Shown piece by piece: positions 1-64,000 of a DNA stretch of 64,000 bases (the stretch's first letter is position 1; the number at the start of each line of letters is the position of its first letter). The notes under the pieces are model-generated. The model saw nothing but the letters and a program-made list of their open reading frames with translations. It was not told the DNA's origin and ran no database searches. The DNA lies in the IMG/VR virus record IMGVR_UViG_3300050821_001198, positions 32,001-96,000 of that record. One strand, given 5' to 3'. Origin of the DNA: a virus. Position numbers and translations under genes: made by a program.

Positions 1-3000
1 TTAGAGTATGTGCCGGGACTCTGCACGGGGTTGAACGGGCTCGTGGGCTTGGCGCCCGGTACCGAGACCGCCCACGGAGGGGATGGCTGACCGCCATCTG
101 TGGTGCCCGGTCCCTGCCACTGCTCCCATAGCTGCATCTGCTGGCCGGGGAACGGCGGGATGACGCCCTGGGGCTGTGCTCGCTGCTGCGGCTGAGCCTG
201 CTGTGCCGGTGGCATCCCCGGAAGCGGCTGCTGACCCTGATCGGCCGGGAACATGTCCCCGTTAGGCATGAACGTACGTGGGCCGCTGGGAGCCTCTCTG
301 ACGCCAATCGGCGCTGGGGCGGGTGCTGGGCCGCCTTTCGGCGCTCCTGGCCCCGGAGGGCCTCCTGGCTGCCCTGGGAGCCCGGGTGGACCGCCTGGGG
401 CTGGAGCCGGTTGCCCAGAGGGTCCCTGTTGCTCGTCATCGTCGTCTACAGGGGCTGAGAGGCTCTTCCAGTATAGCGCGAGAACGTGAGAGCACGGACG
501 CTGCTCGTACTTCTTCCACTTGCGAGTGCGATCAAATGAGAACTGAGCCCATGGGCACTGGCAGTTGTGAACATTCACCCCATAGACACGGAATGAGTGA
601 TCCTCTTCGACCTCCATGTCAAACACGGGGCCGTCGTAATCCTCGAAGGTAACGCTCTCGATCTTATACCAAGACTTGCCATCGCGGACGAACCGAGGAT
701 TGCAGCGAGCGCCGGTCGCCCACCGCACTCGGTAAATCCGTCGCCAGTTCTTGACGAATCCATTACCACTGTTCTCGTCATTCCATGTAAGCGAGGTAGC
801 ATGACCGAGACGATCAAGAATAAGGCGAAGCTGATGTGCCATCGACCCACTTGTTGTGATGATAGAGGTTCGATTGCCGTCTACATGGCCGTCGCCCGCG
901 ACATAGGCATCGATAAAAGCCCTCTGGACGGCCAACGGGGCTCGAAGTAGGGAAGGATGAAGTTGCTTCAAATGAGACCCGGTTCCTACCGCCTCTGTCA
1001 CAAGGGCTCGTAGACCCCCGTCCGATACTCGGAAGTCTGTCGTGTCCATACGATCCGTTCCGGGCCATGTATTCATGCGAATGGTCCCCGGCGTCCCGAA
1101 CTTACGTTCGATGATCTCAGATAGCTTCTTGGCGATGGGTCGCTCGTCCCGATGCATACTAAAACCGATCCGATTCTTTGTTGCCTTGATCACGAACCCT
1201 TCAGCCGCATACCATCCCAAGACGGTCCCCATATCCTCATCGATAGTGACGCCAGCAATCACGCAAGTCTCTTCCTCCTGAATCGGAGTGGATGACAGAT
1301 AGCCACCCGCTTGAAGCTTGTTTGCCTGCTCCCACCCGAACCTCGGGTTTAGCGGCCCCTCCCCAAGCTTGATCTTGCCGCGCCAACCAACACAGTCTTG
1401 CAGGTAGTAATCGTCGTTGGCCGACCAGAACTGGTGGTCCTCGGTGCAGACAATAGGCTCATCCACCCCCTGAAGCTTGATTGTCGCCAGCCGCCCTCGG
1501 TAGGGCTTTGACCAATGAGTAAGAACAGCCCGCGAGTTACCCTCATGAGTGAGAACGTGGTCGCCAACACCGATATCCTTGATTGCACGTCGAGTCCCGT
1601 CTGCCATTGTGACAGGGGCATCGGGGAGGAAACAATGCCAGTTGGTGATCACCCGTGACTCCGGGTCCTGGCGGCCGATCTCTACCTCGTACTGACCGTG
1701 GTCGCCCTGCACGGTGCCAACGATGTTCGTGGTGCCGTTGCGGAGTAGGATGACCTGATTACCCTGGATGAGCCGCTTGGCCTTCTCCATGATGTCGTTC
1801 CAGTCTGCCGTCTTGATAGCGCTCTCCCGCCGTTGAACGGCTATGCGCCTAATCCGTTCTGGTGGGATTGGCTCAACTACCCGCCATCCTGAACTCATCA
1901 GCGAAGTGCCAGCCTTACCTCCCGGTAAGAAGTTTTCAGGATCTTCGTATATCGGTCCAGTTGGTTCAACTCGGTAGACATTTGCTTGATCGCCCCCGTA
2001 TAAGCCAGCCTGATCAGGATCAACATGAGCATATGCCATCGTAGGGTGATAGGATTGATTGCGTACCCCTTCGACTTCGCTGAAGTTACCAGGATGTCCT
2101 ATCTCAGAAGCCGGTTGTACGACGTCACCAGGATTGAGTAGAGCATTGGTGCCATGGTAAAAAGGTCCTTCACCCTCATAGGGATAGAAAGGTGATTCAT
2201 CGGTTGGTGGCGGTGTAATACGTCGCATTCCTATCGTTCTGCGACGGGTATTCGGAACGTTTGCGCCAGGGGCATAGTAACTCTCATATGCCCATTGGGA
2301 TGGGTCCATCAACTCTAGGCGATCAGGGGATATCGGCTGAGTCGTCATAGCGGCATCTTCAGGAGGGGATCCCAAGTATGGGTCACCTACAAGAGGTAAA
2401 CCCTCATGACGAACGCGCCACACATCATAGGGGACATGGAAATCAAAGTACTTCATCGCAGCATAATCGTGAGCACTATGTTCATCGCCCCAAAGATAAT
2501 TGCCCTCTGGTGCCTCGATACTCGCATCGGCACCCCGAGCGTGGTCCAAACCATACTGGAGGATGCTATCACGGGAATCAGAGGGCGCAACGTGGTACAT
2601 CACCTGTGGTGTGCTTGATATTCGGCTCGGATTACATTCTGGGCAACTAGGATTTACCTCAGATGATTCACCTTCATGATATCCCAATTGGTGTGCCAAG
2701 GTTTGCGCTGGTCCTCCGCTAGCCCACGATACATACCGTTGATAATGAGGATGGTCAGGTGGGACTATTTCGGGGCCTGGATGCTGTCCACTTGTCGTGT
2801 CTACGATAGTTCCATCTGGCGCTACATTCCAAGAATGATCGCCGGGGCCAAGTCTTGGACGTACATAGAAACCCGCATCTTGTCTCAGATGCGGCCATTG
2901 ACGTGCTACGGCACTGGCTAGTTCGTAGCACTCTTCCTTGGCTCGATATTTGGCTAATTCATCGCGTGACGGGATCACCTGTGGTGTGCCCGGGTCATAC

Positions 3001-3191
3001 TCGCTATCCTCCGTTGGCTCATCCGGCATCTCGGTCTCGGCCAGCTTATACCCATGGTACGCTAGCTCGATCTCCGCGACCTCTCGAAGCGGTCCTCGCG
3101 AGAACACGATCACGCCCTGATCCGTCTTGAGACAGGAAGCGTGCTGAGTGAACCCGATGCAAGGGCGATCTAGGATCTCTTGAAGTTCCAC
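1..3191 (-). CDS. Large multidomain (polyvalent) protein, 3' end beyond the window: papain-like domain, Tpt1/KptA-like ART, Arr-like ART, SWIM zinc finger interrupted by an intein, Pro/Gly/Gln-rich tail
   Basis: Manual translation: GTG at 3189-3191, open frame to position 1 with no stop, so absent from the ORF track. Motifs: EECYELA..GDHSWNV..IVDTT; MYHVAPSDSRDSILQYGL..GNYLW..YDVWRV..PISPDRL; GPFYHGT..MAYA..VYRVEPTGPIYEDPEN; WH|intein|CQCPW..RPCSHVLAL. Confidence 0.9.
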   Translation of the reverse strand, partial: MELQEILDRPCIGFTQHASCLKTDQGVIVFSRGPLREVAEIELAYHGYKLAETEMPDEPTEDSEYDPGTPQVIPSRDELAKYRAKEECYELASAVARQWPHLRQDAGFYVRPRLGPGDHSWNVAPDGTIVDTTSGQHPGPEIVPPDHPHYQRYVSWASGGPAQTLAHQLGYHEGESSEVNPSCPECNPSRISSTPQVMYHVAPSDSRDSILQYGLDHARGADASIEAPEGNYLWGDEHSAHDYAAMKYFDFHVPYDVWRVRHEGLPLVGDPYLGSPPEDAAMTTQPISPDRLELMDPSQWAYESYYAPGANVPNTRRRTIGMRRITPPPTDESPFYPYEGEGPFYHGTNALLNPGDVVQPASEIGHPGNFSEVEGVRNQSYHPTMAYAHVDPDQAGLYGGDQANVYRVEPTGPIYEDPENFLPGGKAGTSLMSSGWRVVEPIPPERIRRIAVQRRESAIKTADWNDIMEKAKRLIQGNQVILLRNGTTNIVGTVQGDHGQYEVEIGRQDPESRVITNWHCFLPDAPVTMADGTRRAIKDIGVGDHVLTHEGNSRAVLTHWSKPYRGRLATIKLQGVDEPIVCTEDHQFWSANDDYYLQDCVGWRGKIKLGEGPLNPRFGWEQANKLQAGGYLSSTPIQEEETCVIAGVTIDEDMGTVLGWYAAEGFVIKATKNRIGFSMHRDERPIAKKLSEIIERKFGTPGTIRMNTWPGTDRMDTTDFRVSDGGLRALVTEAVGTGSHLKQLHPSLLRAPLAVQRAFIDAYVAGDGHVDGNRTSIITTSGSMAHQLRLILDRLGHATSLTWNDENSGNGFVKNWRRIYRVRWATGARCNPRFVRDGKSWYKIESVTFEDYDGPVFDMEVEEDHSFRVYGVNVHNCQCPWAQFSFDRTRKWKKYEQRPCSHVLALYWKSLSAPVDDDDEQQGPSGQPAPAPGGPPGLPGQPGGPPGPGAPKGGPAPAPAPIGVREAPSGPRTFMPNGDMFPADQGQQPLPGMPPAQQAQPQQRAQPQGVIPPFPGQQMQLWEQWQGPGTTDGGQPSPPWAVSVPGAKPTSPFNPVQSPGTYS
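564..1634 (-). mobile_element. Class 1 intein (~357 aa) with LAGLIDADG homing endonuclease, inserted in the SWIM domain
   Basis: Starts CFLPDAPVTMADG; block B IVCTEDHQFW; endonuclease motifs VLGWYAAEG and AFIDAYVAGDG; ends VFDMEVEEDHSFRVYGVNVHN followed by Cys+1. Confidence 0.93.
2599..2989. repeat. 16-bp direct repeat ATCACCTGTGGTGTGC (2599-2614 and 2974-2989) bracketing the papain-like domain
   Basis: Exact copies 375 bp apart (in frame); each encodes TPQV. Confidence 0.9.
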
Positions 3192-3209
3192 GTCTATTAC
3201 CAGGCCGTT

Positions 3210-4346
3210 CTAGTAGATCCGAACGCCCAACTGCTTGAGCTTCTCGCCATACCCACGATTCATGATCATCTTGTACGCCAGGTTGCTCGCAGAGAAGTCA
3301 CCCTTACCGGAGGTTTGATCTCTCTGCCGCCGCCGATGGATGACCCCGTAATACTGAACAGCCTTCTCGGGCTCGAACTTGAGTAGGGTGTTCATCTTGT
3401 CGCAGACCTCAAGCGCGTACGTGTAGTCGGCGTGACGCTCTCGTTCAACATCGTGGCTCATACTGTGATCGGGCGGGACGATCCACTTACGGGTCTCAAG
3501 GTCGTACGCGGAACGCAGCCCCGGCTTGTACAGGTCGTGGACCGTCAGCGTCTTCGAGACCACGAACGCCTGGATGTCGTGAGCAGTGCCCGGTAGGAGG
3601 ATACCGTCGAACTCCTTGACCATGACACCGATCATCTCGCCACGGGACCACTCGGGGAGCCCTGAGACGAAAAGGCTGATGTCGCAGTCTGAGTGTGCGC
3701 TGTACTGGTACGTAGTAAGAGAGCCTGTGAGGACGAGCTTGAGCCACCTATTCGGACCCTCGTAGCCGTGCCGCTCCAGCGCTCCGTAGATCGTCTTGTG
3801 AATCCAGTCGTTGAGCTTGGGCTTCAACTGTGGGGTGGCGGTATTCGGGGCGATCCATACGGCCGGATCGAGATAGGGCTGGATTGGATCGAGGATATTG
3901 GCGTCCTTGAAGTGCGGTGCCAACACTAACTCCACCACGTTGTGAAGGTTCTTCTCTAGCAATTCGGCCTGACCTTCGTCTAGATCAAGCTCGTGCGGGA
4001 GCTTGACATCTACCTTCACGTCCTTGGGAGTGATCTCCGTGTCGTACACAGCGTCGGGTGTTTGACACTCAGTCTCAAGGGCGGAAACCTTGACCTTATG
4101 CCAACCCGGTGCCTTCACGTCCCACTCATAGTCCTCGCTGCCCACGTCGATCTTGTAGTTCGGGTACTCCTTCTCGGCCGCCTTCTGGACCTTGCTGAAC
4201 AGTTCGGTCGGATCAGCGTCACCTAGGACGATCTGGACCTTCTTCTCGGCATCATTGACGTAGATCTCTCCGTAGTCAATCGACTCGCCCACCTGATGCT
4301 TGAGGCTATCCATGCCAGTCCGCCAATCTCGTATCTCCGCCGCCAT
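3210..4346 (-). CDS. Pol-beta superfamily nucleotidyltransferase domain protein
   Basis: LTGSLTTYQYSAHSDCDISL (GS..DxD) and C-terminal GDFSASNLAYKMIMNRGY, typical of large-phage NTases. Confidence 0.8.
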   Translation of the reverse strand: MAAEIRDWRTGMDSLKHQVGESIDYGEIYVNDAEKKVQIVLGDADPTELFSKVQKAAEKEYPNYKIDVGSEDYEWDVKAPGWHKVKVSALETECQTPDAVYDTEITPKDVKVDVKLPHELDLDEGQAELLEKNLHNVVELVLAPHFKDANILDPIQPYLDPAVWIAPNTATPQLKPKLNDWIHKTIYGALERHGYEGPNRWLKLVLTGSLTTYQYSAHSDCDISLFVSGLPEWSRGEMIGVMVKEFDGILLPGTAHDIQAFVVSKTLTVHDLYKPGLRSAYDLETRKWIVPPDHSMSHDVERERHADYTYALEVCDKMNTLLKFEPEKAVQYYGVIHRRRQRDQTSGKGDFSASNLAYKMIMNRGYGEKLKQLGVRIY

Positions 4347-6270
4347 CGTCTCGAAGATGCAAGCTCTTGACCTCTAGGGTCGGGAACTTGGCGTACCAGA
4401 GCTTGAGGAAGTAGTTGGCCGTCCACGGCATGTTGGTGAAGGTGTGGATTATGACCTTGCCGCTCGGGTCATAGACACCATCCACGATCCCTCCGGGGGT
4501 GAACTGCCCAGGGATGTCGGAGACGGTGGTACCCGGCTGACCCGTTGTGATCGTATCATCCTTGATGTCGTAGATGAACGGAAGCGGTCCTGCAAGGCTC
4601 TCGCCCGGAGTCGTCCTGTTGGTAAGCGCTACCTTGACCAGAAGAGCGTTTATATCTTCAGGTCGTCCGGCGACTCCGGACACCCGGTCATCCCCCGTGA
4701 GCCGTGCAATAGCCGATATACCAGCATGTCGCCAAGCCACGAGGTAATGATCCGATTCTGCGCTACTGGTCCTTTCCGAAATTCCTCGTAGGTGCGAGCC
4801 GAGGTTTCCGGCTTGAGCAGCCGTGACGTGGGCAACGTAAGGAAACTGATCCTCGAAGCGGTTAGACGGTGAAGGGTTGTCGGGGTCCCGTAGCTCGGGC
4901 ATGTGGGAGTCGTCCGGAAGAGGCGCTCCGTCCACGGCGGGATTGAGACTTTCTTCACGGTGTTGATGTTCGAGGTATTCGCTATAGGTCGGGTATACTG
5001 CGCCGCAGTGTTCACACTTGAATGCTCCACCATTGGTGGAACCAGATTCATTCTCGTAACGCGCCGGATACTGGATGTCATCTGGCTGCGTAGGATTCGG
5101 GTCGGCGTTGTTGTGAAGGTCAAGATGCTCAAGGGGTTTCACCACGTTATCGTTGTAGGCTAGTAGAGTGTGTCCCTGATCCTCGCACCACTCGCTGAGA
5201 CAGGCGAACACGCGCTTGTCATCCTCGAATGCGACGTGACGCATGGACAAAGGGTAATCGGGCTGAGTCAAAACTTGTACACGGGTATAACCGCTCGTGG
5301 TTGTCAGCGCCCCGGTAATGCGGGAATCTTCAACCAGCGAAAGAGCACCATACCGATGGACAATCACCAACTCGCCCGCATTCGTATACGCAAAGTAGGT
5401 CCGACTGCTGGACTTGCCGAGGAACGCTTCATCGTCTATAGGCGTCCCGTCAGCCTGGGCAAGCCCTCCCCAACTCCAGCCAGCGTGCTTCCCGTAGTCC
5501 TTGAGGACTCGCATGAGAGCGTTGGGGCTAATGTTCCCGGTTGCATGCCAGAATGCTACCCCATCTGACACATCTACTGTCCCTGCTGACATTGGTCCCA
5601 TGTGATTGGGCTCCGCTCCCGTGTGGCCTAGGAGGTCTTCGTGGCTGTGGAACGGTGACACTTCGAGGGACCCGTTAGCGTAGACGTACTTGTACTCGCC
5701 ATTGGCTGTGTCGGTGAGATCGTCGTGCATATAACGCTGGTCCATGTCGTCAATATTCTGTGGCGTCTCGCCCGGATAGGCGTCCCCAATCATGTCGGCA
5801 AACTTATGGAGCGCATCAGGGTTGTCGAAGAGCCGGTTAGCACGCTGAGCAAATCGCGCGGCCCGTTCATTGTTGAGCGCGGGCACAATCTCAATGCCAG
5901 CGTAGAACGGGTGAGAAGACTTCTTGAAGACGACAGGACCCGGCCGGTGGCTACGGTGTCGAGGCTGTAGCTCCAGTCCGGTGTCGTCGGGGTGAATCTT
6001 CATCCCGTTGAGAGATGGGTGTGCGGGCTTCTGAGCGAAGAGATCGCCGGTCAGGTCTAGGACGTACTTCCCGTCCTTACTGAGCCACACGTAGTGGCCG
6101 TCCTTGCGTGCGACGTGTCCACCGAGGCGATTGGCCAGCCAAGAAGCTGTGACGTAGCATTGCCCCGCCGACCGCTGCGGGTGACCCTTGAACGCCGGGT
6201 GACGTGTGTCATCGTCCCATGCACGCTCTGCGGCCTCTCGTAGAAGGTGAAGCTCGCCCTGGCTGAGCAT
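4306..6270 (-). CDS. Multidomain protein: N-terminal YunG/papain-like domain and internal C2H2 zinc finger
   Basis: AGQCYVTA..GHYVW..VLDLTG (C-H-D); FKCEHCGAVYPTYSEYLEHQHRE; 654 aa. Confidence 0.65.
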   Translation of the reverse strand: MLSQGELHLLREAAERAWDDDTRHPAFKGHPQRSAGQCYVTASWLANRLGGHVARKDGHYVWLSKDGKYVLDLTGDLFAQKPAHPSLNGMKIHPDDTGLELQPRHRSHRPGPVVFKKSSHPFYAGIEIVPALNNERAARFAQRANRLFDNPDALHKFADMIGDAYPGETPQNIDDMDQRYMHDDLTDTANGEYKYVYANGSLEVSPFHSHEDLLGHTGAEPNHMGPMSAGTVDVSDGVAFWHATGNISPNALMRVLKDYGKHAGWSWGGLAQADGTPIDDEAFLGKSSSRTYFAYTNAGELVIVHRYGALSLVEDSRITGALTTTSGYTRVQVLTQPDYPLSMRHVAFEDDKRVFACLSEWCEDQGHTLLAYNDNVVKPLEHLDLHNNADPNPTQPDDIQYPARYENESGSTNGGAFKCEHCGAVYPTYSEYLEHQHREESLNPAVDGAPLPDDSHMPELRDPDNPSPSNRFEDQFPYVAHVTAAQAGNLGSHLRGISERTSSAESDHYLVAWRHAGISAIARLTGDDRVSGVAGRPEDINALLVKVALTNRTTPGESLAGPLPFIYDIKDDTITTGQPGTTVSDIPGQFTPGGIVDGVYDPSGKVIIHTFTNMPWTANYFLKLWYAKFPTLEVKSLHLRDDGGGDTRLADWHG

Positions 6271-7037
6271 TAGAACGGCATCTCCGAATGTGGCTCGGTG
6301 GTCTCGGGCATAGCGTCGTTGTTCGGAAGCATGTAAGGGTTACGGAACGGAACTTCCTCTAGAAGTCGGTAAGTGCCATTTGGCCGGTAGAAGCCGATGC
6401 CTGTTCGGGGCTGTCCGCGATAGCTCCCCCAGGGCTCATTGAGGGTGAACGGCTTGACGTAAATGTCGGCCAGTGAACGTCGGAAATCCAGCGCCACGAG
6501 CACGCCCAGAATCCCCTTGTAGCCCGCCTCTGCTGCGGCTGCGTTCTTGGTGATCTTCTCATCTGGCCCCACATTGAACTGAAGGGCGGCGTTGTCAACG
6601 TTGTACGACCGGACTTCGATACCCCATTCCTCGGTAGCCATGTCAAGGGGCGACGTGTAAGTGGGAGAGGTCCACACGATCTTCCCGTACCCGGGCAAGT
6701 ACCCGATCTCTTTGAGCAGGTTCTCCCCGATGTCTCCCTGCTCCTTGAGTGACAACCCGGAGCGAGTGGCACCGCCGGGGCCAACCGCCAATTGCATCTG
6801 GGCGTTGCCCATCTGGTCGGCCATCTCAGGCGTTGTGCCGCAGTTCGGACAGGTCTGTGTAAGGCTGAGTCCAGGGGCGTGCATGAAACCGCACCCATTG
6901 TGGGCGCAGGGAGAAAACCCCGCGTCCATGAGGTTAGTGCGCTCATTCTGGTCATAGGCAAGCTGTCCTGTTCCCTGTCCCGGGACTTGGGACTCTGGTT
7001 CCTGTGTCGGATCGGCTAGCGGGTCCTCGGGGTTCAT
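6270..7037 (-). CDS. Zn-ribbon plus PD-(D/E)xK-like nuclease-fold protein
   Basis: CAHNGC..CPNC; QGDIGE..SPLD..WGIEVRS. Confidence 0.55.
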   Translation of the reverse strand: MNPEDPLADPTQEPESQVPGQGTGQLAYDQNERTNLMDAGFSPCAHNGCGFMHAPGLSLTQTCPNCGTTPEMADQMGNAQMQLAVGPGGATRSGLSLKEQGDIGENLLKEIGYLPGYGKIVWTSPTYTSPLDMATEEWGIEVRSYNVDNAALQFNVGPDEKITKNAAAAEAGYKGILGVLVALDFRRSLADIYVKPFTLNEPWGSYRGQPRTGIGFYRPNGTYRLLEEVPFRNPYMLPNNDAMPETTEPHSEMPF

Positions 7038-7055
7038 ACAACCCTTATCGGGTCG

Positions 7056-7265
7056 CTAGACCGGCTTACGCTTGTCGTGCTCGCGGATCGCCGCTAGGTG
7101 AGCGCCGCCGTCACAGTGGGCACACAGCACAACAGGAAGAGTAGGACGGAAGAAGCCGCTGGCCGTTACCTCGTCCGGCAATACGATGATGCGATGCTCG
7201 GGCACGTCTCCGTGCTTTGCCCGCCTGCATACTGTTGGGATCTCAGGTGGCTCTACGGTCGCCAT
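7056..7265 (-). CDS. Small hypothetical protein, possible Zn-binding
   Basis: 69-aa ORF tightly packed with neighbours; CAHC motif. Confidence 0.55.
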   Translation of the reverse strand: MATVEPPEIPTVCRRAKHGDVPEHRIIVLPDEVTASGFFRPTLPVVLCAHCDGGAHLAAIREHDKRKPV

Positions 7266-7268
7266 TGC

Positions 7269-7490
7269 TTACCTTGGAATCTCGATACAGCCAAACCCGC
7301 AAGTAAACGCTCGACCGCGCCTGCGACAAGTGCGAGTGCATCGGTTGCAGTGAACGAGCCCCTTGGAACAAGTGGAGTATCTCGCGGACGGCACCGCGTA
7401 TACAGTGCCCCCGTGCTCGCACTCGTACTCATGCTTGATCGGTCGGTCGTTGATGACCTCTCGCGGGATAACCTGTGGCTGTCCATCCAT
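7269..7490 (-). CDS. Small Cys-rich hypothetical protein
   Basis: 73 aa, multiple CxxC/CxxH; AAGGA upstream. Confidence 0.55.
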   Translation of the reverse strand: MDGQPQVIPREVINDRPIKHEYECEHGGTVYAVPSARYSTCSKGLVHCNRCTRTCRRRGRAFTCGFGCIEIPR

Positions 7491-7495
7491 GATCC

Positions 7496-8098
7496 TTAGT
7501 CCTTGCGGTTGACGATCTGCTTCATCACGTCACCAGCGATAGTGACGAATGCCGTCTGAGCGGCCTGACCGGCGGTCTCATCAATCTGAGCGCCAAAGAA
7601 GTAGGGAGCAAGTCTGCCACTGTCATCCGGAGCCGGTGCGACTGTGACCACCATGAAGGCCGCTCCTGAGGTCATTACCTCGATGGCCTTGCGAAGCATC
7701 CCGGCGTAGTTGTCGATCTCTTCCTCATCGGTAGGCGGTGCTGCTCCTGCTGTTGCTAGAAGGCGTCGTAGGATCTCCGACTCGACCCCTTCCTGACCGC
7801 CTAGCACGGGCGTCGGTTCCTCGATGTCCTCGGGGATCTCTTCCTCGGTGATCTCCGGGGGAGCGATTACCTCAAAGTGGGCGGCGTAGGTCCACATGTT
7901 CCGCTCGTTGTTGTAACGCATGTGCTTCTTATCCCAGATTACAAGGATACGCTCGAACTTCTCGGGATCGATTGTGTACTCCCCGATGGTTGCCTCGGCA
8001 CCAGCAAAGGACAATGGGTACACCTTGTCGTACCCCGGACGTAGGCGGACTCGGGACCCCTTGGTGTATGGAAGTGGCTCGTTACTAGTCTCTGACAC
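7496..8098 (-). CDS. Hypothetical protein (N-terminal SH3-like region, acidic linker)
   Basis: 200-aa ORF in operon. Confidence 0.6.
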   Translation of the reverse strand: MSETSNEPLPYTKGSRVRLRPGYDKVYPLSFAGAEATIGEYTIDPEKFERILVIWDKKHMRYNNERNMWTYAAHFEVIAPPEITEEEIPEDIEEPTPVLGGQEGVESEILRRLLATAGAAPPTDEEEIDNYAGMLRKAIEVMTSGAAFMVVTVAPAPDDSGRLAPYFFGAQIDETAGQAAQTAFVTIAGDVMKQIVNRKD

Positions 8099-8327
8099 TT
8101 GTCCGCGCTATCAAGGAGATGAGTCGGTCGGCTGTTCTGAGGCCGACATACACCATGACCACCTTCGACAGACGGTTTAGTGCCTTGACAGGGAGGGTGG
8201 CCGTCAGCGCCGCTGTGGCCATCACAAGCATGTCCGGATCAGTAAGTGCAGATTCATAGATGCCCCTGCCAACGGCCGTGGCAAACTCAGGAAACTGCCG
8301 TTCTTTGTCTGTGAGAATCGTCGTCAT
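8085..8327 (-). CDS. Hypothetical protein
   Basis: ATG at 8327 overlaps the upstream stop (ATGA). Confidence 0.55.
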   Translation of the reverse strand: MTTILTDKERQFPEFATAVGRGIYESALTDPDMLVMATAALTATLPVKALNRLSKVVMVYVGLRTADRLISLIARTSVRD

Positions 8328-8788
8328 CGGTAACTTCCAACTGAAGTGACTGAACTGTAGCACTCTTGAGGGAGTCGTACAAGTGTGTCACTATAGAGGT
8401 CAACAAACCCCTCCATTACCTCAGGGGGAACCCGCGTTTCGTCGGGTCGGGCAGCATTACGAGCCCGTGCCTCATCGAGATTCTTGAACAGGATGAAGTG
8501 GGTATCGGCGTGACAATCGCTAGCCACGTCCCGGATTCGCTGACGATGCTCCACGGTCAGAAAGGTTGCGTCGGCAACCACATCAACGTCGTGCTGAAGG
8601 GCCGTAGCAATCTCCCCGTAGAACACATCCCAAGGCTTGATGTCCTCCCGATGCGCCTCTTTGAGCGATCCGGCTAGGCGCTTGCGAATCACATCGGACG
8701 AGACGATCTTGTAGTGGTATCGGAATAGCTCTGCCAGTGTGCTCTTCCCGCAACCCGGGACTCCAGCGAGGATGATTAGGTTACTCAT
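8324..8788 (-). CDS. P-loop kinase of polynucleotide kinase (AAA_33) type
   Basis: MSNLIILAGVPGCGKST; SSDVIRK; VADATFL; RNAAR lid. Confidence 0.8.
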   Translation of the reverse strand: MSNLIILAGVPGCGKSTLAELFRYHYKIVSSDVIRKRLAGSLKEAHREDIKPWDVFYGEIATALQHDVDVVADATFLTVEHRQRIRDVASDCHADTHFILFKNLDEARARNAARPDETRVPPEVMEGFVDLYSDTLVRLPQECYSSVTSVGSYR

Positions 8789-8975
8789 CGACGCCCACCG
8801 CGTCATACCCGAACTCTGACAGGACGGACAACACAGCCACCTTGACCTCTTCAACCGGCATCTCCATATCGGGGCTCTTAGCCATGAAGACGGCCGTCGT
8901 CGCCCCCGCAATCAGATAGGCAAGCTCCTTGAGCTTGGTGGCGCTAAGCGTGTATTGGGTCTCGGTGGCTGTCAT
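8781..8975 (-). CDS. Hypothetical protein
   Basis: 64 aa, overlapping start/stop with neighbours. Confidence 0.55.
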   Translation of the reverse strand: MTATETQYTLSATKLKELAYLIAGATTAVFMAKSPDMEMPVEEVKVAVLSVLSEFGYDAVGVDE

Positions 8976-9244
8976 TTCCCTGCCGCCTCTAGTGCGTTGT
9001 GGAGAGTGAAGAAGTCCTCATCGGATAGATGAGACGCACCATGATTGAGCCAGTCCCGGATCTCATCCAGGGCAGCCCCATAACGCGCCGTCTGAGCCGC
9101 CGTCTTCTGGACGCCCACCGCGTTCTCGATAGCAGCCTCATAGAGAGTCTTGTACTTGACGGCATCTTGCTCAGCGGGAGTAGCGGGCCGGTCAAGGCGC
9201 TCTTGTTCCTGGGCAAATGCACTCTTATCACTGAACAGGCTCAT
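8972..9244 (-). CDS. Hypothetical protein
   Basis: 90 aa, operon packing. Confidence 0.55.
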   Translation of the reverse strand: MSLFSDKSAFAQEQERLDRPATPAEQDAVKYKTLYEAAIENAVGVQKTAAQTARYGAALDEIRDWLNHGASHLSDEDFFTLHNALEAAGK

Positions 9245-9434
9245 CGTCTATCTTCTCCGCAAGAAGCGCCAGTGTCGCCTCTAGATCTAGGGTGATTGGT
9301 GAGGAACGGTTCTGCCGATTTAGCTTGAGATAGCTGTCGGACAGATCCCGGACGTAGAAGAAGTTGTAGGCCGCAGTGAGGCTCTCGATGACACGATTTG
9401 CCTCTACCTCGGTGAGAGTGATCGCTTTAGGCAT
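9228..9434 (-). CDS. Hypothetical protein
   Basis: 68 aa, operon packing. Confidence 0.55.
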   Translation of the reverse strand: MPKAITLTEVEANRVIESLTAAYNFFYVRDLSDSYLKLNRQNRSSPITLDLEATLALLAEKIDDEPVQ

Positions 9435-10053
9435 TGAGCAGTTGTCCCTTCTCGACTAGGTAGGTTCGCAGGAGAGCCCAGGACGGTGCCAGGTACACAC
9501 CGGGGACATCCGTGAGTGAGAGGTTCTGAGTGACATGAAGTCCGAATCCCAGACGACGCATGTCATCGTTCTGCGAACCGTGCTTGTACTTCCAGTCGAA
9601 GTCATACACGAACTCTACCAGAGTCTTAGCCCGGTCGTCAATGATGTACTGACAGTGACGAACGCGCGGGATCTTGCTCTCGAAGGTGCAAATGAGATTC
9701 CCGGCGGGGAAACCACAATTGTCAAGCCACTGTGCGGTTGCATCGTAGGTCTTTGGAGCGCGGGTCGAGATGTAGGTGATCTCATTGCCCGCCTCACAAA
9801 TCTCGTTGAGGACATCGACGGCATCCTTGAACGGCTCTTGAGACAAAATGCAGTCATCCTCGTGAACCTTGGCGATCACGTCATCGAAGAACCCGTTACA
9901 TAGCTCCCCGGCCGAACGCCAGTCCGACCAGATGGAGTAGGCAGCCTGCTTGGCTCGCTGGGCATCTTCACCCGGCCAGTCAATCAGTTCTTGCCGTGCG
10001 GCCTGGCAGAACGAGTAGAGAGTGTCATCGATGTCGATTGCGACGTGGGTCAC
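9427..10053 (-). CDS. HAD-superfamily 5'(3')-deoxyribonucleotidase (NT5C-like)
   Basis: IDIDDTL (motif I), YISTR (II), K..IIDDR (III/IV). Confidence 0.82.
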   Translation of the reverse strand: MTHVAIDIDDTLYSFCQAARQELIDWPGEDAQRAKQAAYSIWSDWRSAGELCNGFFDDVIAKVHEDDCILSQEPFKDAVDVLNEICEAGNEITYISTRAPKTYDATAQWLDNCGFPAGNLICTFESKIPRVRHCQYIIDDRAKTLVEFVYDFDWKYKHGSQNDDMRRLGFGLHVTQNLSLTDVPGVYLAPSWALLRTYLVEKGQLLNA

Positions 10054-10695
10054 TCAGACGCACCCACAGGGGACTTCAAGCGCCGCATCGTGGTCATAGT
10101 GGCTGATTGCCTCCACGATCTTGTCGCGTAGCTCATCGACGGTTCCACCATTGATGATGCAGCGGTGGATCAGGGTGGGGTCAAGACCCGACTCAGAAGC
10201 GTGTGCGCTCTCGATTATCTCGTCTCCGGTCGGCCGAATGATGTTCCAGATCACCCCGCCATTCTCGATGACTCGCGCCGCCTCGTTGGGAAAACGAACA
10301 TCGGTGACCACCACCATCTCCTTCTTGGGATTCCACAGAGGCGGGAGTGTCTGATCGACCCAGAAGCTATCCGAGAAGACCTCTCTGTGAGCTTCCGTGC
10401 CATACCATTGCAAATACTCTCGACCGCTCAGGACGGCGTAATACGGCTTCCCCGACATGGACTCCACCTTGATGATGGCGTCACCCTTGAGAGCGTTGCA
10501 GAAGTCGATACAGGCAGCCGCGTTACCCTTGAACCCCAGGGCACGGGCCGCCGACACCTTGAGCGGATCAGCGAACGCTCGCCGTACAACCCCAAAGCCC
10601 TTCAGGGCCGCTCCTGATAGCTCACCGATCTCGGTGAGCAGTTGGTAGGTGAGATCTTTGCCTGCCCCGGCACGCCCCGTCAGTCCGAGGATCAC
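10054..10695 (-). CDS. Deoxynucleoside monophosphate kinase
   Basis: GLTGRAGAGKD; AFADPLK; REYLQWYGTE; VTDVRFPNE; HASE. Confidence 0.9.
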   Translation of the reverse strand: MILGLTGRAGAGKDLTYQLLTEIGELSGAALKGFGVVRRAFADPLKVSAARALGFKGNAAACIDFCNALKGDAIIKVESMSGKPYYAVLSGREYLQWYGTEAHREVFSDSFWVDQTLPPLWNPKKEMVVVTDVRFPNEAARVIENGGVIWNIIRPTGDEIIESAHASESGLDPTLIHRCIINGGTVDELRDKIVEAISHYDHDAALEVPCGCV

Positions 10696-11294
10696 AGTTC
10701 ACCAATCGCATGGAGAAGCTCTGCCGCGTCGAGGACTTCCGGGGTCTCGCTATAGTCGTCGCCCGCAATCGCGAACAGACGCGCGATCACCCTGCCCCGT
10801 AGATCGGGGTACACAGCCGTCACCTTATACTCGTACGTGGTGTCCGCTCCGAACGGATGCGGCCCGACCTCTGAGTAGGAGACGCCCGGAGGGTCATACT
10901 GGTCCCGTGGATCGCAGTCACTCGTACATACCTCGCCGGGTCCACATGTGCATGGACCGTAGCTGATCTCCGTTTTCGGCGGCGGACAGTCAGAACACGC
11001 ATCGCCATCAACACAGGGGCAGGAGCCCCCTGGTGGACACGTACCGCCGCAGGCGCAGTCTGCGCTCTCGTAAGAGACATCATCCTCGTATTCCTGGCGT
11101 TCGGCAATGCAGTGAAGGCAATCACAGAAACCGTCGTCACTCGCCCCCTCATCGACGTTACCGGCACCGAACACTCCGACGAGGAAGTCCGAGAACCCTG
11201 TTACCACCTGTTTGGTGGGTTGATCGTCTACTGCTAGTGCAACTTCGTCGTGACAGGCGCAGTTGGCGTCTTCACATTCAGCGGTGAAAGGCAT
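10692..11294 (-). CDS. Acidic Cys-rich protein (17 Cys)
   Basis: CxC/CxxC clusters; GGAG SD upstream. Confidence 0.65.
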   Translation of the reverse strand: MPFTAECEDANCACHDEVALAVDDQPTKQVVTGFSDFLVGVFGAGNVDEGASDDGFCDCLHCIAERQEYEDDVSYESADCACGGTCPPGGSCPCVDGDACSDCPPPKTEISYGPCTCGPGEVCTSDCDPRDQYDPPGVSYSEVGPHPFGADTTYEYKVTAVYPDLRGRVIARLFAIAGDDYSETPEVLDAAELLHAIGEL

Positions 11295-11378
11295 ACTGTT
11301 CTCCGTAGGGATACGATCAGCCTGAGCATGCGCCCAAGCCGGTCCAGGGCTTTATCTAGTCGATGTGCAGGTTCCGGC

Positions 11379-11585
11379 TTACGTCTGTGTAAATGAGAGT
11401 AGGAACCCATGTCTCCCAGAAACCTCGTTGACTGTGTTGACGATCTCCGTAACAACGTCATCGGGAAGGACGTTACCATATCCGTCCCACACAGTCAAGT
11501 GAACCGCATTCGAGCGTTCGACGTACCCCTCTTTGCGCCGCTTCGAGGGCTTGCGGGGCGGCTTACGGGCTTTCTTCTCTGCCAT
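11379..11585 (-). CDS. Small basic hypothetical protein
   Basis: MAEKKARKPPRK.., TAATG coupling. Confidence 0.55.
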   Translation of the reverse strand: MAEKKARKPPRKPSKRRKEGYVERSNAVHLTVWDGYGNVLPDDVVTEIVNTVNEVSGRHGFLLSFTQT

Positions 11586-11707
11586 TAGATTCCCTGTACC
11601 CGATCCCAGATGCGATTCAGCATCCGTGTTGTGTGGAAGCGAAGCATGGCATACTTCAGAAGCCCCTTGTCGTAGCGGTAATACGGTGTCGTTGTGGGAG
11701 TGGCCAT
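11585..11707 (-). CDS. 40-aa hypothetical protein
   Basis: MATPTTTPYYRYDKGLL..; TAATG overlaps at both ends. Confidence 0.45.
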   Translation of the reverse strand: MATPTTTPYYRYDKGLLKYAMLRFHTTRMLNRIWDRVQGI

Positions 11708-12198
11708 TAGACGATCCTGTCACCCTTCGTGCGATTACATGGAATGTGAGATGGCTGCACGTTGATGTAACCGTGCCGCCCTCCCCTGGCTAGCGGGATC
11801 ACATGGTCTACTTCAAACTCACCATTGATGAATTCCTTGCAGATTCCACACATCCCTCCGTGCATACGGAAGACCACATTGCGGTCTATGTCTTCGATAA
11901 ACGCTCCGAGAATCCTTGCCCTACGTCGGTGTACACCAAGCATCGCATTAGCTTTCCGCTTCTCCGTATGCTTGGCATAATCTCGTTGAGCCATCTCATA
12001 GAGCTTATCTGGGTTCTTCGCTCTCCAATCGGCTCGTGCCTCATTCTGACACGAGCGGCACTTCCCCACACGACCATCTCGGCCTGCCGTACCATTACGT
12101 ACGAAGTCCTCGTGCGGTTTTACAAGTCCACACGGTCCGTTACATCGCTTTAGTCCTAGCAGACGCAATCGTTCAAACTCGGGTTGTATGCCCTTCAT
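11707..12198 (-). CDS. HNH homing endonuclease
   Basis: CGIC..EVDHVIPLARGGRHGYINVQPSHIPCNRTKG plus N-terminal Zn ribbon. Confidence 0.9.
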   Translation of the reverse strand: MKGIQPEFERLRLLGLKRCNGPCGLVKPHEDFVRNGTAGRDGRVGKCRSCQNEARADWRAKNPDKLYEMAQRDYAKHTEKRKANAMLGVHRRRARILGAFIEDIDRNVVFRMHGGMCGICKEFINGEFEVDHVIPLARGGRHGYINVQPSHIPCNRTKGDRIV

Positions 12199-13493
12199 TA
12201 GGAGTAACGCTGATCCCGAAAGTACAGGACATCGTTGACGTACGTTGCAAGCTCTAGCTTGAACTTGCCATCGGGCCACACGGTAGCCGTGCCAAAGCCC
12301 TGCTGCCAGTCGGGGTTGACTGTGTAGCCTAGCCCATCAGACGTACACATACAGCCAGTCTCCATCGCCGCGATCACGCCGGGGTTACCGTCGATGTCAT
12401 GGATCGTCTTGTGAACGATTGACTGGCGGTGAACATGGCCGATCACGATTGAGTGACCTAGCGTCTCAAGAGTGGCTAGTGCTGACGCACCGGCACCCTT
12501 GCGAACAAGCCAACCGTGGCGAGCGGCGAGATTCTGACACACCTTGTGCGCCGCCTGCTCGTATTCGCCATCCGGCGTGATGTACTTGATCCCTAGTTCG
12601 TCCAGACGGAGTAGGTAAGGAATCGACATGACTGGTAGCTCTTCCTTCTGACCGGGCACTAGGGCTCGGCGGACACCGTAGATCCGTGGCATCTTGGCGA
12701 GGATGGCATCACGCATTCGTGCATCATGGTTACCTTCAAGCATGACCCACTCGGTGGACTCACTGGCTTGCACATACTCGCGCTTGACCATGTAGGTCTC
12801 ATCGAGACAGACCTGAACGGCCTCGTCCCACTCGGGGTTGTCGGGATACTTCGACAACTGCGAGAAGTCACCAGAGTCACCCATCATGACACCCTCGTCG
12901 GGCTTGTTGTACTCAAGCCACTCGCAGAAGAGTCCGTGGAGTCTCCGGTCGTGCTTGGGGGCCTGCTGGTCACCGACGAACACGATCCTGCGGATGTTGT
13001 TGTCGCCGTCGTATCTGACTGCTAGCGGCCGTCTCCGGATGTAGTCACCGGGGACGCGGGCCGGGATGATGAGTGTCAACGGAGCCTTCCGCTTGTAGTT
13101 CACCGTCAACTGCTTCATCAGCACGATGCGGTTGTCACCACTGGCCTTGTCTGAGGTCATGGCGTTCCACTCATTGACCTTGAGATTCACTACCTCCCAA
13201 TCGTCGGGCTCTAGGCCGCGCTCACGGAGAAGATCGTCGGGAGTGTTGACGGTTGTACCGGGCTGGGTGATGATCTCCGCGTCATCGCCCTCTAGCTTGA
13301 AACTTGCCTTGACGGCTGGACTCTTCCGAATCCCCCACCTACGCACTGCGCGGCGAACTGAATGGCGGGTAGTTTGCAGATCGTGACAATCTTCTAGGAT
13401 GTCTGCAATCTGCTGGTATGAGCGCCCTTCGTTCACGCAGTTCGTGATCAGATCACGGTACGCTTCGATGGGGCTCGGATTATTTAGGCTCAA
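12198..13493 (-). CDS. Calcineurin-like metallophosphoesterase with N-terminal HTH
   Basis: VGDQQ, MGDSGD, EGNHD, RHG, IGHVHR; DWQQGF C-terminal motif. Confidence 0.85.
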   Translation of the reverse strand: MSLNNPSPIEAYRDLITNCVNEGRSYQQIADILEDCHDLQTTRHSVRRAVRRWGIRKSPAVKASFKLEGDDAEIITQPGTTVNTPDDLLRERGLEPDDWEVVNLKVNEWNAMTSDKASGDNRIVLMKQLTVNYKRKAPLTLIIPARVPGDYIRRRPLAVRYDGDNNIRRIVFVGDQQAPKHDRRLHGLFCEWLEYNKPDEGVMMGDSGDFSQLSKYPDNPEWDEAVQVCLDETYMVKREYVQASESTEWVMLEGNHDARMRDAILAKMPRIYGVRRALVPGQKEELPVMSIPYLLRLDELGIKYITPDGEYEQAAHKVCQNLAARHGWLVRKGAGASALATLETLGHSIVIGHVHRQSIVHKTIHDIDGNPGVIAAMETGCMCTSDGLGYTVNPDWQQGFGTATVWPDGKFKLELATYVNDVLYFRDQRYS

Positions 13494-16060
13494 TCCTCAT
13501 CCAGTAGTCGATATCTTCGTTTCTTACTAGCCTGCGGAAGCCGGATAACTGTGTCATCCACTCTTGCTTCTTTTGTCCGCACACCTTCAGATTCGCTTTC
13601 ATCGTCGTGGACAGTATCAGTTTTACCCTGGTGTTTCAAGTCTTCTGGGTTCTCGTCTGGCGGGTGACCGTAAGTGAACCATGCCGAGTCACTCGGGTCT
13701 GTGGTTTCATACGAACCGGAGGCAAGCTCATAGGGACTGAAATTCTGACTCCAAGCGTTACTGCAATCGGTCTTATACTGGCGGTGACCCTTATTACCGT
13801 CTAGATGAAGTGTCAAAGGGTGATTCTCGCCGCGATAGTGGTCGGGCTCGGGAATGCCAGCCACTTGATCAATGGGCGGGAAGTTGACAATCTTGCCGTA
13901 CTGCCCGGGATCAATGTTGTACGGGTAGCGAGGGCCACTGTCCTCTAGCTCGAAGTCACCATCGGGGCCATCCTCGACTGAGCCTCCGTAGAAGAGTCCC
14001 GGCCGCCGCTCGTTACTGATGTCGGGTACGGTCCCTGCTGGACCCGGCTGCATCCCTCCACGGGGCGGCGCTCCGCCTCCGGGGGTTGCTCCACCGATGC
14101 CGCCCGGACCAAGCTGTCCTGGGCCACCCGGGGCTCCCATAGCGCCACCGATCCCGCCGGGAGGTCCGGGCATCACGATTGGGCTTCCAGGGCCGCCGTG
14201 GGGTCCCTGACCGCCTCCTGGGGGCATGGGCGGCTGTGTCGGTCCGCCGCCACCCGTTGGCGGGGGCGGAGTGCCACCGTTGCGGCTCGCCTCGACCTCT
14301 GCCTTGAGATCCGGTGGGATCGGGTACCCTGCCGCAGCGAGAGCGTTGTAGGTCTTGACCTTTGCGGCCTGCTGGGCGATGGTCTTCTTCTCCAGGTCTT
14401 CGTTGTACTTGATGACCATTTCGTCAAAATCGATGTTCACACCGATCATCAGATTCTCGTCCGGGATCGGGACGCCCTGCTGACGTAGGGCCTGGAAGAA
14501 CTGACGCTCGGTGGCCTCATCACGGAGGTCCAGCACAGAGAAGTCCAATTCAACGTCAATGAGCTTGTGTCGCTCTTCGACATGCTTGTTACCATCTTCA
14601 TCCTCAACCACAACCTCTTCCATGATCGGCACACGAGTCTCGCCGCGTGTCTCGTAGTCATAGTGACCTTGAGCCTCAGCGACAACCATCGCCCGCTCCT
14701 GGAAGTGCCGCTTCAAGTGGCCTTGGTAGGTGCGAAGAACCTGGTTCATGAACTCAGCTTGCAGTGCGCTCGATGCGTACGGCTGCGAGTTGGCACCGGC
14801 CGAGAGCAGTGACGGGTTGATCCCGAAAATCTGCATCAGTCGCCGCTCGATGCGGTCGAAGTCGTCACCGAGACGTGGCATCTGCTCGCGGCCAAAGACG
14901 TTCGTGATGTCGAGACCCATGTGGTGAACTAAGAGCCGGAAATCGGACGAGAGCGCCACATCCATATCGTCACGGAGAGCGTCAAGCTCGTCGGGAGACG
15001 GGAACCACGGACCCTGACCATCGCCCAGATCGGTAATCCCCATCTTGGCTAGGATCAGGGGAGAGTACAGGCGCTCTGCGATAGCGTCCTGTGAAGCCAG
15101 TAGCTTCTCTTCGTGGATGAGCGTGCGTAGTCCGCGCAGCAACATCGGAGTGCCATGGTCGTCCCACGACGTAAACTTGTTAGCTACCTGCTTGAGCAAC
15201 ACGTCGCTGATCGGGATGTGTTCGTTCTTGCGTAGGTACGGGATCAACTCTGGGAAGTTCATCTCCAGCATCCGGTACTCGCGAGCAGGCTGCTTTGTCT
15301 GTGCTAGCTTCTTGAGGTAATCCGGCGGAACGATCTTCAGCGCACGAGAGCCCAAGAGCGGGAAGTTCTCGATGATGATGTCCTCTGGGTTCAATAGCTC
15401 TTCGCGCTCCCAGATACCTAGTGTGTCATCAAACGACGCGAGCGGGAATGCCTCACCGACTAGGAAGTGCTCGCGACCGAGGCCGACGAAGAACTCCGGG
15501 TAGTTGAGGTCATTGAGGAACAGTTCCTCGTAGAACTTGGTGGCCCGCTTGTCCTTGCACCGGATCTCCATGCCCGACAGAGGGAAGCGGGTGAAGATGT
15601 CGATGAGAATGGGAACTAGGTAGTGAGTCGCGTAGTAGAGCCGCAGCCACTTGTGGAGCTTGTGCCGGTGGCCTTCGTCTGCCATGTTCCAGGGAAGTCC
15701 GGTGATGTCCCAATACTCCAGGGGGTCGTAGAACCGAGGCATAGCCGCGAAGACATCTCCGCCGCCTCCCGTGCCGATGTTGGCGTTCTTCCGCATGCTC
15801 GACGCGGTACGCTGGCGCTTCATCTCTCGGATGATGCGGGTGTTCTGCTGGATGTCGTCGGCCGCACTCTCTGAGTTAGCGGACGTGTCAAGGAATCCGT
15901 AGCGCCTAGACGATCCGGGCTGAGCACCCGCCATCTTGTGGATTGACAGAGCCTCTACCTGGGCTCTAGCGGCGTTGCGAGGTAGTGACACGCCACGAGC
16001 ACGGAGGTTGTCTACCATCGCGTTCAGTTGCTTCGTGTTACGTGCGCTCTGACCTGACAT
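13490..16060 (-). CDS. Portal protein with long Gly/Pro-rich and variable C-terminal extension
   Basis: Large-myovirus portal-like core (LIDIFTRFPL, LVGEAF, GTPMLLRGLRTL, AIAERLYSPL, YASSALQAEF); lies near terminase. Confidence 0.8.
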   Translation of the reverse strand: MSGQSARNTKQLNAMVDNLRARGVSLPRNAARAQVEALSIHKMAGAQPGSSRRYGFLDTSANSESAADDIQQNTRIIREMKRQRTASSMRKNANIGTGGGGDVFAAMPRFYDPLEYWDITGLPWNMADEGHRHKLHKWLRLYYATHYLVPILIDIFTRFPLSGMEIRCKDKRATKFYEELFLNDLNYPEFFVGLGREHFLVGEAFPLASFDDTLGIWEREELLNPEDIIIENFPLLGSRALKIVPPDYLKKLAQTKQPAREYRMLEMNFPELIPYLRKNEHIPISDVLLKQVANKFTSWDDHGTPMLLRGLRTLIHEEKLLASQDAIAERLYSPLILAKMGITDLGDGQGPWFPSPDELDALRDDMDVALSSDFRLLVHHMGLDITNVFGREQMPRLGDDFDRIERRLMQIFGINPSLLSAGANSQPYASSALQAEFMNQVLRTYQGHLKRHFQERAMVVAEAQGHYDYETRGETRVPIMEEVVVEDEDGNKHVEERHKLIDVELDFSVLDLRDEATERQFFQALRQQGVPIPDENLMIGVNIDFDEMVIKYNEDLEKKTIAQQAAKVKTYNALAAAGYPIPPDLKAEVEASRNGGTPPPPTGGGGPTQPPMPPGGGQGPHGGPGSPIVMPGPPGGIGGAMGAPGGPGQLGPGGIGGATPGGGAPPRGGMQPGPAGTVPDISNERRPGLFYGGSVEDGPDGDFELEDSGPRYPYNIDPGQYGKIVNFPPIDQVAGIPEPDHYRGENHPLTLHLDGNKGHRQYKTDCSNAWSQNFSPYELASGSYETTDPSDSAWFTYGHPPDENPEDLKHQGKTDTVHDDESESEGVRTKEARVDDTVIRLPQASKKRRYRLLDED

Positions 16061-16146
16061 CAGAACTTACTACGGCGTTTGAGCCCGAAAGAGGGTAAGT
16101 TTGTCGCGAGTTTCTCCAAGAAAACCGGGACGGTCAAGAAAAGTCG

Positions 16147-16335
16147 TTACGAGTTTTCGTCCGGGTCGTATCCGTCCTCGGGCTTCCAGGTGTTACAGAC
16201 CAGATCGCCCTCGACGGGGTAATCGCTGTAACCCTTGCAGACGAGAGACTTCTTGTCGAACATTTCACAATTACTGCATGAGTGCTTGCCGTGCGACAAG
16301 CGGAGGTTAGGTGGCGTCTTAGGACTTGAAGGCAC
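16147..16335 (-). CDS. Small HiPIP-like 4-Cys protein
   Basis: PPNLR..SCSNCEMF..VCKGY..V....VCNTW; GTG start inferred. Confidence 0.5.
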   Translation of the reverse strand: MPSSPKTPPNLRLSHGKHSCSNCEMFDKKSLVCKGYSDYPVEGDLVCNTWKPEDGYDPDENS

Positions 16336-17590
16336 TGATGGCCGCCTGGAGATCGCTCTCAGGTAGGACACCGTGCTCGGCCCGCAGAGACTCGCGGATT
16401 GGGTTCTTGTCCGGGTCGCCAGACGCGGTATGCTGACCCTCTTCGCACTTGCAGTGCTCGACGTTATACCCACAGTCGGGACACTCATTGCGCTGAAGCT
16501 TCTTCTGACGTGTGAGAATCTCACTCTCGTCATCCGGAGTGGCGTCGTCCTCATACATATCGCCAGAGAAGTTACCGTGCCCGTTGGACTTCTTGGGGAA
16601 TGCCTCGTCCCCCACACCGGACGGCTGCTGACCCTTGTCACCGAACGTGCGTGTCGGATACTGAGTCTGGTTCTTGTCACCGTTGAAACCAGCACCATCA
16701 ACCGAGTCAGTGCCCTTGAGGGTCTCCTGCTCGGTCACGGCGTTTGTCTGCTCCTTGAAGTCTCGTGTGTGGTCCGTAGACCGGCTGATGTCGTGATGCT
16801 CGGTCGGGTGGGGTGAGCCCGCGCCCTCCGTATCAATCGGCTTCAGGTTACCCTCATCATTGAGGGCGTTCGGCTTCCAGTCCTTCTTGTCGATCTTGGG
16901 AGACGGTCCGTGACTCCAAGGGTCACTACCGAACGAGTTGTCGGGTAGCTTCTCGGTCTCTAGGGCCTCCCCTACGACGTTCCACCGTGCCATGACAGGC
17001 GACGGGGGTCCTACAGACTGCGGGGCGGCAGCGGGAGCCTGAGTGACTCCAGGGTGCGTATCGAACTCTGAGAAGTCAGAGCCGCAGTTCGAGCACTGAT
17101 AGTGGTCGCGGTTGCCTAGCTTACCGACAAGCTGGCCAGGAGACTCGCAGGCGGGGCAGTACCCGTACCGTGCCACCTTGTCGCGAAAGGTGCCTCCGGA
17201 AGCGGCTTCCTTATCGATGTCGCCTTCGGAGTCATCATCGTCTGACGACCCTCCGTCTGAAGTACCGCATGTGCAGCCAGCCTTAGGACCGCTCTTCCAC
17301 TTACGACAGTCATCGCAGAATCCACCGGCCGCTAGGACTGAGGTAACTGATGCCTCGACGTTATCAACGTCTCCGCCATACTCAGACACCACGTCAGCGA
17401 CAACCTGCTTGAGATCCATCTCGATGAGATCGAACCGTGCGGCGATCTCGTGCCCGTCACTTCCTTGGAGGAAGCTCCCGAAACGCTGTCGGCAACGTGC
17501 AAGAGCAGCGGCAGTAGCACGCTTGCCCTGATTGGCGGCGTCCGTGTCGTTGGCGAGATCAATGTCGAAGATCGATGCGATGTAGTCCAT
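16319..17590 (-). CDS. Probable head-associated/internal protein with Zn ribbons and acidic low-complexity tracts
   Basis: 423 aa between portal and terminase; several CxxC pairs. Confidence 0.55.
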   Translation of the reverse strand: MDYIASIFDIDLANDTDAANQGKRATAAALARCRQRFGSFLQGSDGHEIAARFDLIEMDLKQVVADVVSEYGGDVDNVEASVTSVLAAGGFCDDCRKWKSGPKAGCTCGTSDGGSSDDDDSEGDIDKEAASGGTFRDKVARYGYCPACESPGQLVGKLGNRDHYQCSNCGSDFSEFDTHPGVTQAPAAAPQSVGPPSPVMARWNVVGEALETEKLPDNSFGSDPWSHGPSPKIDKKDWKPNALNDEGNLKPIDTEGAGSPHPTEHHDISRSTDHTRDFKEQTNAVTEQETLKGTDSVDGAGFNGDKNQTQYPTRTFGDKGQQPSGVGDEAFPKKSNGHGNFSGDMYEDDATPDDESEILTRQKKLQRNECPDCGYNVEHCKCEEGQHTASGDPDKNPIRESLRAEHGVLPESDLQAAISAFKS

Positions 17591-17763
17591 TAGGGTCTGC
17601 GGAGCGTGGCGACGTACTTGTAGTACGGAGCTAGTTCCGGGTGATACGCCTCAAGCTGATGAACGTGGCCCTGCTGGCACACTACCATAGCTGGAGGATA
17701 CTCGACGCAATGAAAGGGAAAATGTGTCCTGCACTGGCGGCAGTAGACAGTCGTTTGCTCCAT
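17590..17763 (-). CDS. 57-aa Zn-finger-like protein
   Basis: MEQTTVYCRQC..VCQQGH; TAATG coupling at both ends. Confidence 0.55.
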   Translation of the reverse strand: MEQTTVYCRQCRTHFPFHCVEYPPAMVVCQQGHVHQLEAYHPELAPYYKYVATLRRP

Positions 17764-18842
17764 TACGAGAAGAGGATATCATCCGGCATTGACTCGTACA
17801 AGTCTGCCTCGGCTGCCGCCTCCTTTGCGATGGTCTGCTTACGGTTAGCATATGCCTCCCGACGAGCACTCTCGACGCGCTCGACCCAAAGCTCTGTGAT
17901 CTTCTCACGGATCTCCGGGCGCGCTGCGGCGACCTTGCTCTCAATGAAACTGGTAGCTAGGCTAGCGGTAAGGCCCTGGTCGGCTAGCGGGCCGCTCTCA
18001 AGCTCAGCGACGAACACAGCGGGTCCCTCGTTGAGCATCTTGTCGAAGTCTGTAGCGTCGGCCTCTTCGATCATGTCCTGGGCAACCTTGTCGAGCCAGC
18101 CCGCGTCTCCCCGCCCAACGTGCTCCTGCTCAACGACCCGCGAGAGGATCGGAGTCGGCGGTGCCATAGGCTCGGCGTCCTCTAGGTAAGCTAGAGCATC
18201 CCTGACCTCTGAAGCCTCATAGGCCGCCTCGGCGCGAATAGTGTCAAGCTCAGTGACCTCTTCAGTGCTGGCGGACCGACGCGAGCCAAGCTCGGTGGCG
18301 ATCTCCTGAATCTCCTGAAGATCCGCGAGGCGAGTCTTGAGTGAAAGACCGTCGCCATCAGCAACTTCAGCTAGCTTCTCACGAAGGAACTCGATCCGGT
18401 CCTCGCTCGACGCCTGCGCCTTGGCGGATGCGACGGCACGAAGCGGCTTCGCGTCAGAAGTAAAGGTGAAATCGTCGGTGACCTCTAGGCGAGCGATGTG
18501 TCCGTTCTCGAAGCGGACAGTAACCTCGTCACTCCAGAGACCCGGCACAACCTGACCCATGATCTTGCCCTTGAGGCCGTTCGGGGTGACAATGTGTGTG
18601 GCAACCTTGGCACTGGAGCCGTGACCGAAGCCACCTAGGCCCTCGGTGTCGCCGTCGTAAGAGGTCTCCTGAGAGCGAATACCAAGTTCTGCCTTGGCGT
18701 GCTCAGTGACTGTCTCTAGGGCCTGTACATCCTGCCCGTTTAGAGCGATCTTGTCGAGGGTCTCGGCAAAGGCGATGACTTGCCCGTTCTCGATGGCGTA
18801 TACTCCGTCATCTCGGAAGGCGTAAGAGATCTTGCGGCTCAT
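17763..18842 (-). CDS. Probable head morphogenesis/scaffold-like acidic helical protein
   Basis: 359 aa, acidic and helical, between terminase and portal. Confidence 0.45.
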   Translation of the reverse strand: MSRKISYAFRDDGVYAIENGQVIAFAETLDKIALNGQDVQALETVTEHAKAELGIRSQETSYDGDTEGLGGFGHGSSAKVATHIVTPNGLKGKIMGQVVPGLWSDEVTVRFENGHIARLEVTDDFTFTSDAKPLRAVASAKAQASSEDRIEFLREKLAEVADGDGLSLKTRLADLQEIQEIATELGSRRSASTEEVTELDTIRAEAAYEASEVRDALAYLEDAEPMAPPTPILSRVVEQEHVGRGDAGWLDKVAQDMIEEADATDFDKMLNEGPAVFVAELESGPLADQGLTASLATSFIESKVAAARPEIREKITELWVERVESARREAYANRKQTIAKEAAAEADLYESMPDDILFS

Positions 18843-18872
18843 CGTATCTTACTTGTTGCTGGCTCTTAGAAC

Positions 18873-20921
18873 CTAGTACCGATTCCGACGTGTGTATCCC
18901 GGCTTTGCCCCGTAGCTCCGATTGGGAGTCGCCCTGCGGCTGCCCTTACTCTGACCTTCGCGCCCACCAGCCCGCCTGAGGATCTCATTGTGCGCCATGT
19001 TGAGGGTCATCTTCCCTAACGGGTGCCGGTCCTCTCCCAACAGCATGGGGTAGCCCCCGGCAGCCCCGGATCGGAGACCTTCGTCAAGGATGGCGCGAGT
19101 GTCATTCGCTAGCAAGTCGCCAATCAGAGACTCGGTGACCGTCATGATGCAGTCCGCGATATCCTTCGTCTGGCAGTCACCAGTAGTCTGATGCTCAACC
19201 CTCGGGATCTGTCCGGTGGCGATCTTCTGAAGGCGCTTCAACTCTAGAGCCGAATACTGAGCCTCCTTGATATCGAAGGGAGCGTGTACGAGCCCACGGT
19301 AGAGTGCTGTCTTGAAGACCTCGGCGCGATTCCAGTTGACGGACGCCGTTGCCACCTTCTCGTAAATTCGGACCTCTCCGTAGTTCGCCTTCTGACACCG
19401 CTTACGCAGTCCTCCGACGATGGCCGGTGACTGGAACTGGTCGGTCGTGATCTCCTTGGGCCGGAAGATCCCGATGTACTGCATCAATTCCTCCATGACC
19501 TCATCAGGGTCAATGACACCACCGAACTGCTCGGCGGTCCATCGCTTTACTATGTCGAAACAGACGTGTGGCACGCCAGCGTAGTAGTCTATGTGACCAA
19601 GAGCAAATCCAAAACCGGCAGTGGTGGATGACGGGTCAAGGTGGCCGACGTACTGGTACATATAGGACGACTCTCGGAAGTTGGTCTTCATTGGCGTGTA
19701 GCCGGTGACCTTGCCTTCCTCGCTCAAGACCGGCGTGCCCGCATACATAGCGTCAACCTTCTCAGGCATGAGGTAAGCGTCGATAGTCTCAGCCCATTGG
19801 CCTCGGCGCTCGACCTTGAACTTCTCGGGGTTCTCCTGTTCCTCCTGCCGTGCCTGCTCGATAAGCTCGCGATCCTTGCGAGTGTAGAAGTAGGTGCTGT
19901 CCCCCTTACGCCGCTCGGGGTCCCAATCGGGGCTCGCCTGCTGACACTGCTGCGGACCATCGTATTCGGCTTCCTCGTCCCACCAACCCTCATAGAGAGC
20001 CCAGGAAGGGATCTGGATGACAAAGATGTTGTCGTAGAGAGGTACGCCGTCATCGTCCACCGCCATACCGGCCTGGAAGCGCTCGTAGAACTTTCCGACC
20101 TTCGACGCCGGGGACGACTTGATGAACAGCATGGCCTCCTTTCCGAACTGGTCAAGAGATGGCTTCAGGGCCTCATAGCACTCACTGTCAGACTGTGCGG
20201 AGTCACCCTGCATGAAGAACGCGAACTCGTCAAAGTCGGCTACGAGTGTCGCCTGGCCACGGATGGATGCCTGGTTAGCCGGGAGGGCGTTGGCCCGGAG
20301 CATAGCCGTGTCTCGAACCACCTTGCGGCCCTGACGCTTCTCTAGATCGGCACGGCGTAGGTCAGACTGTGTGTTGACGCTGCACTCAAGCTCCTGCGTC
20401 TTCTGGATGTACTTCTGCATCGCCTTACAGGCGTTGATCGTAGACGCAAGGTCTGCGTACTGGAGCTTCTTGGCCTGATCCTGAGCCGTGGCGATGCAAG
20501 ACCAATAGATCTCCTTGGTGCCCTCTTCCGGTAGAGAGAAGTGCTTGCGGGGGTCATCGATCCGCAACACGTCGTACATCGTCTTTGCCATGGCGAGCCC
20601 GGCGAGGTGGCCCTTGGAGGCGCGGCGACCAGCAACCACCACTACCTCTCGGAAGTGACTGTTACCCTTCTCTCGAAGCCGCTTGATCCGCTCCCGGATG
20701 TCAGGCGAGATAACGATTTCGTCACCGCCTCGACCACCAGCAATCCAGTAGTCGAGAACCTTCTCTTCGTACTCGTTCAGTTCCTCTAGGAAAATCAGTT
20801 TGAGTAGGAGCCGCTGCCTCGGATACAGCGGCTTCCCACAGAACTTCTTGCTCTCCGAGAACTCAGCAATCCCGACAGGCTTTGTGTCGAAGTTGGATTG
20901 TAGCTGAGATAGGAAGTCCAC
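18873..20921 (-). CDS. terL: Terminase large subunit
   Basis: YPRQ adenine-binding motif; VVAGRRASKG (Walker A variant); DFDEFAF (Walker B); SSP coupling motif; nuclease HLDPSST..TTDQFQS..KDIAD. Confidence 0.9.
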   Translation of the reverse strand: MDFLSQLQSNFDTKPVGIAEFSESKKFCGKPLYPRQRLLLKLIFLEELNEYEEKVLDYWIAGGRGGDEIVISPDIRERIKRLREKGNSHFREVVVVAGRRASKGHLAGLAMAKTMYDVLRIDDPRKHFSLPEEGTKEIYWSCIATAQDQAKKLQYADLASTINACKAMQKYIQKTQELECSVNTQSDLRRADLEKRQGRKVVRDTAMLRANALPANQASIRGQATLVADFDEFAFFMQGDSAQSDSECYEALKPSLDQFGKEAMLFIKSSPASKVGKFYERFQAGMAVDDDGVPLYDNIFVIQIPSWALYEGWWDEEAEYDGPQQCQQASPDWDPERRKGDSTYFYTRKDRELIEQARQEEQENPEKFKVERRGQWAETIDAYLMPEKVDAMYAGTPVLSEEGKVTGYTPMKTNFRESSYMYQYVGHLDPSSTTAGFGFALGHIDYYAGVPHVCFDIVKRWTAEQFGGVIDPDEVMEELMQYIGIFRPKEITTDQFQSPAIVGGLRKRCQKANYGEVRIYEKVATASVNWNRAEVFKTALYRGLVHAPFDIKEAQYSALELKRLQKIATGQIPRVEHQTTGDCQTKDIADCIMTVTESLIGDLLANDTRAILDEGLRSGAAGGYPMLLGEDRHPLGKMTLNMAHNEILRRAGGREGQSKGSRRATPNRSYGAKPGYTRRNRY

Positions 20922-21398
20922 TTAGGACCCCTTGCGCTTCTCTCGTTCGGCCGCGTCACGCTTCTTAGCTGGCGTCGAATCGGCATGTTCCTTCTCGCCC
21001 AGGAAGAACTCACCGCGTGCATGTGCCTTCTGGACCTCCCACTGCTTGCGCTCGTGATCCATGCCGTACTCGGCTCGCTCCGTGCCGCTCATGTGACCAA
21101 CGATCTCGACCACCGGGGGCTCCCCGTTGAGCACGGGTGCCACATCGACCGTCGCCAGGATGCCGCCCTTCGCTAGCAATTCGAGAATCTCGTCACGCAT
21201 CTGCTCCAGGTTCTTGACCGTGCATGCGCGACTCGACCACTTCTGGCTCATCTTGACCATGACGTTGGCCACGAACTTGGCCTCGGTGTCCTGAAGCTCA
21301 GAAGCAAACTCCACAAGCTGTTTGCGGTTCTGAATCTTGTCGTCAGCCACCGGCATCTGATGCACGGGCGGCGGGAGGGTGAAATCTGATGCGCTCAT
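20922..21398 (-). CDS. Hypothetical protein immediately upstream of terL
   Basis: 158 aa; abuts terL start. Confidence 0.6.
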   Translation of the reverse strand: MSASDFTLPPPVHQMPVADDKIQNRKQLVEFASELQDTEAKFVANVMVKMSQKWSSRACTVKNLEQMRDEILELLAKGGILATVDVAPVLNGEPPVVEIVGHMSGTERAEYGMDHERKQWEVQKAHARGEFFLGEKEHADSTPAKKRDAAEREKRKGS

Positions 21399-21422
21399 CT
21401 TTTCCTTACTTGTCTATACAGA

Positions 21423-21451
21423 TTTACATTCGGAGGGCTCCCGTTTATAGT
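21423..21451 (+). promoter_or_regulatory. SigmaA-like promoter TTTACA-17-TATAGT, antisense to 21479-22069; -10 lies in a hairpin loop
   Basis: TTTACA 21423-28, TATAGT 21446-51. Confidence 0.55.
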
Positions 21452-21463
21452 GGGAGCCCTCCG
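21431..21463 (-). terminator. 12-bp perfect stem-loop downstream of 21479-22069
   Basis: CGGAGGGCTCCC-GTTTATAGT-GGGAGCCCTCCG; no strong U tract. Confidence 0.6.
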
Positions 21464-21478
21464 TAACGGGGGTTGCGA

Positions 21479-22069
21479 TTAGCCGCGAGGGGCTACGTCG
21501 GTCACGTTGGCCTGAGTGACATCAGTCACGCTCGTACCGACCAGAACATGATCGATGGCAAGCGTGCCGGTGAGCGCCGCAGGAGCGACCGGCGAGACTG
21601 CCGGGGTTCCTTCAACGTTCGTGATGGCACCCGTGGTCTCGTTGACCGCAATGGTGTCGATACGAGGATGCGAACTGGAGGCCGCAGCCAAGGTGGTCGA
21701 TCCACCGACAGACACCGTGGTCACGCCGGTCGAACGGGTCTTGAGGACACCGGACGAGACAGTGATCACGAGATCAGAGCCATCGGCGGTGGCGACGAGG
21801 CCGCTTGACACAACGACGGGAGCGTTCGTAGACGTGAGCGGACCCACAACTAGAAGCTGACCGATTGACGAGTGGTAGGCGACTTCCTTCCACACCGGAT
21901 CTCCACCCTCGACCTCTGCACCGAGATCGACATACGTCGGTCCGGTCTGGTCGTTCGGTGGGTATTGCGTGATGCTGCTGTAGATCTGCGCGAAGGACGC
22001 GACTAGCTGGTTGTCAATCCGGATCTTACTAGATCGGTTGAGGGCAACCACTGGTAGGTATGGGGGCAT
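21479..22069 (-). CDS. Probable virion structural protein (Thr/Val/Ala-rich, decoration-like)
   Basis: Strong AGGAG SD, downstream hairpin, PRIDTIAV motif. Confidence 0.55.
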   Translation of the reverse strand: MPPYLPVVALNRSSKIRIDNQLVASFAQIYSSITQYPPNDQTGPTYVDLGAEVEGGDPVWKEVAYHSSIGQLLVVGPLTSTNAPVVVSSGLVATADGSDLVITVSSGVLKTRSTGVTTVSVGGSTTLAAASSSHPRIDTIAVNETTGAITNVEGTPAVSPVAPAALTGTLAIDHVLVGTSVTDVTQANVTDVAPRG

Positions 22070-22121
22070 GAGTCTCCTGGATTCGTAGGGTAAGGTTCAA
22101 GCCTTATTAGAGAGTCTCGCC

Positions 22122-22150
22122 TTGAAAGTAGGGTCAATCTCCCCTATAGT
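22122..22150 (+). promoter_or_regulatory. SigmaA-like promoter TTGAAA-17-TATAGT for a leaderless gene starting at 22158
   Basis: Spacing exact; ATG 7 nt after -10; -10 in loop of ATCTCCC/GGGAGAT. Confidence 0.6.
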
Positions 22151-22157
22151 GAGGGAG

Positions 22158-22565
22158 ATGGACGAATCGCTTGGTTACTGGCTCTCTGGAATGATTGACA
22201 GTGGTGCCAACTTCATCATTCGACCAAAGGCCGGATGTCGATTCCGATTGCCCTTCCTGATTGAAGATTGGGAGTGCCTCCAGGAAGTCCAAATGCAAAC
22301 CTCGATTGGGAGTTTGTACCCACAGAAGGTTTACGGGGCTACTAGGCCACGCGGCCATTGGGAGATCCAATCGAAGCCAGACTGTGTTGCCCTGACACGG
22401 GTCCTCGACCTCTATCCGTTACGTACACGTAAACAGGATGCCTACATGGTGTGGAAACGGGCGGTGTTCTACTGGACGAGAGATGAGGACTCGGGAGAAC
22501 GGCATGAAGCCCTCTCCTACCTACGCACCCGTCTCCTAGAGGTAACGGCGGGCGATAGGAATTAG
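22158..22565 (+). CDS. Free-standing single-motif LAGLIDADG-family protein with degenerate catalytic motif
   Basis: YWLSGMIDSGANFII..IGSLY..YPLRTRKQDAYMVWKRAV. Confidence 0.7.
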   Translation: MDESLGYWLSGMIDSGANFIIRPKAGCRFRLPFLIEDWECLQEVQMQTSIGSLYPQKVYGATRPRGHWEIQSKPDCVALTRVLDLYPLRTRKQDAYMVWKRAVFYWTRDEDSGERHEALSYLRTRLLEVTAGDRN

Positions 22566-23479
22566 GTCAGGCTGAAGCTGACCCCGTCAAAGGTGATCTG
22601 GACATCCGTCTCTTCATTGGATACCTGACCATTCGTTGCAACGGCATACTGGCCAGCGTCGAGAATGACGGGGGACGCCGGACGGGCACCAACAGGGAGG
22701 GTAAACCCAACCACATCAGACGACGGTACGTTTGGACTCCCGCGAAGCCAGACACGATCCTCGATAACTCGATACGAGGCGGGATAGTAACCTACAGAAT
22801 TAGTCCAACCGTTGGCGAGCGTTACAGAAACCCAACCAGTATCCAATCCCCCTCCAACAATGAACCAGTCGGTTCCGTTAGCGTAGAGCGTGACATATGC
22901 GCCACCGGCACCCAAATCCATACTCGTGCTCAACACCCCATTACCCAAGATCACCCCGCTCGAAGCGGTGATAGCCGTGGGAGAGGTCGCGAAGTCTCCG
23001 CCGTTCCAAATGGAGATAAGCGATCCGGACGTAGGCGTCGGAAGTGTAACGGCGACACCGGCGGTTGAGACCTCGTAGAGGTTACCGTCTGCCGCAGTGA
23101 AGGCAGAAGTCTTGGTAGACACAGTGAGACGCGCAACACCGGCCGCCAACTGTTCAAGGGTAATTCCTGCGCTGTTACTGATCTGCGAGGACGTGATAGT
23201 GTTGTTCGCGATCTGCGCGGCGGTAATCGTGTTGTTCGCGATCAGGGCGGCCGTAATCGTCTCGTCCGCGATCTTGTCGCCCGTAATGGTTGCGGCGGCG
23301 ATCAGCGCGTCAGTGATCGTCTCGTTGACAATCGCCTCGGCGGCGTTTAGCTGTGTTCCCTTACCCGGAGAGTGGTCGTGACCATCCACAAGTGCGAAGT
23401 TGGTGGCTAGCTGGGTGTGGTCGAAATCGTCATCCGAACTAGTCCACGCGGTAAGGCTCATGTTTGGGGTGATGACCAT
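22562..23479 (-). CDS. Fibre-like virion protein with 10-aa (ITxxxIAxxT) repeats
   Basis: HDHSPGKG; IAAATITGDKIADETITAALIANNT repeats; C-terminal DTGWVSVTL..VWLRG..TLPVGARP fibre tip. Confidence 0.7.
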   Translation of the reverse strand: MVITPNMSLTAWTSSDDDFDHTQLATNFALVDGHDHSPGKGTQLNAAEAIVNETITDALIAAATITGDKIADETITAALIANNTITAAQIANNTITSSQISNSAGITLEQLAAGVARLTVSTKTSAFTAADGNLYEVSTAGVAVTLPTPTSGSLISIWNGGDFATSPTAITASSGVILGNGVLSTSMDLGAGGAYVTLYANGTDWFIVGGGLDTGWVSVTLANGWTNSVGYYPASYRVIEDRVWLRGSPNVPSSDVVGFTLPVGARPASPVILDAGQYAVATNGQVSNEETDVQITFDGVSFSLT

Positions 23480-23490
23480 GCGCTAATTAC

Positions 23491-23841
23491 CTATGAGTTG
23501 TCGCGAGTTTTCATGTCTTCTAGATGTCGCACAATTTCTAGAATGCTGATCTCTAGGCCCTCGATCCGCTTCAAGACCTCTTCAGAGTGGTCGGAGGACT
23601 TCCCTCCAACATAGGCTAGCGCGGGCTGCGTGATAGCGCTGTAGACCGTCAGCCAGTAGAGCAGCCAGAACCCGTGCGGGTCAGCGTGCGGGAAGAGCAA
23701 CTCGAAGATGACAATGAGTGCCGTGATCAGGAAGGTTTGCCACACTCCCCTGGGCGACATGAACCATTCACTGAAGATGACCAGCGCTCGGTTCGGAAGG
23801 TCCGTGAATAGGAAGTTCTGGATACGCCTGACAGTCTTCAC
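23491..23841 (-). CDS. Small two-TM membrane protein (DUF1003-like)
   Basis: Two hydrophobic segments; DPHGFWLL..YSAITQP. Confidence 0.6.
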   Translation of the reverse strand: MKTVRRIQNFLFTDLPNRALVIFSEWFMSPRGVWQTFLITALIVIFELLFPHADPHGFWLLYWLTVYSAITQPALAYVGGKSSDHSEEVLKRIEGLEISILEIVRHLEDMKTRDNS

Positions 23842-23863
23842 GCCCCTTATCGGGGCGGTGACC

Positions 23864-24289
23864 CTATGAACTCAGGCGAGGGCTCTTGCAGTTGTTCAGG
23901 AACTCCACCGGGAGGTTCCTAACAGTCCACGATCCATCGTTCGTACGTTCGGCGTAGATCACGTTCCGAATGTCCGACGCGAGCAAAAGCTGAGCACACG
24001 ACGCACAAGGCTTAGAGACCTGAGCAAAGTTGTCACTCCGGGTCAACGTCACTACGAGACAGTCGATATCTCTCGTGCCCCTCCAGATGTTCCAGAGCCC
24101 TTGCAGGGCATGCCGCTCGGCATGAACCGACCGTAGCTCGCCTGCAAGGTCGGAATCGTGAGAGCACCCGTTTGACAAGATGGTGTTGCCCCTAAAGAGG
24201 ACTGCGCCGACCCGGTGCCTACGGAAGACTGAACGCTGAGCCTGCTTAGTCGCACGCCGCCACATCTCTAGAGGCGCGGCCGTCTCCAA
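23864..24289 (-). CDS. Zn-dependent cytidine/dCMP deaminase-family protein (start uncertain)
   Basis: HRVGAVL; VHAE; SKPCASC. Confidence 0.8.
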   Translation of the reverse strand: METAAPLEMWRRATKQAQRSVFRRHRVGAVLFRGNTILSNGCSHDSDLAGELRSVHAERHALQGLWNIWRGTRDIDCLVVTLTRSDNFAQVSKPCASCAQLLLASDIRNVIYAERTNDGSWTVRNLPVEFLNNCKSPRLSS

Positions 24290-24314
24290 GAGACTATCAG
24301 GCGGGACGCTCCCC

Positions 24315-25013
24315 TTAGGCTCCCTTTGGGGTCTCATCGTTCTCGCACATGACCTTGTACAGATCATTTGTGGCCGTGTGGAAGACAACGACACCCTCGG
24401 GCGGGAAGAACCCCGGTGACGCCTTCGAGCCGGACGCACGAAGCATCCCTACCACCGAATTGATGCGCTCGGTGGAGAAGGTATGGATGTCGAGGACCGG
24501 GACGGTGTGCAGGTTCTCGGTGAAGAAATCGGGAGCATCCGGATTCATGACAGACGACCACTTCTTGACGTTGAAGAGCGAGAACTTCTTGACACCCTTC
24601 TCTAGTCCGTAGCCCCGCTGGATGCCGGAACCCCACCACTCGCCAAAGTGATATCCGTCGCCCAGGTCCATCGCCAGGCTCACTGCGTTGTCGAATACCC
24701 ACTGAGCGAAGTTGAAGTTGTCCTGCTCTGGAGTGATGAGACGCTTCCGACTCTGGCACCCGACCCAGACAAGCTGTCCGTCAGCCGGATTGATGACGAT
24801 GGTGCCACCCTCGTACCGAATGTGGTCGAACACGCCCTCGTGGGCCACCCGTTCCTTGATGTACTCGGGAACAAGATCGTAGCTGATTATCACCGCTGCA
24901 TTCGTGCCGTCAATCTTCTCGGTGACGACCACGTTGCGATTCAAGCGGCCAATCTTAGGCCACGCCCGAAACTCGGGCTTGATCTCAGTGGCCTCGATTG
25001 TTGCTGAAGACAT
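24315..25013 (-). CDS. RNA ligase (Rnl2-like adenylation domain)
   Basis: TEKIDGTN; QSRKR; FGEWWG; EGVV; YK. Confidence 0.85.
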   Translation of the reverse strand: MSSATIEATEIKPEFRAWPKIGRLNRNVVVTEKIDGTNAAVIISYDLVPEYIKERVAHEGVFDHIRYEGGTIVINPADGQLVWVGCQSRKRLITPEQDNFNFAQWVFDNAVSLAMDLGDGYHFGEWWGSGIQRGYGLEKGVKKFSLFNVKKWSSVMNPDAPDFFTENLHTVPVLDIHTFSTERINSVVGMLRASGSKASPGFFPPEGVVVFHTATNDLYKVMCENDETPKGA

Positions 25014-25203
25014 CTCGCTCACCTTCTGCTCGCATTTCGATCTCGTGGGCAATCGTGGAGTCGATCCTGTAGACCTGATCTCCGTCCTCGTCTCGGCCCT
25101 GGTAGGCCGGTCCTAGACACTCTCGCCAACGGGCATCCGTCGCCGCGCCAGCACGGACCCGATCTAGTCGGATCTCTCTATTCGGCTTGAGGACAAACCT
25201 CAT
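24985..25203 (-). CDS. Hypothetical protein
   Basis: 72 aa, ATGA overlap with upstream gene. Confidence 0.45.
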   Translation of the reverse strand: MRFVLKPNREIRLDRVRAGAATDARWRECLGPAYQGRDEDGDQVYRIDSTIAHEIEMRAEGERDVFSNNRGH

Positions 25204-25382
25204 GAGCTTGTCGCATTCCGGGAATCCGCCTGGATTCTCGACGTAGGCCGACGACCGTTACCGTTGGGTGACGACTTGTGCCGGTTCATCGAACCCGGCT
25301 TGTGAGTGCTGGGGTTGATCTTGCCCGCGCCAGCGATACGACGTTCTAGGCGTGCGGTCTGCCTATCAAGTGGTTTAGCCAT
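25200..25382 (-). CDS. Small basic protein, probably leaderless
   Basis: ATG 6 nt after predicted -10. Confidence 0.55.
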   Translation of the reverse strand: MAKPLDRQTARLERRIAGAGKINPSTHKPGSMNRHKSSPNGNGRRPTSRIQADSRNATSS

Positions 25383-25388
25383 AAACGG

Positions 25389-25417
25389 ACAGTAGCAAAC
25401 AACAAAGCCCCGGTCAA
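25389..25417 (-). promoter_or_regulatory. SigmaA-like promoter TTGACC-17-TACTGT
   Basis: Exact spacing; overlaps the terminator of the tRNA transcript. Confidence 0.6.
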
Positions 25418-25436
25418 GCTTCTGGCTTGCCGGGGC
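25397..25436 (-). terminator. Intrinsic terminator after tRNA-Met
   Basis: GCCCCGG-CAAGC-loop-GCTTG-A-CCGGGGC followed by TTTGTTGTTT. Confidence 0.75.
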
Positions 25437-25446
25437 GATGTTCAGG

Positions 25447-25526
25447 ATGCGGAGGTAGGAATCGAACCGTTTATGACGACCTTCTGGTTATGAGCCAGAC
25501 GAGCTACCTAGCTGCTCTACTCCACG
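25447..25526 (-). tRNA. tRNA-Met(CAT), initiator-like, with a 6-nt insertion in the T-stem
   Basis: Acceptor CGTGGAG/CTCCGCA (C1:A72 mismatch); D arm GAGC/GCTC; anticodon TCTGG-CTCATAA-CCAGA; T arm GTCATAAACGG-TTCGATT-CCTAC. Confidence 0.8.
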
Positions 25527-25533
25527 GTACTTA

Positions 25534-26946
25534 CTACAACGCTAGGGCCGCATTGTTACGTACCTGATCGAATGTCTGGTACCTGGAGAGCGATCCGTTC
25601 TCGAAGACCTGTTCGAGCAGATTGTGCCCTCCAACCTCGGCCTCCCGCACGGTTCGGACTTCCCCGTTGTTGCTATAAAGAGCCAGCCTGCCTCGCTTGC
25701 TCTTCTTGGTCGAATCCACCGGGTCCTTCCAGACATCGTGCCACTCCCCGTTTCGTCTCTGCGACGATGACTTGAAAGCGTTTCGTTGTGTGTCTCGGTC
25801 GTGCTTCTGGTGCAGCCCTCCGCCCATTCCGAGAGCAGCTATGTTCTCGGGTGCCCACCCGGCATCCACCACCGCCTGCATGATCTCGAAGACAGCCTCA
25901 GGAGTCGGGATACCGTCTCCCCAGAGAGTCCGGATCTGACTCGGGAGCAACTTGAGCCCCTTAGAGTTGTGCTGGATGTAGCCGGTCAGGTTGGCTCCCA
26001 TGCGGTTCAGGAGCGCCACCATCAGTGCGGGCGGCGTCGGATGCTGCTTGGTTGTCGAATCCGGCCGCACCACGAACGGCATGGTGCGGTTCATGATCGT
26101 CGGGAGCCATGGTCCGGTGACCTGATCCACGAAGTCGTAGATGTTGTAAGAGTCGCCCACTTCCGAGAGAATTGAGTCCGGATTGTCCTTCATGATCCTA
26201 AGGGCTTGTTCGTACTCGCCATCTCGACCCAGGGCCGTCATCGTGCTGTGCTCGGTGGCCGCCACAGAGTACGCCAGAGTGTCGAGGTTAGCGTTGTAGT
26301 AGTCCAGAGCCAACTCCATGGCGACAGGAGTATCACTGCCCGCGAAGTTGATTAGGTGACCGGCACCGCCGACTGCGGCCGATTCGTCAGAGGACGCGCC
26401 TCTGTAACCAAAGTCGTGAAGCATGTACGGGAGCCCATCCAGACCGTCTCCGTAGGTCTTCAAGAAACCTGCTAGGCCCTCCTTGATTGTCCGACTGATC
26501 GTCGCAACGTTGGACGAAGACCAGACGTGTGTCAGAAGCGACTCAAGAGCGTTGGTGAGCCAAAAGCAGTCGGGGTCCGTGTTCTCCACGGTCATCATGA
26601 CGTTGGAGATCGGCACAGGAGTCCCCTCGGGGACGGCACTGATACGTAGCGGAAGTCTGCCTCCGTGCTTGTCGATGATGTGCTGCCACCCTTCCTCATG
26701 GAAGAGGGGACGGCCAAAGTGCGCCAGCGCTAGCTTCTTGGCGTGTGCCAACTTCTCCGGTGTCACAACCTGACCCTCTAGGTATTCCTGAAGGAGATAC
26801 TGGAGTCCAAAGAAGACCGTGTATGGGTACTTGGCTCCGTCACGGCTCTCGAAGTAACTGTAGACGCCGGTCGTGTTCGTCGGGTACTGCTTCCAGTGTG
26901 TCAGCTTGTAGCTGTCAGTCTTGGTGATGATGTTCTTGGTTCTCAT
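25534..26946 (-). CDS. nadV: Nicotinamide phosphoribosyltransferase (Nampt/NadV)
   Basis: KTDSYKLTH; YSYFESR; FFGLQY; LHDFGYRG; AATEHS; VGDSY; VVRPDS; GDGI; GMGGGL; RDT..AFK; KKSKRGRL. Confidence 0.93.
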   Translation of the reverse strand: MRTKNIITKTDSYKLTHWKQYPTNTTGVYSYFESRDGAKYPYTVFFGLQYLLQEYLEGQVVTPEKLAHAKKLALAHFGRPLFHEEGWQHIIDKHGGRLPLRISAVPEGTPVPISNVMMTVENTDPDCFWLTNALESLLTHVWSSSNVATISRTIKEGLAGFLKTYGDGLDGLPYMLHDFGYRGASSDESAAVGGAGHLINFAGSDTPVAMELALDYYNANLDTLAYSVAATEHSTMTALGRDGEYEQALRIMKDNPDSILSEVGDSYNIYDFVDQVTGPWLPTIMNRTMPFVVRPDSTTKQHPTPPALMVALLNRMGANLTGYIQHNSKGLKLLPSQIRTLWGDGIPTPEAVFEIMQAVVDAGWAPENIAALGMGGGLHQKHDRDTQRNAFKSSSQRRNGEWHDVWKDPVDSTKKSKRGRLALYSNNGEVRTVREAEVGGHNLLEQVFENGSLSRYQTFDQVRNNAALAL

Positions 26947-26967
26947 GGTATCTGTAATCCTTGAGCG

Positions 26968-27870
26968 TTAGGCCCACGCAAGGCCAAGAGCCTCGATGAG
27001 CGGGTGGTGTGTGGGAACGATGTCCCGTTTGTACAAGCCGTCCGCAGGGAACCAACGGATCTCCGCCAGATCATCTCCCGCTTCAAGCGGTCCGTGCAGG
27101 AGCTTCGCACGGAAGAGGAATGTCATGATGCCGTCTGGCTCGCCCTTATACCGCCAGTCATCAACGACAAGAGAGGCGACGTACTCGGGATCAGTGATTG
27201 AAGCGCTTGTCTCTTCGCCCATCTCGCGGCGGGCCGCCGCCTCGGCACTACTGTCAGAGGGGTCGATGAATCCTCCGGGGAAGCGGAACTCAGTCTCTTC
27301 GGGTTTACGCCCCAGCAAGACCTTCGACCCATCCTCGTTGAAGCATGCGATGTCCACGGTGGGGTAAGTCGTATCCCAGCGATTGAAGGTCGCCCAGATG
27401 ACACCCTCTCTGAATTCCGGTGTGGCCTTGGTGCTCCGGGATGCGATCTCCTTCCGCATCTCCGTGCCGCTGACGTAGGATTCCTGCTCGAACTCCCGCG
27501 TTGGGAGCGTTCCGTGGTAGCGAGAGATGAATCCGTCACGTCCTCCATAGACGCACACCGACTGCGAGGGGGTCAAGTTCTTACGGACCTCCCGGTCGAA
27601 GTTGCGGGACCAGAGACGGTCCGACCACGAGTCATCGATGTACCCGACCGTGACGTTCGGGAACTCAGCAAGGACCATCTGCTTCCTCGCCTCGTAGTCG
27701 AGCGGGTTGCCCTGAGAGTTGCGAATCGGGGCGAGCCCGATAAAGACCAGCACTTTGTCGTGCCGATCACAGACCTGTTGGATCAGGTCTCGGTGCGCCC
27801 AATGCAGGGACGCTACCTGGAATCGTCCGACGACGACTCCAACGTCGTATGGCTCTTCTTTGAGCTTCAT
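26968..27870 (-). CDS. nadM: Bifunctional NMN adenylyltransferase / ADP-ribose pyrophosphatase (NadM-Nudix)
   Basis: VGRFQVASLHWAH (HxxH); NPL; VSGTEMR; Nudix box PGGFIDPSDSSAEAAARREMGEET; GAGGA SD before ATG 27870. Confidence 0.92.
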   Translation of the reverse strand: MKLKEEPYDVGVVVGRFQVASLHWAHRDLIQQVCDRHDKVLVFIGLAPIRNSQGNPLDYEARKQMVLAEFPNVTVGYIDDSWSDRLWSRNFDREVRKNLTPSQSVCVYGGRDGFISRYHGTLPTREFEQESYVSGTEMRKEIASRSTKATPEFREGVIWATFNRWDTTYPTVDIACFNEDGSKVLLGRKPEETEFRFPGGFIDPSDSSAEAAARREMGEETSASITDPEYVASLVVDDWRYKGEPDGIMTFLFRAKLLHGPLEAGDDLAEIRWFPADGLYKRDIVPTHHPLIEALGLAWA

Positions 27871-27943
27871 GTGTTCCTCACGGTTGTATCTGTAAACCCT
27901 CGTAGGGGAACTGCTATTCAGTTGGTACTTACGTGAGAGGGTA

Positions 27944-28138
27944 TCAGCCGTATCTAGGTCCGTCAAGCGGATCTAGGTCGTTCATCTTCCGGAGGAAGTC
28001 CTTATCCCAATCGTCTGTGATCTGAGATTGGACTCGGATGCAAAGCGCACAGAGGTAGCGCCCGTTAGCGACCATGATGTTCGGAATGAACTCCGCTCCG
28101 CACTCAGAGCACTTAGGTTTATTGAGATTTGCAGGCAT
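27944..28138 (-). CDS. Small Zn-finger protein
   Basis: CSEC..CALC. Confidence 0.5.
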   Translation of the reverse strand: MPANLNKPKCSECGAEFIPNIMVANGRYLCALCIRVQSQITDDWDKDFLRKMNDLDPLDGPRYG

Positions 28139-28142
28139 TTTG

Positions 28143-28400
28143 CTATCGGGCTCGTCTTTGAATCTCATCCCACCACTCGTTGAGATCTGCAAGGAAAGCG
28201 TCGTCCCAATCATCCCCGTGGGCTTCAAGGATGCGGCCCACCTGTTCATCTGGACTACCCTTGACCTTGGCGAGCACTGGCGCTTCACAATCCGGGCAGA
28301 GGGCAAGTCTACGGTACGCCACGATATCGATTGGCTCATCGCAGACCTTGCAGTAGAAGTGGTCTCCGTCGCCAGACGAGAAGTTGAATGCACCGGGCAT
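28143..28400 (-). CDS. Small Zn-finger protein
   Basis: CKVC..CPDC. Confidence 0.55.
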   Translation of the reverse strand: MPGAFNFSSGDGDHFYCKVCDEPIDIVAYRRLALCPDCEAPVLAKVKGSPDEQVGRILEAHGDDWDDAFLADLNEWWDEIQRRAR

Positions 28401-28407
28401 GACTAAG

Positions 28408-28481
28408 CTGGGGAGGCAGGGCTCGAACCTGCGACATGCGGACTAACCACCACGCCGCTCTACCAACTGAGCTACTCCCCA
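28408..28481 (-). tRNA. tRNA-like gene, probably Asn(GTT)-derived, with an aberrant 18-nt anticodon arm
   Basis: Acceptor TGGGGAG/CTCCCCA plus G73; D arm GCTC-AGTTGGTA-GAGC; T arm GCAGG-TTCGAGC-CCTGC; anticodon arm GCGTGGTGGTTAGTCCGC. Confidence 0.78.
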
Positions 28482-28488
28482 AGGAGCC

Positions 28489-29211
28489 CTACCGAACCTC
28501 ATCTACAAACCCTAGCTTGAGAGCATCGTCGGCCGTCATCCACCAGTCCTTACGATCCCAATTGCGCTTGATGAACGCCTTGGTGGTCTTGGGATTGATG
28601 GGCTTCGACCGTTCCTCGAAGATATCAAGGATACGCTCGTGAAACAAGCTCATGAGACGAACCCGATCCTCGACCTGGGCAAAATCACCGATTGCGCCCA
28701 ACGATCCCTGATGGAGTAGGAGGATGCAGTTCTTGCCCATGATCCGCGTCGTGCCAACCTGGAGGATGACGCCGCCCATCGACGCTGCCACCCCAAGAGC
28801 CACCGTGTTGACAGTGTGACCCTTGTCTTGGAGAGACCTGATGAAGTCCACAAGCGCAAGGCCCGCGAAGATCGATCCACCGGGCGAGTTGATCTGAACC
28901 TCAATCTCGCACTCGGGGTTGAGACGTGACCACTCGGTCAGTTTGGTAATGCACGACTTCACCGTATTGTCATCGACTTGTTTGTCGAAGACGTAGACGA
29001 AGTTGTTGGAGTTGTTGGCTTGCTCGGCCGCTTCCTCGCGCTGCTTCGTGCGTAGATTGATGGCACTGATCATGGCATCGTTGCCCGCCTTCTGGGCCTG
29101 TGCCGAGAAGAGGTCGCGTTCGGCCAAGCGAACCTCGGCCAACGCCTCGAATGCGGCGATCTCCGCCTTATGAAGCGGTCGGGTAGTGTCTGCCTTGTCT
29201 GGGGCTGGCAT
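28489..29211 (-). CDS. clpP: ClpP-like protease
   Basis: INSPGGS; AASMG (Ser); LLHQ (His); DWWMTADDALKLGFVD. Confidence 0.9.
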   Translation of the reverse strand: MPAPDKADTTRPLHKAEIAAFEALAEVRLAERDLFSAQAQKAGNDAMISAINLRTKQREEAAEQANNSNNFVYVFDKQVDDNTVKSCITKLTEWSRLNPECEIEVQINSPGGSIFAGLALVDFIRSLQDKGHTVNTVALGVAASMGGVILQVGTTRIMGKNCILLLHQGSLGAIGDFAQVEDRVRLMSLFHERILDIFEERSKPINPKTTKAFIKRNWDRKDWWMTADDALKLGFVDEVR

Positions 29212-29223
29212 AAATGCTCCTGG

Positions 29224-29916
29224 TTATGGTGCCACGCGGCCCGCAGCCACGAAAGCTCGATGGGTTGTCGGCAAATGCCTAGCGAAGATTCCCTCTATCG
29301 CCTCTGCATACCGTCTGATCTCGTACATTGCTCCGGGTGAGTTTCGGAGGGCGAGGAAGTTCATCAGAGAGCGACTATTGGCCGTCCAGCGAATCTCCGT
29401 ATACAAGTTGAGAGGAAGAGAGATACGGGCCTGCTCCTTAGCCACACCGCGCCTAAGCCACTTCTTGTAGAAGTTCCAGGCAGCTTGGTTGGCCTCGGCT
29501 AGATCGTCTAGGTACTCCGCGTACATCTCCGGATCTTCTATGGTCTCGAAGGTGTAGGCTCCGGGCCGCCCCTTCTGGACTCGAAGGTGATCGGGCTCAA
29601 AGAAGTCGCCCCGCATCTCCACGTACCGTCCGCTCTCTTCGTTGACCGAGAATCCGATCCGATGCCGAATCCACTCACGCATCACGAATACCGGGAGACG
29701 GATGTGCCACATCGAATAGAACCCCTGCTCAAATGGTGATCCATGCTTGTTCTTGAGCAAGTAGTTGATCAACCTAGCGTCATCGTTGCTGAATTCCAGG
29801 CTTTCCTTGGCGAAAGAGACGCGAGCCGCGTTCACGATGTCCAACTCGCTCCCGATCCATTTGGTTAGTTCGACAAATCCATGGGGCTCGAAGATGACTT
29901 GCGCGTCCTCCGTCAT
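29224..29916 (-). CDS. thyX: FAD-dependent thymidylate synthase
   Basis: NAARVS; HGSPFE; RHRIGFSVNEESGRY; AKEQAR; FLALR. Confidence 0.95.
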   Translation of the reverse strand: MTEDAQVIFEPHGFVELTKWIGSELDIVNAARVSFAKESLEFSNDDARLINYLLKNKHGSPFEQGFYSMWHIRLPVFVMREWIRHRIGFSVNEESGRYVEMRGDFFEPDHLRVQKGRPGAYTFETIEDPEMYAEYLDDLAEANQAAWNFYKKWLRRGVAKEQARISLPLNLYTEIRWTANSRSLMNFLALRNSPGAMYEIRRYAEAIEGIFARHLPTTHRAFVAAGRVAP

Positions 29917-29965
29917 TCAGTCGCCCCAGCCAGGGTCTCGGTTTCGGGCGGATCTCATGCGGAGG

Positions 29966-29994
29966 ACCGTATCAGGCCCTCCGCCTTCTGTCAA
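29966..29994 (-). promoter_or_regulatory. SigmaA-like promoter TTGACA-17-TACGGT, -10 within a hairpin
   Basis: GCGGAGGGCC-TGATAC-GGTCCTCCGC stem; ATG of a 13-codon ORF 7 nt downstream. Confidence 0.6.
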
Positions 29995-31908
29995 CTAGTA
30001 AGTAACCTCGCAGGCACCACCGACGCACGCAAGCTCCTGGGTGGCCTCTGTGTGGTCCTCAAGCTCGATTGCGGTAAGAAGCGACCAGTCGATATCTGTC
30101 GGCATAGTCTGAACAAATTGTTCATACTCGTCCTCGGTGATCTCCTGATAGGGTGCCTGCTGGTAGATGTGATCGGAGTGTGGCAGAAAGGATACCCCGC
30201 TCATCTGATCCCAATGTCGGTACACGAAGTCACCCACAGCAAGCCACTCGCTCTCGCGAACAGTGATCGTCACGGACGGCTTGTGCTCGCACCAGTGCTC
30301 GGCGTACATCAACCAGATCTCTAGCTGATCAATGGCCGACATCTGGCCACGGGTGATGAGCCCAGGCGGAGCCTTCATAGGCCACGAAAAGACCCACATG
30401 GTATCCGGATGGTGGATCTCGTCCTCATAGGGCACTCCCTGCATCATTAGCAACTGACCTACAGGATCAGTCTTGTTGAGCCGGTTGGTGCGGATGTACC
30501 AGTGACCGTGACCCGCGTGGATGCCCGAAGCGTAGGTCTGACATAGCTCTGACGTGTTTCCGCTTGGCTTGTTACAGGTGATCGCCGTGGCAGGGTTGAT
30601 CCCTAGCTTAGCGGCCCATACGGCATTGGTCTCCACCGAGTGCTCCCGCAAGCGTCCGAGAAGACCCTTACATTCATCGGTCACTTGTGAAAGGATCGAG
30701 TGTGCCATAACACCTGTCAGTGACACCCCTAGGAGACGCTCTTCCTCGCAGTTCTTCTTCCACTGAGCAGACAGGTAACGGAAGTCGGTGTACGTACTCT
30801 GGATCGTACCCAGAATCGTCGCCAGTTCGACCTTACGCATCAGTTCGGCCTCGGTGTCACCCGGGCGAACGATTACCTCGGTGAGATTGCAGGTCTGACG
30901 ATCCCGAAGAATGATCTCTGAACAGGGGTTGACTCCGAACTCATGATCGGGGTCACGACGACCGTACTTGGCCGCTTGCTTCTTGGCCGCTTCACGAGAG
31001 AAGATACCTCGCTCTCCGGACTTGGACTTGATGAGCGAGATCCACTCGTCTAGGAACCGTTCCATGGAAGGTTTCTCGGTCCATGCCGCCGAGTTATTGG
31101 CTAGCGCGTAGTGAGGATTCTCGATATCCCACCGACCACTCTTGGCCTCTCGCATGCGGTCATCGGAGGGATTCGACAGTGACAAAAGAGCGCTGCGACG
31201 GACGCCTCCGACAACTACGATATCACCGATCTTGCACATGATCCCGTGACACTCCAGAGACGTGAGCTTACGCCCCTGAGCCTCCTTGAAGATGGCCACG
31301 GTGTACCGAAACAACTCGTCAAGGGGAACGGGTCCAGAGGACCGCCCTCCCATGGTCTTGAGCCGCGCTCCAGCGGGACGTAGCTTGCTGAGATCCCATG
31401 AAGGGGTCCCGCCAGCGTACAGGGCTGCTAGGAGCCTACGAAACGCAGAAGCCCAGCCCTGCTTGGAATCCGCGACGACGATTACGTCATCGACGGGATA
31501 GAGAGTTGGTACTTCAGGAAGCTGGTTGACATACTGGCGTTCGACCGAGAAGCCAACACCTGTTCCGCACATGAGGACATACATGGCTTCGTCAAAGGCG
31601 TGGACCCGATTGATCGCCAGATAGGCGCAGTTGTAGCCAGCGATGTTGTCGCGGTCGAGAGCCGGACCCGCTGTCATGAGTGCTCGCATTGACGGCACTA
31701 GCTCCAGATTCAAGATGGCATTTCTGATCTGGTCGTACTCACCGTTGAGAGTGAATTCGTGTTTCTCGGACTGCCGCTGAATAGCTGACATGTAACGGTC
31801 AACGGTTTCCGTCCAGGTCTCGCGGCGCTTGAGGTCTTCGTTCCATCGCGCGTACTTCGTCTGATGGATTTGTTCTTGGTATGGCGTGGGGAGGCCGACT
31901 TGTGTCAC
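29995..31908 (-). CDS. nrdJ: Class II (B12-dependent) ribonucleotide reductase
   Basis: PSMRALMTAG; YNC; GTGVGFS; GGVRRSA; NPCSEI; CNLTE; KPSG; EHKPS; C-terminal ACVGGACEV. Confidence 0.93.
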   Translation of the reverse strand: MTQVGLPTPYQEQIHQTKYARWNEDLKRRETWTETVDRYMSAIQRQSEKHEFTLNGEYDQIRNAILNLELVPSMRALMTAGPALDRDNIAGYNCAYLAINRVHAFDEAMYVLMCGTGVGFSVERQYVNQLPEVPTLYPVDDVIVVADSKQGWASAFRRLLAALYAGGTPSWDLSKLRPAGARLKTMGGRSSGPVPLDELFRYTVAIFKEAQGRKLTSLECHGIMCKIGDIVVVGGVRRSALLSLSNPSDDRMREAKSGRWDIENPHYALANNSAAWTEKPSMERFLDEWISLIKSKSGERGIFSREAAKKQAAKYGRRDPDHEFGVNPCSEIILRDRQTCNLTEVIVRPGDTEAELMRKVELATILGTIQSTYTDFRYLSAQWKKNCEEERLLGVSLTGVMAHSILSQVTDECKGLLGRLREHSVETNAVWAAKLGINPATAITCNKPSGNTSELCQTYASGIHAGHGHWYIRTNRLNKTDPVGQLLMMQGVPYEDEIHHPDTMWVFSWPMKAPPGLITRGQMSAIDQLEIWLMYAEHWCEHKPSVTITVRESEWLAVGDFVYRHWDQMSGVSFLPHSDHIYQQAPYQEITEDEYEQFVQTMPTDIDWSLLTAIELEDHTEATQELACVGGACEVTY

Positions 31909-32241
31909 TTGGCCCTTTCTATTCGGTTCAAAGCGTAACCGTTACCGGATAGCTAGACAGTACCAGAAAGGGGGAAGAACTGTGGCGTTCTAACACACAT
32001 TTCGCTACTTGCGTATCGAGACACTTAGATACATAACGCGCGGGCGCGTCTGACGTTCCGTTCACCCACTCAGACCCACATCCCACTGGCCATTTCTGGC
32101 AGGATGGCGTCGAGCTTGCCTGTATCTGCTCACTCCGTAAACCGGGGTTCCTCCCCGTAGGGGTTTTCACCGGCTCCGATAGGAGGCTTCAGGGTGCCAC
32201 TCTCGGCGTGCATATGTTTACCGTCATGCCTGACGAACCGA
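31909..32241 (-). ncRNA. Putative structured leader RNA / riboswitch candidate upstream of nrdJ
   Basis: Promoter at 32245-73; terminal helix TCGGTTC/GAACCGA; about 10 internal hairpins; anti-SD CCCTTTCT complementary to SD AGAAAGGG. Confidence 0.55.
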
Positions 32242-32244
32242 GTT

Positions 32245-32273
32245 ACTGTAACACAGCATTTTCACTGTGTCAA
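32245..32273 (-). promoter_or_regulatory. SigmaA-like promoter TTGACA-17-TACAGT
   Basis: Near-consensus; -10 at centre of GTTAC-A-GTAAC. Confidence 0.7.
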
Positions 32274-32303
32274 ACGCACCGATAACGGGCGAAAGGAAAT
32301 TTC

Positions 32304-32543
32304 ATGCTCAAGCAACTCATTCAGGCTGCCCTTGTAGCCATCACTCAGTCCGAGTCCATCGTTGTGGGAGCCTTGCTGTCGGGCCTCGTCCTATTGGCGA
32401 AAGACCTCCACATTGTCGTCAATAAGGCGTCCCTAGCGGTCATTCTGACACCGCTTATCACCGCCATCATTGTCGAACTTGACAAGCAGGCTGGTGTCAG
32501 TGTCTCCGCCAGACGAGCCTCGAAGGGCTCTCTAGACCAGTAA
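32304..32543 (+). CDS. Small membrane protein, holin-like
   Basis: 79 aa, two hydrophobic helices, AAAGGA SD. Confidence 0.5.
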   Translation: MLKQLIQAALVAITQSESIVVGALLSGLVLLAKDLHIVVNKASLAVILTPLITAIIVELDKQAGVSVSARRASKGSLDQ

Positions 32544-32576
32544 TTCACAGGAGTCTCGGGACTATTCTCGGGGCTC

Positions 32577-32605
32577 TTGCGCTTTCATGATATCGGTGGT
32601 AAGGT
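32577..32605 (+). promoter_or_regulatory. SigmaA-like promoter TTGCGC-17-TAAGGT for a leaderless GTG at 32612
   Basis: -10 in loop of CGGTG/CACCG; follows a terminator-like hairpin at ~32552-32576. Confidence 0.5.
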
Positions 32606-32611
32606 TTCACC

Positions 32612-32920
32612 GTGGATTTGAAAGTCAAACAGGTATGTCGTTCCTCCGAGGGCTGGCAGGCTGTCAAGGTCGAATCGTCTAGTGACCCTGATGTCACTTA
32701 CGTAGTGCTCGTGAATCCGTGGGGCGACCCACAGGAGAACATCTGCGACTGCAAGGGCTATCAGTATCGTGGCCACTGCTCTCATCAGACGAAGGCCGAG
32801 GAAAAGAACTGTGCGTGGAGCGCAAACGACTATCTAGCAGAGACCCAGACCCCGGAAGAAGAGCGTCTACAGCGCTGCCCCAAGTGCGGCGGCCCAACCA
32901 AATTGGAGTTGACCCTATGA
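32612..32920 (+). CDS. SWIM zinc-finger protein
   Basis: CDCKGYQYRGHCSH plus C-terminal CPKC. Confidence 0.75.
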   Translation: MDLKVKQVCRSSEGWQAVKVESSSDPDVTYVVLVNPWGDPQENICDCKGYQYRGHCSHQTKAEEKNCAWSANDYLAETQTPEEERLQRCPKCGGPTKLELTL

Positions 32921-33180
32921 CCCCGCAGACAATGCTCAAGCCAGAGGCTTACTTCCTCGATGGCGTTGTCGTAGCTCCCGTTGAAGCACTAATGGTGGGC
33001 GATCTTGTTAGGTTCGACCCGCGCGACACCGACTACCCGGTGGACTTCGTATTGGGAATTTCCCTGCGTAAAGGCACCTTTTACATGCCCTCGGTTGTCA
33101 CAGTGACACATGAGACCGGATCATGGTCGAAGGTGGTCGGGGAGCCCGTAGGGATCGCCGGACGGGACCTATATGTCTGA
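32917..33180 (+). CDS. Hypothetical protein
   Basis: ATGA overlap; 87 aa. Confidence 0.55.
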   Translation: MTPQTMLKPEAYFLDGVVVAPVEALMVGDLVRFDPRDTDYPVDFVLGISLRKGTFYMPSVVTVTHETGSWSKVVGEPVGIAGRDLYV

Positions 33181-33769
33181 GGTTGACGAGCTTCTCTTCA
33201 TCACGACACAGCTAGGTGAATCCTACTTCGCCTGGAAGGAGGAAGAGAAGAACAAGGAGGCCGACCGTAAGGCGTTCTTCGAGCTAGCCATCGCGGCGAA
33301 CAAGGACGCCACCATGCGTACCAAGGTGGTTGAGATCAAGCTGGTCGGGTTCGCTCAGGACATCGATACTGCCACTGCTCGTGCGGAGCAGAAGCACCCT
33401 CGATTCATCGTCAAGGGAGTCCAGGAGACCTCGGCAGACGAAACATCTACAACCTACAAGGCTGTTCTCGAAGAAGATCCTCAATGGCTTGACTTCACCT
33501 ACATCAACAAACGCGACGGGAATGTGTACTGCCGCAAAGTCGAAGACGGTAAGATGCACGTTGACGGGGACCGCATGGAGGAAGAGGACCCAGAGCTTTT
33601 CAAGAGCGTCACTATGGAGACATGGGGTGGCGAGCATATCGTGATGCCGTTCCAGTTCATGGATGACGCCACGCTGAATCGGGTTCAGCCCTACATCTAT
33701 CAGGGTAAGCCGGTGGCGAAATTGTCACCCGTGCGAGCCGCTAAGCCAGAAGAACTAGAGGAAGCATGA
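33173..33769 (+). CDS. Hypothetical protein
   Basis: 198-aa ORF in operon. Confidence 0.65.
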   Translation: MSEVDELLFITTQLGESYFAWKEEEKNKEADRKAFFELAIAANKDATMRTKVVEIKLVGFAQDIDTATARAEQKHPRFIVKGVQETSADETSTTYKAVLEEDPQWLDFTYINKRDGNVYCRKVEDGKMHVDGDRMEEEDPELFKSVTMETWGGEHIVMPFQFMDDATLNRVQPYIYQGKPVAKLSPVRAAKPEELEEA

Positions 33770-34002
33770 CATCTCCCGCTCGTAGACTGAAGCGCCGACA
33801 GGGGAGGGATACCACTTACCGGCTCAAGAAGCTCGCCATGGTGCTCCCGAACTTCAACATCGTCCCTGACGCGCCCGTAGAGCCGGAAGTGCTCAAGCGG
33901 AGCGCGGGCGACTACACACCCCTTCCGAATAAGCGCAAGCAGAAGCGTAGGGCTGTCAGGGCCGCTCGCCGTGCCAGTAGAGGGTCCGTCCGTGGCTCCT
34001 AA
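33766..34002 (+). CDS. Small very basic protein
   Basis: GAGG SD; Arg/Lys-rich. Confidence 0.55.
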   Translation: MTSPARRLKRRQGRDTTYRLKKLAMVLPNFNIVPDAPVEPEVLKRSAGDYTPLPNKRKQKRRAVRAARRASRGSVRGS

Positions 34003-34567
34003 TCGGATAACCCTAGTAGGAGCCCCCGGCGCTGGCAAGTCAGACCTGGCGAATGCTCTCTTTCCGCATCTAGTGGAGCGAGGGATGAACCCTCTCCGGA
34101 TCATCGACCACGTTCATGTGGATGTAGAGGAACGGTACGATCTGGCCGTTGGGATGGCCGGTGGTTACATCGCTGACATTGCTGTCGCCCTAGAAAGAAT
34201 CGGCCAGGAGCGGGCATATATCGCCCAGGGCATTGAGCATTTCATTGTATGTGGATCGCTTGCTGAGAACGCGATTCACACGGCGATCAACGCCGAGATC
34301 TCAGCCGACCAGTTCTCATACGGTGTGGCCCAGGTAGTGACCCCCTTGTACCCGCTCATCCGAATGTCCATGGGGATTCACCCTACCTATCTGGTACCGT
34401 ATCTAGACGACGAGATCCAATTCAACCGCGCCGTGGCGAGCCAAATGGCGCTAGGTCTAGAAGCTCTAGACATGGCCTACAAGGAACTTCCGGTGGGCCT
34501 CGACAACCAGGTGGAGTACATTATTGATGACCTTTTCGCAGACCAAGACGCTCAAACTCCCAACTAA
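33992..34567 (+). CDS. P-loop NTPase/kinase-like protein
   Basis: ITLVGAPGAGKS. Confidence 0.6.
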   Translation: MAPNRITLVGAPGAGKSDLANALFPHLVERGMNPLRIIDHVHVDVEERYDLAVGMAGGYIADIAVALERIGQERAYIAQGIEHFIVCGSLAENAIHTAINAEISADQFSYGVAQVVTPLYPLIRMSMGIHPTYLVPYLDDEIQFNRAVASQMALGLEALDMAYKELPVGLDNQVEYIIDDLFADQDAQTPN

Positions 34568-35402
34568 GGAGGGTATCCTTACCCTCCCGATCCTGACAGA
34601 CGCCGAGTTTGATTGGGTCGAGCGAAACGCGGCCAAGCGTCTTGATCGTTGCCCTACATGTGACGGTAAGCGACTAGACGGAAGTGAGGCAGGGAAGATC
34701 CAAGCCTCGGATAATCACTACGGAGAGGTCAATGGTCAGTATCGCTACCTTGACCAGATTCACGAGTGCGACTGTCAGGCACAGATGGCTCTCTACCGCC
34801 ACTACACGGCCGCCGGAATCGGGGAGCAATACATGCGCCTCGACTGGACCGAGGACTACCACGGAGACACAGAGGCTAAGCGCTTCATCGACACCTACTG
34901 CGAGAAGTGGAAGAACGCTCGTCAAAACGGCATGGGGGTGACACTCTGGTCGGCCGAGGTTGGGACGGGCAAGACATTCGGGGCCACTCATATAGCCAAG
35001 TACCTAATCAAGCGTGGTCAGCGGGTTCGGCTAATTCACTTCGATGACATCGTGACCACGGCCATCGATGGGACCGTTGAAGAGATGGACGCCCTCCAGC
35101 GCATCCCGTTTCTGATCTTGGATGAGGTTTGGTATAACCCTCGCCAGAGTGAGGCACAGAAGGCCCTCTTTGGGGAACACTTCGAGCGTTTGATCCGGTA
35201 CCGAACCAACCGGAACGTACCGACAATCCTCACTACCAACTTCTCCCCGGAGCAGCTAGGCAAGCACTGGCCTCGCATCAATTCGCTCCTTGCAGCCAAG
35301 CAATTCGTGATCGAATTCCATGGCCAGGACTACCGTCTCGGCCAGTCAGTGATCGACAACAAAGAACTGTTCATGAACGACGAGGTAAGGCCCATCATAT
35401 GA
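34527..35402 (+). CDS. DnaC/IstB-like AAA+ helicase loader
   Basis: CPTC..CDC; EVGTGKT; LILDEV; YRTNRNVPTILTTN; GQDYR. Confidence 0.85.
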   Translation: MTFSQTKTLKLPTKEGILTLPILTDAEFDWVERNAAKRLDRCPTCDGKRLDGSEAGKIQASDNHYGEVNGQYRYLDQIHECDCQAQMALYRHYTAAGIGEQYMRLDWTEDYHGDTEAKRFIDTYCEKWKNARQNGMGVTLWSAEVGTGKTFGATHIAKYLIKRGQRVRLIHFDDIVTTAIDGTVEEMDALQRIPFLILDEVWYNPRQSEAQKALFGEHFERLIRYRTNRNVPTILTTNFSPEQLGKHWPRINSLLAAKQFVIEFHGQDYRLGQSVIDNKELFMNDEVRPII

Positions 35403-35770
35403 GCTTCGTAGACCCCAAAGACGAGCATCCAGACATCAAGAAGATCGACATTGCCGAGTTCCGCGAGAAGGGTTACCTTCACGAGTTGAATCGGCGCTTT
35501 CTCCACCCGCTAGGGCTCGCCCTGGCAATCGACGTGGACTCCAACGGTAAGGAGACGCTCGCCTACATCTGGGACTACCGGGAGGACCCGGAGGGGATTT
35601 ACTACGACGAGGATCTCCTTGACCCCGAAAAGACTGAGCATATCGAACAGATCTGGGATGCGCGTATGGCCGCTCGGATCGCAGCGCTTGGATACATGGT
35701 TCAGCCAGTGTGGACGGTCGGGTGCGGGTGCGCCAAGTGCGAGAAATGGGTCTGTGAGTGCGATGGTTGA
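35399..35770 (+). CDS. Hypothetical protein
   Basis: EFREKGYLHELNRRFLHPLGLAL..IWDYREDPEGI; ATGA overlap with upstream gene. Confidence 0.7.
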   Translation: MSFVDPKDEHPDIKKIDIAEFREKGYLHELNRRFLHPLGLALAIDVDSNGKETLAYIWDYREDPEGIYYDEDLLDPEKTEHIEQIWDARMAARIAALGYMVQPVWTVGCGCAKCEKWVCECDG

Positions 35771-35999
35771 AGACCAGGACCCCAACCGTCGCAAGGCGGA
35801 GCAGTTTCACGCCGATCTCACCGAGGCACTGAGTTGTGTAGTTGACTATCAGCGCACACTTGCTACTGTGCTGAGAGCGTCGGACCCACATAGGCCGCGT
35901 ACTAACCCTCTGATGACGAAATACGGAGTTCCACTTGAGCCCCACCCTTACAACAACTGGCCCGGAGCAAATGGAAACGTCAGACTCATCAACGCTTGA
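35763..35999 (+). CDS. Hypothetical protein
   Basis: 78 aa filling the gap before dnaB. Confidence 0.45.
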   Translation: MVEDQDPNRRKAEQFHADLTEALSCVVDYQRTLATVLRASDPHRPRTNPLMTKYGVPLEPHPYNNWPGANGNVRLINA

Positions 36000-38253
36000 G
36001 GGTCCGCTATCGCTAGACCTCGATGATGAGATCATCTTCCATCTTGCGATTCCTGAGTCGGTTGATGAGATGCGGAAGGAACAGATCGGCACTAAGCTGA
36101 TCTATGACAAGTTCACCCGCACCGTCTACGACTGGCAGATGCAGCATGTCAGGGATCATGGCAAGCCCGCGACTGCTCTCGTACTCGAAGACGAGTTCGA
36201 CGGCTCTCAGGAGGATCTACCGGCTCTACAGATCCTCAGACCCGAGACGGCCATTGGAGACCTGATCACGAGACTCCGTGAGCGCCATGTACGCAACGAA
36301 GGTAAGGCGTCCGCCAAGCGGATCTCCAACACGGTCGTAGAGGCCCCTCTAGAGGTTGCACGGGTCATGGTGAGCGAGGGCAAGCGCCTAGGTGAACTGA
36401 TCGCTCGGCGCGGGGAGCGGTTTGGCTCAGGAGACTTCACACGAGCCCTGAACATCTACGAGAAGGACAAGCTCGCCGGGGCGGGACCATCACTTGGATA
36501 CGCGGAGCTTGACGAGCACTTTTACGGCATGAAGGGGCTCACATTCCTAGTCGGCGCTCCTAAGACCTACAAGGCTCTGGCTCTTGATACCCCTATCCCG
36601 ACACCGACAGGGTGGACTCTAATGGGAGATCTTAGAGTCGGAGATTCTGTATTTGATGAAACCGGGAATGTATGTCGGGTTACTGCCCAAACAGAAGTAT
36701 TCACTGGACGACCGTGTTACAGAGTCGAGTTTTCGGATGGGACCCATGTCATCGCGGACAAGGATCACGAATGGGTGACTTTTCAGAAATCGAAAAGGGG
36801 TCGGTCTTCTATTTCTACAACCGAAGAGATTATTCAGACTCTTCGGAGACCCGATATAGGATCGAACCACTCGATTCCTGTATCGGGGGCGATTACATGT
36901 TCCGAATCACAGTTCAAGGTTTCTCCCTACGTACTAGGAGCCTGGTTAGGAGATGGAACATCAGAAGATGGAGCGATCACCACCGGCGACCCCGACATTC
37001 TCTGTGAAATCATGGATCACTTTCAAATCCGAAAATGGAAGTCTGCGAAACTCACCTATGGAGTACTAGGGCTAAGAGTGCGCTTGCGTGAGCTTGGGGT
37101 ACTTGGAAACAAGCATATACCCACCGCATATCTGAGAGGCAATTACTCTCAGCGTCTAGAACTTTTACAGGGTCTAATGGATACTGACGGGTCATGCACC
37201 GGCAAGGGAGAGTGTGTCTTTGTGACCACGAAGCCCGCCCTCCGAGACGGGATTCTTGAGTTGGTTAGGTCGCTTGGATTCAAACCTGTGGCTAATGAGT
37301 ATCGGGCCACTCTCTACGGTGAAGACTGTGGACCTAAGTGGCATGTGCGATTCAAGGCATATTCGGATACTCCAGTCTTCCGACTTCAGCGGAAGCTTCA
37401 AAACCAGGATGATCCGCCAAACAGGCAAACCAGATCTCAGACACGGCAGATTACAAACGTAGTGAGCGTCCCAAGTACTCCGGTCAAATGTATTGAGGTT
37501 GACTCGCTTAGCCACCTGTATCTAGCTGGTGAGGGAATGATCCCAACTCACAATAGCTGGATCACCACTAACGCCCTTATCCAGAACGTACTCCAGGGGC
37601 GTCACTGTTGGCTCTACTCGCTGGAGCTACCGGCGGTTGAGGCATACTGGCGTGTCATGTGTATGGCGGCCAACGTGCCGTACTGGAAGTACCTAAAGTC
37701 AGTGCTTATGCCAGCGGAGCTTGACCATCTCCACGCCATCGAGGGTGAACTGATGGAGATGGGCACGTTCAGCACAGAGAAGCCTCCGGTGGGCGAACGC
37801 TCGGTCGAAGCTATGACCGAGAAGGCCGCGTCAGGCGGTGCCGATGTCATCTTCATCGATCAGCTTCAGTATTGTGAGACGCAGGCGGGACGGTCTATCG
37901 GGTCACTCAACAACACGGGTGACTATTGGGAGGTCTGTGATGATTTCCGGGACTTCTCCGACAAGGTGCCACTCTGGATCGTTCACCAGTTCAACCGTTC
38001 CGTCATGAACAACAAGGACGGCATGCCCGAGGCTCAGCAGGGGAAGGGTTCGAGCGCCATTGAAGAAACAGCCACTCTGGAGCTTGGTCTTTGGGCTAAC
38101 AAAGAGCTACGAGCCTCGAATGTGCTCCAGGTGGGCACTCTGGCGTCCCGTAACTATGACCACCTAGAGTGGCATCTGGATGTGAACCTGAGCAATGGGT
38201 GCTCGTTTGATATGCGCGGGGTAGTGGACGACGAAGAGGACGAAGATGATTGA
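35971..38253 (+). CDS. dnaB: DnaB-like replicative helicase containing an intein
   Basis: LGYAELD; GAPKTYK|S P-loop; YSLEL; IFIDQLQY; HQFNR; GSSAIEETA. Confidence 0.9.
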   Translation: METSDSSTLEGPLSLDLDDEIIFHLAIPESVDEMRKEQIGTKLIYDKFTRTVYDWQMQHVRDHGKPATALVLEDEFDGSQEDLPALQILRPETAIGDLITRLRERHVRNEGKASAKRISNTVVEAPLEVARVMVSEGKRLGELIARRGERFGSGDFTRALNIYEKDKLAGAGPSLGYAELDEHFYGMKGLTFLVGAPKTYKALALDTPIPTPTGWTLMGDLRVGDSVFDETGNVCRVTAQTEVFTGRPCYRVEFSDGTHVIADKDHEWVTFQKSKRGRSSISTTEEIIQTLRRPDIGSNHSIPVSGAITCSESQFKVSPYVLGAWLGDGTSEDGAITTGDPDILCEIMDHFQIRKWKSAKLTYGVLGLRVRLRELGVLGNKHIPTAYLRGNYSQRLELLQGLMDTDGSCTGKGECVFVTTKPALRDGILELVRSLGFKPVANEYRATLYGEDCGPKWHVRFKAYSDTPVFRLQRKLQNQDDPPNRQTRSQTRQITNVVSVPSTPVKCIEVDSLSHLYLAGEGMIPTHNSWITTNALIQNVLQGRHCWLYSLELPAVEAYWRVMCMAANVPYWKYLKSVLMPAELDHLHAIEGELMEMGTFSTEKPPVGERSVEAMTEKAASGGADVIFIDQLQYCETQAGRSIGSLNNTGDYWEVCDDFRDFSDKVPLWIVHQFNRSVMNNKDGMPEAQQGKGSSAIEETATLELGLWANKELRASNVLQVGTLASRNYDHLEWHLDVNLSNGCSFDMRGVVDDEEDEDD
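36574..37554 (+). mobile_element. Class 3 intein (327 aa) with LAGLIDADG endonuclease, in the DnaB P-loop
   Basis: Starts ALALDTPIPTPTGW; WCT triad (DHEW, VKCIEV, IPTHN); VLGAWLGDG and LLQGLMDTDG; Ser+1. Confidence 0.93.
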
Positions 38254-39277
38254 GTATGAGGACTTCGTTCACGACATCGACTACGAGCGGCTATACGACG
38301 CCCTAGACTTTGAGCCGCTTCGTCAGGACGGCGACGACAACGACATCGGTCAGTGCTTCGATCTACTAGGGCTCCACAAGAATGGAGATCGCACCGGGAA
38401 GTTCGTCTTCTACCGGGAAAGCGGGTTGGTGAGTTGTTACGTATGCGGGAGTTGCACCTTGCTCTCGTTCGTGGAGTCGATGTTCGACTATGACGAAGAT
38501 CAGGCAACACGCTGGCTATACCAATTCGCTGACGACGTAGAGCAGACAGACGAGTCGTTCCTGAACGAGATCGATGACATCCTGAAGGATCGGACACCTA
38601 AGAAGGTGATTCAGCCCCGCTTCGCCCCACAGATCCTAGACAGGTATCAGCCCTATAACGAATGGCCTGAGATTGCCGAGGTTTGGGCGGAGAACAAGGG
38701 GGTGTCGGCGGAAGTTGCAGACAAGTTCAAGCTGCGGTTCGGGCGCATCCGGACGATGACAGACGCTAAAGAGCCCTGGATAGGTGAGGCAATCATCATC
38801 CCGCACTTCTGGCGGGACAAGCTCGTGGGGTGGCAGCAGCGGTGGCTCTCGGACGACCGCCCCGAGGGGGTCGGAAAGTACAAGAGCACAGCAGATATCC
38901 CGCGCTATGACACCCTGTTCAACTACGACCGGGCCTGCGGAGAGGATATCCCGATCTTCATTGTCGAATCGCCGTCTACCGTACTCTGGCTCGCAAGCTG
39001 TGATGTTCCGGCGGTGGCTAGCTTTGGAGCAAAGATCACCCCGGCCCAAATGCGCCTACTCAGGCGTTTTCAGCAGGGAGTAGTGATCGCTCCCGACAAC
39101 GATGGACCGGGCAGGAATTTCGCCACTCTGATCAGTGAGTATCTGGAGCCGTTTGTGCCCGTGTACCAGTGTGATCCGGTTCAAATCAAGGGAATCAACG
39201 ACGGGTGTGACCTAGGGGATCTGGCTCCTAATATGGACGCACTGAGTCGTCACCTTGACACAATGTTCCGGGTCTAA
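38246..39277 (+). CDS. dnaG: DNA primase (Zn-binding domain plus TOPRIM)
   Basis: C..H..CYVC; IIIP..GWQ.R..GKY; IVES; PDNDGPG; DLGD. Confidence 0.87.
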   Translation: MIEYEDFVHDIDYERLYDALDFEPLRQDGDDNDIGQCFDLLGLHKNGDRTGKFVFYRESGLVSCYVCGSCTLLSFVESMFDYDEDQATRWLYQFADDVEQTDESFLNEIDDILKDRTPKKVIQPRFAPQILDRYQPYNEWPEIAEVWAENKGVSAEVADKFKLRFGRIRTMTDAKEPWIGEAIIIPHFWRDKLVGWQQRWLSDDRPEGVGKYKSTADIPRYDTLFNYDRACGEDIPIFIVESPSTVLWLASCDVPAVASFGAKITPAQMRLLRRFQQGVVIAPDNDGPGRNFATLISEYLEPFVPVYQCDPVQIKGINDGCDLGDLAPNMDALSRHLDTMFRV

Positions 39278-39295
39278 CCGCTCAGATAACCCGCA

Positions 39296-39409
39296 ATGGC
39301 GTTCACCAAGTTCCAGAAGGTAGAGACTGTTACACCCCTCAAGCCGAAAGAGGCTGATGAGGCACGTAAGGTCGCTGCAACAAAGGCACTTGACAAGCCA
39401 GTGAAATAA
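39296..39409 (+). CDS. 37-aa Lys-rich small protein
   Basis: MAFTKFQKVETVTPLKPKEADEARKVAATKALDKPVK; GATAA 6 nt upstream. Confidence 0.45.
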   Translation: MAFTKFQKVETVTPLKPKEADEARKVAATKALDKPVK

Positions 39410-39419
39410 GTGGTACAGT
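39390..39419 (+). promoter_or_regulatory. SigmaA-like promoter TTGACA-18-TACAGT for the ssb operon
   Basis: -10 flanked by GTGGT/ACCAC; shares CAGTGAAA and TACAGTAAC with the 32245-73 promoter. Confidence 0.65.
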
Positions 39420-39487
39420 AACCACGTTGAGTCTACTAGACTCGTGAAACAAGCCCTACCAGGGGCTATGAAACCAGGAGTAACACC

Positions 39488-40582
39488 ATGGCTGTAAAGC
39501 CAGAAGTGCGGAAGGGCCTTTCCGCCATCAAAGAGGCCGCAGAGCGCAAGGGCGGCGGAGACTTCAAGCCGTTCTGCCCCGAACTTCGTTGGAGCAGCGG
39601 GGAAGAGAAGAACATTCTCGTCCTTACTGACCTCTCGGAGCTTCAGGAGTACGCGATCCACGAGTGGATCAAGGTTGGTTCTCACACCAACAACGACGGG
39701 GAAGTGAAGCCGGATTACGACTTCTTCCTGTCGCGCAAGGACCCCTCCATCGGTGAGGCGTACGACGAGATCGAGAGCCGTCTGGGTAGCCAGCCGCGCC
39801 TTCGCTTCGTTGGCGTCGGCGTTGAGTTGGTCCCGATTACCGAGGCAGGCCGTGGTGGAAAGTCCACTATCGTCGGCTGGGAAGTCGCGACCGACACGTA
39901 CACCGCCAAGGATGAGGACGAGGAAGAGGTCGAGGTTGAGTACCCGTGTATCGGGATCATCTCACTGTCTAGCTCCAACTTCTGGGGCTGGCTCGGCAAC
40001 TTCCAGGAGAAGGCAGAGGTCACCGAGACCGTCATGTCAGTTACCCGTCAGGGCGGCGACAAGGACACTCGTTACGACTTCATCCCTCTCACGGGTCAGG
40101 AAGTGGACCTGTCAGCCATTGTGGAGCTAGCTGAGGGTCTTAGCTACATCCGCGAGACCGATGACTTCGATGATGTCATGGGCGAGGCTGAGAGCGCAGA
40201 GGACCCGGCGGATGGCGCAGCCATCATTGCCGATTACCTTCTCTCGACTCGCATCGCGGAGTTGAGCGACGGTGAGCGGTATCACGCCGTTGTTCCGACC
40301 ATCACTGAGCTTGAGTCCCGCTGGGGCAAGGGCAAAGGTGGCAAGGCAAAGGGTGGTCGGTCCGCTCGCAAGAGCGAGGACAAGCCGTCACGAGCCACAC
40401 GGAGCACGGCACGGTCATCCTCACGGTCCAAGAGGTCGGACGCCGAACCGGAGGCCGCCGCAGATGATGCGACCCCCGCAGAGGTTGACGCTCCGGAGAC
40501 GGATTCCGGAGCCGAGTCCGATGGGTTCAAGTCACTCCGTGAGCGTGCGCGTTCGCGGGCTGCTCGTGCCACTCAGGAGTAA
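39488..40582 (+). CDS. Probable single-stranded DNA-binding protein (gp32-like)
   Basis: Strong AGGAG SD; TRQGGDKDTRYDF motif; low-complexity charged C-terminus; position in replication module. Confidence 0.65.
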   Translation: MAVKPEVRKGLSAIKEAAERKGGGDFKPFCPELRWSSGEEKNILVLTDLSELQEYAIHEWIKVGSHTNNDGEVKPDYDFFLSRKDPSIGEAYDEIESRLGSQPRLRFVGVGVELVPITEAGRGGKSTIVGWEVATDTYTAKDEDEEEVEVEYPCIGIISLSSSNFWGWLGNFQEKAEVTETVMSVTRQGGDKDTRYDFIPLTGQEVDLSAIVELAEGLSYIRETDDFDDVMGEAESAEDPADGAAIIADYLLSTRIAELSDGERYHAVVPTITELESRWGKGKGGKAKGGRSARKSEDKPSRATRSTARSSSRSKRSDAEPEAAADDATPAEVDAPETDSGAESDGFKSLRERARSRAARATQE

Positions 40583-40839
40583 TGGCCCAACTGACTCCCG
40601 AGGCCATCAGGGAAGCCCAGGTTCGGATCAAGACGTTTATGAAGGTCCACAAGAGTTCCTCTCACGAGGAACGAACGGAGGCCATCACAATCGTTCTTGA
40701 TCACCTGGGTCTTTCCCAAGCGCTGAAAGACGAACTACTTGTCACTTTTGACAAGATCGGCCTGACACCGTATGGTTACGGTCAGGCTATGTATGGCGCG
40801 CTTGTCATCCTCTACGCATACGACTCCCTTGAGAACTGA
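40582..40839 (+). CDS. Hypothetical protein
   Basis: 85 aa, TAATG coupling. Confidence 0.6.
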   Translation: MAQLTPEAIREAQVRIKTFMKVHKSSSHEERTEAITIVLDHLGLSQALKDELLVTFDKIGLTPYGYGQAMYGALVILYAYDSLEN

Positions 40840-41308
40840 AACAGACACTTTCGACCCTAGTCACGGTGTAATCGTCTTCACAGACGGAAGTGCCAGCGTC
40901 AAGAACCGTACAGGTGGGTGGGCATGGATAGCCCTCGATAGCGGGGACGGACGAATTGATGAGCGGGGCGGCGAGGAAGACACCACCATCGGTCGCATGG
41001 AACTTACGGCTGTCGTGATGGCGCTTGAGTCTCTAGCGGAGATGGAGGGCGTCGAGGACGTGCTGGTCGTAAGTGACTCAGCGTACGTAGTAGACGGGTT
41101 CAACGATAAGACCCGCGCACGGAACAAGAATGGTGACCTCTGGGGTTACCTGGAAACAGCCGCCGCCACGTTCCGTGTAATCGAGTTTGAGCACATCCAT
41201 GGCCATCAGAAGGGTGTAGAAGGCTACTGGAACAACTGTGCCGATAAAGCTGCTGTGGCCGCAAGGAAGGTCATAGTGGACAGTCAAGTCCAACCAAAGA
41301 AAGGGTGA
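40829..41308 (+). CDS. rnhA: Ribonuclease HI (start uncertain)
   Basis: FTDGS; RMELTAV; SDSAYV; NGDLW; HIHGH; NNCAD. Confidence 0.9.
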   Translation: MRTETDTFDPSHGVIVFTDGSASVKNRTGGWAWIALDSGDGRIDERGGEEDTTIGRMELTAVVMALESLAEMEGVEDVLVVSDSAYVVDGFNDKTRARNKNGDLWGYLETAAATFRVIEFEHIHGHQKGVEGYWNNCADKAAVAARKVIVDSQVQPKKG

Positions 41309-41310
41309 TC

Positions 41311-41523
41311 ATGGCTTCTAAGCCGACCACCTACAAGCAGCGAGTGCTCGCACTCCTGAAGCCGCGCCGCTGGACCTCTTCGTTCGACATTCAGGGTGTC
41401 GGCGGGCTCGACGGCCTCCGTCGTGTCCGAGAGCTTCGTGCGGACGGCTACGAGATCAAGCGGCGTCCCGACGCCACCGATCCGGGCCAGTACGAGTACC
41501 GACTGGTCTCGTCTCCCAAGTAG
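41311..41523 (+). CDS. Winged-helix DNA-binding protein
   Basis: RRVRELRADGYEI..YRL. Confidence 0.65.
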   Translation: MASKPTTYKQRVLALLKPRRWTSSFDIQGVGGLDGLRRVRELRADGYEIKRRPDATDPGQYEYRLVSSPK

Positions 41524-41616
41524 TACCTGAGCCGCCCCGGCGGCTCCAATCTTCTAGTAAGGCTCCCAAATGGGTAAATGGCTTCACCGATTGACCGAGA
41601 AGGATATTGACGGGTA

Positions 41617-44600
41617 ATGGACTTCTGCCCGCTTCACAATCATACACATTATAGTGCATTGGACGGTATCTCAACACCCCTTGAGATCGTCCAGCGCTGC
41701 CAGGAGATCGGTGTCGGAAGGGCCGGTATCACCGACCACGGAGTAGTGGCGGGTCATATCGAGTTCGACCGGGTAATGAGGCTCAACGGTCTCACTCCCG
41801 TCCTCGGTATGGAGGCTTACCATGGTCTCATCCCCGGTAAGCCCGCCTCGGTCAACAAGAAGGCGGTTCGCGACCAGAACCACTTTATCGTCCTGGCCCA
41901 GAATGACGAGGGTCTGAAGAACATCTGGCGGCTCTCTGACAAGGCGGCCGAGAACAGTCACTTCGTTCCCCGAATGACATGGGAGACGATGAAGACTTAC
42001 TCGGAGGGCGTCTACGCTACTTCGTCGTGCATCCAGGGCGTTCTCTCCGCTTCGATTCGGGGTAAGATCGACTACGACCCCTACGATGCCATCAATCAGT
42101 ACCTCGACTGCTACGGCGATAGGTTCTTCATTGAGATCCACGTCTATCCTGGCGAAGAGCACGAGGAACTAAACTGGAACCTAGTCAATGTGGCGACGGA
42201 GCGAGGGATCGGGCTCGTGTACGCTACAGATGCCCACTTCGCCTTCCCCAATCAGTACGACCTACACGACTTGTACGTTTGTATGCAGACCGGGGATGTC
42301 ATTTGGATGGACCCGAATGACCGGAAGATGTGGCATCCGCTCTCGCTCTACATCCAGGATGAGGCACAGATCCGGGAGTCACTCAACTACCTACCTGAGA
42401 GCGTCGTTGATGAGTGTCTGGCGAACAGCGCCCTGATCGCCAACGACTGCAACGCTACGCTTCCCGGCACAGAGCCCCACCTTCCTGTCTTCATCCCCGC
42501 ATCGTGCCCATACGTACAGGAAAAGGATAAAGGTCTCACCACACAGGAGCTTTTCGTTGAGTTGATCGCCCGAGGCATCGTGTACCGCTATGGCGAAGAT
42601 GCCTCTCCGGAAATCTGGGACCGTGCTGCCTATGAGGCCGGTGTCTTCTTGGATGCGGGTCTAGAGCACTACTTCCTCTACAATTGGGACATCGCTGAGA
42701 TGTGCGATGACAAGGGAATTCTCCGGGGTCCCGGACGAGGCTCTGCACCGGGTGCTGTTACCTCCTATGCGCTCGGTATCACCGACATTGATCCGATTCA
42801 CTACGATCTGTACTTCGAGCGTTTCTGGAACCCTGGACGAGCCAAGGGGTTCCCCGACATCGACTCTGACTACGCTCGTGCGAACCGCTCGAAGGTCCGT
42901 AAATACTCCGAGGAACGCCTGGGAATCGACAGGGTGTACTCCATCGGGACGGTCACCCGGCTCAAGCCTAAGACGGCTCTCGAACGGACCGCTAAGGCGT
43001 ACGCGATCAAGAACTCAGAGATTGACGGGATGAAGCGGATCGTTGATCAGGTACCAGACATCAACATCCTTGACGTTGACTCTATCGGTTGGGACCAAGA
43101 GACTGACCCCGGCGTATTTCAGGGGATCAACGACGATGGCACCCTGCGCTTCCAGACGAAGGAACACTATGTCATGGAGCATGTTGGGGACGAGATCGTA
43201 GAGTGGATCAACAAGCAGCCAGAGAACCGCCAGGACATCCTCTGGGCGTGGCTTGATGCTGTGAGCAATCTCTGCTCCCGAGTGTCAGGGTACGGCGTTC
43301 ACCCGTCAGGCGTGGTGCTCTCCGATTGTGTACTGGCCGACCGACTTCCGGCAATGTGGAACAGCAACGGCAAGATCAAGGTGACACAGTTCCCTATGGA
43401 TCAGGTTGACAAGCTGATGTTCCTCAAGAACGACTATCTAGGGCTTCGCAACCTTGACACCCTTGAAGAGTGGGAACGCCGGGTAGCCAAGGAGGGCATC
43501 AAGGTCAACTGGTCCGGATTGGAGCGCGAAGAGTACCCCGAGGACATGTGGAAGCTCATGGAGCGTGGCTACACAATGGGGCTCTTCCAGGTTGAGGACC
43601 ATTTCGGTGCTCGCAAGCTCTGCAAGGACATCAAGCCCCGGTGCGTTGAAGACTGCTCGCTCATCGTCGGGCTGAACAACCCTGGGCCGCAGCGCTCAGG
43701 AGCCGCAGAAGCCTACGTGCGGCGTCGTAACGGCCTCGAAGATCCGGCGGCTGAGCATCCCATCCTGGACGACATTCTGGCTGAGACGCTCGGCGTCATC
43801 ATCTACCAGGAGCAGATTATCAAGTTCGCCCAGAAGCTCGGTTACTCACCGGGTGACGCGGACGCCATCCGGAAGATGCTCGGTAAGAAGGACCCGCAGG
43901 CGATGCGTGACTTCCAGCGTGGAGAGGGCGCGTGGAAGGGGAAGGGGTACTTCAAGGCCACGGACGAGGCGGGCGTACCGAGGGCGACAGCGGAGTCACT
44001 GATCGCGAAGATCAACCTGTTCGCTCTATACTCGTTCAATAAGGCTCACTCCATGGCCTACGGGACGATGCTCTTCCGTACCCTGTTCGCGAAGTATTAC
44101 GCTCCTGCCGAGTTCTACATCTCCTGTATCAAGACGATCAATGACACTACCGAGGGCTCTAAGGACCCCAAGGCGGTGGAGAAGACCGCCATGTTGATTG
44201 GTGAGGCCCGACGCAAGGGGATTGAGATTCTTCCTCCGGACATCATGATGAGTCAGGCCGATATCGAGGTTGGTACAGACGGTAGGATCTATTTCGGGTT
44301 CACCAACATCAAGGGGATTGCGGCTAAGACAGCTAAACAGATCATCGCGCTCCGTGATGAGGTAGGAGAGGTCATCAGGACCCCCGGAGGCTATGCGGAC
44401 ACGATGGACGAGTTGCAGCTTTCGTGGGAGACCGAGAAGAAAGAGTCGAAGAAGGAGGGCCTGGACTTCAACATGAAGTCACCCCGCTCTAGACTCAATT
44501 CGGGCAAGGATGCCCTGTTGTACCAAGTGGGTTGCTTCACTCAGTACGAGCAGAGTGTACTCACAGACGCACAGCGGCAAATCGCTGAACGTGAACTTCT

Positions 44601-44940
44601 GGGAGTGGTCCTAACTGACACTTCCGGTCCGATTTACGCTCGGAACGCCGACTTACTAGATGCCTGTGACGATTGGGAGCAGTTTATCGAGGACCCTGAC
44701 ATTGACAGATCTCGACTTCCTGCTACTATCACAGGTATACGTGAGACGAAGGTGAGAAAGACTGGCAAGGCAATGGCGATCCTGACACTGGAATACGGTG
44801 GCTGGGCGTCGGAGTTTGCGATCTTCTCGCAAAAGTGGCCGTCGTACAAGGCCCTCCTGTCGGAGTATCAGACAGGAATCTTCGATGTACGTAAGAACGA
44901 CCGTGGACAATCGGTCGAGAAGGTAAAGCTGTTGAAATGA
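41617..44940 (+). CDS. dnaE: DNA polymerase III alpha subunit
   Basis: PHP HNHTHYSALDG, TDHG, TDAH; GPGRGSA; FERF; FPDIDSD; HPSGVV; DYLGLRNL; YQEQI; YSFNKAHS. Confidence 0.96.
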   Translation: MDFCPLHNHTHYSALDGISTPLEIVQRCQEIGVGRAGITDHGVVAGHIEFDRVMRLNGLTPVLGMEAYHGLIPGKPASVNKKAVRDQNHFIVLAQNDEGLKNIWRLSDKAAENSHFVPRMTWETMKTYSEGVYATSSCIQGVLSASIRGKIDYDPYDAINQYLDCYGDRFFIEIHVYPGEEHEELNWNLVNVATERGIGLVYATDAHFAFPNQYDLHDLYVCMQTGDVIWMDPNDRKMWHPLSLYIQDEAQIRESLNYLPESVVDECLANSALIANDCNATLPGTEPHLPVFIPASCPYVQEKDKGLTTQELFVELIARGIVYRYGEDASPEIWDRAAYEAGVFLDAGLEHYFLYNWDIAEMCDDKGILRGPGRGSAPGAVTSYALGITDIDPIHYDLYFERFWNPGRAKGFPDIDSDYARANRSKVRKYSEERLGIDRVYSIGTVTRLKPKTALERTAKAYAIKNSEIDGMKRIVDQVPDINILDVDSIGWDQETDPGVFQGINDDGTLRFQTKEHYVMEHVGDEIVEWINKQPENRQDILWAWLDAVSNLCSRVSGYGVHPSGVVLSDCVLADRLPAMWNSNGKIKVTQFPMDQVDKLMFLKNDYLGLRNLDTLEEWERRVAKEGIKVNWSGLEREEYPEDMWKLMERGYTMGLFQVEDHFGARKLCKDIKPRCVEDCSLIVGLNNPGPQRSGAAEAYVRRRNGLEDPAAEHPILDDILAETLGVIIYQEQIIKFAQKLGYSPGDADAIRKMLGKKDPQAMRDFQRGEGAWKGKGYFKATDEAGVPRATAESLIAKINLFALYSFNKAHSMAYGTMLFRTLFAKYYAPAEFYISCIKTINDTTEGSKDPKAVEKTAMLIGEARRKGIEILPPDIMMSQADIEVGTDGRIYFGFTNIKGIAAKTAKQIIALRDEVGEVIRTPGGYADTMDELQLSWETEKKESKKEGLDFNMKSPRSRLNSGKDALLYQVGCFTQYEQSVLTDAQRQIAERELLGVVLTDTSGPIYARNADLLDACDDWEQFIEDPDIDRSRLPATITGIRETKVRKTGKAMAILTLEYGGWASEFAIFSQKWPSYKALLSEYQTGIFDVRKNDRGQSVEKVKLLK

Positions 44941-46046
44941 ACAAAGATGTAAGAGAGGCACTCGAAGCAGAGCGCGCCCGAATGGAGAAGAAGTACGGTC
45001 ACAAGTCTGCCGACATCGGATCGACCCGTGTCAAGCAGAATGTGGTTTCGACGGGCATTCAAGCTCTCGACTACGCCCTAGGAATCGGCGGCTACCCTCG
45101 ACGGTACATGACGGAGATCTTTGGGCCGCCGGACGTAGGGAAGAGCAGTATCCTGGGGATCACCGCCATGGTGAATGCTCAGAATGAGGGGATGACACCG
45201 GGCATCATCGCTCTCGAACCAGGGTTCGACGCGGATTGGGCGGAGCGCCATGGCCTTGACACGGACGGGCTCCTGATCGGTCGGCCAGACGACGGCCACG
45301 CCGCCTTCGCGATGCTTTACGATTGGGTTATCGGGGACACGGTGGACTTCATCTTGTTCGATTCAATTGGGGCGGTCCTGCGCGAATCAGAGACCGACGA
45401 GAAGGCCACCGGACCCGCCGCTATGGGCCAAGCGGGACTCATTACCTGGGGTCTGAAGCGATGTGTCATGCCGCTCTGGAAGAAGAACAAGTGTCTTCTC
45501 CTAATCAACCAGGTTCGTGACGATCAGAAGAGCAAGATCTCCGGGCTACTCGATTCACCGGGCGGTCACGCTCTCAAGCACTCGTGCCCTATTCGGCTCC
45601 AAGTGAAGTTCGGCAAGGAACGGTGGTACGGTAAGGACCATGACGGCGACGAGTCGTACAGCTACACCAATGGCCAGAACATCGTGGTTGCCATCAAGCG
45701 AAACAAGATGTCCGAGGGCACTGGCAAACGTGCTCAGTTCGACTACTTCTATGAAGAGGTCGAAGGCCGACCGTTCGGGATTGACACAACGGCCGACATC
45801 CTCGCTACGGCTCTTCGTGCAGGAGTTATTGCACGAGCGGGAGCCAAGTATCGTCACCCGCTCTTTCCTCTCGCCAAGAGTGGGGAGAATCAGGTAGACG
45901 GCAAGGATGGTGTAGAGCAGTTCTTCAAGGACAATCCCCGGGCCGTGGAGACCATCCGCAACGAGATGATGACAGTCATGCGTGCGCGGCTCGAAGCAAA
46001 AGGATCAAGACCTGTAGAGAGCGACGACGTAGATGGCGAGGGCTAG
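44937..46046 (+). CDS. recA: RecA/UvsX-like recombinase
   Basis: LDYALGIGGYPR; EIFGPPDVGKS; FDSIGA; INQVRD; PGGHALKH. Confidence 0.93.
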   Translation: MNKDVREALEAERARMEKKYGHKSADIGSTRVKQNVVSTGIQALDYALGIGGYPRRYMTEIFGPPDVGKSSILGITAMVNAQNEGMTPGIIALEPGFDADWAERHGLDTDGLLIGRPDDGHAAFAMLYDWVIGDTVDFILFDSIGAVLRESETDEKATGPAAMGQAGLITWGLKRCVMPLWKKNKCLLLINQVRDDQKSKISGLLDSPGGHALKHSCPIRLQVKFGKERWYGKDHDGDESYSYTNGQNIVVAIKRNKMSEGTGKRAQFDYFYEEVEGRPFGIDTTADILATALRAGVIARAGAKYRHPLFPLAKSGENQVDGKDGVEQFFKDNPRAVETIRNEMMTVMRARLEAKGSRPVESDDVDGEG

Positions 46047-46383
46047 GGGTGAAAACAAGGATAGGTCACTTGTTCATGAGGAATGGATTGCTCGGCGCTA
46101 CGGCGGTCACCGTACGAGTAATTCCGGGGCGTCGGACCTCGATCCGGGAGATGTTCGGTGTCCAAACGACCTCTTTGAATGCAAGACCACCGGGTTTCCC
46201 GGCCACCCTTCTACTGCACCCCTACTACACGTCTTCACCAAGGTCGCGGACGAGGCATACGCCGCCGGTCTCGAACCGGCTGTAGCACTCCAATACTTCG
46301 ATCCCGACAATTTCCTAGCAAACGATGAGGGCTGGGTCAATCTAGTCGTCCGAACCGTGGAATACGATCTTGCCCATGGGTAA
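46033..46383 (+). CDS. PD-(D/E)xK nuclease, Holliday junction resolvase-like
   Basis: HEE..SGA..GDV..FECKTT. Confidence 0.75.
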   Translation: MARARGENKDRSLVHEEWIARRYGGHRTSNSGASDLDPGDVRCPNDLFECKTTGFPGHPSTAPLLHVFTKVADEAYAAGLEPAVALQYFDPDNFLANDEGWVNLVVRTVEYDLAHG

Positions 46384-47248
46384 CTTCAAGGTCGCCGCCA
46401 CTAATCGAACGCTGATGCAGTCCCTCAACCTGGGGTATCGAGTCGCACCGGCCATCGACAACTGGCTGGACAATAATCCGGAGAAGGAGTGGGGCTTTCA
46501 CTTTGAGCCCAAGATCCCTGATGACGCTTGGCACCCTTCTGGGGATTGCACGCCTAGCGTTTACGATCTCTGGTTGAAGGCCACCGGAGCCGCTGTCAGG
46601 AAACCCCTCTCGGTTGGGCTCAAGAAGACGTTTGGGGTGGGCCATTACTACCATCAGTGGATTCAGTGGATTCTCAGGGACGAACTTCAGTGGTGCAAGC
46701 CCGAGGACGTGGAACGTCGTGGGGGCTCATGGTGGGGCGAGCGAGAGTTCCTTGAACACGCCGACTACGACAACCCGACACCGGCTCCGGAGAACGCCTG
46801 GGGGCTTTGGCCGGGGAAGATGTGTGATGACCGTCTGGAGGGGTATTTCAAGCCCTCTCCGTTCCACTGGTCAACCGGATCGGCCGATATCGCGCCACTT
46901 GTCTTGCCTGATGCGACCAATTTATTGTTCGACATCAAGTCAATAAGTGGTAGTGACGCTAAGTTTGACACCCCTCCTGCCCGCTATGTGGACAAGTGGG
47001 AATGTCAGGCGTGCATTTACCTGGACTGGTTCCCGGAGTGCGAAGAGGCTATCTTCTTTGGCGTCAGCAAGGAGAATCCGCATGGATTCAAGGAGTGGGT
47101 CTTCAAGCCCAACCCTCCGCTAGTGGAAGCCATCTACGAGAAGTGGCAGTTGGTAACGTTTCTGATCGATGAGGGGATCACGCCGGATGAGGAAGACGCT
47201 GACCTCTGGATTGATCTACCTCTACAGGGAATCGTATGCGCCTCCTAG
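46376..47248 (+). CDS. PD-(D/E)xK (RecB/Cas4-like) exonuclease
   Basis: WHPS..C; GH..H; TGSAD..FDIKS; Q...Y. Confidence 0.75.
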   Translation: MGNFKVAATNRTLMQSLNLGYRVAPAIDNWLDNNPEKEWGFHFEPKIPDDAWHPSGDCTPSVYDLWLKATGAAVRKPLSVGLKKTFGVGHYYHQWIQWILRDELQWCKPEDVERRGGSWWGEREFLEHADYDNPTPAPENAWGLWPGKMCDDRLEGYFKPSPFHWSTGSADIAPLVLPDATNLLFDIKSISGSDAKFDTPPARYVDKWECQACIYLDWFPECEEAIFFGVSKENPHGFKEWVFKPNPPLVEAIYEKWQLVTFLIDEGITPDEEDADLWIDLPLQGIVCAS

Positions 47249-47766
47249 CGATGGATACGGGTGCCAAGAGAATGGGCTGGAGTGTTCTCGACGCCTATGA
47301 GGATTTCACTGAGATCGGGTACATTGCCTCTGGTGTCATGGGGCTCGATAAGCCCGAGGACGAGCCTTGGCAGGATTATCGCCTGCGACTGATTCGTTAC
47401 TGGTCGATTGAGGGCGACCAACTACTCAGAACCTACTCGCCAACCCGATTCGCCAACGAAACGATGCCCGTCATCGGCGTCGGGAAGGCATCCGCCCAAT
47501 CAGTGCTTGCTAACGCGGCTCTGGCGTCCATGCAAACCGTGGTGAACATCCACGAGATTCCGATTACACAAGTAGCCGCCGTGTCTGTGAAGGCACGGAT
47601 AGGAGGGGGACGATCCGCCACGAAACCAAAGGTCCGTGACGGTGTAATCTCCCTCCTGCCCGAACTGGCCCGTCGCAAGTCCGATTGGACGAAAGCCGAC
47701 AAGTTCGATGAGCCCGATGCCATTGCGGTCGGGCTAGTAGCGCTGGGAGCCAGATGCCCACGCTAA
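47236..47766 (+). CDS. ruvC: RuvC-like resolvase
   Basis: LLAMDTG..GWSV; NE; VKARI..ATK; DEPDAIAVG. Confidence 0.82.
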   Translation: MRLLAMDTGAKRMGWSVLDAYEDFTEIGYIASGVMGLDKPEDEPWQDYRLRLIRYWSIEGDQLLRTYSPTRFANETMPVIGVGKASAQSVLANAALASMQTVVNIHEIPITQVAAVSVKARIGGGRSATKPKVRDGVISLLPELARRKSDWTKADKFDEPDAIAVGLVALGARCPR

Positions 47767-48293
47767 TGGACGCCGGAACGACAGGAAGTACATTGACGAC
47801 CACAGCGCAAGACCAATACGCGAGGGTGATGGAACGAGGTATCCGTCTCTTCAAGGAAAACTATACCCTCCCTACAGAGGAAACCCCGCCTCACCGGGTC
47901 CTCAAGGAGATCCTGAGGAACTACATCAGTTGGCGTGACCATCTGGCATCCAGGGGGTTCCAGGATGACGTGATCGAACACAGTTACTTCGTCGCTGACA
48001 ACTCAACCGACCCTCCGGGCATCCGTAAGGTCACCCTGTCGATCTCGTTCTCTGACCTCCAGAACTGCCTACTACCGCAGTCCAAGGGCGGTGTGCTGTC
48101 TGAGCGCAAGCGAGAGGCCCTTCTCTACAACATCGTCTTCGACTGGAAGCAGAAGGATGTCGCCGCGAAGATGGGAATTACCCCGGTATCGGTCGGTCAG
48201 TACGCCGATCTTGCGCTCCGTCAGCTAGCCAAGCTCTACTTCACCGAAGAGGACATGGCAACGAGCCAGTACGACTACGGGAGGACCAAGTAA
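47754..48293 (+). CDS. Sigma-70 region 4-like HTH transcription factor
   Basis: LSERKREAL..WKQKDVAAKMGITPVSVGQYADLALRQL. Confidence 0.75.
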   Translation: MPTLMDAGTTGSTLTTTAQDQYARVMERGIRLFKENYTLPTEETPPHRVLKEILRNYISWRDHLASRGFQDDVIEHSYFVADNSTDPPGIRKVTLSISFSDLQNCLLPQSKGGVLSERKREALLYNIVFDWKQKDVAAKMGITPVSVGQYADLALRQLAKLYFTEEDMATSQYDYGRTK

Positions 48294-48805
48294 TGTCCAC
48301 TATGCGTAGACGATTCTGGAAGAAGGAAGACGCTCCCGAGTATATCGAGGGTCAGTCATATACGGCCCATCAGATCGAGCTAATGGCCGACGCAATCCTC
48401 AAGGCTGACTCCAAGCGAGAGATGTGTCGTCAGTGTGCAGGGCAGGGCGAGAAGACCGGCGAGAAGAAGATCGGGCCACAGTTCATGTACGACGAGGATG
48501 GAATCGTTCTCGGTCCTCTCCTGGACGGCGAGGGTCACCAGCTTGGTGTCGTCTTCTACGAGCTTATGTGCTCGAACGGACACACTTGGTTTGAGGGCGA
48601 AGGCAAGGCCAAGGGATTCAAGGGTGAGAACCCGGTCCTCCTAGAAGAGCACATCATCGCCCGCAAGCGGCGCGAGATTATGTGTGAGAACGGCACTCCA
48701 GACCCGAACATCGTGGCAGGGATGTACAACAAGACTCACCCTGATGGTCGCCGGGTGAACAGTCAAGAATCGCGAGAAACCCATGGCGCGAGCTTCTACT
48801 CCTAG
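48293..48805 (+). CDS. Hypothetical Zn-binding protein
   Basis: CRQC..CSNGH. Confidence 0.6.
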   Translation: MSTMRRRFWKKEDAPEYIEGQSYTAHQIELMADAILKADSKREMCRQCAGQGEKTGEKKIGPQFMYDEDGIVLGPLLDGEGHQLGVVFYELMCSNGHTWFEGEGKAKGFKGENPVLLEEHIIARKRREIMCENGTPDPNIVAGMYNKTHPDGRRVNSQESRETHGASFYS

Positions 48806-48814
48806 GACTTCGAG

Positions 48815-49486
48815 ATGAACGAAGAGATCGAGGTAGACGGGTACTCTGACGGGGAGGACGAGTCCGCCCGCAAGAAGAACAGCCGACGTAAGAGTCGAGT
48901 GATTGCCGCTGGCACAGCCAGTGTCGAGCCGCCGTCGCTCTACTTCGACGGCCGCTGTCACTGTTGCATACACGAGTACCGGAAGACCATCGACAAGCTC
49001 TGCGTGACCTCCAACATCTCACCAACAGAGATCGCCCGTATGTTTGGGGTCAGTCGAGCCTCTGTGGTGAACCACGGGAAGAATCACCTTGACTACGCCG
49101 AGGCGTCCATTCGTCGTGTCATCGAAGCAGAGGCATCCGCCACCCAGGAGAACGTCGAGGATGGTGTTAGAGGTATCCTGGCACGCCGTGTCTTCCTCTC
49201 GTCGTACATCCAACGCACAATGGAGGCTCTCCTGAACAACGAATTGCCTCTATCGGGTAAGGAGGCAATGGCGGCGATCAACATGCTCACTCAGTACGAA
49301 GAGTCCGAGACCGTGGCACAGATGGCGGAGCTTCAGGACCAGTTTGACGCCTTCCAGCAGGCGATGAAAGAGATCGTACCTGCGGATGCGTGGTACGCTA
49401 TCGTTGCACGCACGGAAGAGATCTACAAGACAAGTGGCATGATGGCTAAGCTGAAGCAGATTACCGAGGGGCAGGATGGCGCATAA
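48815..49486 (+). CDS. Zn/HTH DNA-binding protein, possible terminase small subunit
   Basis: CHCC.H..PTEIARMFGVSRASVVNHGKNHL followed by a helical region. Confidence 0.5.
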   Translation: MNEEIEVDGYSDGEDESARKKNSRRKSRVIAAGTASVEPPSLYFDGRCHCCIHEYRKTIDKLCVTSNISPTEIARMFGVSRASVVNHGKNHLDYAEASIRRVIEAEASATQENVEDGVRGILARRVFLSSYIQRTMEALLNNELPLSGKEAMAAINMLTQYEESETVAQMAELQDQFDAFQQAMKEIVPADAWYAIVARTEEIYKTSGMMAKLKQITEGQDGA

Positions 49487-51419
49487 TGTCCTCACCCCTG
49501 AGCTTGTTGAGGAAATATCAGCGAATGCCGCTGAGGACCGATGGTTGGTCCTTGATCAACACAAGTCTTATCCGGGATACTGGAAGGTTCAATGTGTCAG
49601 TCCCGACTACCTACTTGTGTTCTCGGACCTTATCGGTCCCCATCGGGTCATATCCCCGGCAGAACTCCCAGATCTGCTTGAGCTTGCAAGTAGAAGCGGT
49701 TACGAGGTTGCGTTCGGAGAGGACCCTCTCGGAATCCTATCCTCGTATGAGCACCTAAACGATCCTCCGGAAGTGACTATCAACAGTCACTTCGAGAATA
49801 CCGTCAACGGATTGCTGCCCTACCAGGTACAGGGCTACAACGCGCTCAAGGACGTAGAAGGTGCAGCGGCCCTCTGGACGACCGGCTCCGGGAAGACCGT
49901 TCTGGCAACCGCCCTGATCATGTACCACTTCATGAAGGGTCACTCGGACGCCTGTTTCTTTCTAGTCAAGGCCAACAACAAGATCAACACTCAGCGATGG
50001 CTCAAGCAGCTAGGGGACCTTGACTCCATTGTGATCGAGGGTACGAAGCCACAACGCGAGAAGCGATACCTCGAATTCTACGACGCACTCGATGATGGAC
50101 GCCACCCTATTGCCATCACGAACTACGAGAAGTTCCGTGACGACTTCTGCTGGTTCGAGAAGAGCAAGAAGGACATTTGGCTGCCCCGGCTGCATGAGTG
50201 GTGCGAGCCGATCTTCGACTCAAACCTGTTCTTGATCTGGGATGAGGCTCCCACGAAGCTCAAGAGCCGCGACAGCAAGCTCTACAAGGGCGTCTGCCGT
50301 TCGCTCTATGAGACAAACGCCCCGGCCGTGGATTGGACTAAGCGGCGCTCTCCCGGCCTCAGACAGCTTGTTTTGACGGCCACTCCCATCGAGATCGACC
50401 CGGAGGATTGGTTCAACGTCGAGCGGCTCATCAACGGGGGTAGAACATACGGCACTGTGACCGCCTTCCGAGACCGTTACGCTGCGGCCTATGACTACTT
50501 CAATGAGAACAAAGTCATCTTGTGGAAGGATCTCGATGACATCGCTCTCCGGGCCTCCGGGATCGTTCACCGAGTGGACAAGAGTCACCCCGACATCGCT
50601 GCTCAGTTCCCCAAGGTCGTGCAGGAGATCGTTGAGATCGATTGGGAGTGGAACGACTACCTGGCATACAAGAAGGTCATGAAGGAGCTACGCAAGGAGC
50701 TTGAGGAAGCGGAAGAGCAGAATATCACGGTGCTGGCCGCCATCGCCATCGGACAAATGCTCTGTGACGCTCCCGAGATGGTGCTCAACTCTGCCGCCGT
50801 CCGCGAGACGTGGGAAGCTCTAGGGCCGGATGTGCCTCCGGAGGGGTCTGCGACGGCCCTGGCGCTCTGTAGAGCCCTTGCGGGGTACAAGCTGACGAAC
50901 TCCCGCCACACTAAGATCCAGACCCTTAGAGAGCTTCTCACAGAGCGACACCCGACTGAAAAGTGCCTTGTCTACACGATCTACAACCAAGCGCTGCTGC
51001 CGATGATGTCGGACTGGCTGGACTTGTGGGGTGTCAGTCACGTAGTGTACTCCGGAACAAACGCTCAGAAACAGTATGCGGAGGATGTTTTCAAGTCTGA
51101 CCCCTCTATTCGCGTCTTCCTTTCATCTGACGCCGGATCGGACTCGCTAAACCTCGAAGTGGCATCAGTCGGGATCAACTACGATCTCCCCTGGAACTAC
51201 TCCCGGTACATGCAGAGGATAGGACGTAACGAGCGAGCCACATCCAATTTTGACACCGTGTACTGGTACGACCTACTTATGACTCACAGTGTTGAGATGC
51301 GGCGTCAGAAGCTCATCGGAACCAAGAAGGGCTATCACGAGGGACTGACGGGTCGTGCCAGCGCGGAGTCCAGGTCTTCGCGAATGAGCAGGCAGGACTT
51401 GCTTGATATCCTAGGCTGA
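49476..51419 (+). CDS. SNF2-family helicase
   Basis: LLPYQ; TGSGKT; TNYE; IWDEAP; LTATP; SLNL..INYDLPWN..QRIGR. Confidence 0.88.
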   Translation: MAHNVLTPELVEEISANAAEDRWLVLDQHKSYPGYWKVQCVSPDYLLVFSDLIGPHRVISPAELPDLLELASRSGYEVAFGEDPLGILSSYEHLNDPPEVTINSHFENTVNGLLPYQVQGYNALKDVEGAAALWTTGSGKTVLATALIMYHFMKGHSDACFFLVKANNKINTQRWLKQLGDLDSIVIEGTKPQREKRYLEFYDALDDGRHPIAITNYEKFRDDFCWFEKSKKDIWLPRLHEWCEPIFDSNLFLIWDEAPTKLKSRDSKLYKGVCRSLYETNAPAVDWTKRRSPGLRQLVLTATPIEIDPEDWFNVERLINGGRTYGTVTAFRDRYAAAYDYFNENKVILWKDLDDIALRASGIVHRVDKSHPDIAAQFPKVVQEIVEIDWEWNDYLAYKKVMKELRKELEEAEEQNITVLAAIAIGQMLCDAPEMVLNSAAVRETWEALGPDVPPEGSATALALCRALAGYKLTNSRHTKIQTLRELLTERHPTEKCLVYTIYNQALLPMMSDWLDLWGVSHVVYSGTNAQKQYAEDVFKSDPSIRVFLSSDAGSDSLNLEVASVGINYDLPWNYSRYMQRIGRNERATSNFDTVYWYDLLMTHSVEMRRQKLIGTKKGYHEGLTGRASAESRSSRMSRQDLLDILG

Positions 51420-51578
51420 CATGCACTTCTCGCGCAATAGCGGGAGTCAGGGTCGCGTGGTCACGGGAGGAATCGGTAGGCGCTGGGGAAGGTGAACGCC
51501 GCCCAGGTAGGTGCTGACGAGCCCGGACGCGAGCACCGTCGTCCAGCGGGGACGGTCACGGCGCGGCCTCCGGAAGCA

Positions 51579-51674
51579 TCAGTACGCCCCCGCATTCCAC
51601 GCGCCGGTGGCGCCGCACCCGGCCAGCATCGGCAGCGTGCCGATGAGCAGAACGGTCAGGATCTTCCTAGTCAT
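51579..51674 (-). CDS. 31-aa putative lipoprotein
   Basis: MTRKILTVLLIGTLPMLAGC|GATGAWNAGAY with LAGC lipobox; GGAGG SD; ATGA overlap. Confidence 0.5.
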   Translation of the reverse strand: MTRKILTVLLIGTLPMLAGCGATGAWNAGAY

Positions 51675-52210
51675 TTCTCTTCCTCCGTTAGAGGCTTGCG
51701 CCATTCGGGCTCGGGCGCCTCGCCGCGTTTGAAAGCGGCGTACTGGTCCATCCGGCCGCCCTCAGAGGTGTCGCAGATCAGATAGCCGGACGCATGCTCT
51801 GTGCCGTGGACGAACCCGACCTTCCGCATCGCGTCGTCGGACGGAGCGTGCGGGACCGTGACAAACGTCGCGATCCCCCGCTCGCGGAAGTAACCGGGAA
51901 GCGTTGAGACGAGCTTTGTAAGCAGGCCGCCGTCGTTCGACTGGAGCCACTTGAACTCCAGCCAGTCGCCGTTGCGGACGATCTCGCACCAGTCGCCGTT
52001 CTCCCAGTGGAGACGGTAGAACCGGAACGGAGGGCGGTCGTCATGCTCGATCGACGCCGCACCGACCACCTCCAAGAGGCCGTCCGTGTCGATGTCCAGG
52101 ATGCCCGCGTCGCCTCGTGCGAGGAGTTCCTGCTTCGCGGCCTCTGCGATGAGCTGCGCGCGGATCGCCCATGCATCCTGCTTAGTGCTCTGACGCTTTA
52201 GAACGTCCAT
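51671..52210 (-). CDS. Hypothetical protein, possibly GNAT-like fold
   Basis: GLLTKL..YFRERGI..MRKVGF pattern; ATG 52210 overlaps the fibre stop. Confidence 0.5.
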   Translation of the reverse strand: MDVLKRQSTKQDAWAIRAQLIAEAAKQELLARGDAGILDIDTDGLLEVVGAASIEHDDRPPFRFYRLHWENGDWCEIVRNGDWLEFKWLQSNDGGLLTKLVSTLPGYFRERGIATFVTVPHAPSDDAMRKVGFVHGTEHASGYLICDTSEGGRMDQYAAFKRGEAPEPEWRKPLTEEEK

Positions 52211-55200
52211 ATCACCACCAGGACTCCGTTGCCACCATTGCCGCCCACGCCCGAACTCTGGCCCGTGCGCGTGCCACCACCACCCCCGCCGCCGCCGCCG
52301 TAGGAGCCGCCAGAACCGCCAGCGAAGCCGCCTGTTAGGCCACCACCGCCGCCGCCACCACCGGAGCCGCCCATCGCAGAGTTCGTAGCGGCCGTGGACG
52401 CGCCACCGGCCCCCACCGCGCCCGAGCCGCCGGATGCCTGCGCGAGCGCGCCACCCGAGCCCGAGCCGCCATTTCCGCCCGCTGTCGCAGCGTTCGCTGA
52501 CGTGCATCCGCCCCCTGCAGCGCCCGCACCGGTCATGCTCCACTCCGCCTGGAACGCGGTCGGGGACGCACCGGCCGCACCAGCGGCTTGACCGGCGGGA
52601 CCGAACATCGTGGTGCCACCGCCCTGCGAGGTCGTGCCCGAACCCCCGGCGGCCGTCAGATACGAGCCGAAGCTCGTGGGGTTGCCGTACTTCGGTGCGT
52701 TCCCCGCGCCGCTCGTAACGCTCGCGCCACCCGTGCCGCTCGTCCCGACCGTTCCCGCGATCGTCGCGGTGAGATCAGACGCCAGGAACTCGCCCACTGA
52801 ATAGCCACCCGCGCCACCACCCGCGCCGCCGGATGCGGCGGTGCTCGTGGCTGCGCAAGAACCAGACGTGCCCCCGCATCCCGAGCCGATCTCGTACACG
52901 TAGGCCGACTTCGCGCCCCCGGGCTTCGTGATCGTGCCGTTCGAGGTGAGCACCTGGTACTCAAGGCCGTTCGTGTTCACGGTCGGGTCGGCTGCACGAA
53001 TACGCATCTTTGACCCGCCGGTGATATTGATCGCCGTGATGTACCCAAGGCCACCGAGGCGCTCGATGATCAGCTCTCCGCCGATCGTGTTGTTCGCGTC
53101 GAGTACCGGATTCGTAACCGGTGCCCACGCCCAGAACCCGTCCTCAAGGAAATGCGTGCCACGCACGCTAATCGGAGGATTAGACCCGATGCTCGCAAAC
53201 GACTTCAGGCCATTCACCGGATCCCAGCCGGAGTAGACGTACTGGTAAGAGTTCGCGGTGATGTACGGGATCGTGATGCCCACCTGACCCGCACCGCCGT
53301 TCGGGTCCTGGAAGCTATAGATCGCCCCGACGCCGAAGGCGTTACCCGTCCAGGTGCAGTTCGCTCCGAGTACGATGCCGACGACGGTTCCATCGAAATC
53401 GACGTTGTACGCACGCGAGGTGCCGTTGTTGTCGCCGTATGGCATCCGCCACGCGAAGTTGCAGTTGTTCGTCGGCAGGATGCCCTCGGTACCGTAGGTG
53501 CCGCCAGACGCCAACCCTGCCGTGTGAACATTGTTGTGGCCGCTCGGGACCGCCTCGACACAGAGAGCCAGATCGACGCCGCCCATATTCGCGTTCTCGG
53601 GCATCCACACGGTGAGGTTGTTGAAGTGGAACGCACACGAGATCGGGAACGCCGAGAGGTCGGACGGGTACGGCATCGTCGCGCCGCCAATCACCGACGG
53701 GACACCGAAGCTACTGCTGTACCCCGGCCCCGGGCAGAGCGCCAGAATGCCAGCGCCCGGGGGCATGTCCCAGTCAAGGGCGATATTCGGGCTCTCGGGG
53801 AGCGGGATCAGCGCATAGCCCCCCTGAGACGTCGAGAACGTGCCACCGTTGGCACCAACGCCGTAGAGCTTGTTCGCGAACTGCGCCTTATAGCCAGCGC
53901 CGCACGCTGCGCTCAGGTTCAAGAGTGCCGCAGCATCGTCGGTCGAGAACCAGCCATTACAGTTCGTCGAGATCGTCGTTGAAGCGTTCACCGACAGCGT
54001 GACCGTTCCAGCCGACGCACCATTGCCAGGGACCCCGGTGATCTGCGCGAACAGTCCCGCGCCCATCGTCGTGACAGCCGATCCGGACGGCAGCGTGACC
54101 GGCACGTTCCCCAAATGGTTGACGGTGATGTTGCCGTTTGACGCCGCTGCCGATACCAGAGCGAACGGGATGCCGTTCGCTCCACTGGACACGATTACCC
54201 ACGCGCCCGAAAGCGGGATCGCGGCGCCAGAAGTGCGCGAGATCGTGGTCGGGTTCGTACCCGAGGTGATCTGCGCGCTCGTCGTCCCGAGCGACGTGGA
54301 CGCACCCGCCCCACGAACATAGATGTACTGGCCGATCTTCGCCTGCGACGCCTTCGAGGTGGTCAACACGTTCGATCCGGCCTGGATCGCGCCGTCGGAG
54401 AACATCACCCCGTCACCCACCGCCCCGAACTGGTCCGGGGTCAGTGTGGATCCACGCGCGACAAGCGCCCAGTTCGTCCCATCCGCCCCGAAAGTCGAGC
54501 CGGAGGTGAAGGCGGACTGCGCCGCGTACAGGAGCCCGTTGACGAGAACGAACTGACCCTTCAGGTAGTTCACGCCAGAGGCCCAAGTGAGCGACGTGTT
54601 CTGAGCGGCCGGGAGGCGGGCGGTCGCATCGAGCGTCGCGACGCCGCTTGCGGCGGCCCTCTGTGTCAGCGGGATCAGCGTAGCCTCAGCAGCGAGCGCT
54701 CGCGTCCTCTCGACAGCCACCGCAGAGTCCGCGTAGCCAGTGGTCGCGATCTTCGTGGAGTCATCGAGCGCCGCCGCTGTCGGCGCTGTCGGCGTCCCCG
54801 TGAACGCTGGCGAGGCGAGCCGCGCCAGCGTAGCCGAATCAGACAGATCGGTGCTGGCCGCGTTCAAGCCCGGGTTCGGGTATGAGCCCGATAGCTTCCC
54901 GCCAGCAGCGCCGGACGGTGGCCCGCCAACCTCCCAGTCCACGCCATCCGTGGCCGACGAGCGCGCCGTGAGCACATAGCCATCCGTGCCGACCGGCAGC
55001 CTCGCGCGGACGCCGTTCGACGCGCCCACGATCATGTCGCCCTTCGCCTGGACCAGTTCGTCCTGAGCCCCGCTTACCACCGAATTCGGCAGGTTAGCAA
55101 TGTCGGTGGCGTACTTCAACGAACTCCAGGCCGTCGCGCCGTCCCCGATCTTTTGTTTCCCCGTATCGGTTTCGAGGGCGGGTTCGCCAAGGGCTAGAAC

Positions 55201-55263
55201 GGGGTCATCAGATGTCCAGTTGGCAGCCGTATCCCGGCGGATTTGAAAGGTGACCAGGGTCAT
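52198..55263 (-). CDS. Tail fibre/spike: Mtd-N-like N-terminus, CBM-like segment, beta-helix-like middle, Gly-rich C-terminus
   Basis: FQIRRDTAANWT..GEPALETDTGKQKIGDG; WASGVNY..V..NG.LY; QFGAVGDG..TDDAAAL; GGGGGG tail. Confidence 0.82.
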   Translation of the reverse strand: MTLVTFQIRRDTAANWTSDDPVLALGEPALETDTGKQKIGDGATAWSSLKYATDIANLPNSVVSGAQDELVQAKGDMIVGASNGVRARLPVGTDGYVLTARSSATDGVDWEVGGPPSGAAGGKLSGSYPNPGLNAASTDLSDSATLARLASPAFTGTPTAPTAAALDDSTKIATTGYADSAVAVERTRALAAEATLIPLTQRAAASGVATLDATARLPAAQNTSLTWASGVNYLKGQFVLVNGLLYAAQSAFTSGSTFGADGTNWALVARGSTLTPDQFGAVGDGVMFSDGAIQAGSNVLTTSKASQAKIGQYIYVRGAGASTSLGTTSAQITSGTNPTTISRTSGAAIPLSGAWVIVSSGANGIPFALVSAAASNGNITVNHLGNVPVTLPSGSAVTTMGAGLFAQITGVPGNGASAGTVTLSVNASTTISTNCNGWFSTDDAAALLNLSAACGAGYKAQFANKLYGVGANGGTFSTSQGGYALIPLPESPNIALDWDMPPGAGILALCPGPGYSSSFGVPSVIGGATMPYPSDLSAFPISCAFHFNNLTVWMPENANMGGVDLALCVEAVPSGHNNVHTAGLASGGTYGTEGILPTNNCNFAWRMPYGDNNGTSRAYNVDFDGTVVGIVLGANCTWTGNAFGVGAIYSFQDPNGGAGQVGITIPYITANSYQYVYSGWDPVNGLKSFASIGSNPPISVRGTHFLEDGFWAWAPVTNPVLDANNTIGGELIIERLGGLGYITAINITGGSKMRIRAADPTVNTNGLEYQVLTSNGTITKPGGAKSAYVYEIGSGCGGTSGSCAATSTAASGGAGGGAGGYSVGEFLASDLTATIAGTVGTSGTGGASVTSGAGNAPKYGNPTSFGSYLTAAGGSGTTSQGGGTTMFGPAGQAAGAAGASPTAFQAEWSMTGAGAAGGGCTSANAATAGGNGGSGSGGALAQASGGSGAVGAGGASTAATNSAMGGSGGGGGGGGLTGGFAGGSGGSYGGGGGGGGGTRTGQSSGVGGNGGNGVLVVIWTF

Positions 55264-55286
55264 CAAGGATTACTTGGGCGCGTGAC

Positions 55287-55700
55287 TCAAGAGACTAGGT
55301 ACAACTGGTGGCCGACGCTATACGTGTTGCCTAGGTCATCGGTGATCACGAGGCTAGCGCGGGCCTGATAGTTCGCTACGAGATAGGTGTGAGTTACCGT
55401 ATCTGTTCCAGTCTGATACACTGTCCCGTCCCCCATTGCCCACTCGTAGTTCACGACTGATCGATTGGGTGCCAGGGTTACAGCCGCCGTGAAGGTGATA
55501 ACAGTGCTGATGGCGGTCTCATTGACTGTGACTGTAGTTTCACCTATAGTGATGGGTGTCGCTGTAAAAGGAGTCCACGAGAAGTCCAACGTCATCGGGG
55601 GAATCCCGGGGCCGGGTTTGTTGATCGTATCTCCTATCTCGCTGGCCTGGGCGGACGAGAAGGCGTGAATAGGGAGCGGATCGGCTTGGTATATGGTCAT
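55287..55700 (-). CDS. PKD-domain virion protein
   Basis: YEWAMGDG..VTHTY..SLVITD. Confidence 0.7.
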   Translation of the reverse strand: MTIYQADPLPIHAFSSAQASEIGDTINKPGPGIPPMTLDFSWTPFTATPITIGETTVTVNETAISTVITFTAAVTLAPNRSVVNYEWAMGDGTVYQTGTDTVTHTYLVANYQARASLVITDDLGNTYSVGHQLYLVS

Positions 55701-56491
55701 TACGCTGTCACCGTATGAGTTACTGAACCGCGACGACCATTTTGATCGGTTACGGTGAGCGTGATGTCGTGGTCTCCTGAGCCGTATACAAACGATTTCT
55801 CGATGATAGGACCATACCCGTAAGTCCCGTCATCAAAGGCCCAGCTATAAGAGGCAATACGAGCCGGTCCGGAGGACGTTTCTGCATTGCATGTGAAAAT
55901 GGGGTTGCTGGGGACCCCACAATCGTAAGACCAGTTGTATGCCGATGTATTCCCGTAAGGAACGTTGCCATCAGATAGAATCGCCCCGGGGTAGAGATCT
56001 TCGGCCGAAAGTGCTGTCCAGAATCCGGCGGCCAGAGTGTGTGGAAGTGAAGTGGCCCCAAAGGTACTTGTAACCACCCCGCTGTCTGCGTCAAAAGTCA
56101 TAGTGATCTCGGTAGGATCAACGGGTGCGGTAACAGTCAACGAGTCAAAGAAGTTTAGGCCACCCGGAGCGTATCCGAACACCTGAAGGTTATTGGGTTC
56201 CTGGGCCGAGAACGACGCGAACAGACCGTACGTGAATGTAGAGTCCGAGATCGTGGCCACATAGATGCCGTAGGCGTAACCTCCCGGAGTCCATCCTAGG
56301 TTCACTGTAAACGGGGGATTCTGACTGATCCGTTGATCGGTCCACTGCAATGCCCCCGTGGTGCTAGTCGAGAGGATCGCTAGATCATTTGCAGAGACCG
56401 AGAAGTCCGTTCCCTCCACGCCTGCCTGTATGGTGTATGTGGAATCGCTGAAGTAGTCATGCGTGAATGTATCGGACCAAGTTGTGGGCAT
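55700..56491 (-). CDS. PKD-domain virion protein
   Basis: SYSWAFDDG..ITLTVTDQNG. Confidence 0.7.
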   Translation of the reverse strand: MPTTWSDTFTHDYFSDSTYTIQAGVEGTDFSVSANDLAILSTSTTGALQWTDQRISQNPPFTVNLGWTPGGYAYGIYVATISDSTFTYGLFASFSAQEPNNLQVFGYAPGGLNFFDSLTVTAPVDPTEITMTFDADSGVVTSTFGATSLPHTLAAGFWTALSAEDLYPGAILSDGNVPYGNTSAYNWSYDCGVPSNPIFTCNAETSSGPARIASYSWAFDDGTYGYGPIIEKSFVYGSGDHDITLTVTDQNGRRGSVTHTVTA

Positions 56492-58734
56492 TAGCTTTCA
56501 ACCGTGAATGCGGCTGTCGGACCCTCCCCGTCCAGTAGGGCTTCATCAGACCACACGAAACGACCCGGAGAGGCGTACTTAGGAATGATCTGAAGGGCAT
56601 TGATCTCGGCTTCCGGGAACATCTGCACGCCCGATACCTGAAGACTCGTGCCGCGTGTGTTCGCGACGGTTCCATCGTAGACCCCGTTGATGAAGTCAAA
56701 CGGAACCCAATCGAGACCGTCATCATCCCAGAGATCCGGACCGTCACTACGCATCTTCCAACGGAAGGCACGAGCGGTCACTGTAAGGTTGTTGATGACC
56801 CAGACGTTCGAGTGCGATCCCGGCTGGAGGAACAGGAGATTGTAGAACCCTGTGATGTCGCCACGATCTTGGTACGGGAGAGCGAGCGATGTAGCCACCT
56901 GTAGACGGTAGTGCTGCCAGTGACCGGCGTTGATCAGGGGGAGCGGGAGCGGCACGATGTTGTGGGTATCACTCAGCAAGAAGATTTGGAGGGCGGACGT
57001 ACCTGTCGGGTATAGAAGATCGAATTCGATAACAAGGTTGTCCCAATCGTAGACCCAGAAGGGAGTTGTCTGTGCTCCGCTGTGGGGCTGCGAACTGACG
57101 CTTGCAACCTGGAACCCGTTAGGCTGAAGAGTGACAGATCCGCCGAACGGACCATCGACCACCTGGGCGGCCTCTACCACGTCCGGACTCGACTCCACAA
57201 ATAGCTGAGCGCCGACAACGGGTGTCATCGACTGCATCGCGGTCGAGAGGTACTCGCCGTAGTTCGCGTACCGGCTGTTGATACTCACGAGGCTCGCGTC
57301 ACCGTCTACTAGCTGAGCGTACCATCCGATCCGTCCACGGCGATTGTGTAGGAGGGCGGGATCGTCAATCTCGGTTGTATCGAAGACAACGGTGTCGAAA
57401 TCGATGTTCCCGAATCCGTCTGACGGGTAGATGATGCACCGGACGGAGGTACCGACAAGCTCTGTGAAGACGACATAGTAGGTGTCGGAGTTCAATGTCG
57501 GGGCGAAGGAATAGAAGTCGCCGCCTTTGTTCTGCATCGTCAGCGATGCGGGACTTGTTCCCCAAGTTACCTCGATCTCGAAGTAGTCTTCAGAGTTTGA
57601 GACGGGTCGCGAGTCCATTTGCGCCATCGTGCGCCCGTCCAGGGTCATCATCGAATCAACGTCTAGTCCGCCCACGGTCTCAGGACCCAAGAGCATGGAA
57701 GACGACGAGAAGTCTGGTTGTACGTTCCCATCGAGCACGGACATTGCGGTACCGTCTAGGTCGGCCATAGTGGACGCACTGGACGCGGTAGCCCTGTAGT
57801 ACATGTTGATCGTGTTAGTGCCCTGTGTCATCGAGCCCGTGTAGAAGAACGTAGTGTGACGTATGTCGATAGGGTTGCTTGTGCCCGGAAGGGTCCGAAA
57901 CAGGATCGGGAAATCGGTCTCGTCCGAGGGTGGCGTTGTAGAAGTGGGGAAGTCCACGCTGGGACCGGACGTATTGAGGGAGCCGTCTCGTGTGACTGTA
58001 CGCTTGAGCATGTTGCGACGTGTGTCGAGATCTACAGGAGCAACCTTCCACGTTGCCGAAAAGACCCTGATTGCCATGCAACGGAATGTGCAGCTTGCGG
58101 TTGCCGCGATACGGAGCCGGACACCCGTGACGTTCGTCAAATCGATTCCGGTGAAGCTCGTACGAGGAAGCCGGATCTCAGAGTTTCCCGCCACCGGGCT
58201 CGTGAGGCTGTCTGAGAACGGAACGGAGGCAATTGTGCCGCCGAAGCTACCCGCCGGGTCGGACGTGAGATCAATGAAGCAACTAGCGAGCGTGAGATCC
58301 CCGAGAGGGAGTGCAGGGCACGCTAGGGATACGAAGGCTGAGTTGTCAAAGCCCGTTAGGATGTCTACCGGAGACGACACCGAGACGGTCGTAGTGGTGC
58401 CGGATGTGCAGGTAAGCTGGATACCAGACTGGTTCTGACGATCCGACTGAGGCCCGACCGTACCCTCTGTCCAGTGTTCGCCCTCATAGACAGTGGTGAA
58501 GTCGCTATCAAGCTCCATCATTGTGTACGAGTCGAGCCCGCTCACCGAGAAGAGATCAAGATCGTACATCGTCGCCCCTGTAGTGAGATCGTCCTGCATG
58601 AACGTCCGTAGATCTACGTGGCGCTGAAAGGGAATCTGTGCCTGCTGGTTTACGTCCTGGCAGGTTGAGGGCTGATAGCTCCCGTCCGGAGTCAGGAAGC
58701 TTTCGATCAGTGAATCGGCGGGCTGAAGCATCAT
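56491..58734 (-). CDS. Minor tail/baseplate structural protein
   Basis: 747 aa, beta-rich S/T/D composition, in tail module. Confidence 0.6.
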   Translation of the reverse strand: MMLQPADSLIESFLTPDGSYQPSTCQDVNQQAQIPFQRHVDLRTFMQDDLTTGATMYDLDLFSVSGLDSYTMMELDSDFTTVYEGEHWTEGTVGPQSDRQNQSGIQLTCTSGTTTTVSVSSPVDILTGFDNSAFVSLACPALPLGDLTLASCFIDLTSDPAGSFGGTIASVPFSDSLTSPVAGNSEIRLPRTSFTGIDLTNVTGVRLRIAATASCTFRCMAIRVFSATWKVAPVDLDTRRNMLKRTVTRDGSLNTSGPSVDFPTSTTPPSDETDFPILFRTLPGTSNPIDIRHTTFFYTGSMTQGTNTINMYYRATASSASTMADLDGTAMSVLDGNVQPDFSSSSMLLGPETVGGLDVDSMMTLDGRTMAQMDSRPVSNSEDYFEIEVTWGTSPASLTMQNKGGDFYSFAPTLNSDTYYVVFTELVGTSVRCIIYPSDGFGNIDFDTVVFDTTEIDDPALLHNRRGRIGWYAQLVDGDASLVSINSRYANYGEYLSTAMQSMTPVVGAQLFVESSPDVVEAAQVVDGPFGGSVTLQPNGFQVASVSSQPHSGAQTTPFWVYDWDNLVIEFDLLYPTGTSALQIFLLSDTHNIVPLPLPLINAGHWQHYRLQVATSLALPYQDRGDITGFYNLLFLQPGSHSNVWVINNLTVTARAFRWKMRSDGPDLWDDDGLDWVPFDFINGVYDGTVANTRGTSLQVSGVQMFPEAEINALQIIPKYASPGRFVWSDEALLDGEGPTAAFTVES

Positions 58735-58753
58735 TGGTTATTTGACCGCTGTC

Positions 58754-60484
58754 TTACGTGATCTGGTTGAACCCGTCGCCAAAGACCTCCCAATAGACGG
58801 GGGTATCTCGTGGAATGTTGTAGTTGTCGCGCAAGAAGGCAAGCTCGCGAACGCCAGCGAAGTAAGCCCGGTCATTGGTGAACTTAGCCGTTGCCTTACG
58901 ATAGGTGTGGCGGCACGTCGCGAAGAAGTACATGTCGGGCTGCTGCTTCTGCTGCATGAGCGGGTCTCGCAGTCGGGAAGACGTATAGGGAGCCAGGGGA
59001 ATGTAACTTGGCCGGATGCGCTCCTGCGGGTAGGCTTGCAGGGTGGATAGAGCCGCTGTCGCCTGCGATGCGATTTGACCTAGCAGCGAGTTGTTGTTCG
59101 AGAGGTCCGTGGGCTGTAGTGAGAAGGGTAGGAGGGCGGTTGAGATGTTCTGAAGAGTGGTCTGGTCAACCTGGGATAGATCCTGGGTAAGCTGCTCCTG
59201 AAACTCAAGCTGTTGCTGAACCTGGATCGACACTGGAAGCTCGGGACCAGTGTCAATGCCGTCTAGGGTGTACGAATAGGCGTAATCCAGGAGATCGAAG
59301 ACAACGTTGGTCGCCGGACTAATCAAGTAGTCTTCTGAGATCCTGCTAGCCTCGTACTGAGCCAGGAAGTAGGTCAGCACCCACGAAGGGAAGCGCTGAT
59401 ACTGTACCGGCTGAACCACCTTAGTCCGGTACTGCTGTGACTGGAGGTTGGTCATCTCGATCTTGAAGAACTTGGCAGTGGCGGGCCGTGGAAGATAGTA
59501 GGTGTCACGCTTCCTGGCGGTGTACACCATAGGCACGCGGGTCCAGAGCTTGCTATCCCAATCGCTGGCATCGATGGCGGGATCTCCGTCCGACGAGTAG
59601 TACACATTGAAGGTCATGTTCGGCGTGATTGGGTCGAGCAGAATCGAGTCCACCACTACCGGCTCTCCATCCTGTGACATGTCAGCGTACAGTGCCTCTA
59701 TGGCGAACTTGGAGGGGTTTGGGCGTGACATCCACTGGATGTTCGGGTCTCCATCTACCGGGTTGACCGCTTCGACTGCCTTTGGGATGACGACGGCACG
59801 GAACTGGTTGCCCAGGATATCCGTTCCGCTGTCAGCGGAGAGAGCGGATACCCGAAAATTCATACTGACCTCGTTGCCGTCGTCGGTGAAGATTCCGGTT
59901 CCATCGGAGTTGGCATACGCACAGACATTGAAGCTTGCAAGGGGGTTAGGAGCAACATAGAAGAGAGCGCTGATCCCGGCGGAGAAAACAGTCCAAAGGC
60001 GAAACCGATCATTCAACCAAGCGGGATCAATCGTGATAGGAGTAGGAGCCGTCATCTGCGCCCAAATAAATGATCCGACATAGGGTACCTGCTCAAGTGT
60101 ATTCTGCGTCAAGTTGTCCCAGGACCCCTGGCTATTTAGGTGGTCAATACCCCACAGCGCCGTGACATTCAGATCGGTGGCCTGCATCATCAATTGGATA
60201 CCTGACAGAGCCGGGATCTCGGGGGTTGAATCGGGACCGCGCTCGTAATCCACTGGTAGAAAGAAGTCCTGGTAGATTGCTTCCGCGTAAATCGTCCCAA
60301 AGTCCGCAATCTCAGCGTTGCCTCCGTCGAGTACGGTTCCGCCGTCACCGTCAAGAATAAGAAGTCCTGAGCTTGATGCGTCTCCGCCGTCGTAATTGAG
60401 CAACGAGGAACCCGGCACAATTGACCCCGATGAAAGCGCGTTCTGGTTGATGACGAGGCCGCTATATTTGGTGGTTACTGACAT
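58754..60484 (-). CDS. Minor tail/baseplate structural protein
   Basis: 576 aa, adjacent to baseplate genes. Confidence 0.6.
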   Translation of the reverse strand: MSVTTKYSGLVINQNALSSGSIVPGSSLLNYDGGDASSSGLLILDGDGGTVLDGGNAEIADFGTIYAEAIYQDFFLPVDYERGPDSTPEIPALSGIQLMMQATDLNVTALWGIDHLNSQGSWDNLTQNTLEQVPYVGSFIWAQMTAPTPITIDPAWLNDRFRLWTVFSAGISALFYVAPNPLASFNVCAYANSDGTGIFTDDGNEVSMNFRVSALSADSGTDILGNQFRAVVIPKAVEAVNPVDGDPNIQWMSRPNPSKFAIEALYADMSQDGEPVVVDSILLDPITPNMTFNVYYSSDGDPAIDASDWDSKLWTRVPMVYTARKRDTYYLPRPATAKFFKIEMTNLQSQQYRTKVVQPVQYQRFPSWVLTYFLAQYEASRISEDYLISPATNVVFDLLDYAYSYTLDGIDTGPELPVSIQVQQQLEFQEQLTQDLSQVDQTTLQNISTALLPFSLQPTDLSNNNSLLGQIASQATAALSTLQAYPQERIRPSYIPLAPYTSSRLRDPLMQQKQQPDMYFFATCRHTYRKATAKFTNDRAYFAGVRELAFLRDNYNIPRDTPVYWEVFGDGFNQIT

Positions 60485-60488
60485 CTGA

Positions 60489-62996
60489 CTACCCTACAAT
60501 CCGGCCCAGACGAAGGTTCTGGACGTTGCATGTCCACGGGAGCCCACCGAACTGCGGTGGCGCAAGTCCCCGGGTGAACGTTATCAGCACGTATCGCGTA
60601 TAGATCACGTCGTTGATACCGTCTGCGAAGTTGAACTCCGATGTGTACCAAAGTGACTGCTGATCGGTGGTGTAGGAGATGAAGTCATCATACGTCAGAA
60701 GCGGGTTCGGGGTAACCGCCTGCCAGTCGAAGTATCCCGCCTGGTCCATCGTGTCATACTGGATGGTGATACCGAACGGCTTACGTGCGATCTCGAAGTC
60801 GATGTAGTTGATCGCCTGGGGAGATCCGAAGTCGATGAGTAGTGTCTCCGCGCCCTCCGTGGCCGCCATCGAGGACCAGAAGTTGGAGGGCGGGTTCACC
60901 GCCTGAACGCCTCCAACCGCTGTTACGTAGTCGAACGGATAGATACCGTCGATCATTGCCACCGGGGACCCGCTATCGGGTAGTGCGACTTGCTGGATAT
61001 AGAGGTCCACCGACCCGCTCGCGTTCGGAGCTAGCGCCTGCGAAGCAGCCCATACCTCGGTCGGGTCGGTCTGCTGCCCAAGGAACGGGAACAGTGCGCT
61101 CTCCATCTGGTTGAACTGACCAACCAGAGTGGTGGATGCCGTAGTGGTGACAGGATTGTGGAAGCCCTGATAGTCGTGCTGCGGATCGTTCGCTAGGCGG
61201 GGTGCCTGTTCCTCCACTCCCGCTACGATCCAGTGGTACTGATCGACGGGCGGCCAATTGACGCTGGAGAGCCCAGACACATAGCGGAGCACCTGATTCT
61301 GCTGGGTGGTGGCGTAGATGTTGCCCCATGGCTGGTTCTGACGAATCGAAGTGAATGGATGGACGGTGGGAATCGTTGTGACTGAGCGAATTCGATCTAG
61401 TGCAATCTGAAGTGAGTAAAGGTCTGCGGGAGCGATAGCTACGATCTCTTGGTCGCCATTGACAAGTCCCGTCCCGGTGGTGATCTCGAACGCCTCATCC
61501 GTGAAGTACGGCGAGATGACACTGATCTGGTTGATTGTGCTATCGTTGGCCAGCGTATTTGTGAAGGTGAACACCCACGGCTCAATGACCGTGACTCCGC
61601 CAACGACAGAGGCTCCGCCTGTCACAGATAGGTTTCCGTCACCGACACTTGGCAGGGCGTTCATGTAGTCGGCTACCGTGAAGCAATCCGCGTAGATGGC
61701 GGGGGCTACCGTCATGGGGCTGGACGGCCCATTGAAGATCCAGATACCGTCTTGATCCGATGATGTCTGGAAGGCCAGACGCACGTACTGTCCGGAGGTC
61801 ACGGTGACGCCTCCGAACGTTGCTGTTCCGGGGCTGGCCGTGTTGATGTTGACCGTGGCTGTAGCCGCTACGACGGCGGCGGGGTTTAGAGTGAACCAGC
61901 GGCTTGCTCCCGGTCCCGGAGCCACGGGAGGGGTAGAGGGAGGGTAAGCGCCCTGAGGCCCGCTAGCGGGGTTCGTGTAGGTCTCATACGGCGCATACCA
62001 GCCGTTGAAGTAAAGAGCGAAGATCGGCTGGGTGACCCCGCCCAATCCAGCGGCGAGGCCAATGTCGGCGTATGTCGTCTCTCCGACCACCTGAGCTACG
62101 AAACAGGCGCTCCCCGATTCGCCGCCGGGGGCGGTTGCTCGATACAAGCGGTAGCTCAGGGCACCTACGACGGAGTTCCATGAGAGAGTGGCTGTATCGG
62201 CGGTCGATGTGATGTCAACTGTGATTTCGTTAGACGGGAATGTCTCACCGCCTGGCATTACAGCCGCGACTACGTAGTAGTAATCGCCTGTCGAGGCCCA
62301 TGATCCACCGGAGCCGGTGATAACGGCTGCGAGATCCGTGGGACCAAGGTCGGGCCAGTTCAAGGTGATAGTCTGAACCTGGGTGTTACTGATCTCGTTG
62401 TTCGGCAGAATCACCAACTCTTCGGTCGAAGTTGTCTGGCCGTAGTTGTACAGGCCGAGAGGATCGTCTGAGTGCTGATCGAACAGGTACTTGTACTGCT
62501 CCACGACCTGGACGCCGCGACCAACCCCGGAACGTGCGACCAGTTCGAGTCCAGCGGGCGAGTTACCTAGACGAACACCGTGCAGGAAGTCAATTGCCCT
62601 GTTACGATAGCTGGCGTCCTGTGAGATAAGTGTCTCCCACTCGTCTGCTGTGAGCATGCCGGTGGCGTCACTCGCGGGGAACTCAGAGAGAATGCGGCCG
62701 AACGAGAAGGGATCTCCGTAGAAGGCGTCGAGATCCGAGTTATTGATCCCGTGCTCTTCATAAATCAGGCGTGCTTGGAGGTAGTCCTGCTGGACAAGTG
62801 CGACACCGGCCGGACCCAGGACCGTGTAGAGCAGCTTGACCAAGTGGCTGCTGAGCCCCTTGTGGTAGATCGAATCAGGGAAGATCTCAAGGGCCGACTC
62901 TAGCTTGTCGGAACCCTGAAGCGGCTCAACTACAGCAGTCTGATCAACCGTCTGTGTGAGTGTAGGGAGAGGGAGTTGAGTCAGCGAGGTAGCCAT
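60489..62996 (-). CDS. Baseplate wedge-like protein with Fn3/Ig-like insertions
   Basis: DLDAFYG..QDASYRNR..G.SPAGLEL; YYYVVAAV..GET.PSNE. Confidence 0.6.
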   Translation of the reverse strand: MATSLTQLPLPTLTQTVDQTAVVEPLQGSDKLESALEIFPDSIYHKGLSSHLVKLLYTVLGPAGVALVQQDYLQARLIYEEHGINNSDLDAFYGDPFSFGRILSEFPASDATGMLTADEWETLISQDASYRNRAIDFLHGVRLGNSPAGLELVARSGVGRGVQVVEQYKYLFDQHSDDPLGLYNYGQTTSTEELVILPNNEISNTQVQTITLNWPDLGPTDLAAVITGSGGSWASTGDYYYVVAAVMPGGETFPSNEITVDITSTADTATLSWNSVVGALSYRLYRATAPGGESGSACFVAQVVGETTYADIGLAAGLGGVTQPIFALYFNGWYAPYETYTNPASGPQGAYPPSTPPVAPGPGASRWFTLNPAAVVAATATVNINTASPGTATFGGVTVTSGQYVRLAFQTSSDQDGIWIFNGPSSPMTVAPAIYADCFTVADYMNALPSVGDGNLSVTGGASVVGGVTVIEPWVFTFTNTLANDSTINQISVISPYFTDEAFEITTGTGLVNGDQEIVAIAPADLYSLQIALDRIRSVTTIPTVHPFTSIRQNQPWGNIYATTQQNQVLRYVSGLSSVNWPPVDQYHWIVAGVEEQAPRLANDPQHDYQGFHNPVTTTASTTLVGQFNQMESALFPFLGQQTDPTEVWAASQALAPNASGSVDLYIQQVALPDSGSPVAMIDGIYPFDYVTAVGGVQAVNPPSNFWSSMAATEGAETLLIDFGSPQAINYIDFEIARKPFGITIQYDTMDQAGYFDWQAVTPNPLLTYDDFISYTTDQQSLWYTSEFNFADGINDVIYTRYVLITFTRGLAPPQFGGLPWTCNVQNLRLGRIVG

Positions 62997-62999
62997 CGC

Positions 63000-64000
63000 T
63001 TACCTCAGCCAAGTATCCTGGGCGCGTGGCCGGATGATCAAGCCGGGAAGCGTATCCGTTGCAAGCTGTCCAGTGGGTAGGGAGGGAAGCTGACTGTCGA
63101 GTAGGAAGAAGTCGTTGTTGATCGAGTAAGGGCCGCCGATTAGGCTAGGAGTACAGGTCAACACGTCTGTCTGGAACCCGTCAGAACTGAATGTGAAGAT
63201 GAAGGGGTCCTCAGGAGTTCCGGTTCCGGACGTGTAAGTGGCCCCAATCCCTGCGATGGCGAGGTATAGGTCTAGCTCGAAAGCCATGAAGGCGGTATCG
63301 GTGGAGTATCCAATCGGGAGTGTTGTTAGGTCGCCCAGGGAGAGGGTGAATGTTCCACCGACCGGCGAGCCCACAAAGTAGCCCTGCTGGATCTCAGGAG
63401 TGCTAGAGGTACCGAGAACCACCCGATCAAGCTGCATGGTGCGGAGCGGGTTTCCATTGATGTCACAGACCGTGATCTCGTCAAGCGTGTCATCGACATC
63501 GCGAGACCACCGGACATTCGAGATGCCCTGGACATTATGGATGATGTTGAGTAGGGTGGACATCTGGATCGTGGCACCGAAATACTGTCCAGTGAGGTAG
63601 GTTTGTAGGGCCGCCTGAATGGCTCCGTTCACTACGCTGACGCTCGATCCCGGGGTATACATGACGGTCACATCGAGTTTGTAATACTGCGTCACAGACT
63701 GGTGCCCGAGAACATCGGTGGTTGACTGCTTGACACCTTCTAGGGCCGTCTGGAGATCAACGATGTTCTTGTCGTATACGTAGCCGTCCACCTGGACTGT
63801 GGGACCGGGGTTCAACGTTATTGAAGGTGCGGAGCCCACCGGGGGAGATCCAGCGGCAGCAGTCAGGTTCCATTCAATGCCGTCTCGCGCTCGGACGGTG
63901 CCGCCAATCGAGTCAACCTCCTGAACAGCGTAGTAGTGAATACCCAAGTAGTAGGTGTATCCGCCAGCCGTGATTGTCTCTGGAAGGCTAATCAGGGGAG
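63000..64000 (-). CDS. Baseplate J-like protein (5' end outside window)
   Basis: Frame open to window end; IQAALQTYL..FGATIQMSTLLNIIHNVQGISNV C-terminal motif. Confidence 0.7.
   Translation of the reverse strand, partial: PLISLPETITAGGYTYYLGIHYYAVQEVDSIGGTVRARDGIEWNLTAAAGSPPVGSAPSITLNPGPTVQVDGYVYDKNIVDLQTALEGVKQSTTDVLGHQSVTQYYKLDVTVMYTPGSSVSVVNGAIQAALQTYLTGQYFGATIQMSTLLNIIHNVQGISNVRWSRDVDDTLDEITVCDINGNPLRTMQLDRVVLGTSSTPEIQQGYFVGSPVGGTFTLSLGDLTTLPIGYSTDTAFMAFELDLYLAIAGIGATYTSGTGTPEDPFIFTFSSDGFQTDVLTCTPSLIGGPYSINNDFFLLDSQLPSLPTGQLATDTLPGLIIRPRAQDTWLR

What the first reader, a model, noticed from the sequence alone, without database searches (positions are those of the whole stretch)
31909..32245. 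~320-nt highly structured nrdJ leader with switch-like alternative pairings (riboswitch or new ncRNA candidate)
Seen: this is the only long non-coding gap in a densely packed window, downstream of a near-consensus promoter. The predicted 5' end (UCGGUUC, 32241-35) pairs with GAACCGA (31929-23) and encloses many hairpins: CGUCA/UGACG, CUCC/GGAG, CCGG/CCGG around a C-UACG-G loop, GAGC/GCUC, CAUCC/GGAUG around GCCA-GAAA-UGGC, GUCUGA/UCAGAC, GUAUC/GAUAC, AGAAC/GUUCU. An internal CCCUUUCU (31972-65) is perfectly complementary to the nrdJ SD region AGAAAGGG (31920-13), and that hairpin would compete with the terminal helix. Resemblance to cobalamin riboswitches is only fragmentary (GGAGCCGGUGAAAA). 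Inference: a translational on/off RNA controlling a B12-dependent RNR, or an independent phage ncRNA.
Basis: partly seen in the sequence, partly recalled or inferred. Interest (0 to 1): 0.8.

Follow-up and report, generated by a model that had tools for sequence, protein, structure and literature searches.

The report
Long unconserved leader before phage nrdJ
The stretch is a real, unusually long non-coding gap between a good promoter and a phage's B12-dependent ribonucleotide reductase gene, but apart from one hairpin that buries the ribosome-binding site nothing in it folds better than chance or matches a known RNA family, so the riboswitch idea is unsupported.

Summary
Taken together they are no more than chance gives. 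The 337-nt leader folds at -113.8 kcal/mol, z = -0.56, and 27 of 100 shuffles fold at least as well.

Rfam gives nothing in the gap, either at gathering scores or at E <= 10. The gap is non-coding by codon statistics and homology.

It is a 395-nt divergent control region (31909-32303). It lies between nrdJ/thyX running leftward and a replication module running rightward, next to the genome's cumulative GC-skew minimum.

The promoter is credible: the genome has 23 near-consensus sites against 6.65 +/- 1.98 in shuffles. The 336-nt distance from promoter to start codon is the longest of 20 assignable sites; the others are 6-151 nt.

One element stands out mildly. A hairpin of -24.6 kcal/mol buries the Shine-Dalgarno sequence and the GTG start (z = -2.49; pair probability 0.76-0.98). 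Its occlusion of the ribosome-binding site ranks only 25th of 153 gene starts.

No homologous leader was found in 219 nrdJ loci. DNA of the closer relatives (72-84% NrdJ) could not be fetched, so covariation is untested.

Verdict: a long nrdJ leader with a hairpin that occludes the ribosome-binding site; ligand sensing is unsupported. Low interest. The scan has noted other, different nrdJ leaders on other DNA.

The parts
32245..32273 (-). Sigma-70/sigma-A-type promoter TTGACA-17-TACAGT, with TG before the -10
   Evidence: 10 of 12 matches, the only site in 31500-32800; it is one of 23 such sites in the 128-kb genome, against 6.65 +/- 1.98 in shuffles; it shares CAGTGAAA and TACAGTAAC with the promoter at 39390(+).
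32251..32270 (.). Inverted repeat ACACAG-N8-CTGTGT filling the promoter spacer; candidate operator (inference)
   Evidence: this is the only perfect copy in the genome. The other 5 of the 6 hits carry 1-2 substitutions.
32242..32252 (.). Palindrome GTTACTGTAAC centred on the -10 box, so that a TANNNT hexamer reads on both strands
   Evidence: perfect only here; a one-mismatch copy lies at 39412, at the look-alike promoter.
31909..32238 (-). Predicted nrdJ 5' leader of about 330 nt. The transcription start is inferred from the -10 position and was not measured.
   Evidence: 336 nt from the end of the -10 to the GTG, against 6-151 nt at the 19 other assignable promoter-like sites; z = -0.56; no Rfam family.
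32130..32213 (-). Candidate 27-aa small ORF or leader peptide (ATG; MHAESG...RFTE)
   Evidence: codon score 0.258, GC at codon positions 1/2/3 of 0.64/0.54/0.68; 8 of 411 spurious small ORFs (1.9%) score as high. Its ATG lies 31 nt from the -10, like three other leadered genes (30-32 nt). Against it: the SD is weak (ACGG), and there is no homologue.
32060..32125 (-). Local hairpin (CAUCC...GGAUG around GCCA-GAAA-UGGC)
   Evidence: -26.3 kcal/mol, z = -2.19, 6 of 200 shuffles as good. The window was chosen after the fact.
31904..31980 (-). Hairpin that buries the Shine-Dalgarno sequence and the GTG start. The anti-SD CCCUUUCU at 31972-31965 pairs with AGAAAGGG at 31920-31913.
   Evidence: -24.6 kcal/mol, z = -2.49, 1 of 200 shuffles as good; pair probability 0.76-0.98; p about 0.039; opening energy 14.5 kcal/mol, rank 25 of 153.
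29995..31908 (-). nrdJ, a class II ribonucleotide reductase of 637 aa with a GTG start
   Evidence: PF02867 at 24.4 bits against a cut-off of 23.9; homologues named ribonucleoside-triphosphate reductase; five relatives align with it at 72-84% identity; the consensus begins MTxIGLPT.
32304..32543 (+). Divergent 79-aa hydrophobic ORF, the first gene of the rightward arm
   Evidence: codon score 0.192, and only 0.1% of wrong-frame segments score as high; translation; an RNA-library contig covers 32300-32618.

Best explanation
The region is the leftward half of a 395-nt divergent control region. A host-type sigma-70/sigma-A promoter at 32273-32245 most likely transcribes nrdJ with an atypically long leader of about 330 nt. 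Most of that leader has no demonstrable structure and no known family. Its one above-chance element is a 3' hairpin that pairs the Shine-Dalgarno sequence and the GTG start with an upstream CCCUUUCU tract. The likely mechanism is that this hairpin keeps nrdJ translation initiation low or conditional. Opening would come from ribosomes translating a short upstream ORF, from melting, or from an unknown trans-acting factor, and not from a metabolite-binding aptamer.

Shown here: the gap, the promoter-like site and its enrichment in the genome, the absence of coding signal, and the predicted hairpin. Inferred: the transcription start, any effect on translation, and any trigger.
For: - Promoter: it is the only site in 31500-32800. 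The genome holds 23 sites at 10 of 12 or better against 6.65 +/- 1.98 in shuffles, most lying on the strand of the genes around them and many followed by leaderless ATGs.
- Leader length: 336 nt is the longest of 20 assignable promoter-to-start distances; the others are 6-151 nt.
- Non-coding: the 80-aa ORF scores -0.174, and only 0.3% of real 80-codon segments score that low. It has no word-sharing homologue. Against 1.84 billion representatives it gives only 2 weak multi-stretch hits, to proteins of 1380 and 1467 aa. None of 7 gap ORFs has a PHROG family.
- Hairpin: -24.6 kcal/mol, z = -2.49; pair probability 0.76-0.98, with SD bases 0.01-0.05 unpaired; a complement of 8 nt or more in 3.9% of 2000 shuffles.
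- Strand asymmetry: the minus strand folds 6-10 kcal/mol better than the plus strand in the central and 3' windows.
- nrdJ start: five relatives align with it at 72-84% identity, and the consensus begins MTxIGLPT.
Against: - The whole leader is no more stable than shuffles (z = -0.56).
- The hairpin window was chosen after the fact.
- Occlusion of the ribosome-binding site is not exceptional: rank 25 of 153, 14.5 kcal/mol against a mean of 10.5 +/- 3.7. The background start sites come from a crude gene map.
- The transcription start was not measured. A promoter nearer to nrdJ would leave the anti-SD tract out of the mRNA.
- No conservation data exist. 0 of 219 fetched nrdJ loci has a similar leader, and in most of the 53 loci examined an ORF of 80 aa or more ends within about 150 nt of the nrdJ match.
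Confidence: 0.45

Rival explanations
1. A new metabolite-sensing riboswitch (AdoCbl, dNTP or another ligand) that toggles between the anti-SD hairpin and a terminal helix.
For: - A long leader before a cofactor-dependent enzyme gene.
- The anti-SD helix is strongly predicted, and a fold with the SD free lies only 4.5 kcal/mol above the minimum.
- Earlier notes of this scan report other, unrelated conserved leaders before phage RNR genes. These are unchecked leads only.
Against: - No Rfam match in the leader at E <= 10, cobalamin classes included.
- z = -0.56.
- Terminal helix probability 0.012.
- No homologous leader in 219 loci.
- 20 related phage nrdJ loci gave only tRNA matches in Rfam.
- No candidate aptamer domain stands out: the region holding GGAGCCGGUGAAAA, 32125-32200, gives z = 0.01.
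Confidence: 0.08
2. The 'leader' is partly an operon. The promoter first drives a real 27-aa gene (32213-32130), and nrdJ follows after a 221-nt intercistronic spacer.
For: - Codon score 0.258, the median of real 26-codon windows; only 8 of 411 spurious small ORFs reach it.
- The ATG lies 31 nt from the -10, like three other leadered genes of this phage (30, 31 and 32 nt). An ACGG motif sits 6 nt upstream, resembling their ACGGA.
Against: - About 10 ORFs of 20 aa or more were examined in the gap, so roughly 0.2 false positives are expected.
- The SD is weak.
- No PHROG family and no tblastn match (best E = 2.1).
- It still leaves 221 nt unexplained.
Confidence: 0.2
3. The gap acts at the DNA level, as the replication origin or a protein-bound divergent regulatory region, and any RNA structure is incidental.
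For: - The global cumulative GC-skew minimum is at window 32547, about 250 nt right of the gap.
- The gap abuts the replication module: an IstB/DnaC-like loader and a Toprim primase.
- Two palindromes overlap the promoter.
Against: - No direct-repeat family in 31900-33300, and only two-copy short matches in the gap.
- No AT-rich stretch: the lowest GC in 60-nt windows is 0.43.
- No DnaA-box match of 8 of 9 or better inside the gap.
- The switch in transcription direction explains the skew by itself.
Confidence: 0.08
4. A functionless spacer or the decayed remnant of a lost gene; the hairpin is chance.
For: - Folding as in shuffles.
- No conservation detectable.
- Occlusion of the ribosome-binding site is within the genome's normal range.
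Against: - tblastn of 9,420 ORF translations from the other loci against the gap gave at most 23 bits, so there is no trace of a pseudogene.
- The genome is otherwise tightly packed.
- The anti-SD complement has p of about 0.04.
Confidence: 0.17

Closest known systems
Long 5' UTR of the Pseudomonas aeruginosa nrdAB operon (PMC12528414; abstract and outline seen)
   Same: It is a long leader before a ribonucleotide reductase operon. It lowers expression, and no specific regulatory element could be pinned down; the authors judged a B12 response unlikely.
   Different: That case is a bacterial class Ia operon with experimental evidence on mRNA level and stability. Here the gene is a phage class II gene, there is no experiment, and the sequences were not compared.
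SD-sequestering leader hairpins (translational operators and RNA-thermometer-like elements; general knowledge, recalled)
   Same: An upstream pyrimidine tract pairs with the SD and start codon in a stable local hairpin.
   Different: No conserved motif of a named thermometer family appears in the Rfam scan. The hairpin's occlusion is not an outlier in this genome.
Cobalamin riboswitch (Rfam RF00174/RF01689), including the B12 riboswitch of Streptomyces nrdABS (recalled, not read here)
   Same: A link between B12 and RNR gene control, and a short GGUGAAAA-like string.
   Different: There is no model match at E <= 10. The known Streptomyces case represses the B12-independent RNR, not nrdJ (recalled).
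Other uncatalogued leaders before phage nrdJ/RNR noted by this scan (e1-5911045, e1-5966214, e1-5349934, e1-5802874, AI notes)
   Same: Non-coding elements directly upstream of phage RNR genes. One is described as carrying an exact complement of the ribosome-binding site.
   Different: No look-alike stretch was found by the scan index or in my 219 loci. Those elements are described as conserved in many phages; this one has no detectable relatives.

Membership tests
Cobalamin riboswitch (RF00174, AdoCbl-variant RF01689) | A match to the covariance model (conserved core and B12 box) | tested here: not met
   cmscan at gathering scores over the whole window found only 2 tRNAs. cmscan at E <= 10 on 31700-32500 gave 3 chance hits (E about 2.5), all at 32315-32494 and outside the leader.
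Any Rfam 15 family (including 6S, Ms1, purine/2'-dG, NAD+, T-box, group I intron) | A model match at or near threshold | tested here: not met
   no match inside 31909-32303 on either strand.
Riboswitch in general | A conserved aptamer with covarying helices across homologues | not testable with these tools
   No homologous leader in 219 loci, 1.49 Mb.
Riboswitch in general | An expression platform with mutually exclusive pairings | tested here: inconclusive
   The anti-SD helix has probability 0.76-0.98. The alternative terminal helix has probability 0.012 and costs +4.5 kcal/mol. No intrinsic terminator lies on the minus strand.
Structured ncRNA | Folding energy below that of dinucleotide shuffles | tested here: not met
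   Whole leader z = -0.56. Only 1 of 15 minus-strand 120-nt windows reaches z <= -2.
SD-sequestering translational hairpin | SD and start codon paired in a stable local helix | tested here: met
   The significance is modest.
Protein-coding gene | Codon usage like the genome's genes, or homologues | tested here: not met
   The 80-aa ORF fails. Only the 27-aa ORF is coding-like.
Phage replication origin | Iterons and/or an AT-rich unwinding element | tested here: not met
   Only the position next to the GC-skew minimum fits.
NrdR operator | Tandem 16-bp NrdR boxes (consensus recalled from memory, not from a call) | not tested
   By eye, the promoter palindrome ACACAG-N8-CTGTGT is 20 bp and single, so it does not look like the recalled 16-bp tandem boxes. 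No model was run.

The most novel reading that the evidence does not exclude
The roughly 330-nt leader is an orphan, lineage-specific regulatory RNA: a new riboswitch class or a protein- or sRNA-responsive switch. It would gate translation of a phage B12-dependent ribonucleotide reductase through the anti-SD hairpin, possibly coupled to translation of the 27-aa upstream ORF.
Probability: 0.08. Interest if true: 0.7.

Novelty: new member of a known kind. Interest (0 to 1): 0.25.

Why it matters
If the hairpin really gates nrdJ, it would show how a large soil phage times or limits the supply of dNTPs. This phage has host-type promoters and many leaderless genes. As it stands, the result is mainly a caution. 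A list of short complementary segments in a 330-nt stretch of 55% GC is what chance gives, and the riboswitch label is not earned without covariation. The one cheap decisive test is to align the upstream regions of the five NrdJ relatives at 72-84% identity.

Tried and rejected
HOMOLOGUE HUNTS THAT GAVE NO USABLE LEADER
- blastn (distant mode) of 31850-32350 against 50,697 phage records: no match.
- Metagenome scan: 80 loci, at most 64%. Genome-contig scan: 15 loci, at most 48%.
- blastn and nhmmer of the leader against 59 loci found only matches to the first nrdJ codons. Against 219 loci, 1,491,297 nt, they found nothing. Loci L221-L329, fetched later, were not searched with the leader.
- Two exact leader probes in viral contigs: 0 hits each.
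- Scan-index look-alikes: none.

OTHER nrdJ LEADERS
- I clustered 223 unique upstream regions. Most clusters have an ORF running to within 0-40 nt of nrdJ.
- By my reading of the alignment, cluster A2 is a small conserved ORF and not an RNA.
- Cluster A3 is a GC-rich hairpin followed by a T-run, then an invariant small hairpin.
- Neither resembles this leader, so no covariance model was built. The four-locus cluster with a gap of about 143 nt (L007 and relatives) was not analysed.

RNA EVIDENCE
- One metatranscriptome run (X2, Logan contigs) holds pieces at 31027-31177, 31461-31659, 32300-32618 and 32665-32865, and none on 31909-32299.
- Contigs cannot show starts, ends or absence, so this is not used as evidence either way.
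- DNA run X3 has an identical 151-nt contig on 32138-32288, so it gives no variation to analyse. X1 may be the source sample.

OTHER CHECKS
- Pseudogene check: tblastn of 9,420 ORF translations against the gap gave at most 23.1 bits.
- Self-repeat check: the longest match of the gap elsewhere in the genome is 14 nt, E = 0.15.
- A possible nearer promoter, TGgTACTGT at 31965-31957, was considered and set aside. Its five fixed bases are expected about 0.4 times per strand in 395 nt (my arithmetic).
- Literature: one search, 'nrdJ' with 'riboswitch', found 34 papers, of which 15 were listed. In PMC3653736 the word riboswitch occurs only in the reference list, and NrdR 0 times. Supplements were closed and not consulted. 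I make no claim that anything is absent from print.

Full report
SETTING

The window is bases 32001-96000 of a 128,248-bp virus record. A search for sequencing runs that hold the stretch listed three soil-metagenome runs.

The flagged stretch lies in a 395-nt gap, 31909-32303. To its left, on the minus strand, are nrdJ (29995-31908, GTG start; PF02867 at 24.4 bits against a cut-off of 23.9) and thyX (PF02511, E = 2.4e-45), followed by a ClpP-like gene.

To its right, on the plus strand, the genes are:
- a coding-like 79-aa hydrophobic ORF (32304-32543);
- an ORF with a CxC...CxH motif that I read as a SWIM-type zinc finger (32612-32920; PHROGs gives only a weak 'zinc-finger domain protein' hit, E = 0.015);
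- an IstB/DnaC-like ATPase (34524-35402);
- a Toprim primase (38246-39277).

So the gap is the divergence point of two transcription arms. The global cumulative GC-skew minimum is at window 32547.

THE OBSERVATION

The promoter TTGACA-17-TACAGT, preceded by TG, is the only promoter-like site in 31500-32800.

It is credible in context. The genome has 23 sites at 10 of 12 or better, against 6.65 +/- 1.98 in block shuffles. Most lie on the strand of the genes around them. Several are followed at 6-8 nt by an ATG or GTG, meaning leaderless genes. From general knowledge, that style is typical of Actinobacteria and their phages.

For 20 of the 23 sites a coding-like ORF could be assigned downstream. 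The distance from the end of the -10 to the start codon is 6-151 nt for 19 of them and 336 nt for nrdJ. The long leader is therefore a real oddity of this gene, if no nearer promoter exists.

IS IT HIGHLY STRUCTURED?

No.
- The 337-nt stretch folds at -113.8 kcal/mol against -110.9 +/- 5.3 for shuffles. That is z = -0.56, and 27 of 100 shuffles fold as well.
- Of 15 sliding 120-nt windows on the minus strand, only 31900-32019 reaches z = -2.0. The plus strand shows nothing in the gap.
- Of five chosen sub-regions, two stand out. The RBS hairpin 31900-31985 gives -24.6 kcal/mol, z = -2.49, with 1 of 200 shuffles as good. The hairpin at 32060-32125 gives z = -2.19, with 6 of 200.
- The segment with the cobalamin-like string (32125-32200) gives z = 0.01.

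THE PROPOSED SWITCH

In the full-length leader the anti-SD helix has pair probability 0.76-0.98, and the SD bases are 1-5% unpaired. The proposed terminal helix has probability 0.012. Forcing it costs 4.5 kcal/mol and frees the SD.

A perfect complement of 8 nt or more to the 23-nt ribosome-binding region arises in 3.9% of 2000 shuffles.

The energy needed to open the nrdJ ribosome-binding site is 14.5 kcal/mol. That ranks 25th of 153 crude gene starts (mean 10.5, sd 3.7). The hairpin is plausible and mildly non-random, but it is not exceptional.

KNOWN FAMILIES

Rfam 15 at gathering scores finds only two tRNAs in the 64-kb window. At E <= 10 on 31700-32500 the three hits (E about 2.5) are all outside the leader. 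Twenty related phage nrdJ loci gave only tRNAs.

CODING?

- The 80-aa ORF (31928-32170) has a non-coding codon score of -0.174; only 0.3% of real segments score that low. Its GC by codon position is flat, 0.52/0.57/0.54, against the genome's 0.60/0.46/0.69.
- It has no word-sharing homologue, no Pfam or PHROG family, and only two weak multi-stretch hits to very long proteins among 1.84 billion representatives.
- There is no trace of a pseudogene.
- The exception is a 27-aa ORF (32213-32130). Its codon score is 0.258, and 8 of 411 spurious small ORFs score as high. Its ATG sits 31 nt from the -10, as in three other leadered genes. It has a weak SD and no homologue. I treat it as a candidate and no more.

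ORIGIN?

Position and neighbours fit. But there are no iterons, no AT-rich element (minimum GC 0.43) and no DnaA-box-like site in the gap. The switch in transcription direction explains the skew.

CONSERVATION

This is the decisive missing piece.

None of 219 loci has a similar leader. In most of the 53 loci examined, an ORF of 80 aa or more ends within about 150 nt of the nrdJ match. The closest large viral contig (L001, 61%) has only a gap of about 130 nt next to a divergent gene.

RNA-library contigs exist for nrdJ and for the rightward genes but not for the leader. Contigs cannot decide this.

VERDICT

This is a long, lineage-specific nrdJ leader inside a divergent control region. It carries a hairpin that occludes the ribosome-binding site and probably damps or conditions translation (confidence 0.45). 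The riboswitch reading is not excluded, but nothing beyond that hairpin supports it (0.08).

Long regulatory 5' UTRs before RNR operons are known; P. aeruginosa nrdAB is one (PMC12528414, abstract seen). Earlier notes of this scan describe other, unrelated leaders before phage RNR genes on other DNA (unchecked leads).

Noticed in passing
window 32245-32273 (-) and 39390-39419 (+): The two promoters share TTGACA, CAGTGAAA in the spacer and TACAGTAAC at the -10. They may be one regulatory class. They drive nrdJ and a 364-aa gene with no Pfam family that lies just after the primase.
   Followed up: partly
window 32242-32252: The palindrome GTTACTGTAAC makes the -10 hexamer read TACAGT on the minus strand and TACTGT on the plus strand. 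One box could therefore serve both divergent arms. No other plus-strand promoter at 9 of 12 or better precedes the 79-aa gene.
   Followed up: no
genome 5650, 10751, 11382, 13482, 25088, 26481, 105489 (window -26350 to 73489): At least 7 of 23 near-consensus promoters are followed by a start codon 6-8 nt after the -10. These are leaderless genes, which suggests an actinobacterial-type host.
   Followed up: partly
window 32300-32618: In the metatranscriptome run X2, the deepest contig on the 3-kb stretch laid (30500-33500; word depth 10.4) starts 4 nt before the ATG of the 79-aa ORF. Contig ends are not transcript ends, so this is a hint only.
   Followed up: no
window 32547 (genome 64547): The global cumulative GC-skew minimum of the 128-kb genome falls just right of the gap, at the end of the 79-aa ORF.
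   Followed up: partly
window 22122-22565 (+), 23864-24439 (-), 51671-52543 (-): Long ORFs of 146, 190 and 289 aa have codon usage unlike the rest of the genome (mean scores -0.01, -0.10 and 0.09). They may be recently acquired genes.
   Followed up: no
loci L039-L045, L052, L104-L114 (alignment A3): In a marine phage group, nrdJ is preceded by a GC-rich terminator hairpin and then an invariant 30-nt segment with a small hairpin (TTTCGCCTTAGAGGGCGATTCTGGAGCTCTAG). That segment is identical in 13 of 14 loci.
   Followed up: no
loci L228, L249, L250, L261, L262, L278, L296 (alignment A2): The conserved region of about 200 nt upstream of nrdJ looks like a small conserved ORF and not an RNA. This is my reading of the alignment and is untested.
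   Followed up: no
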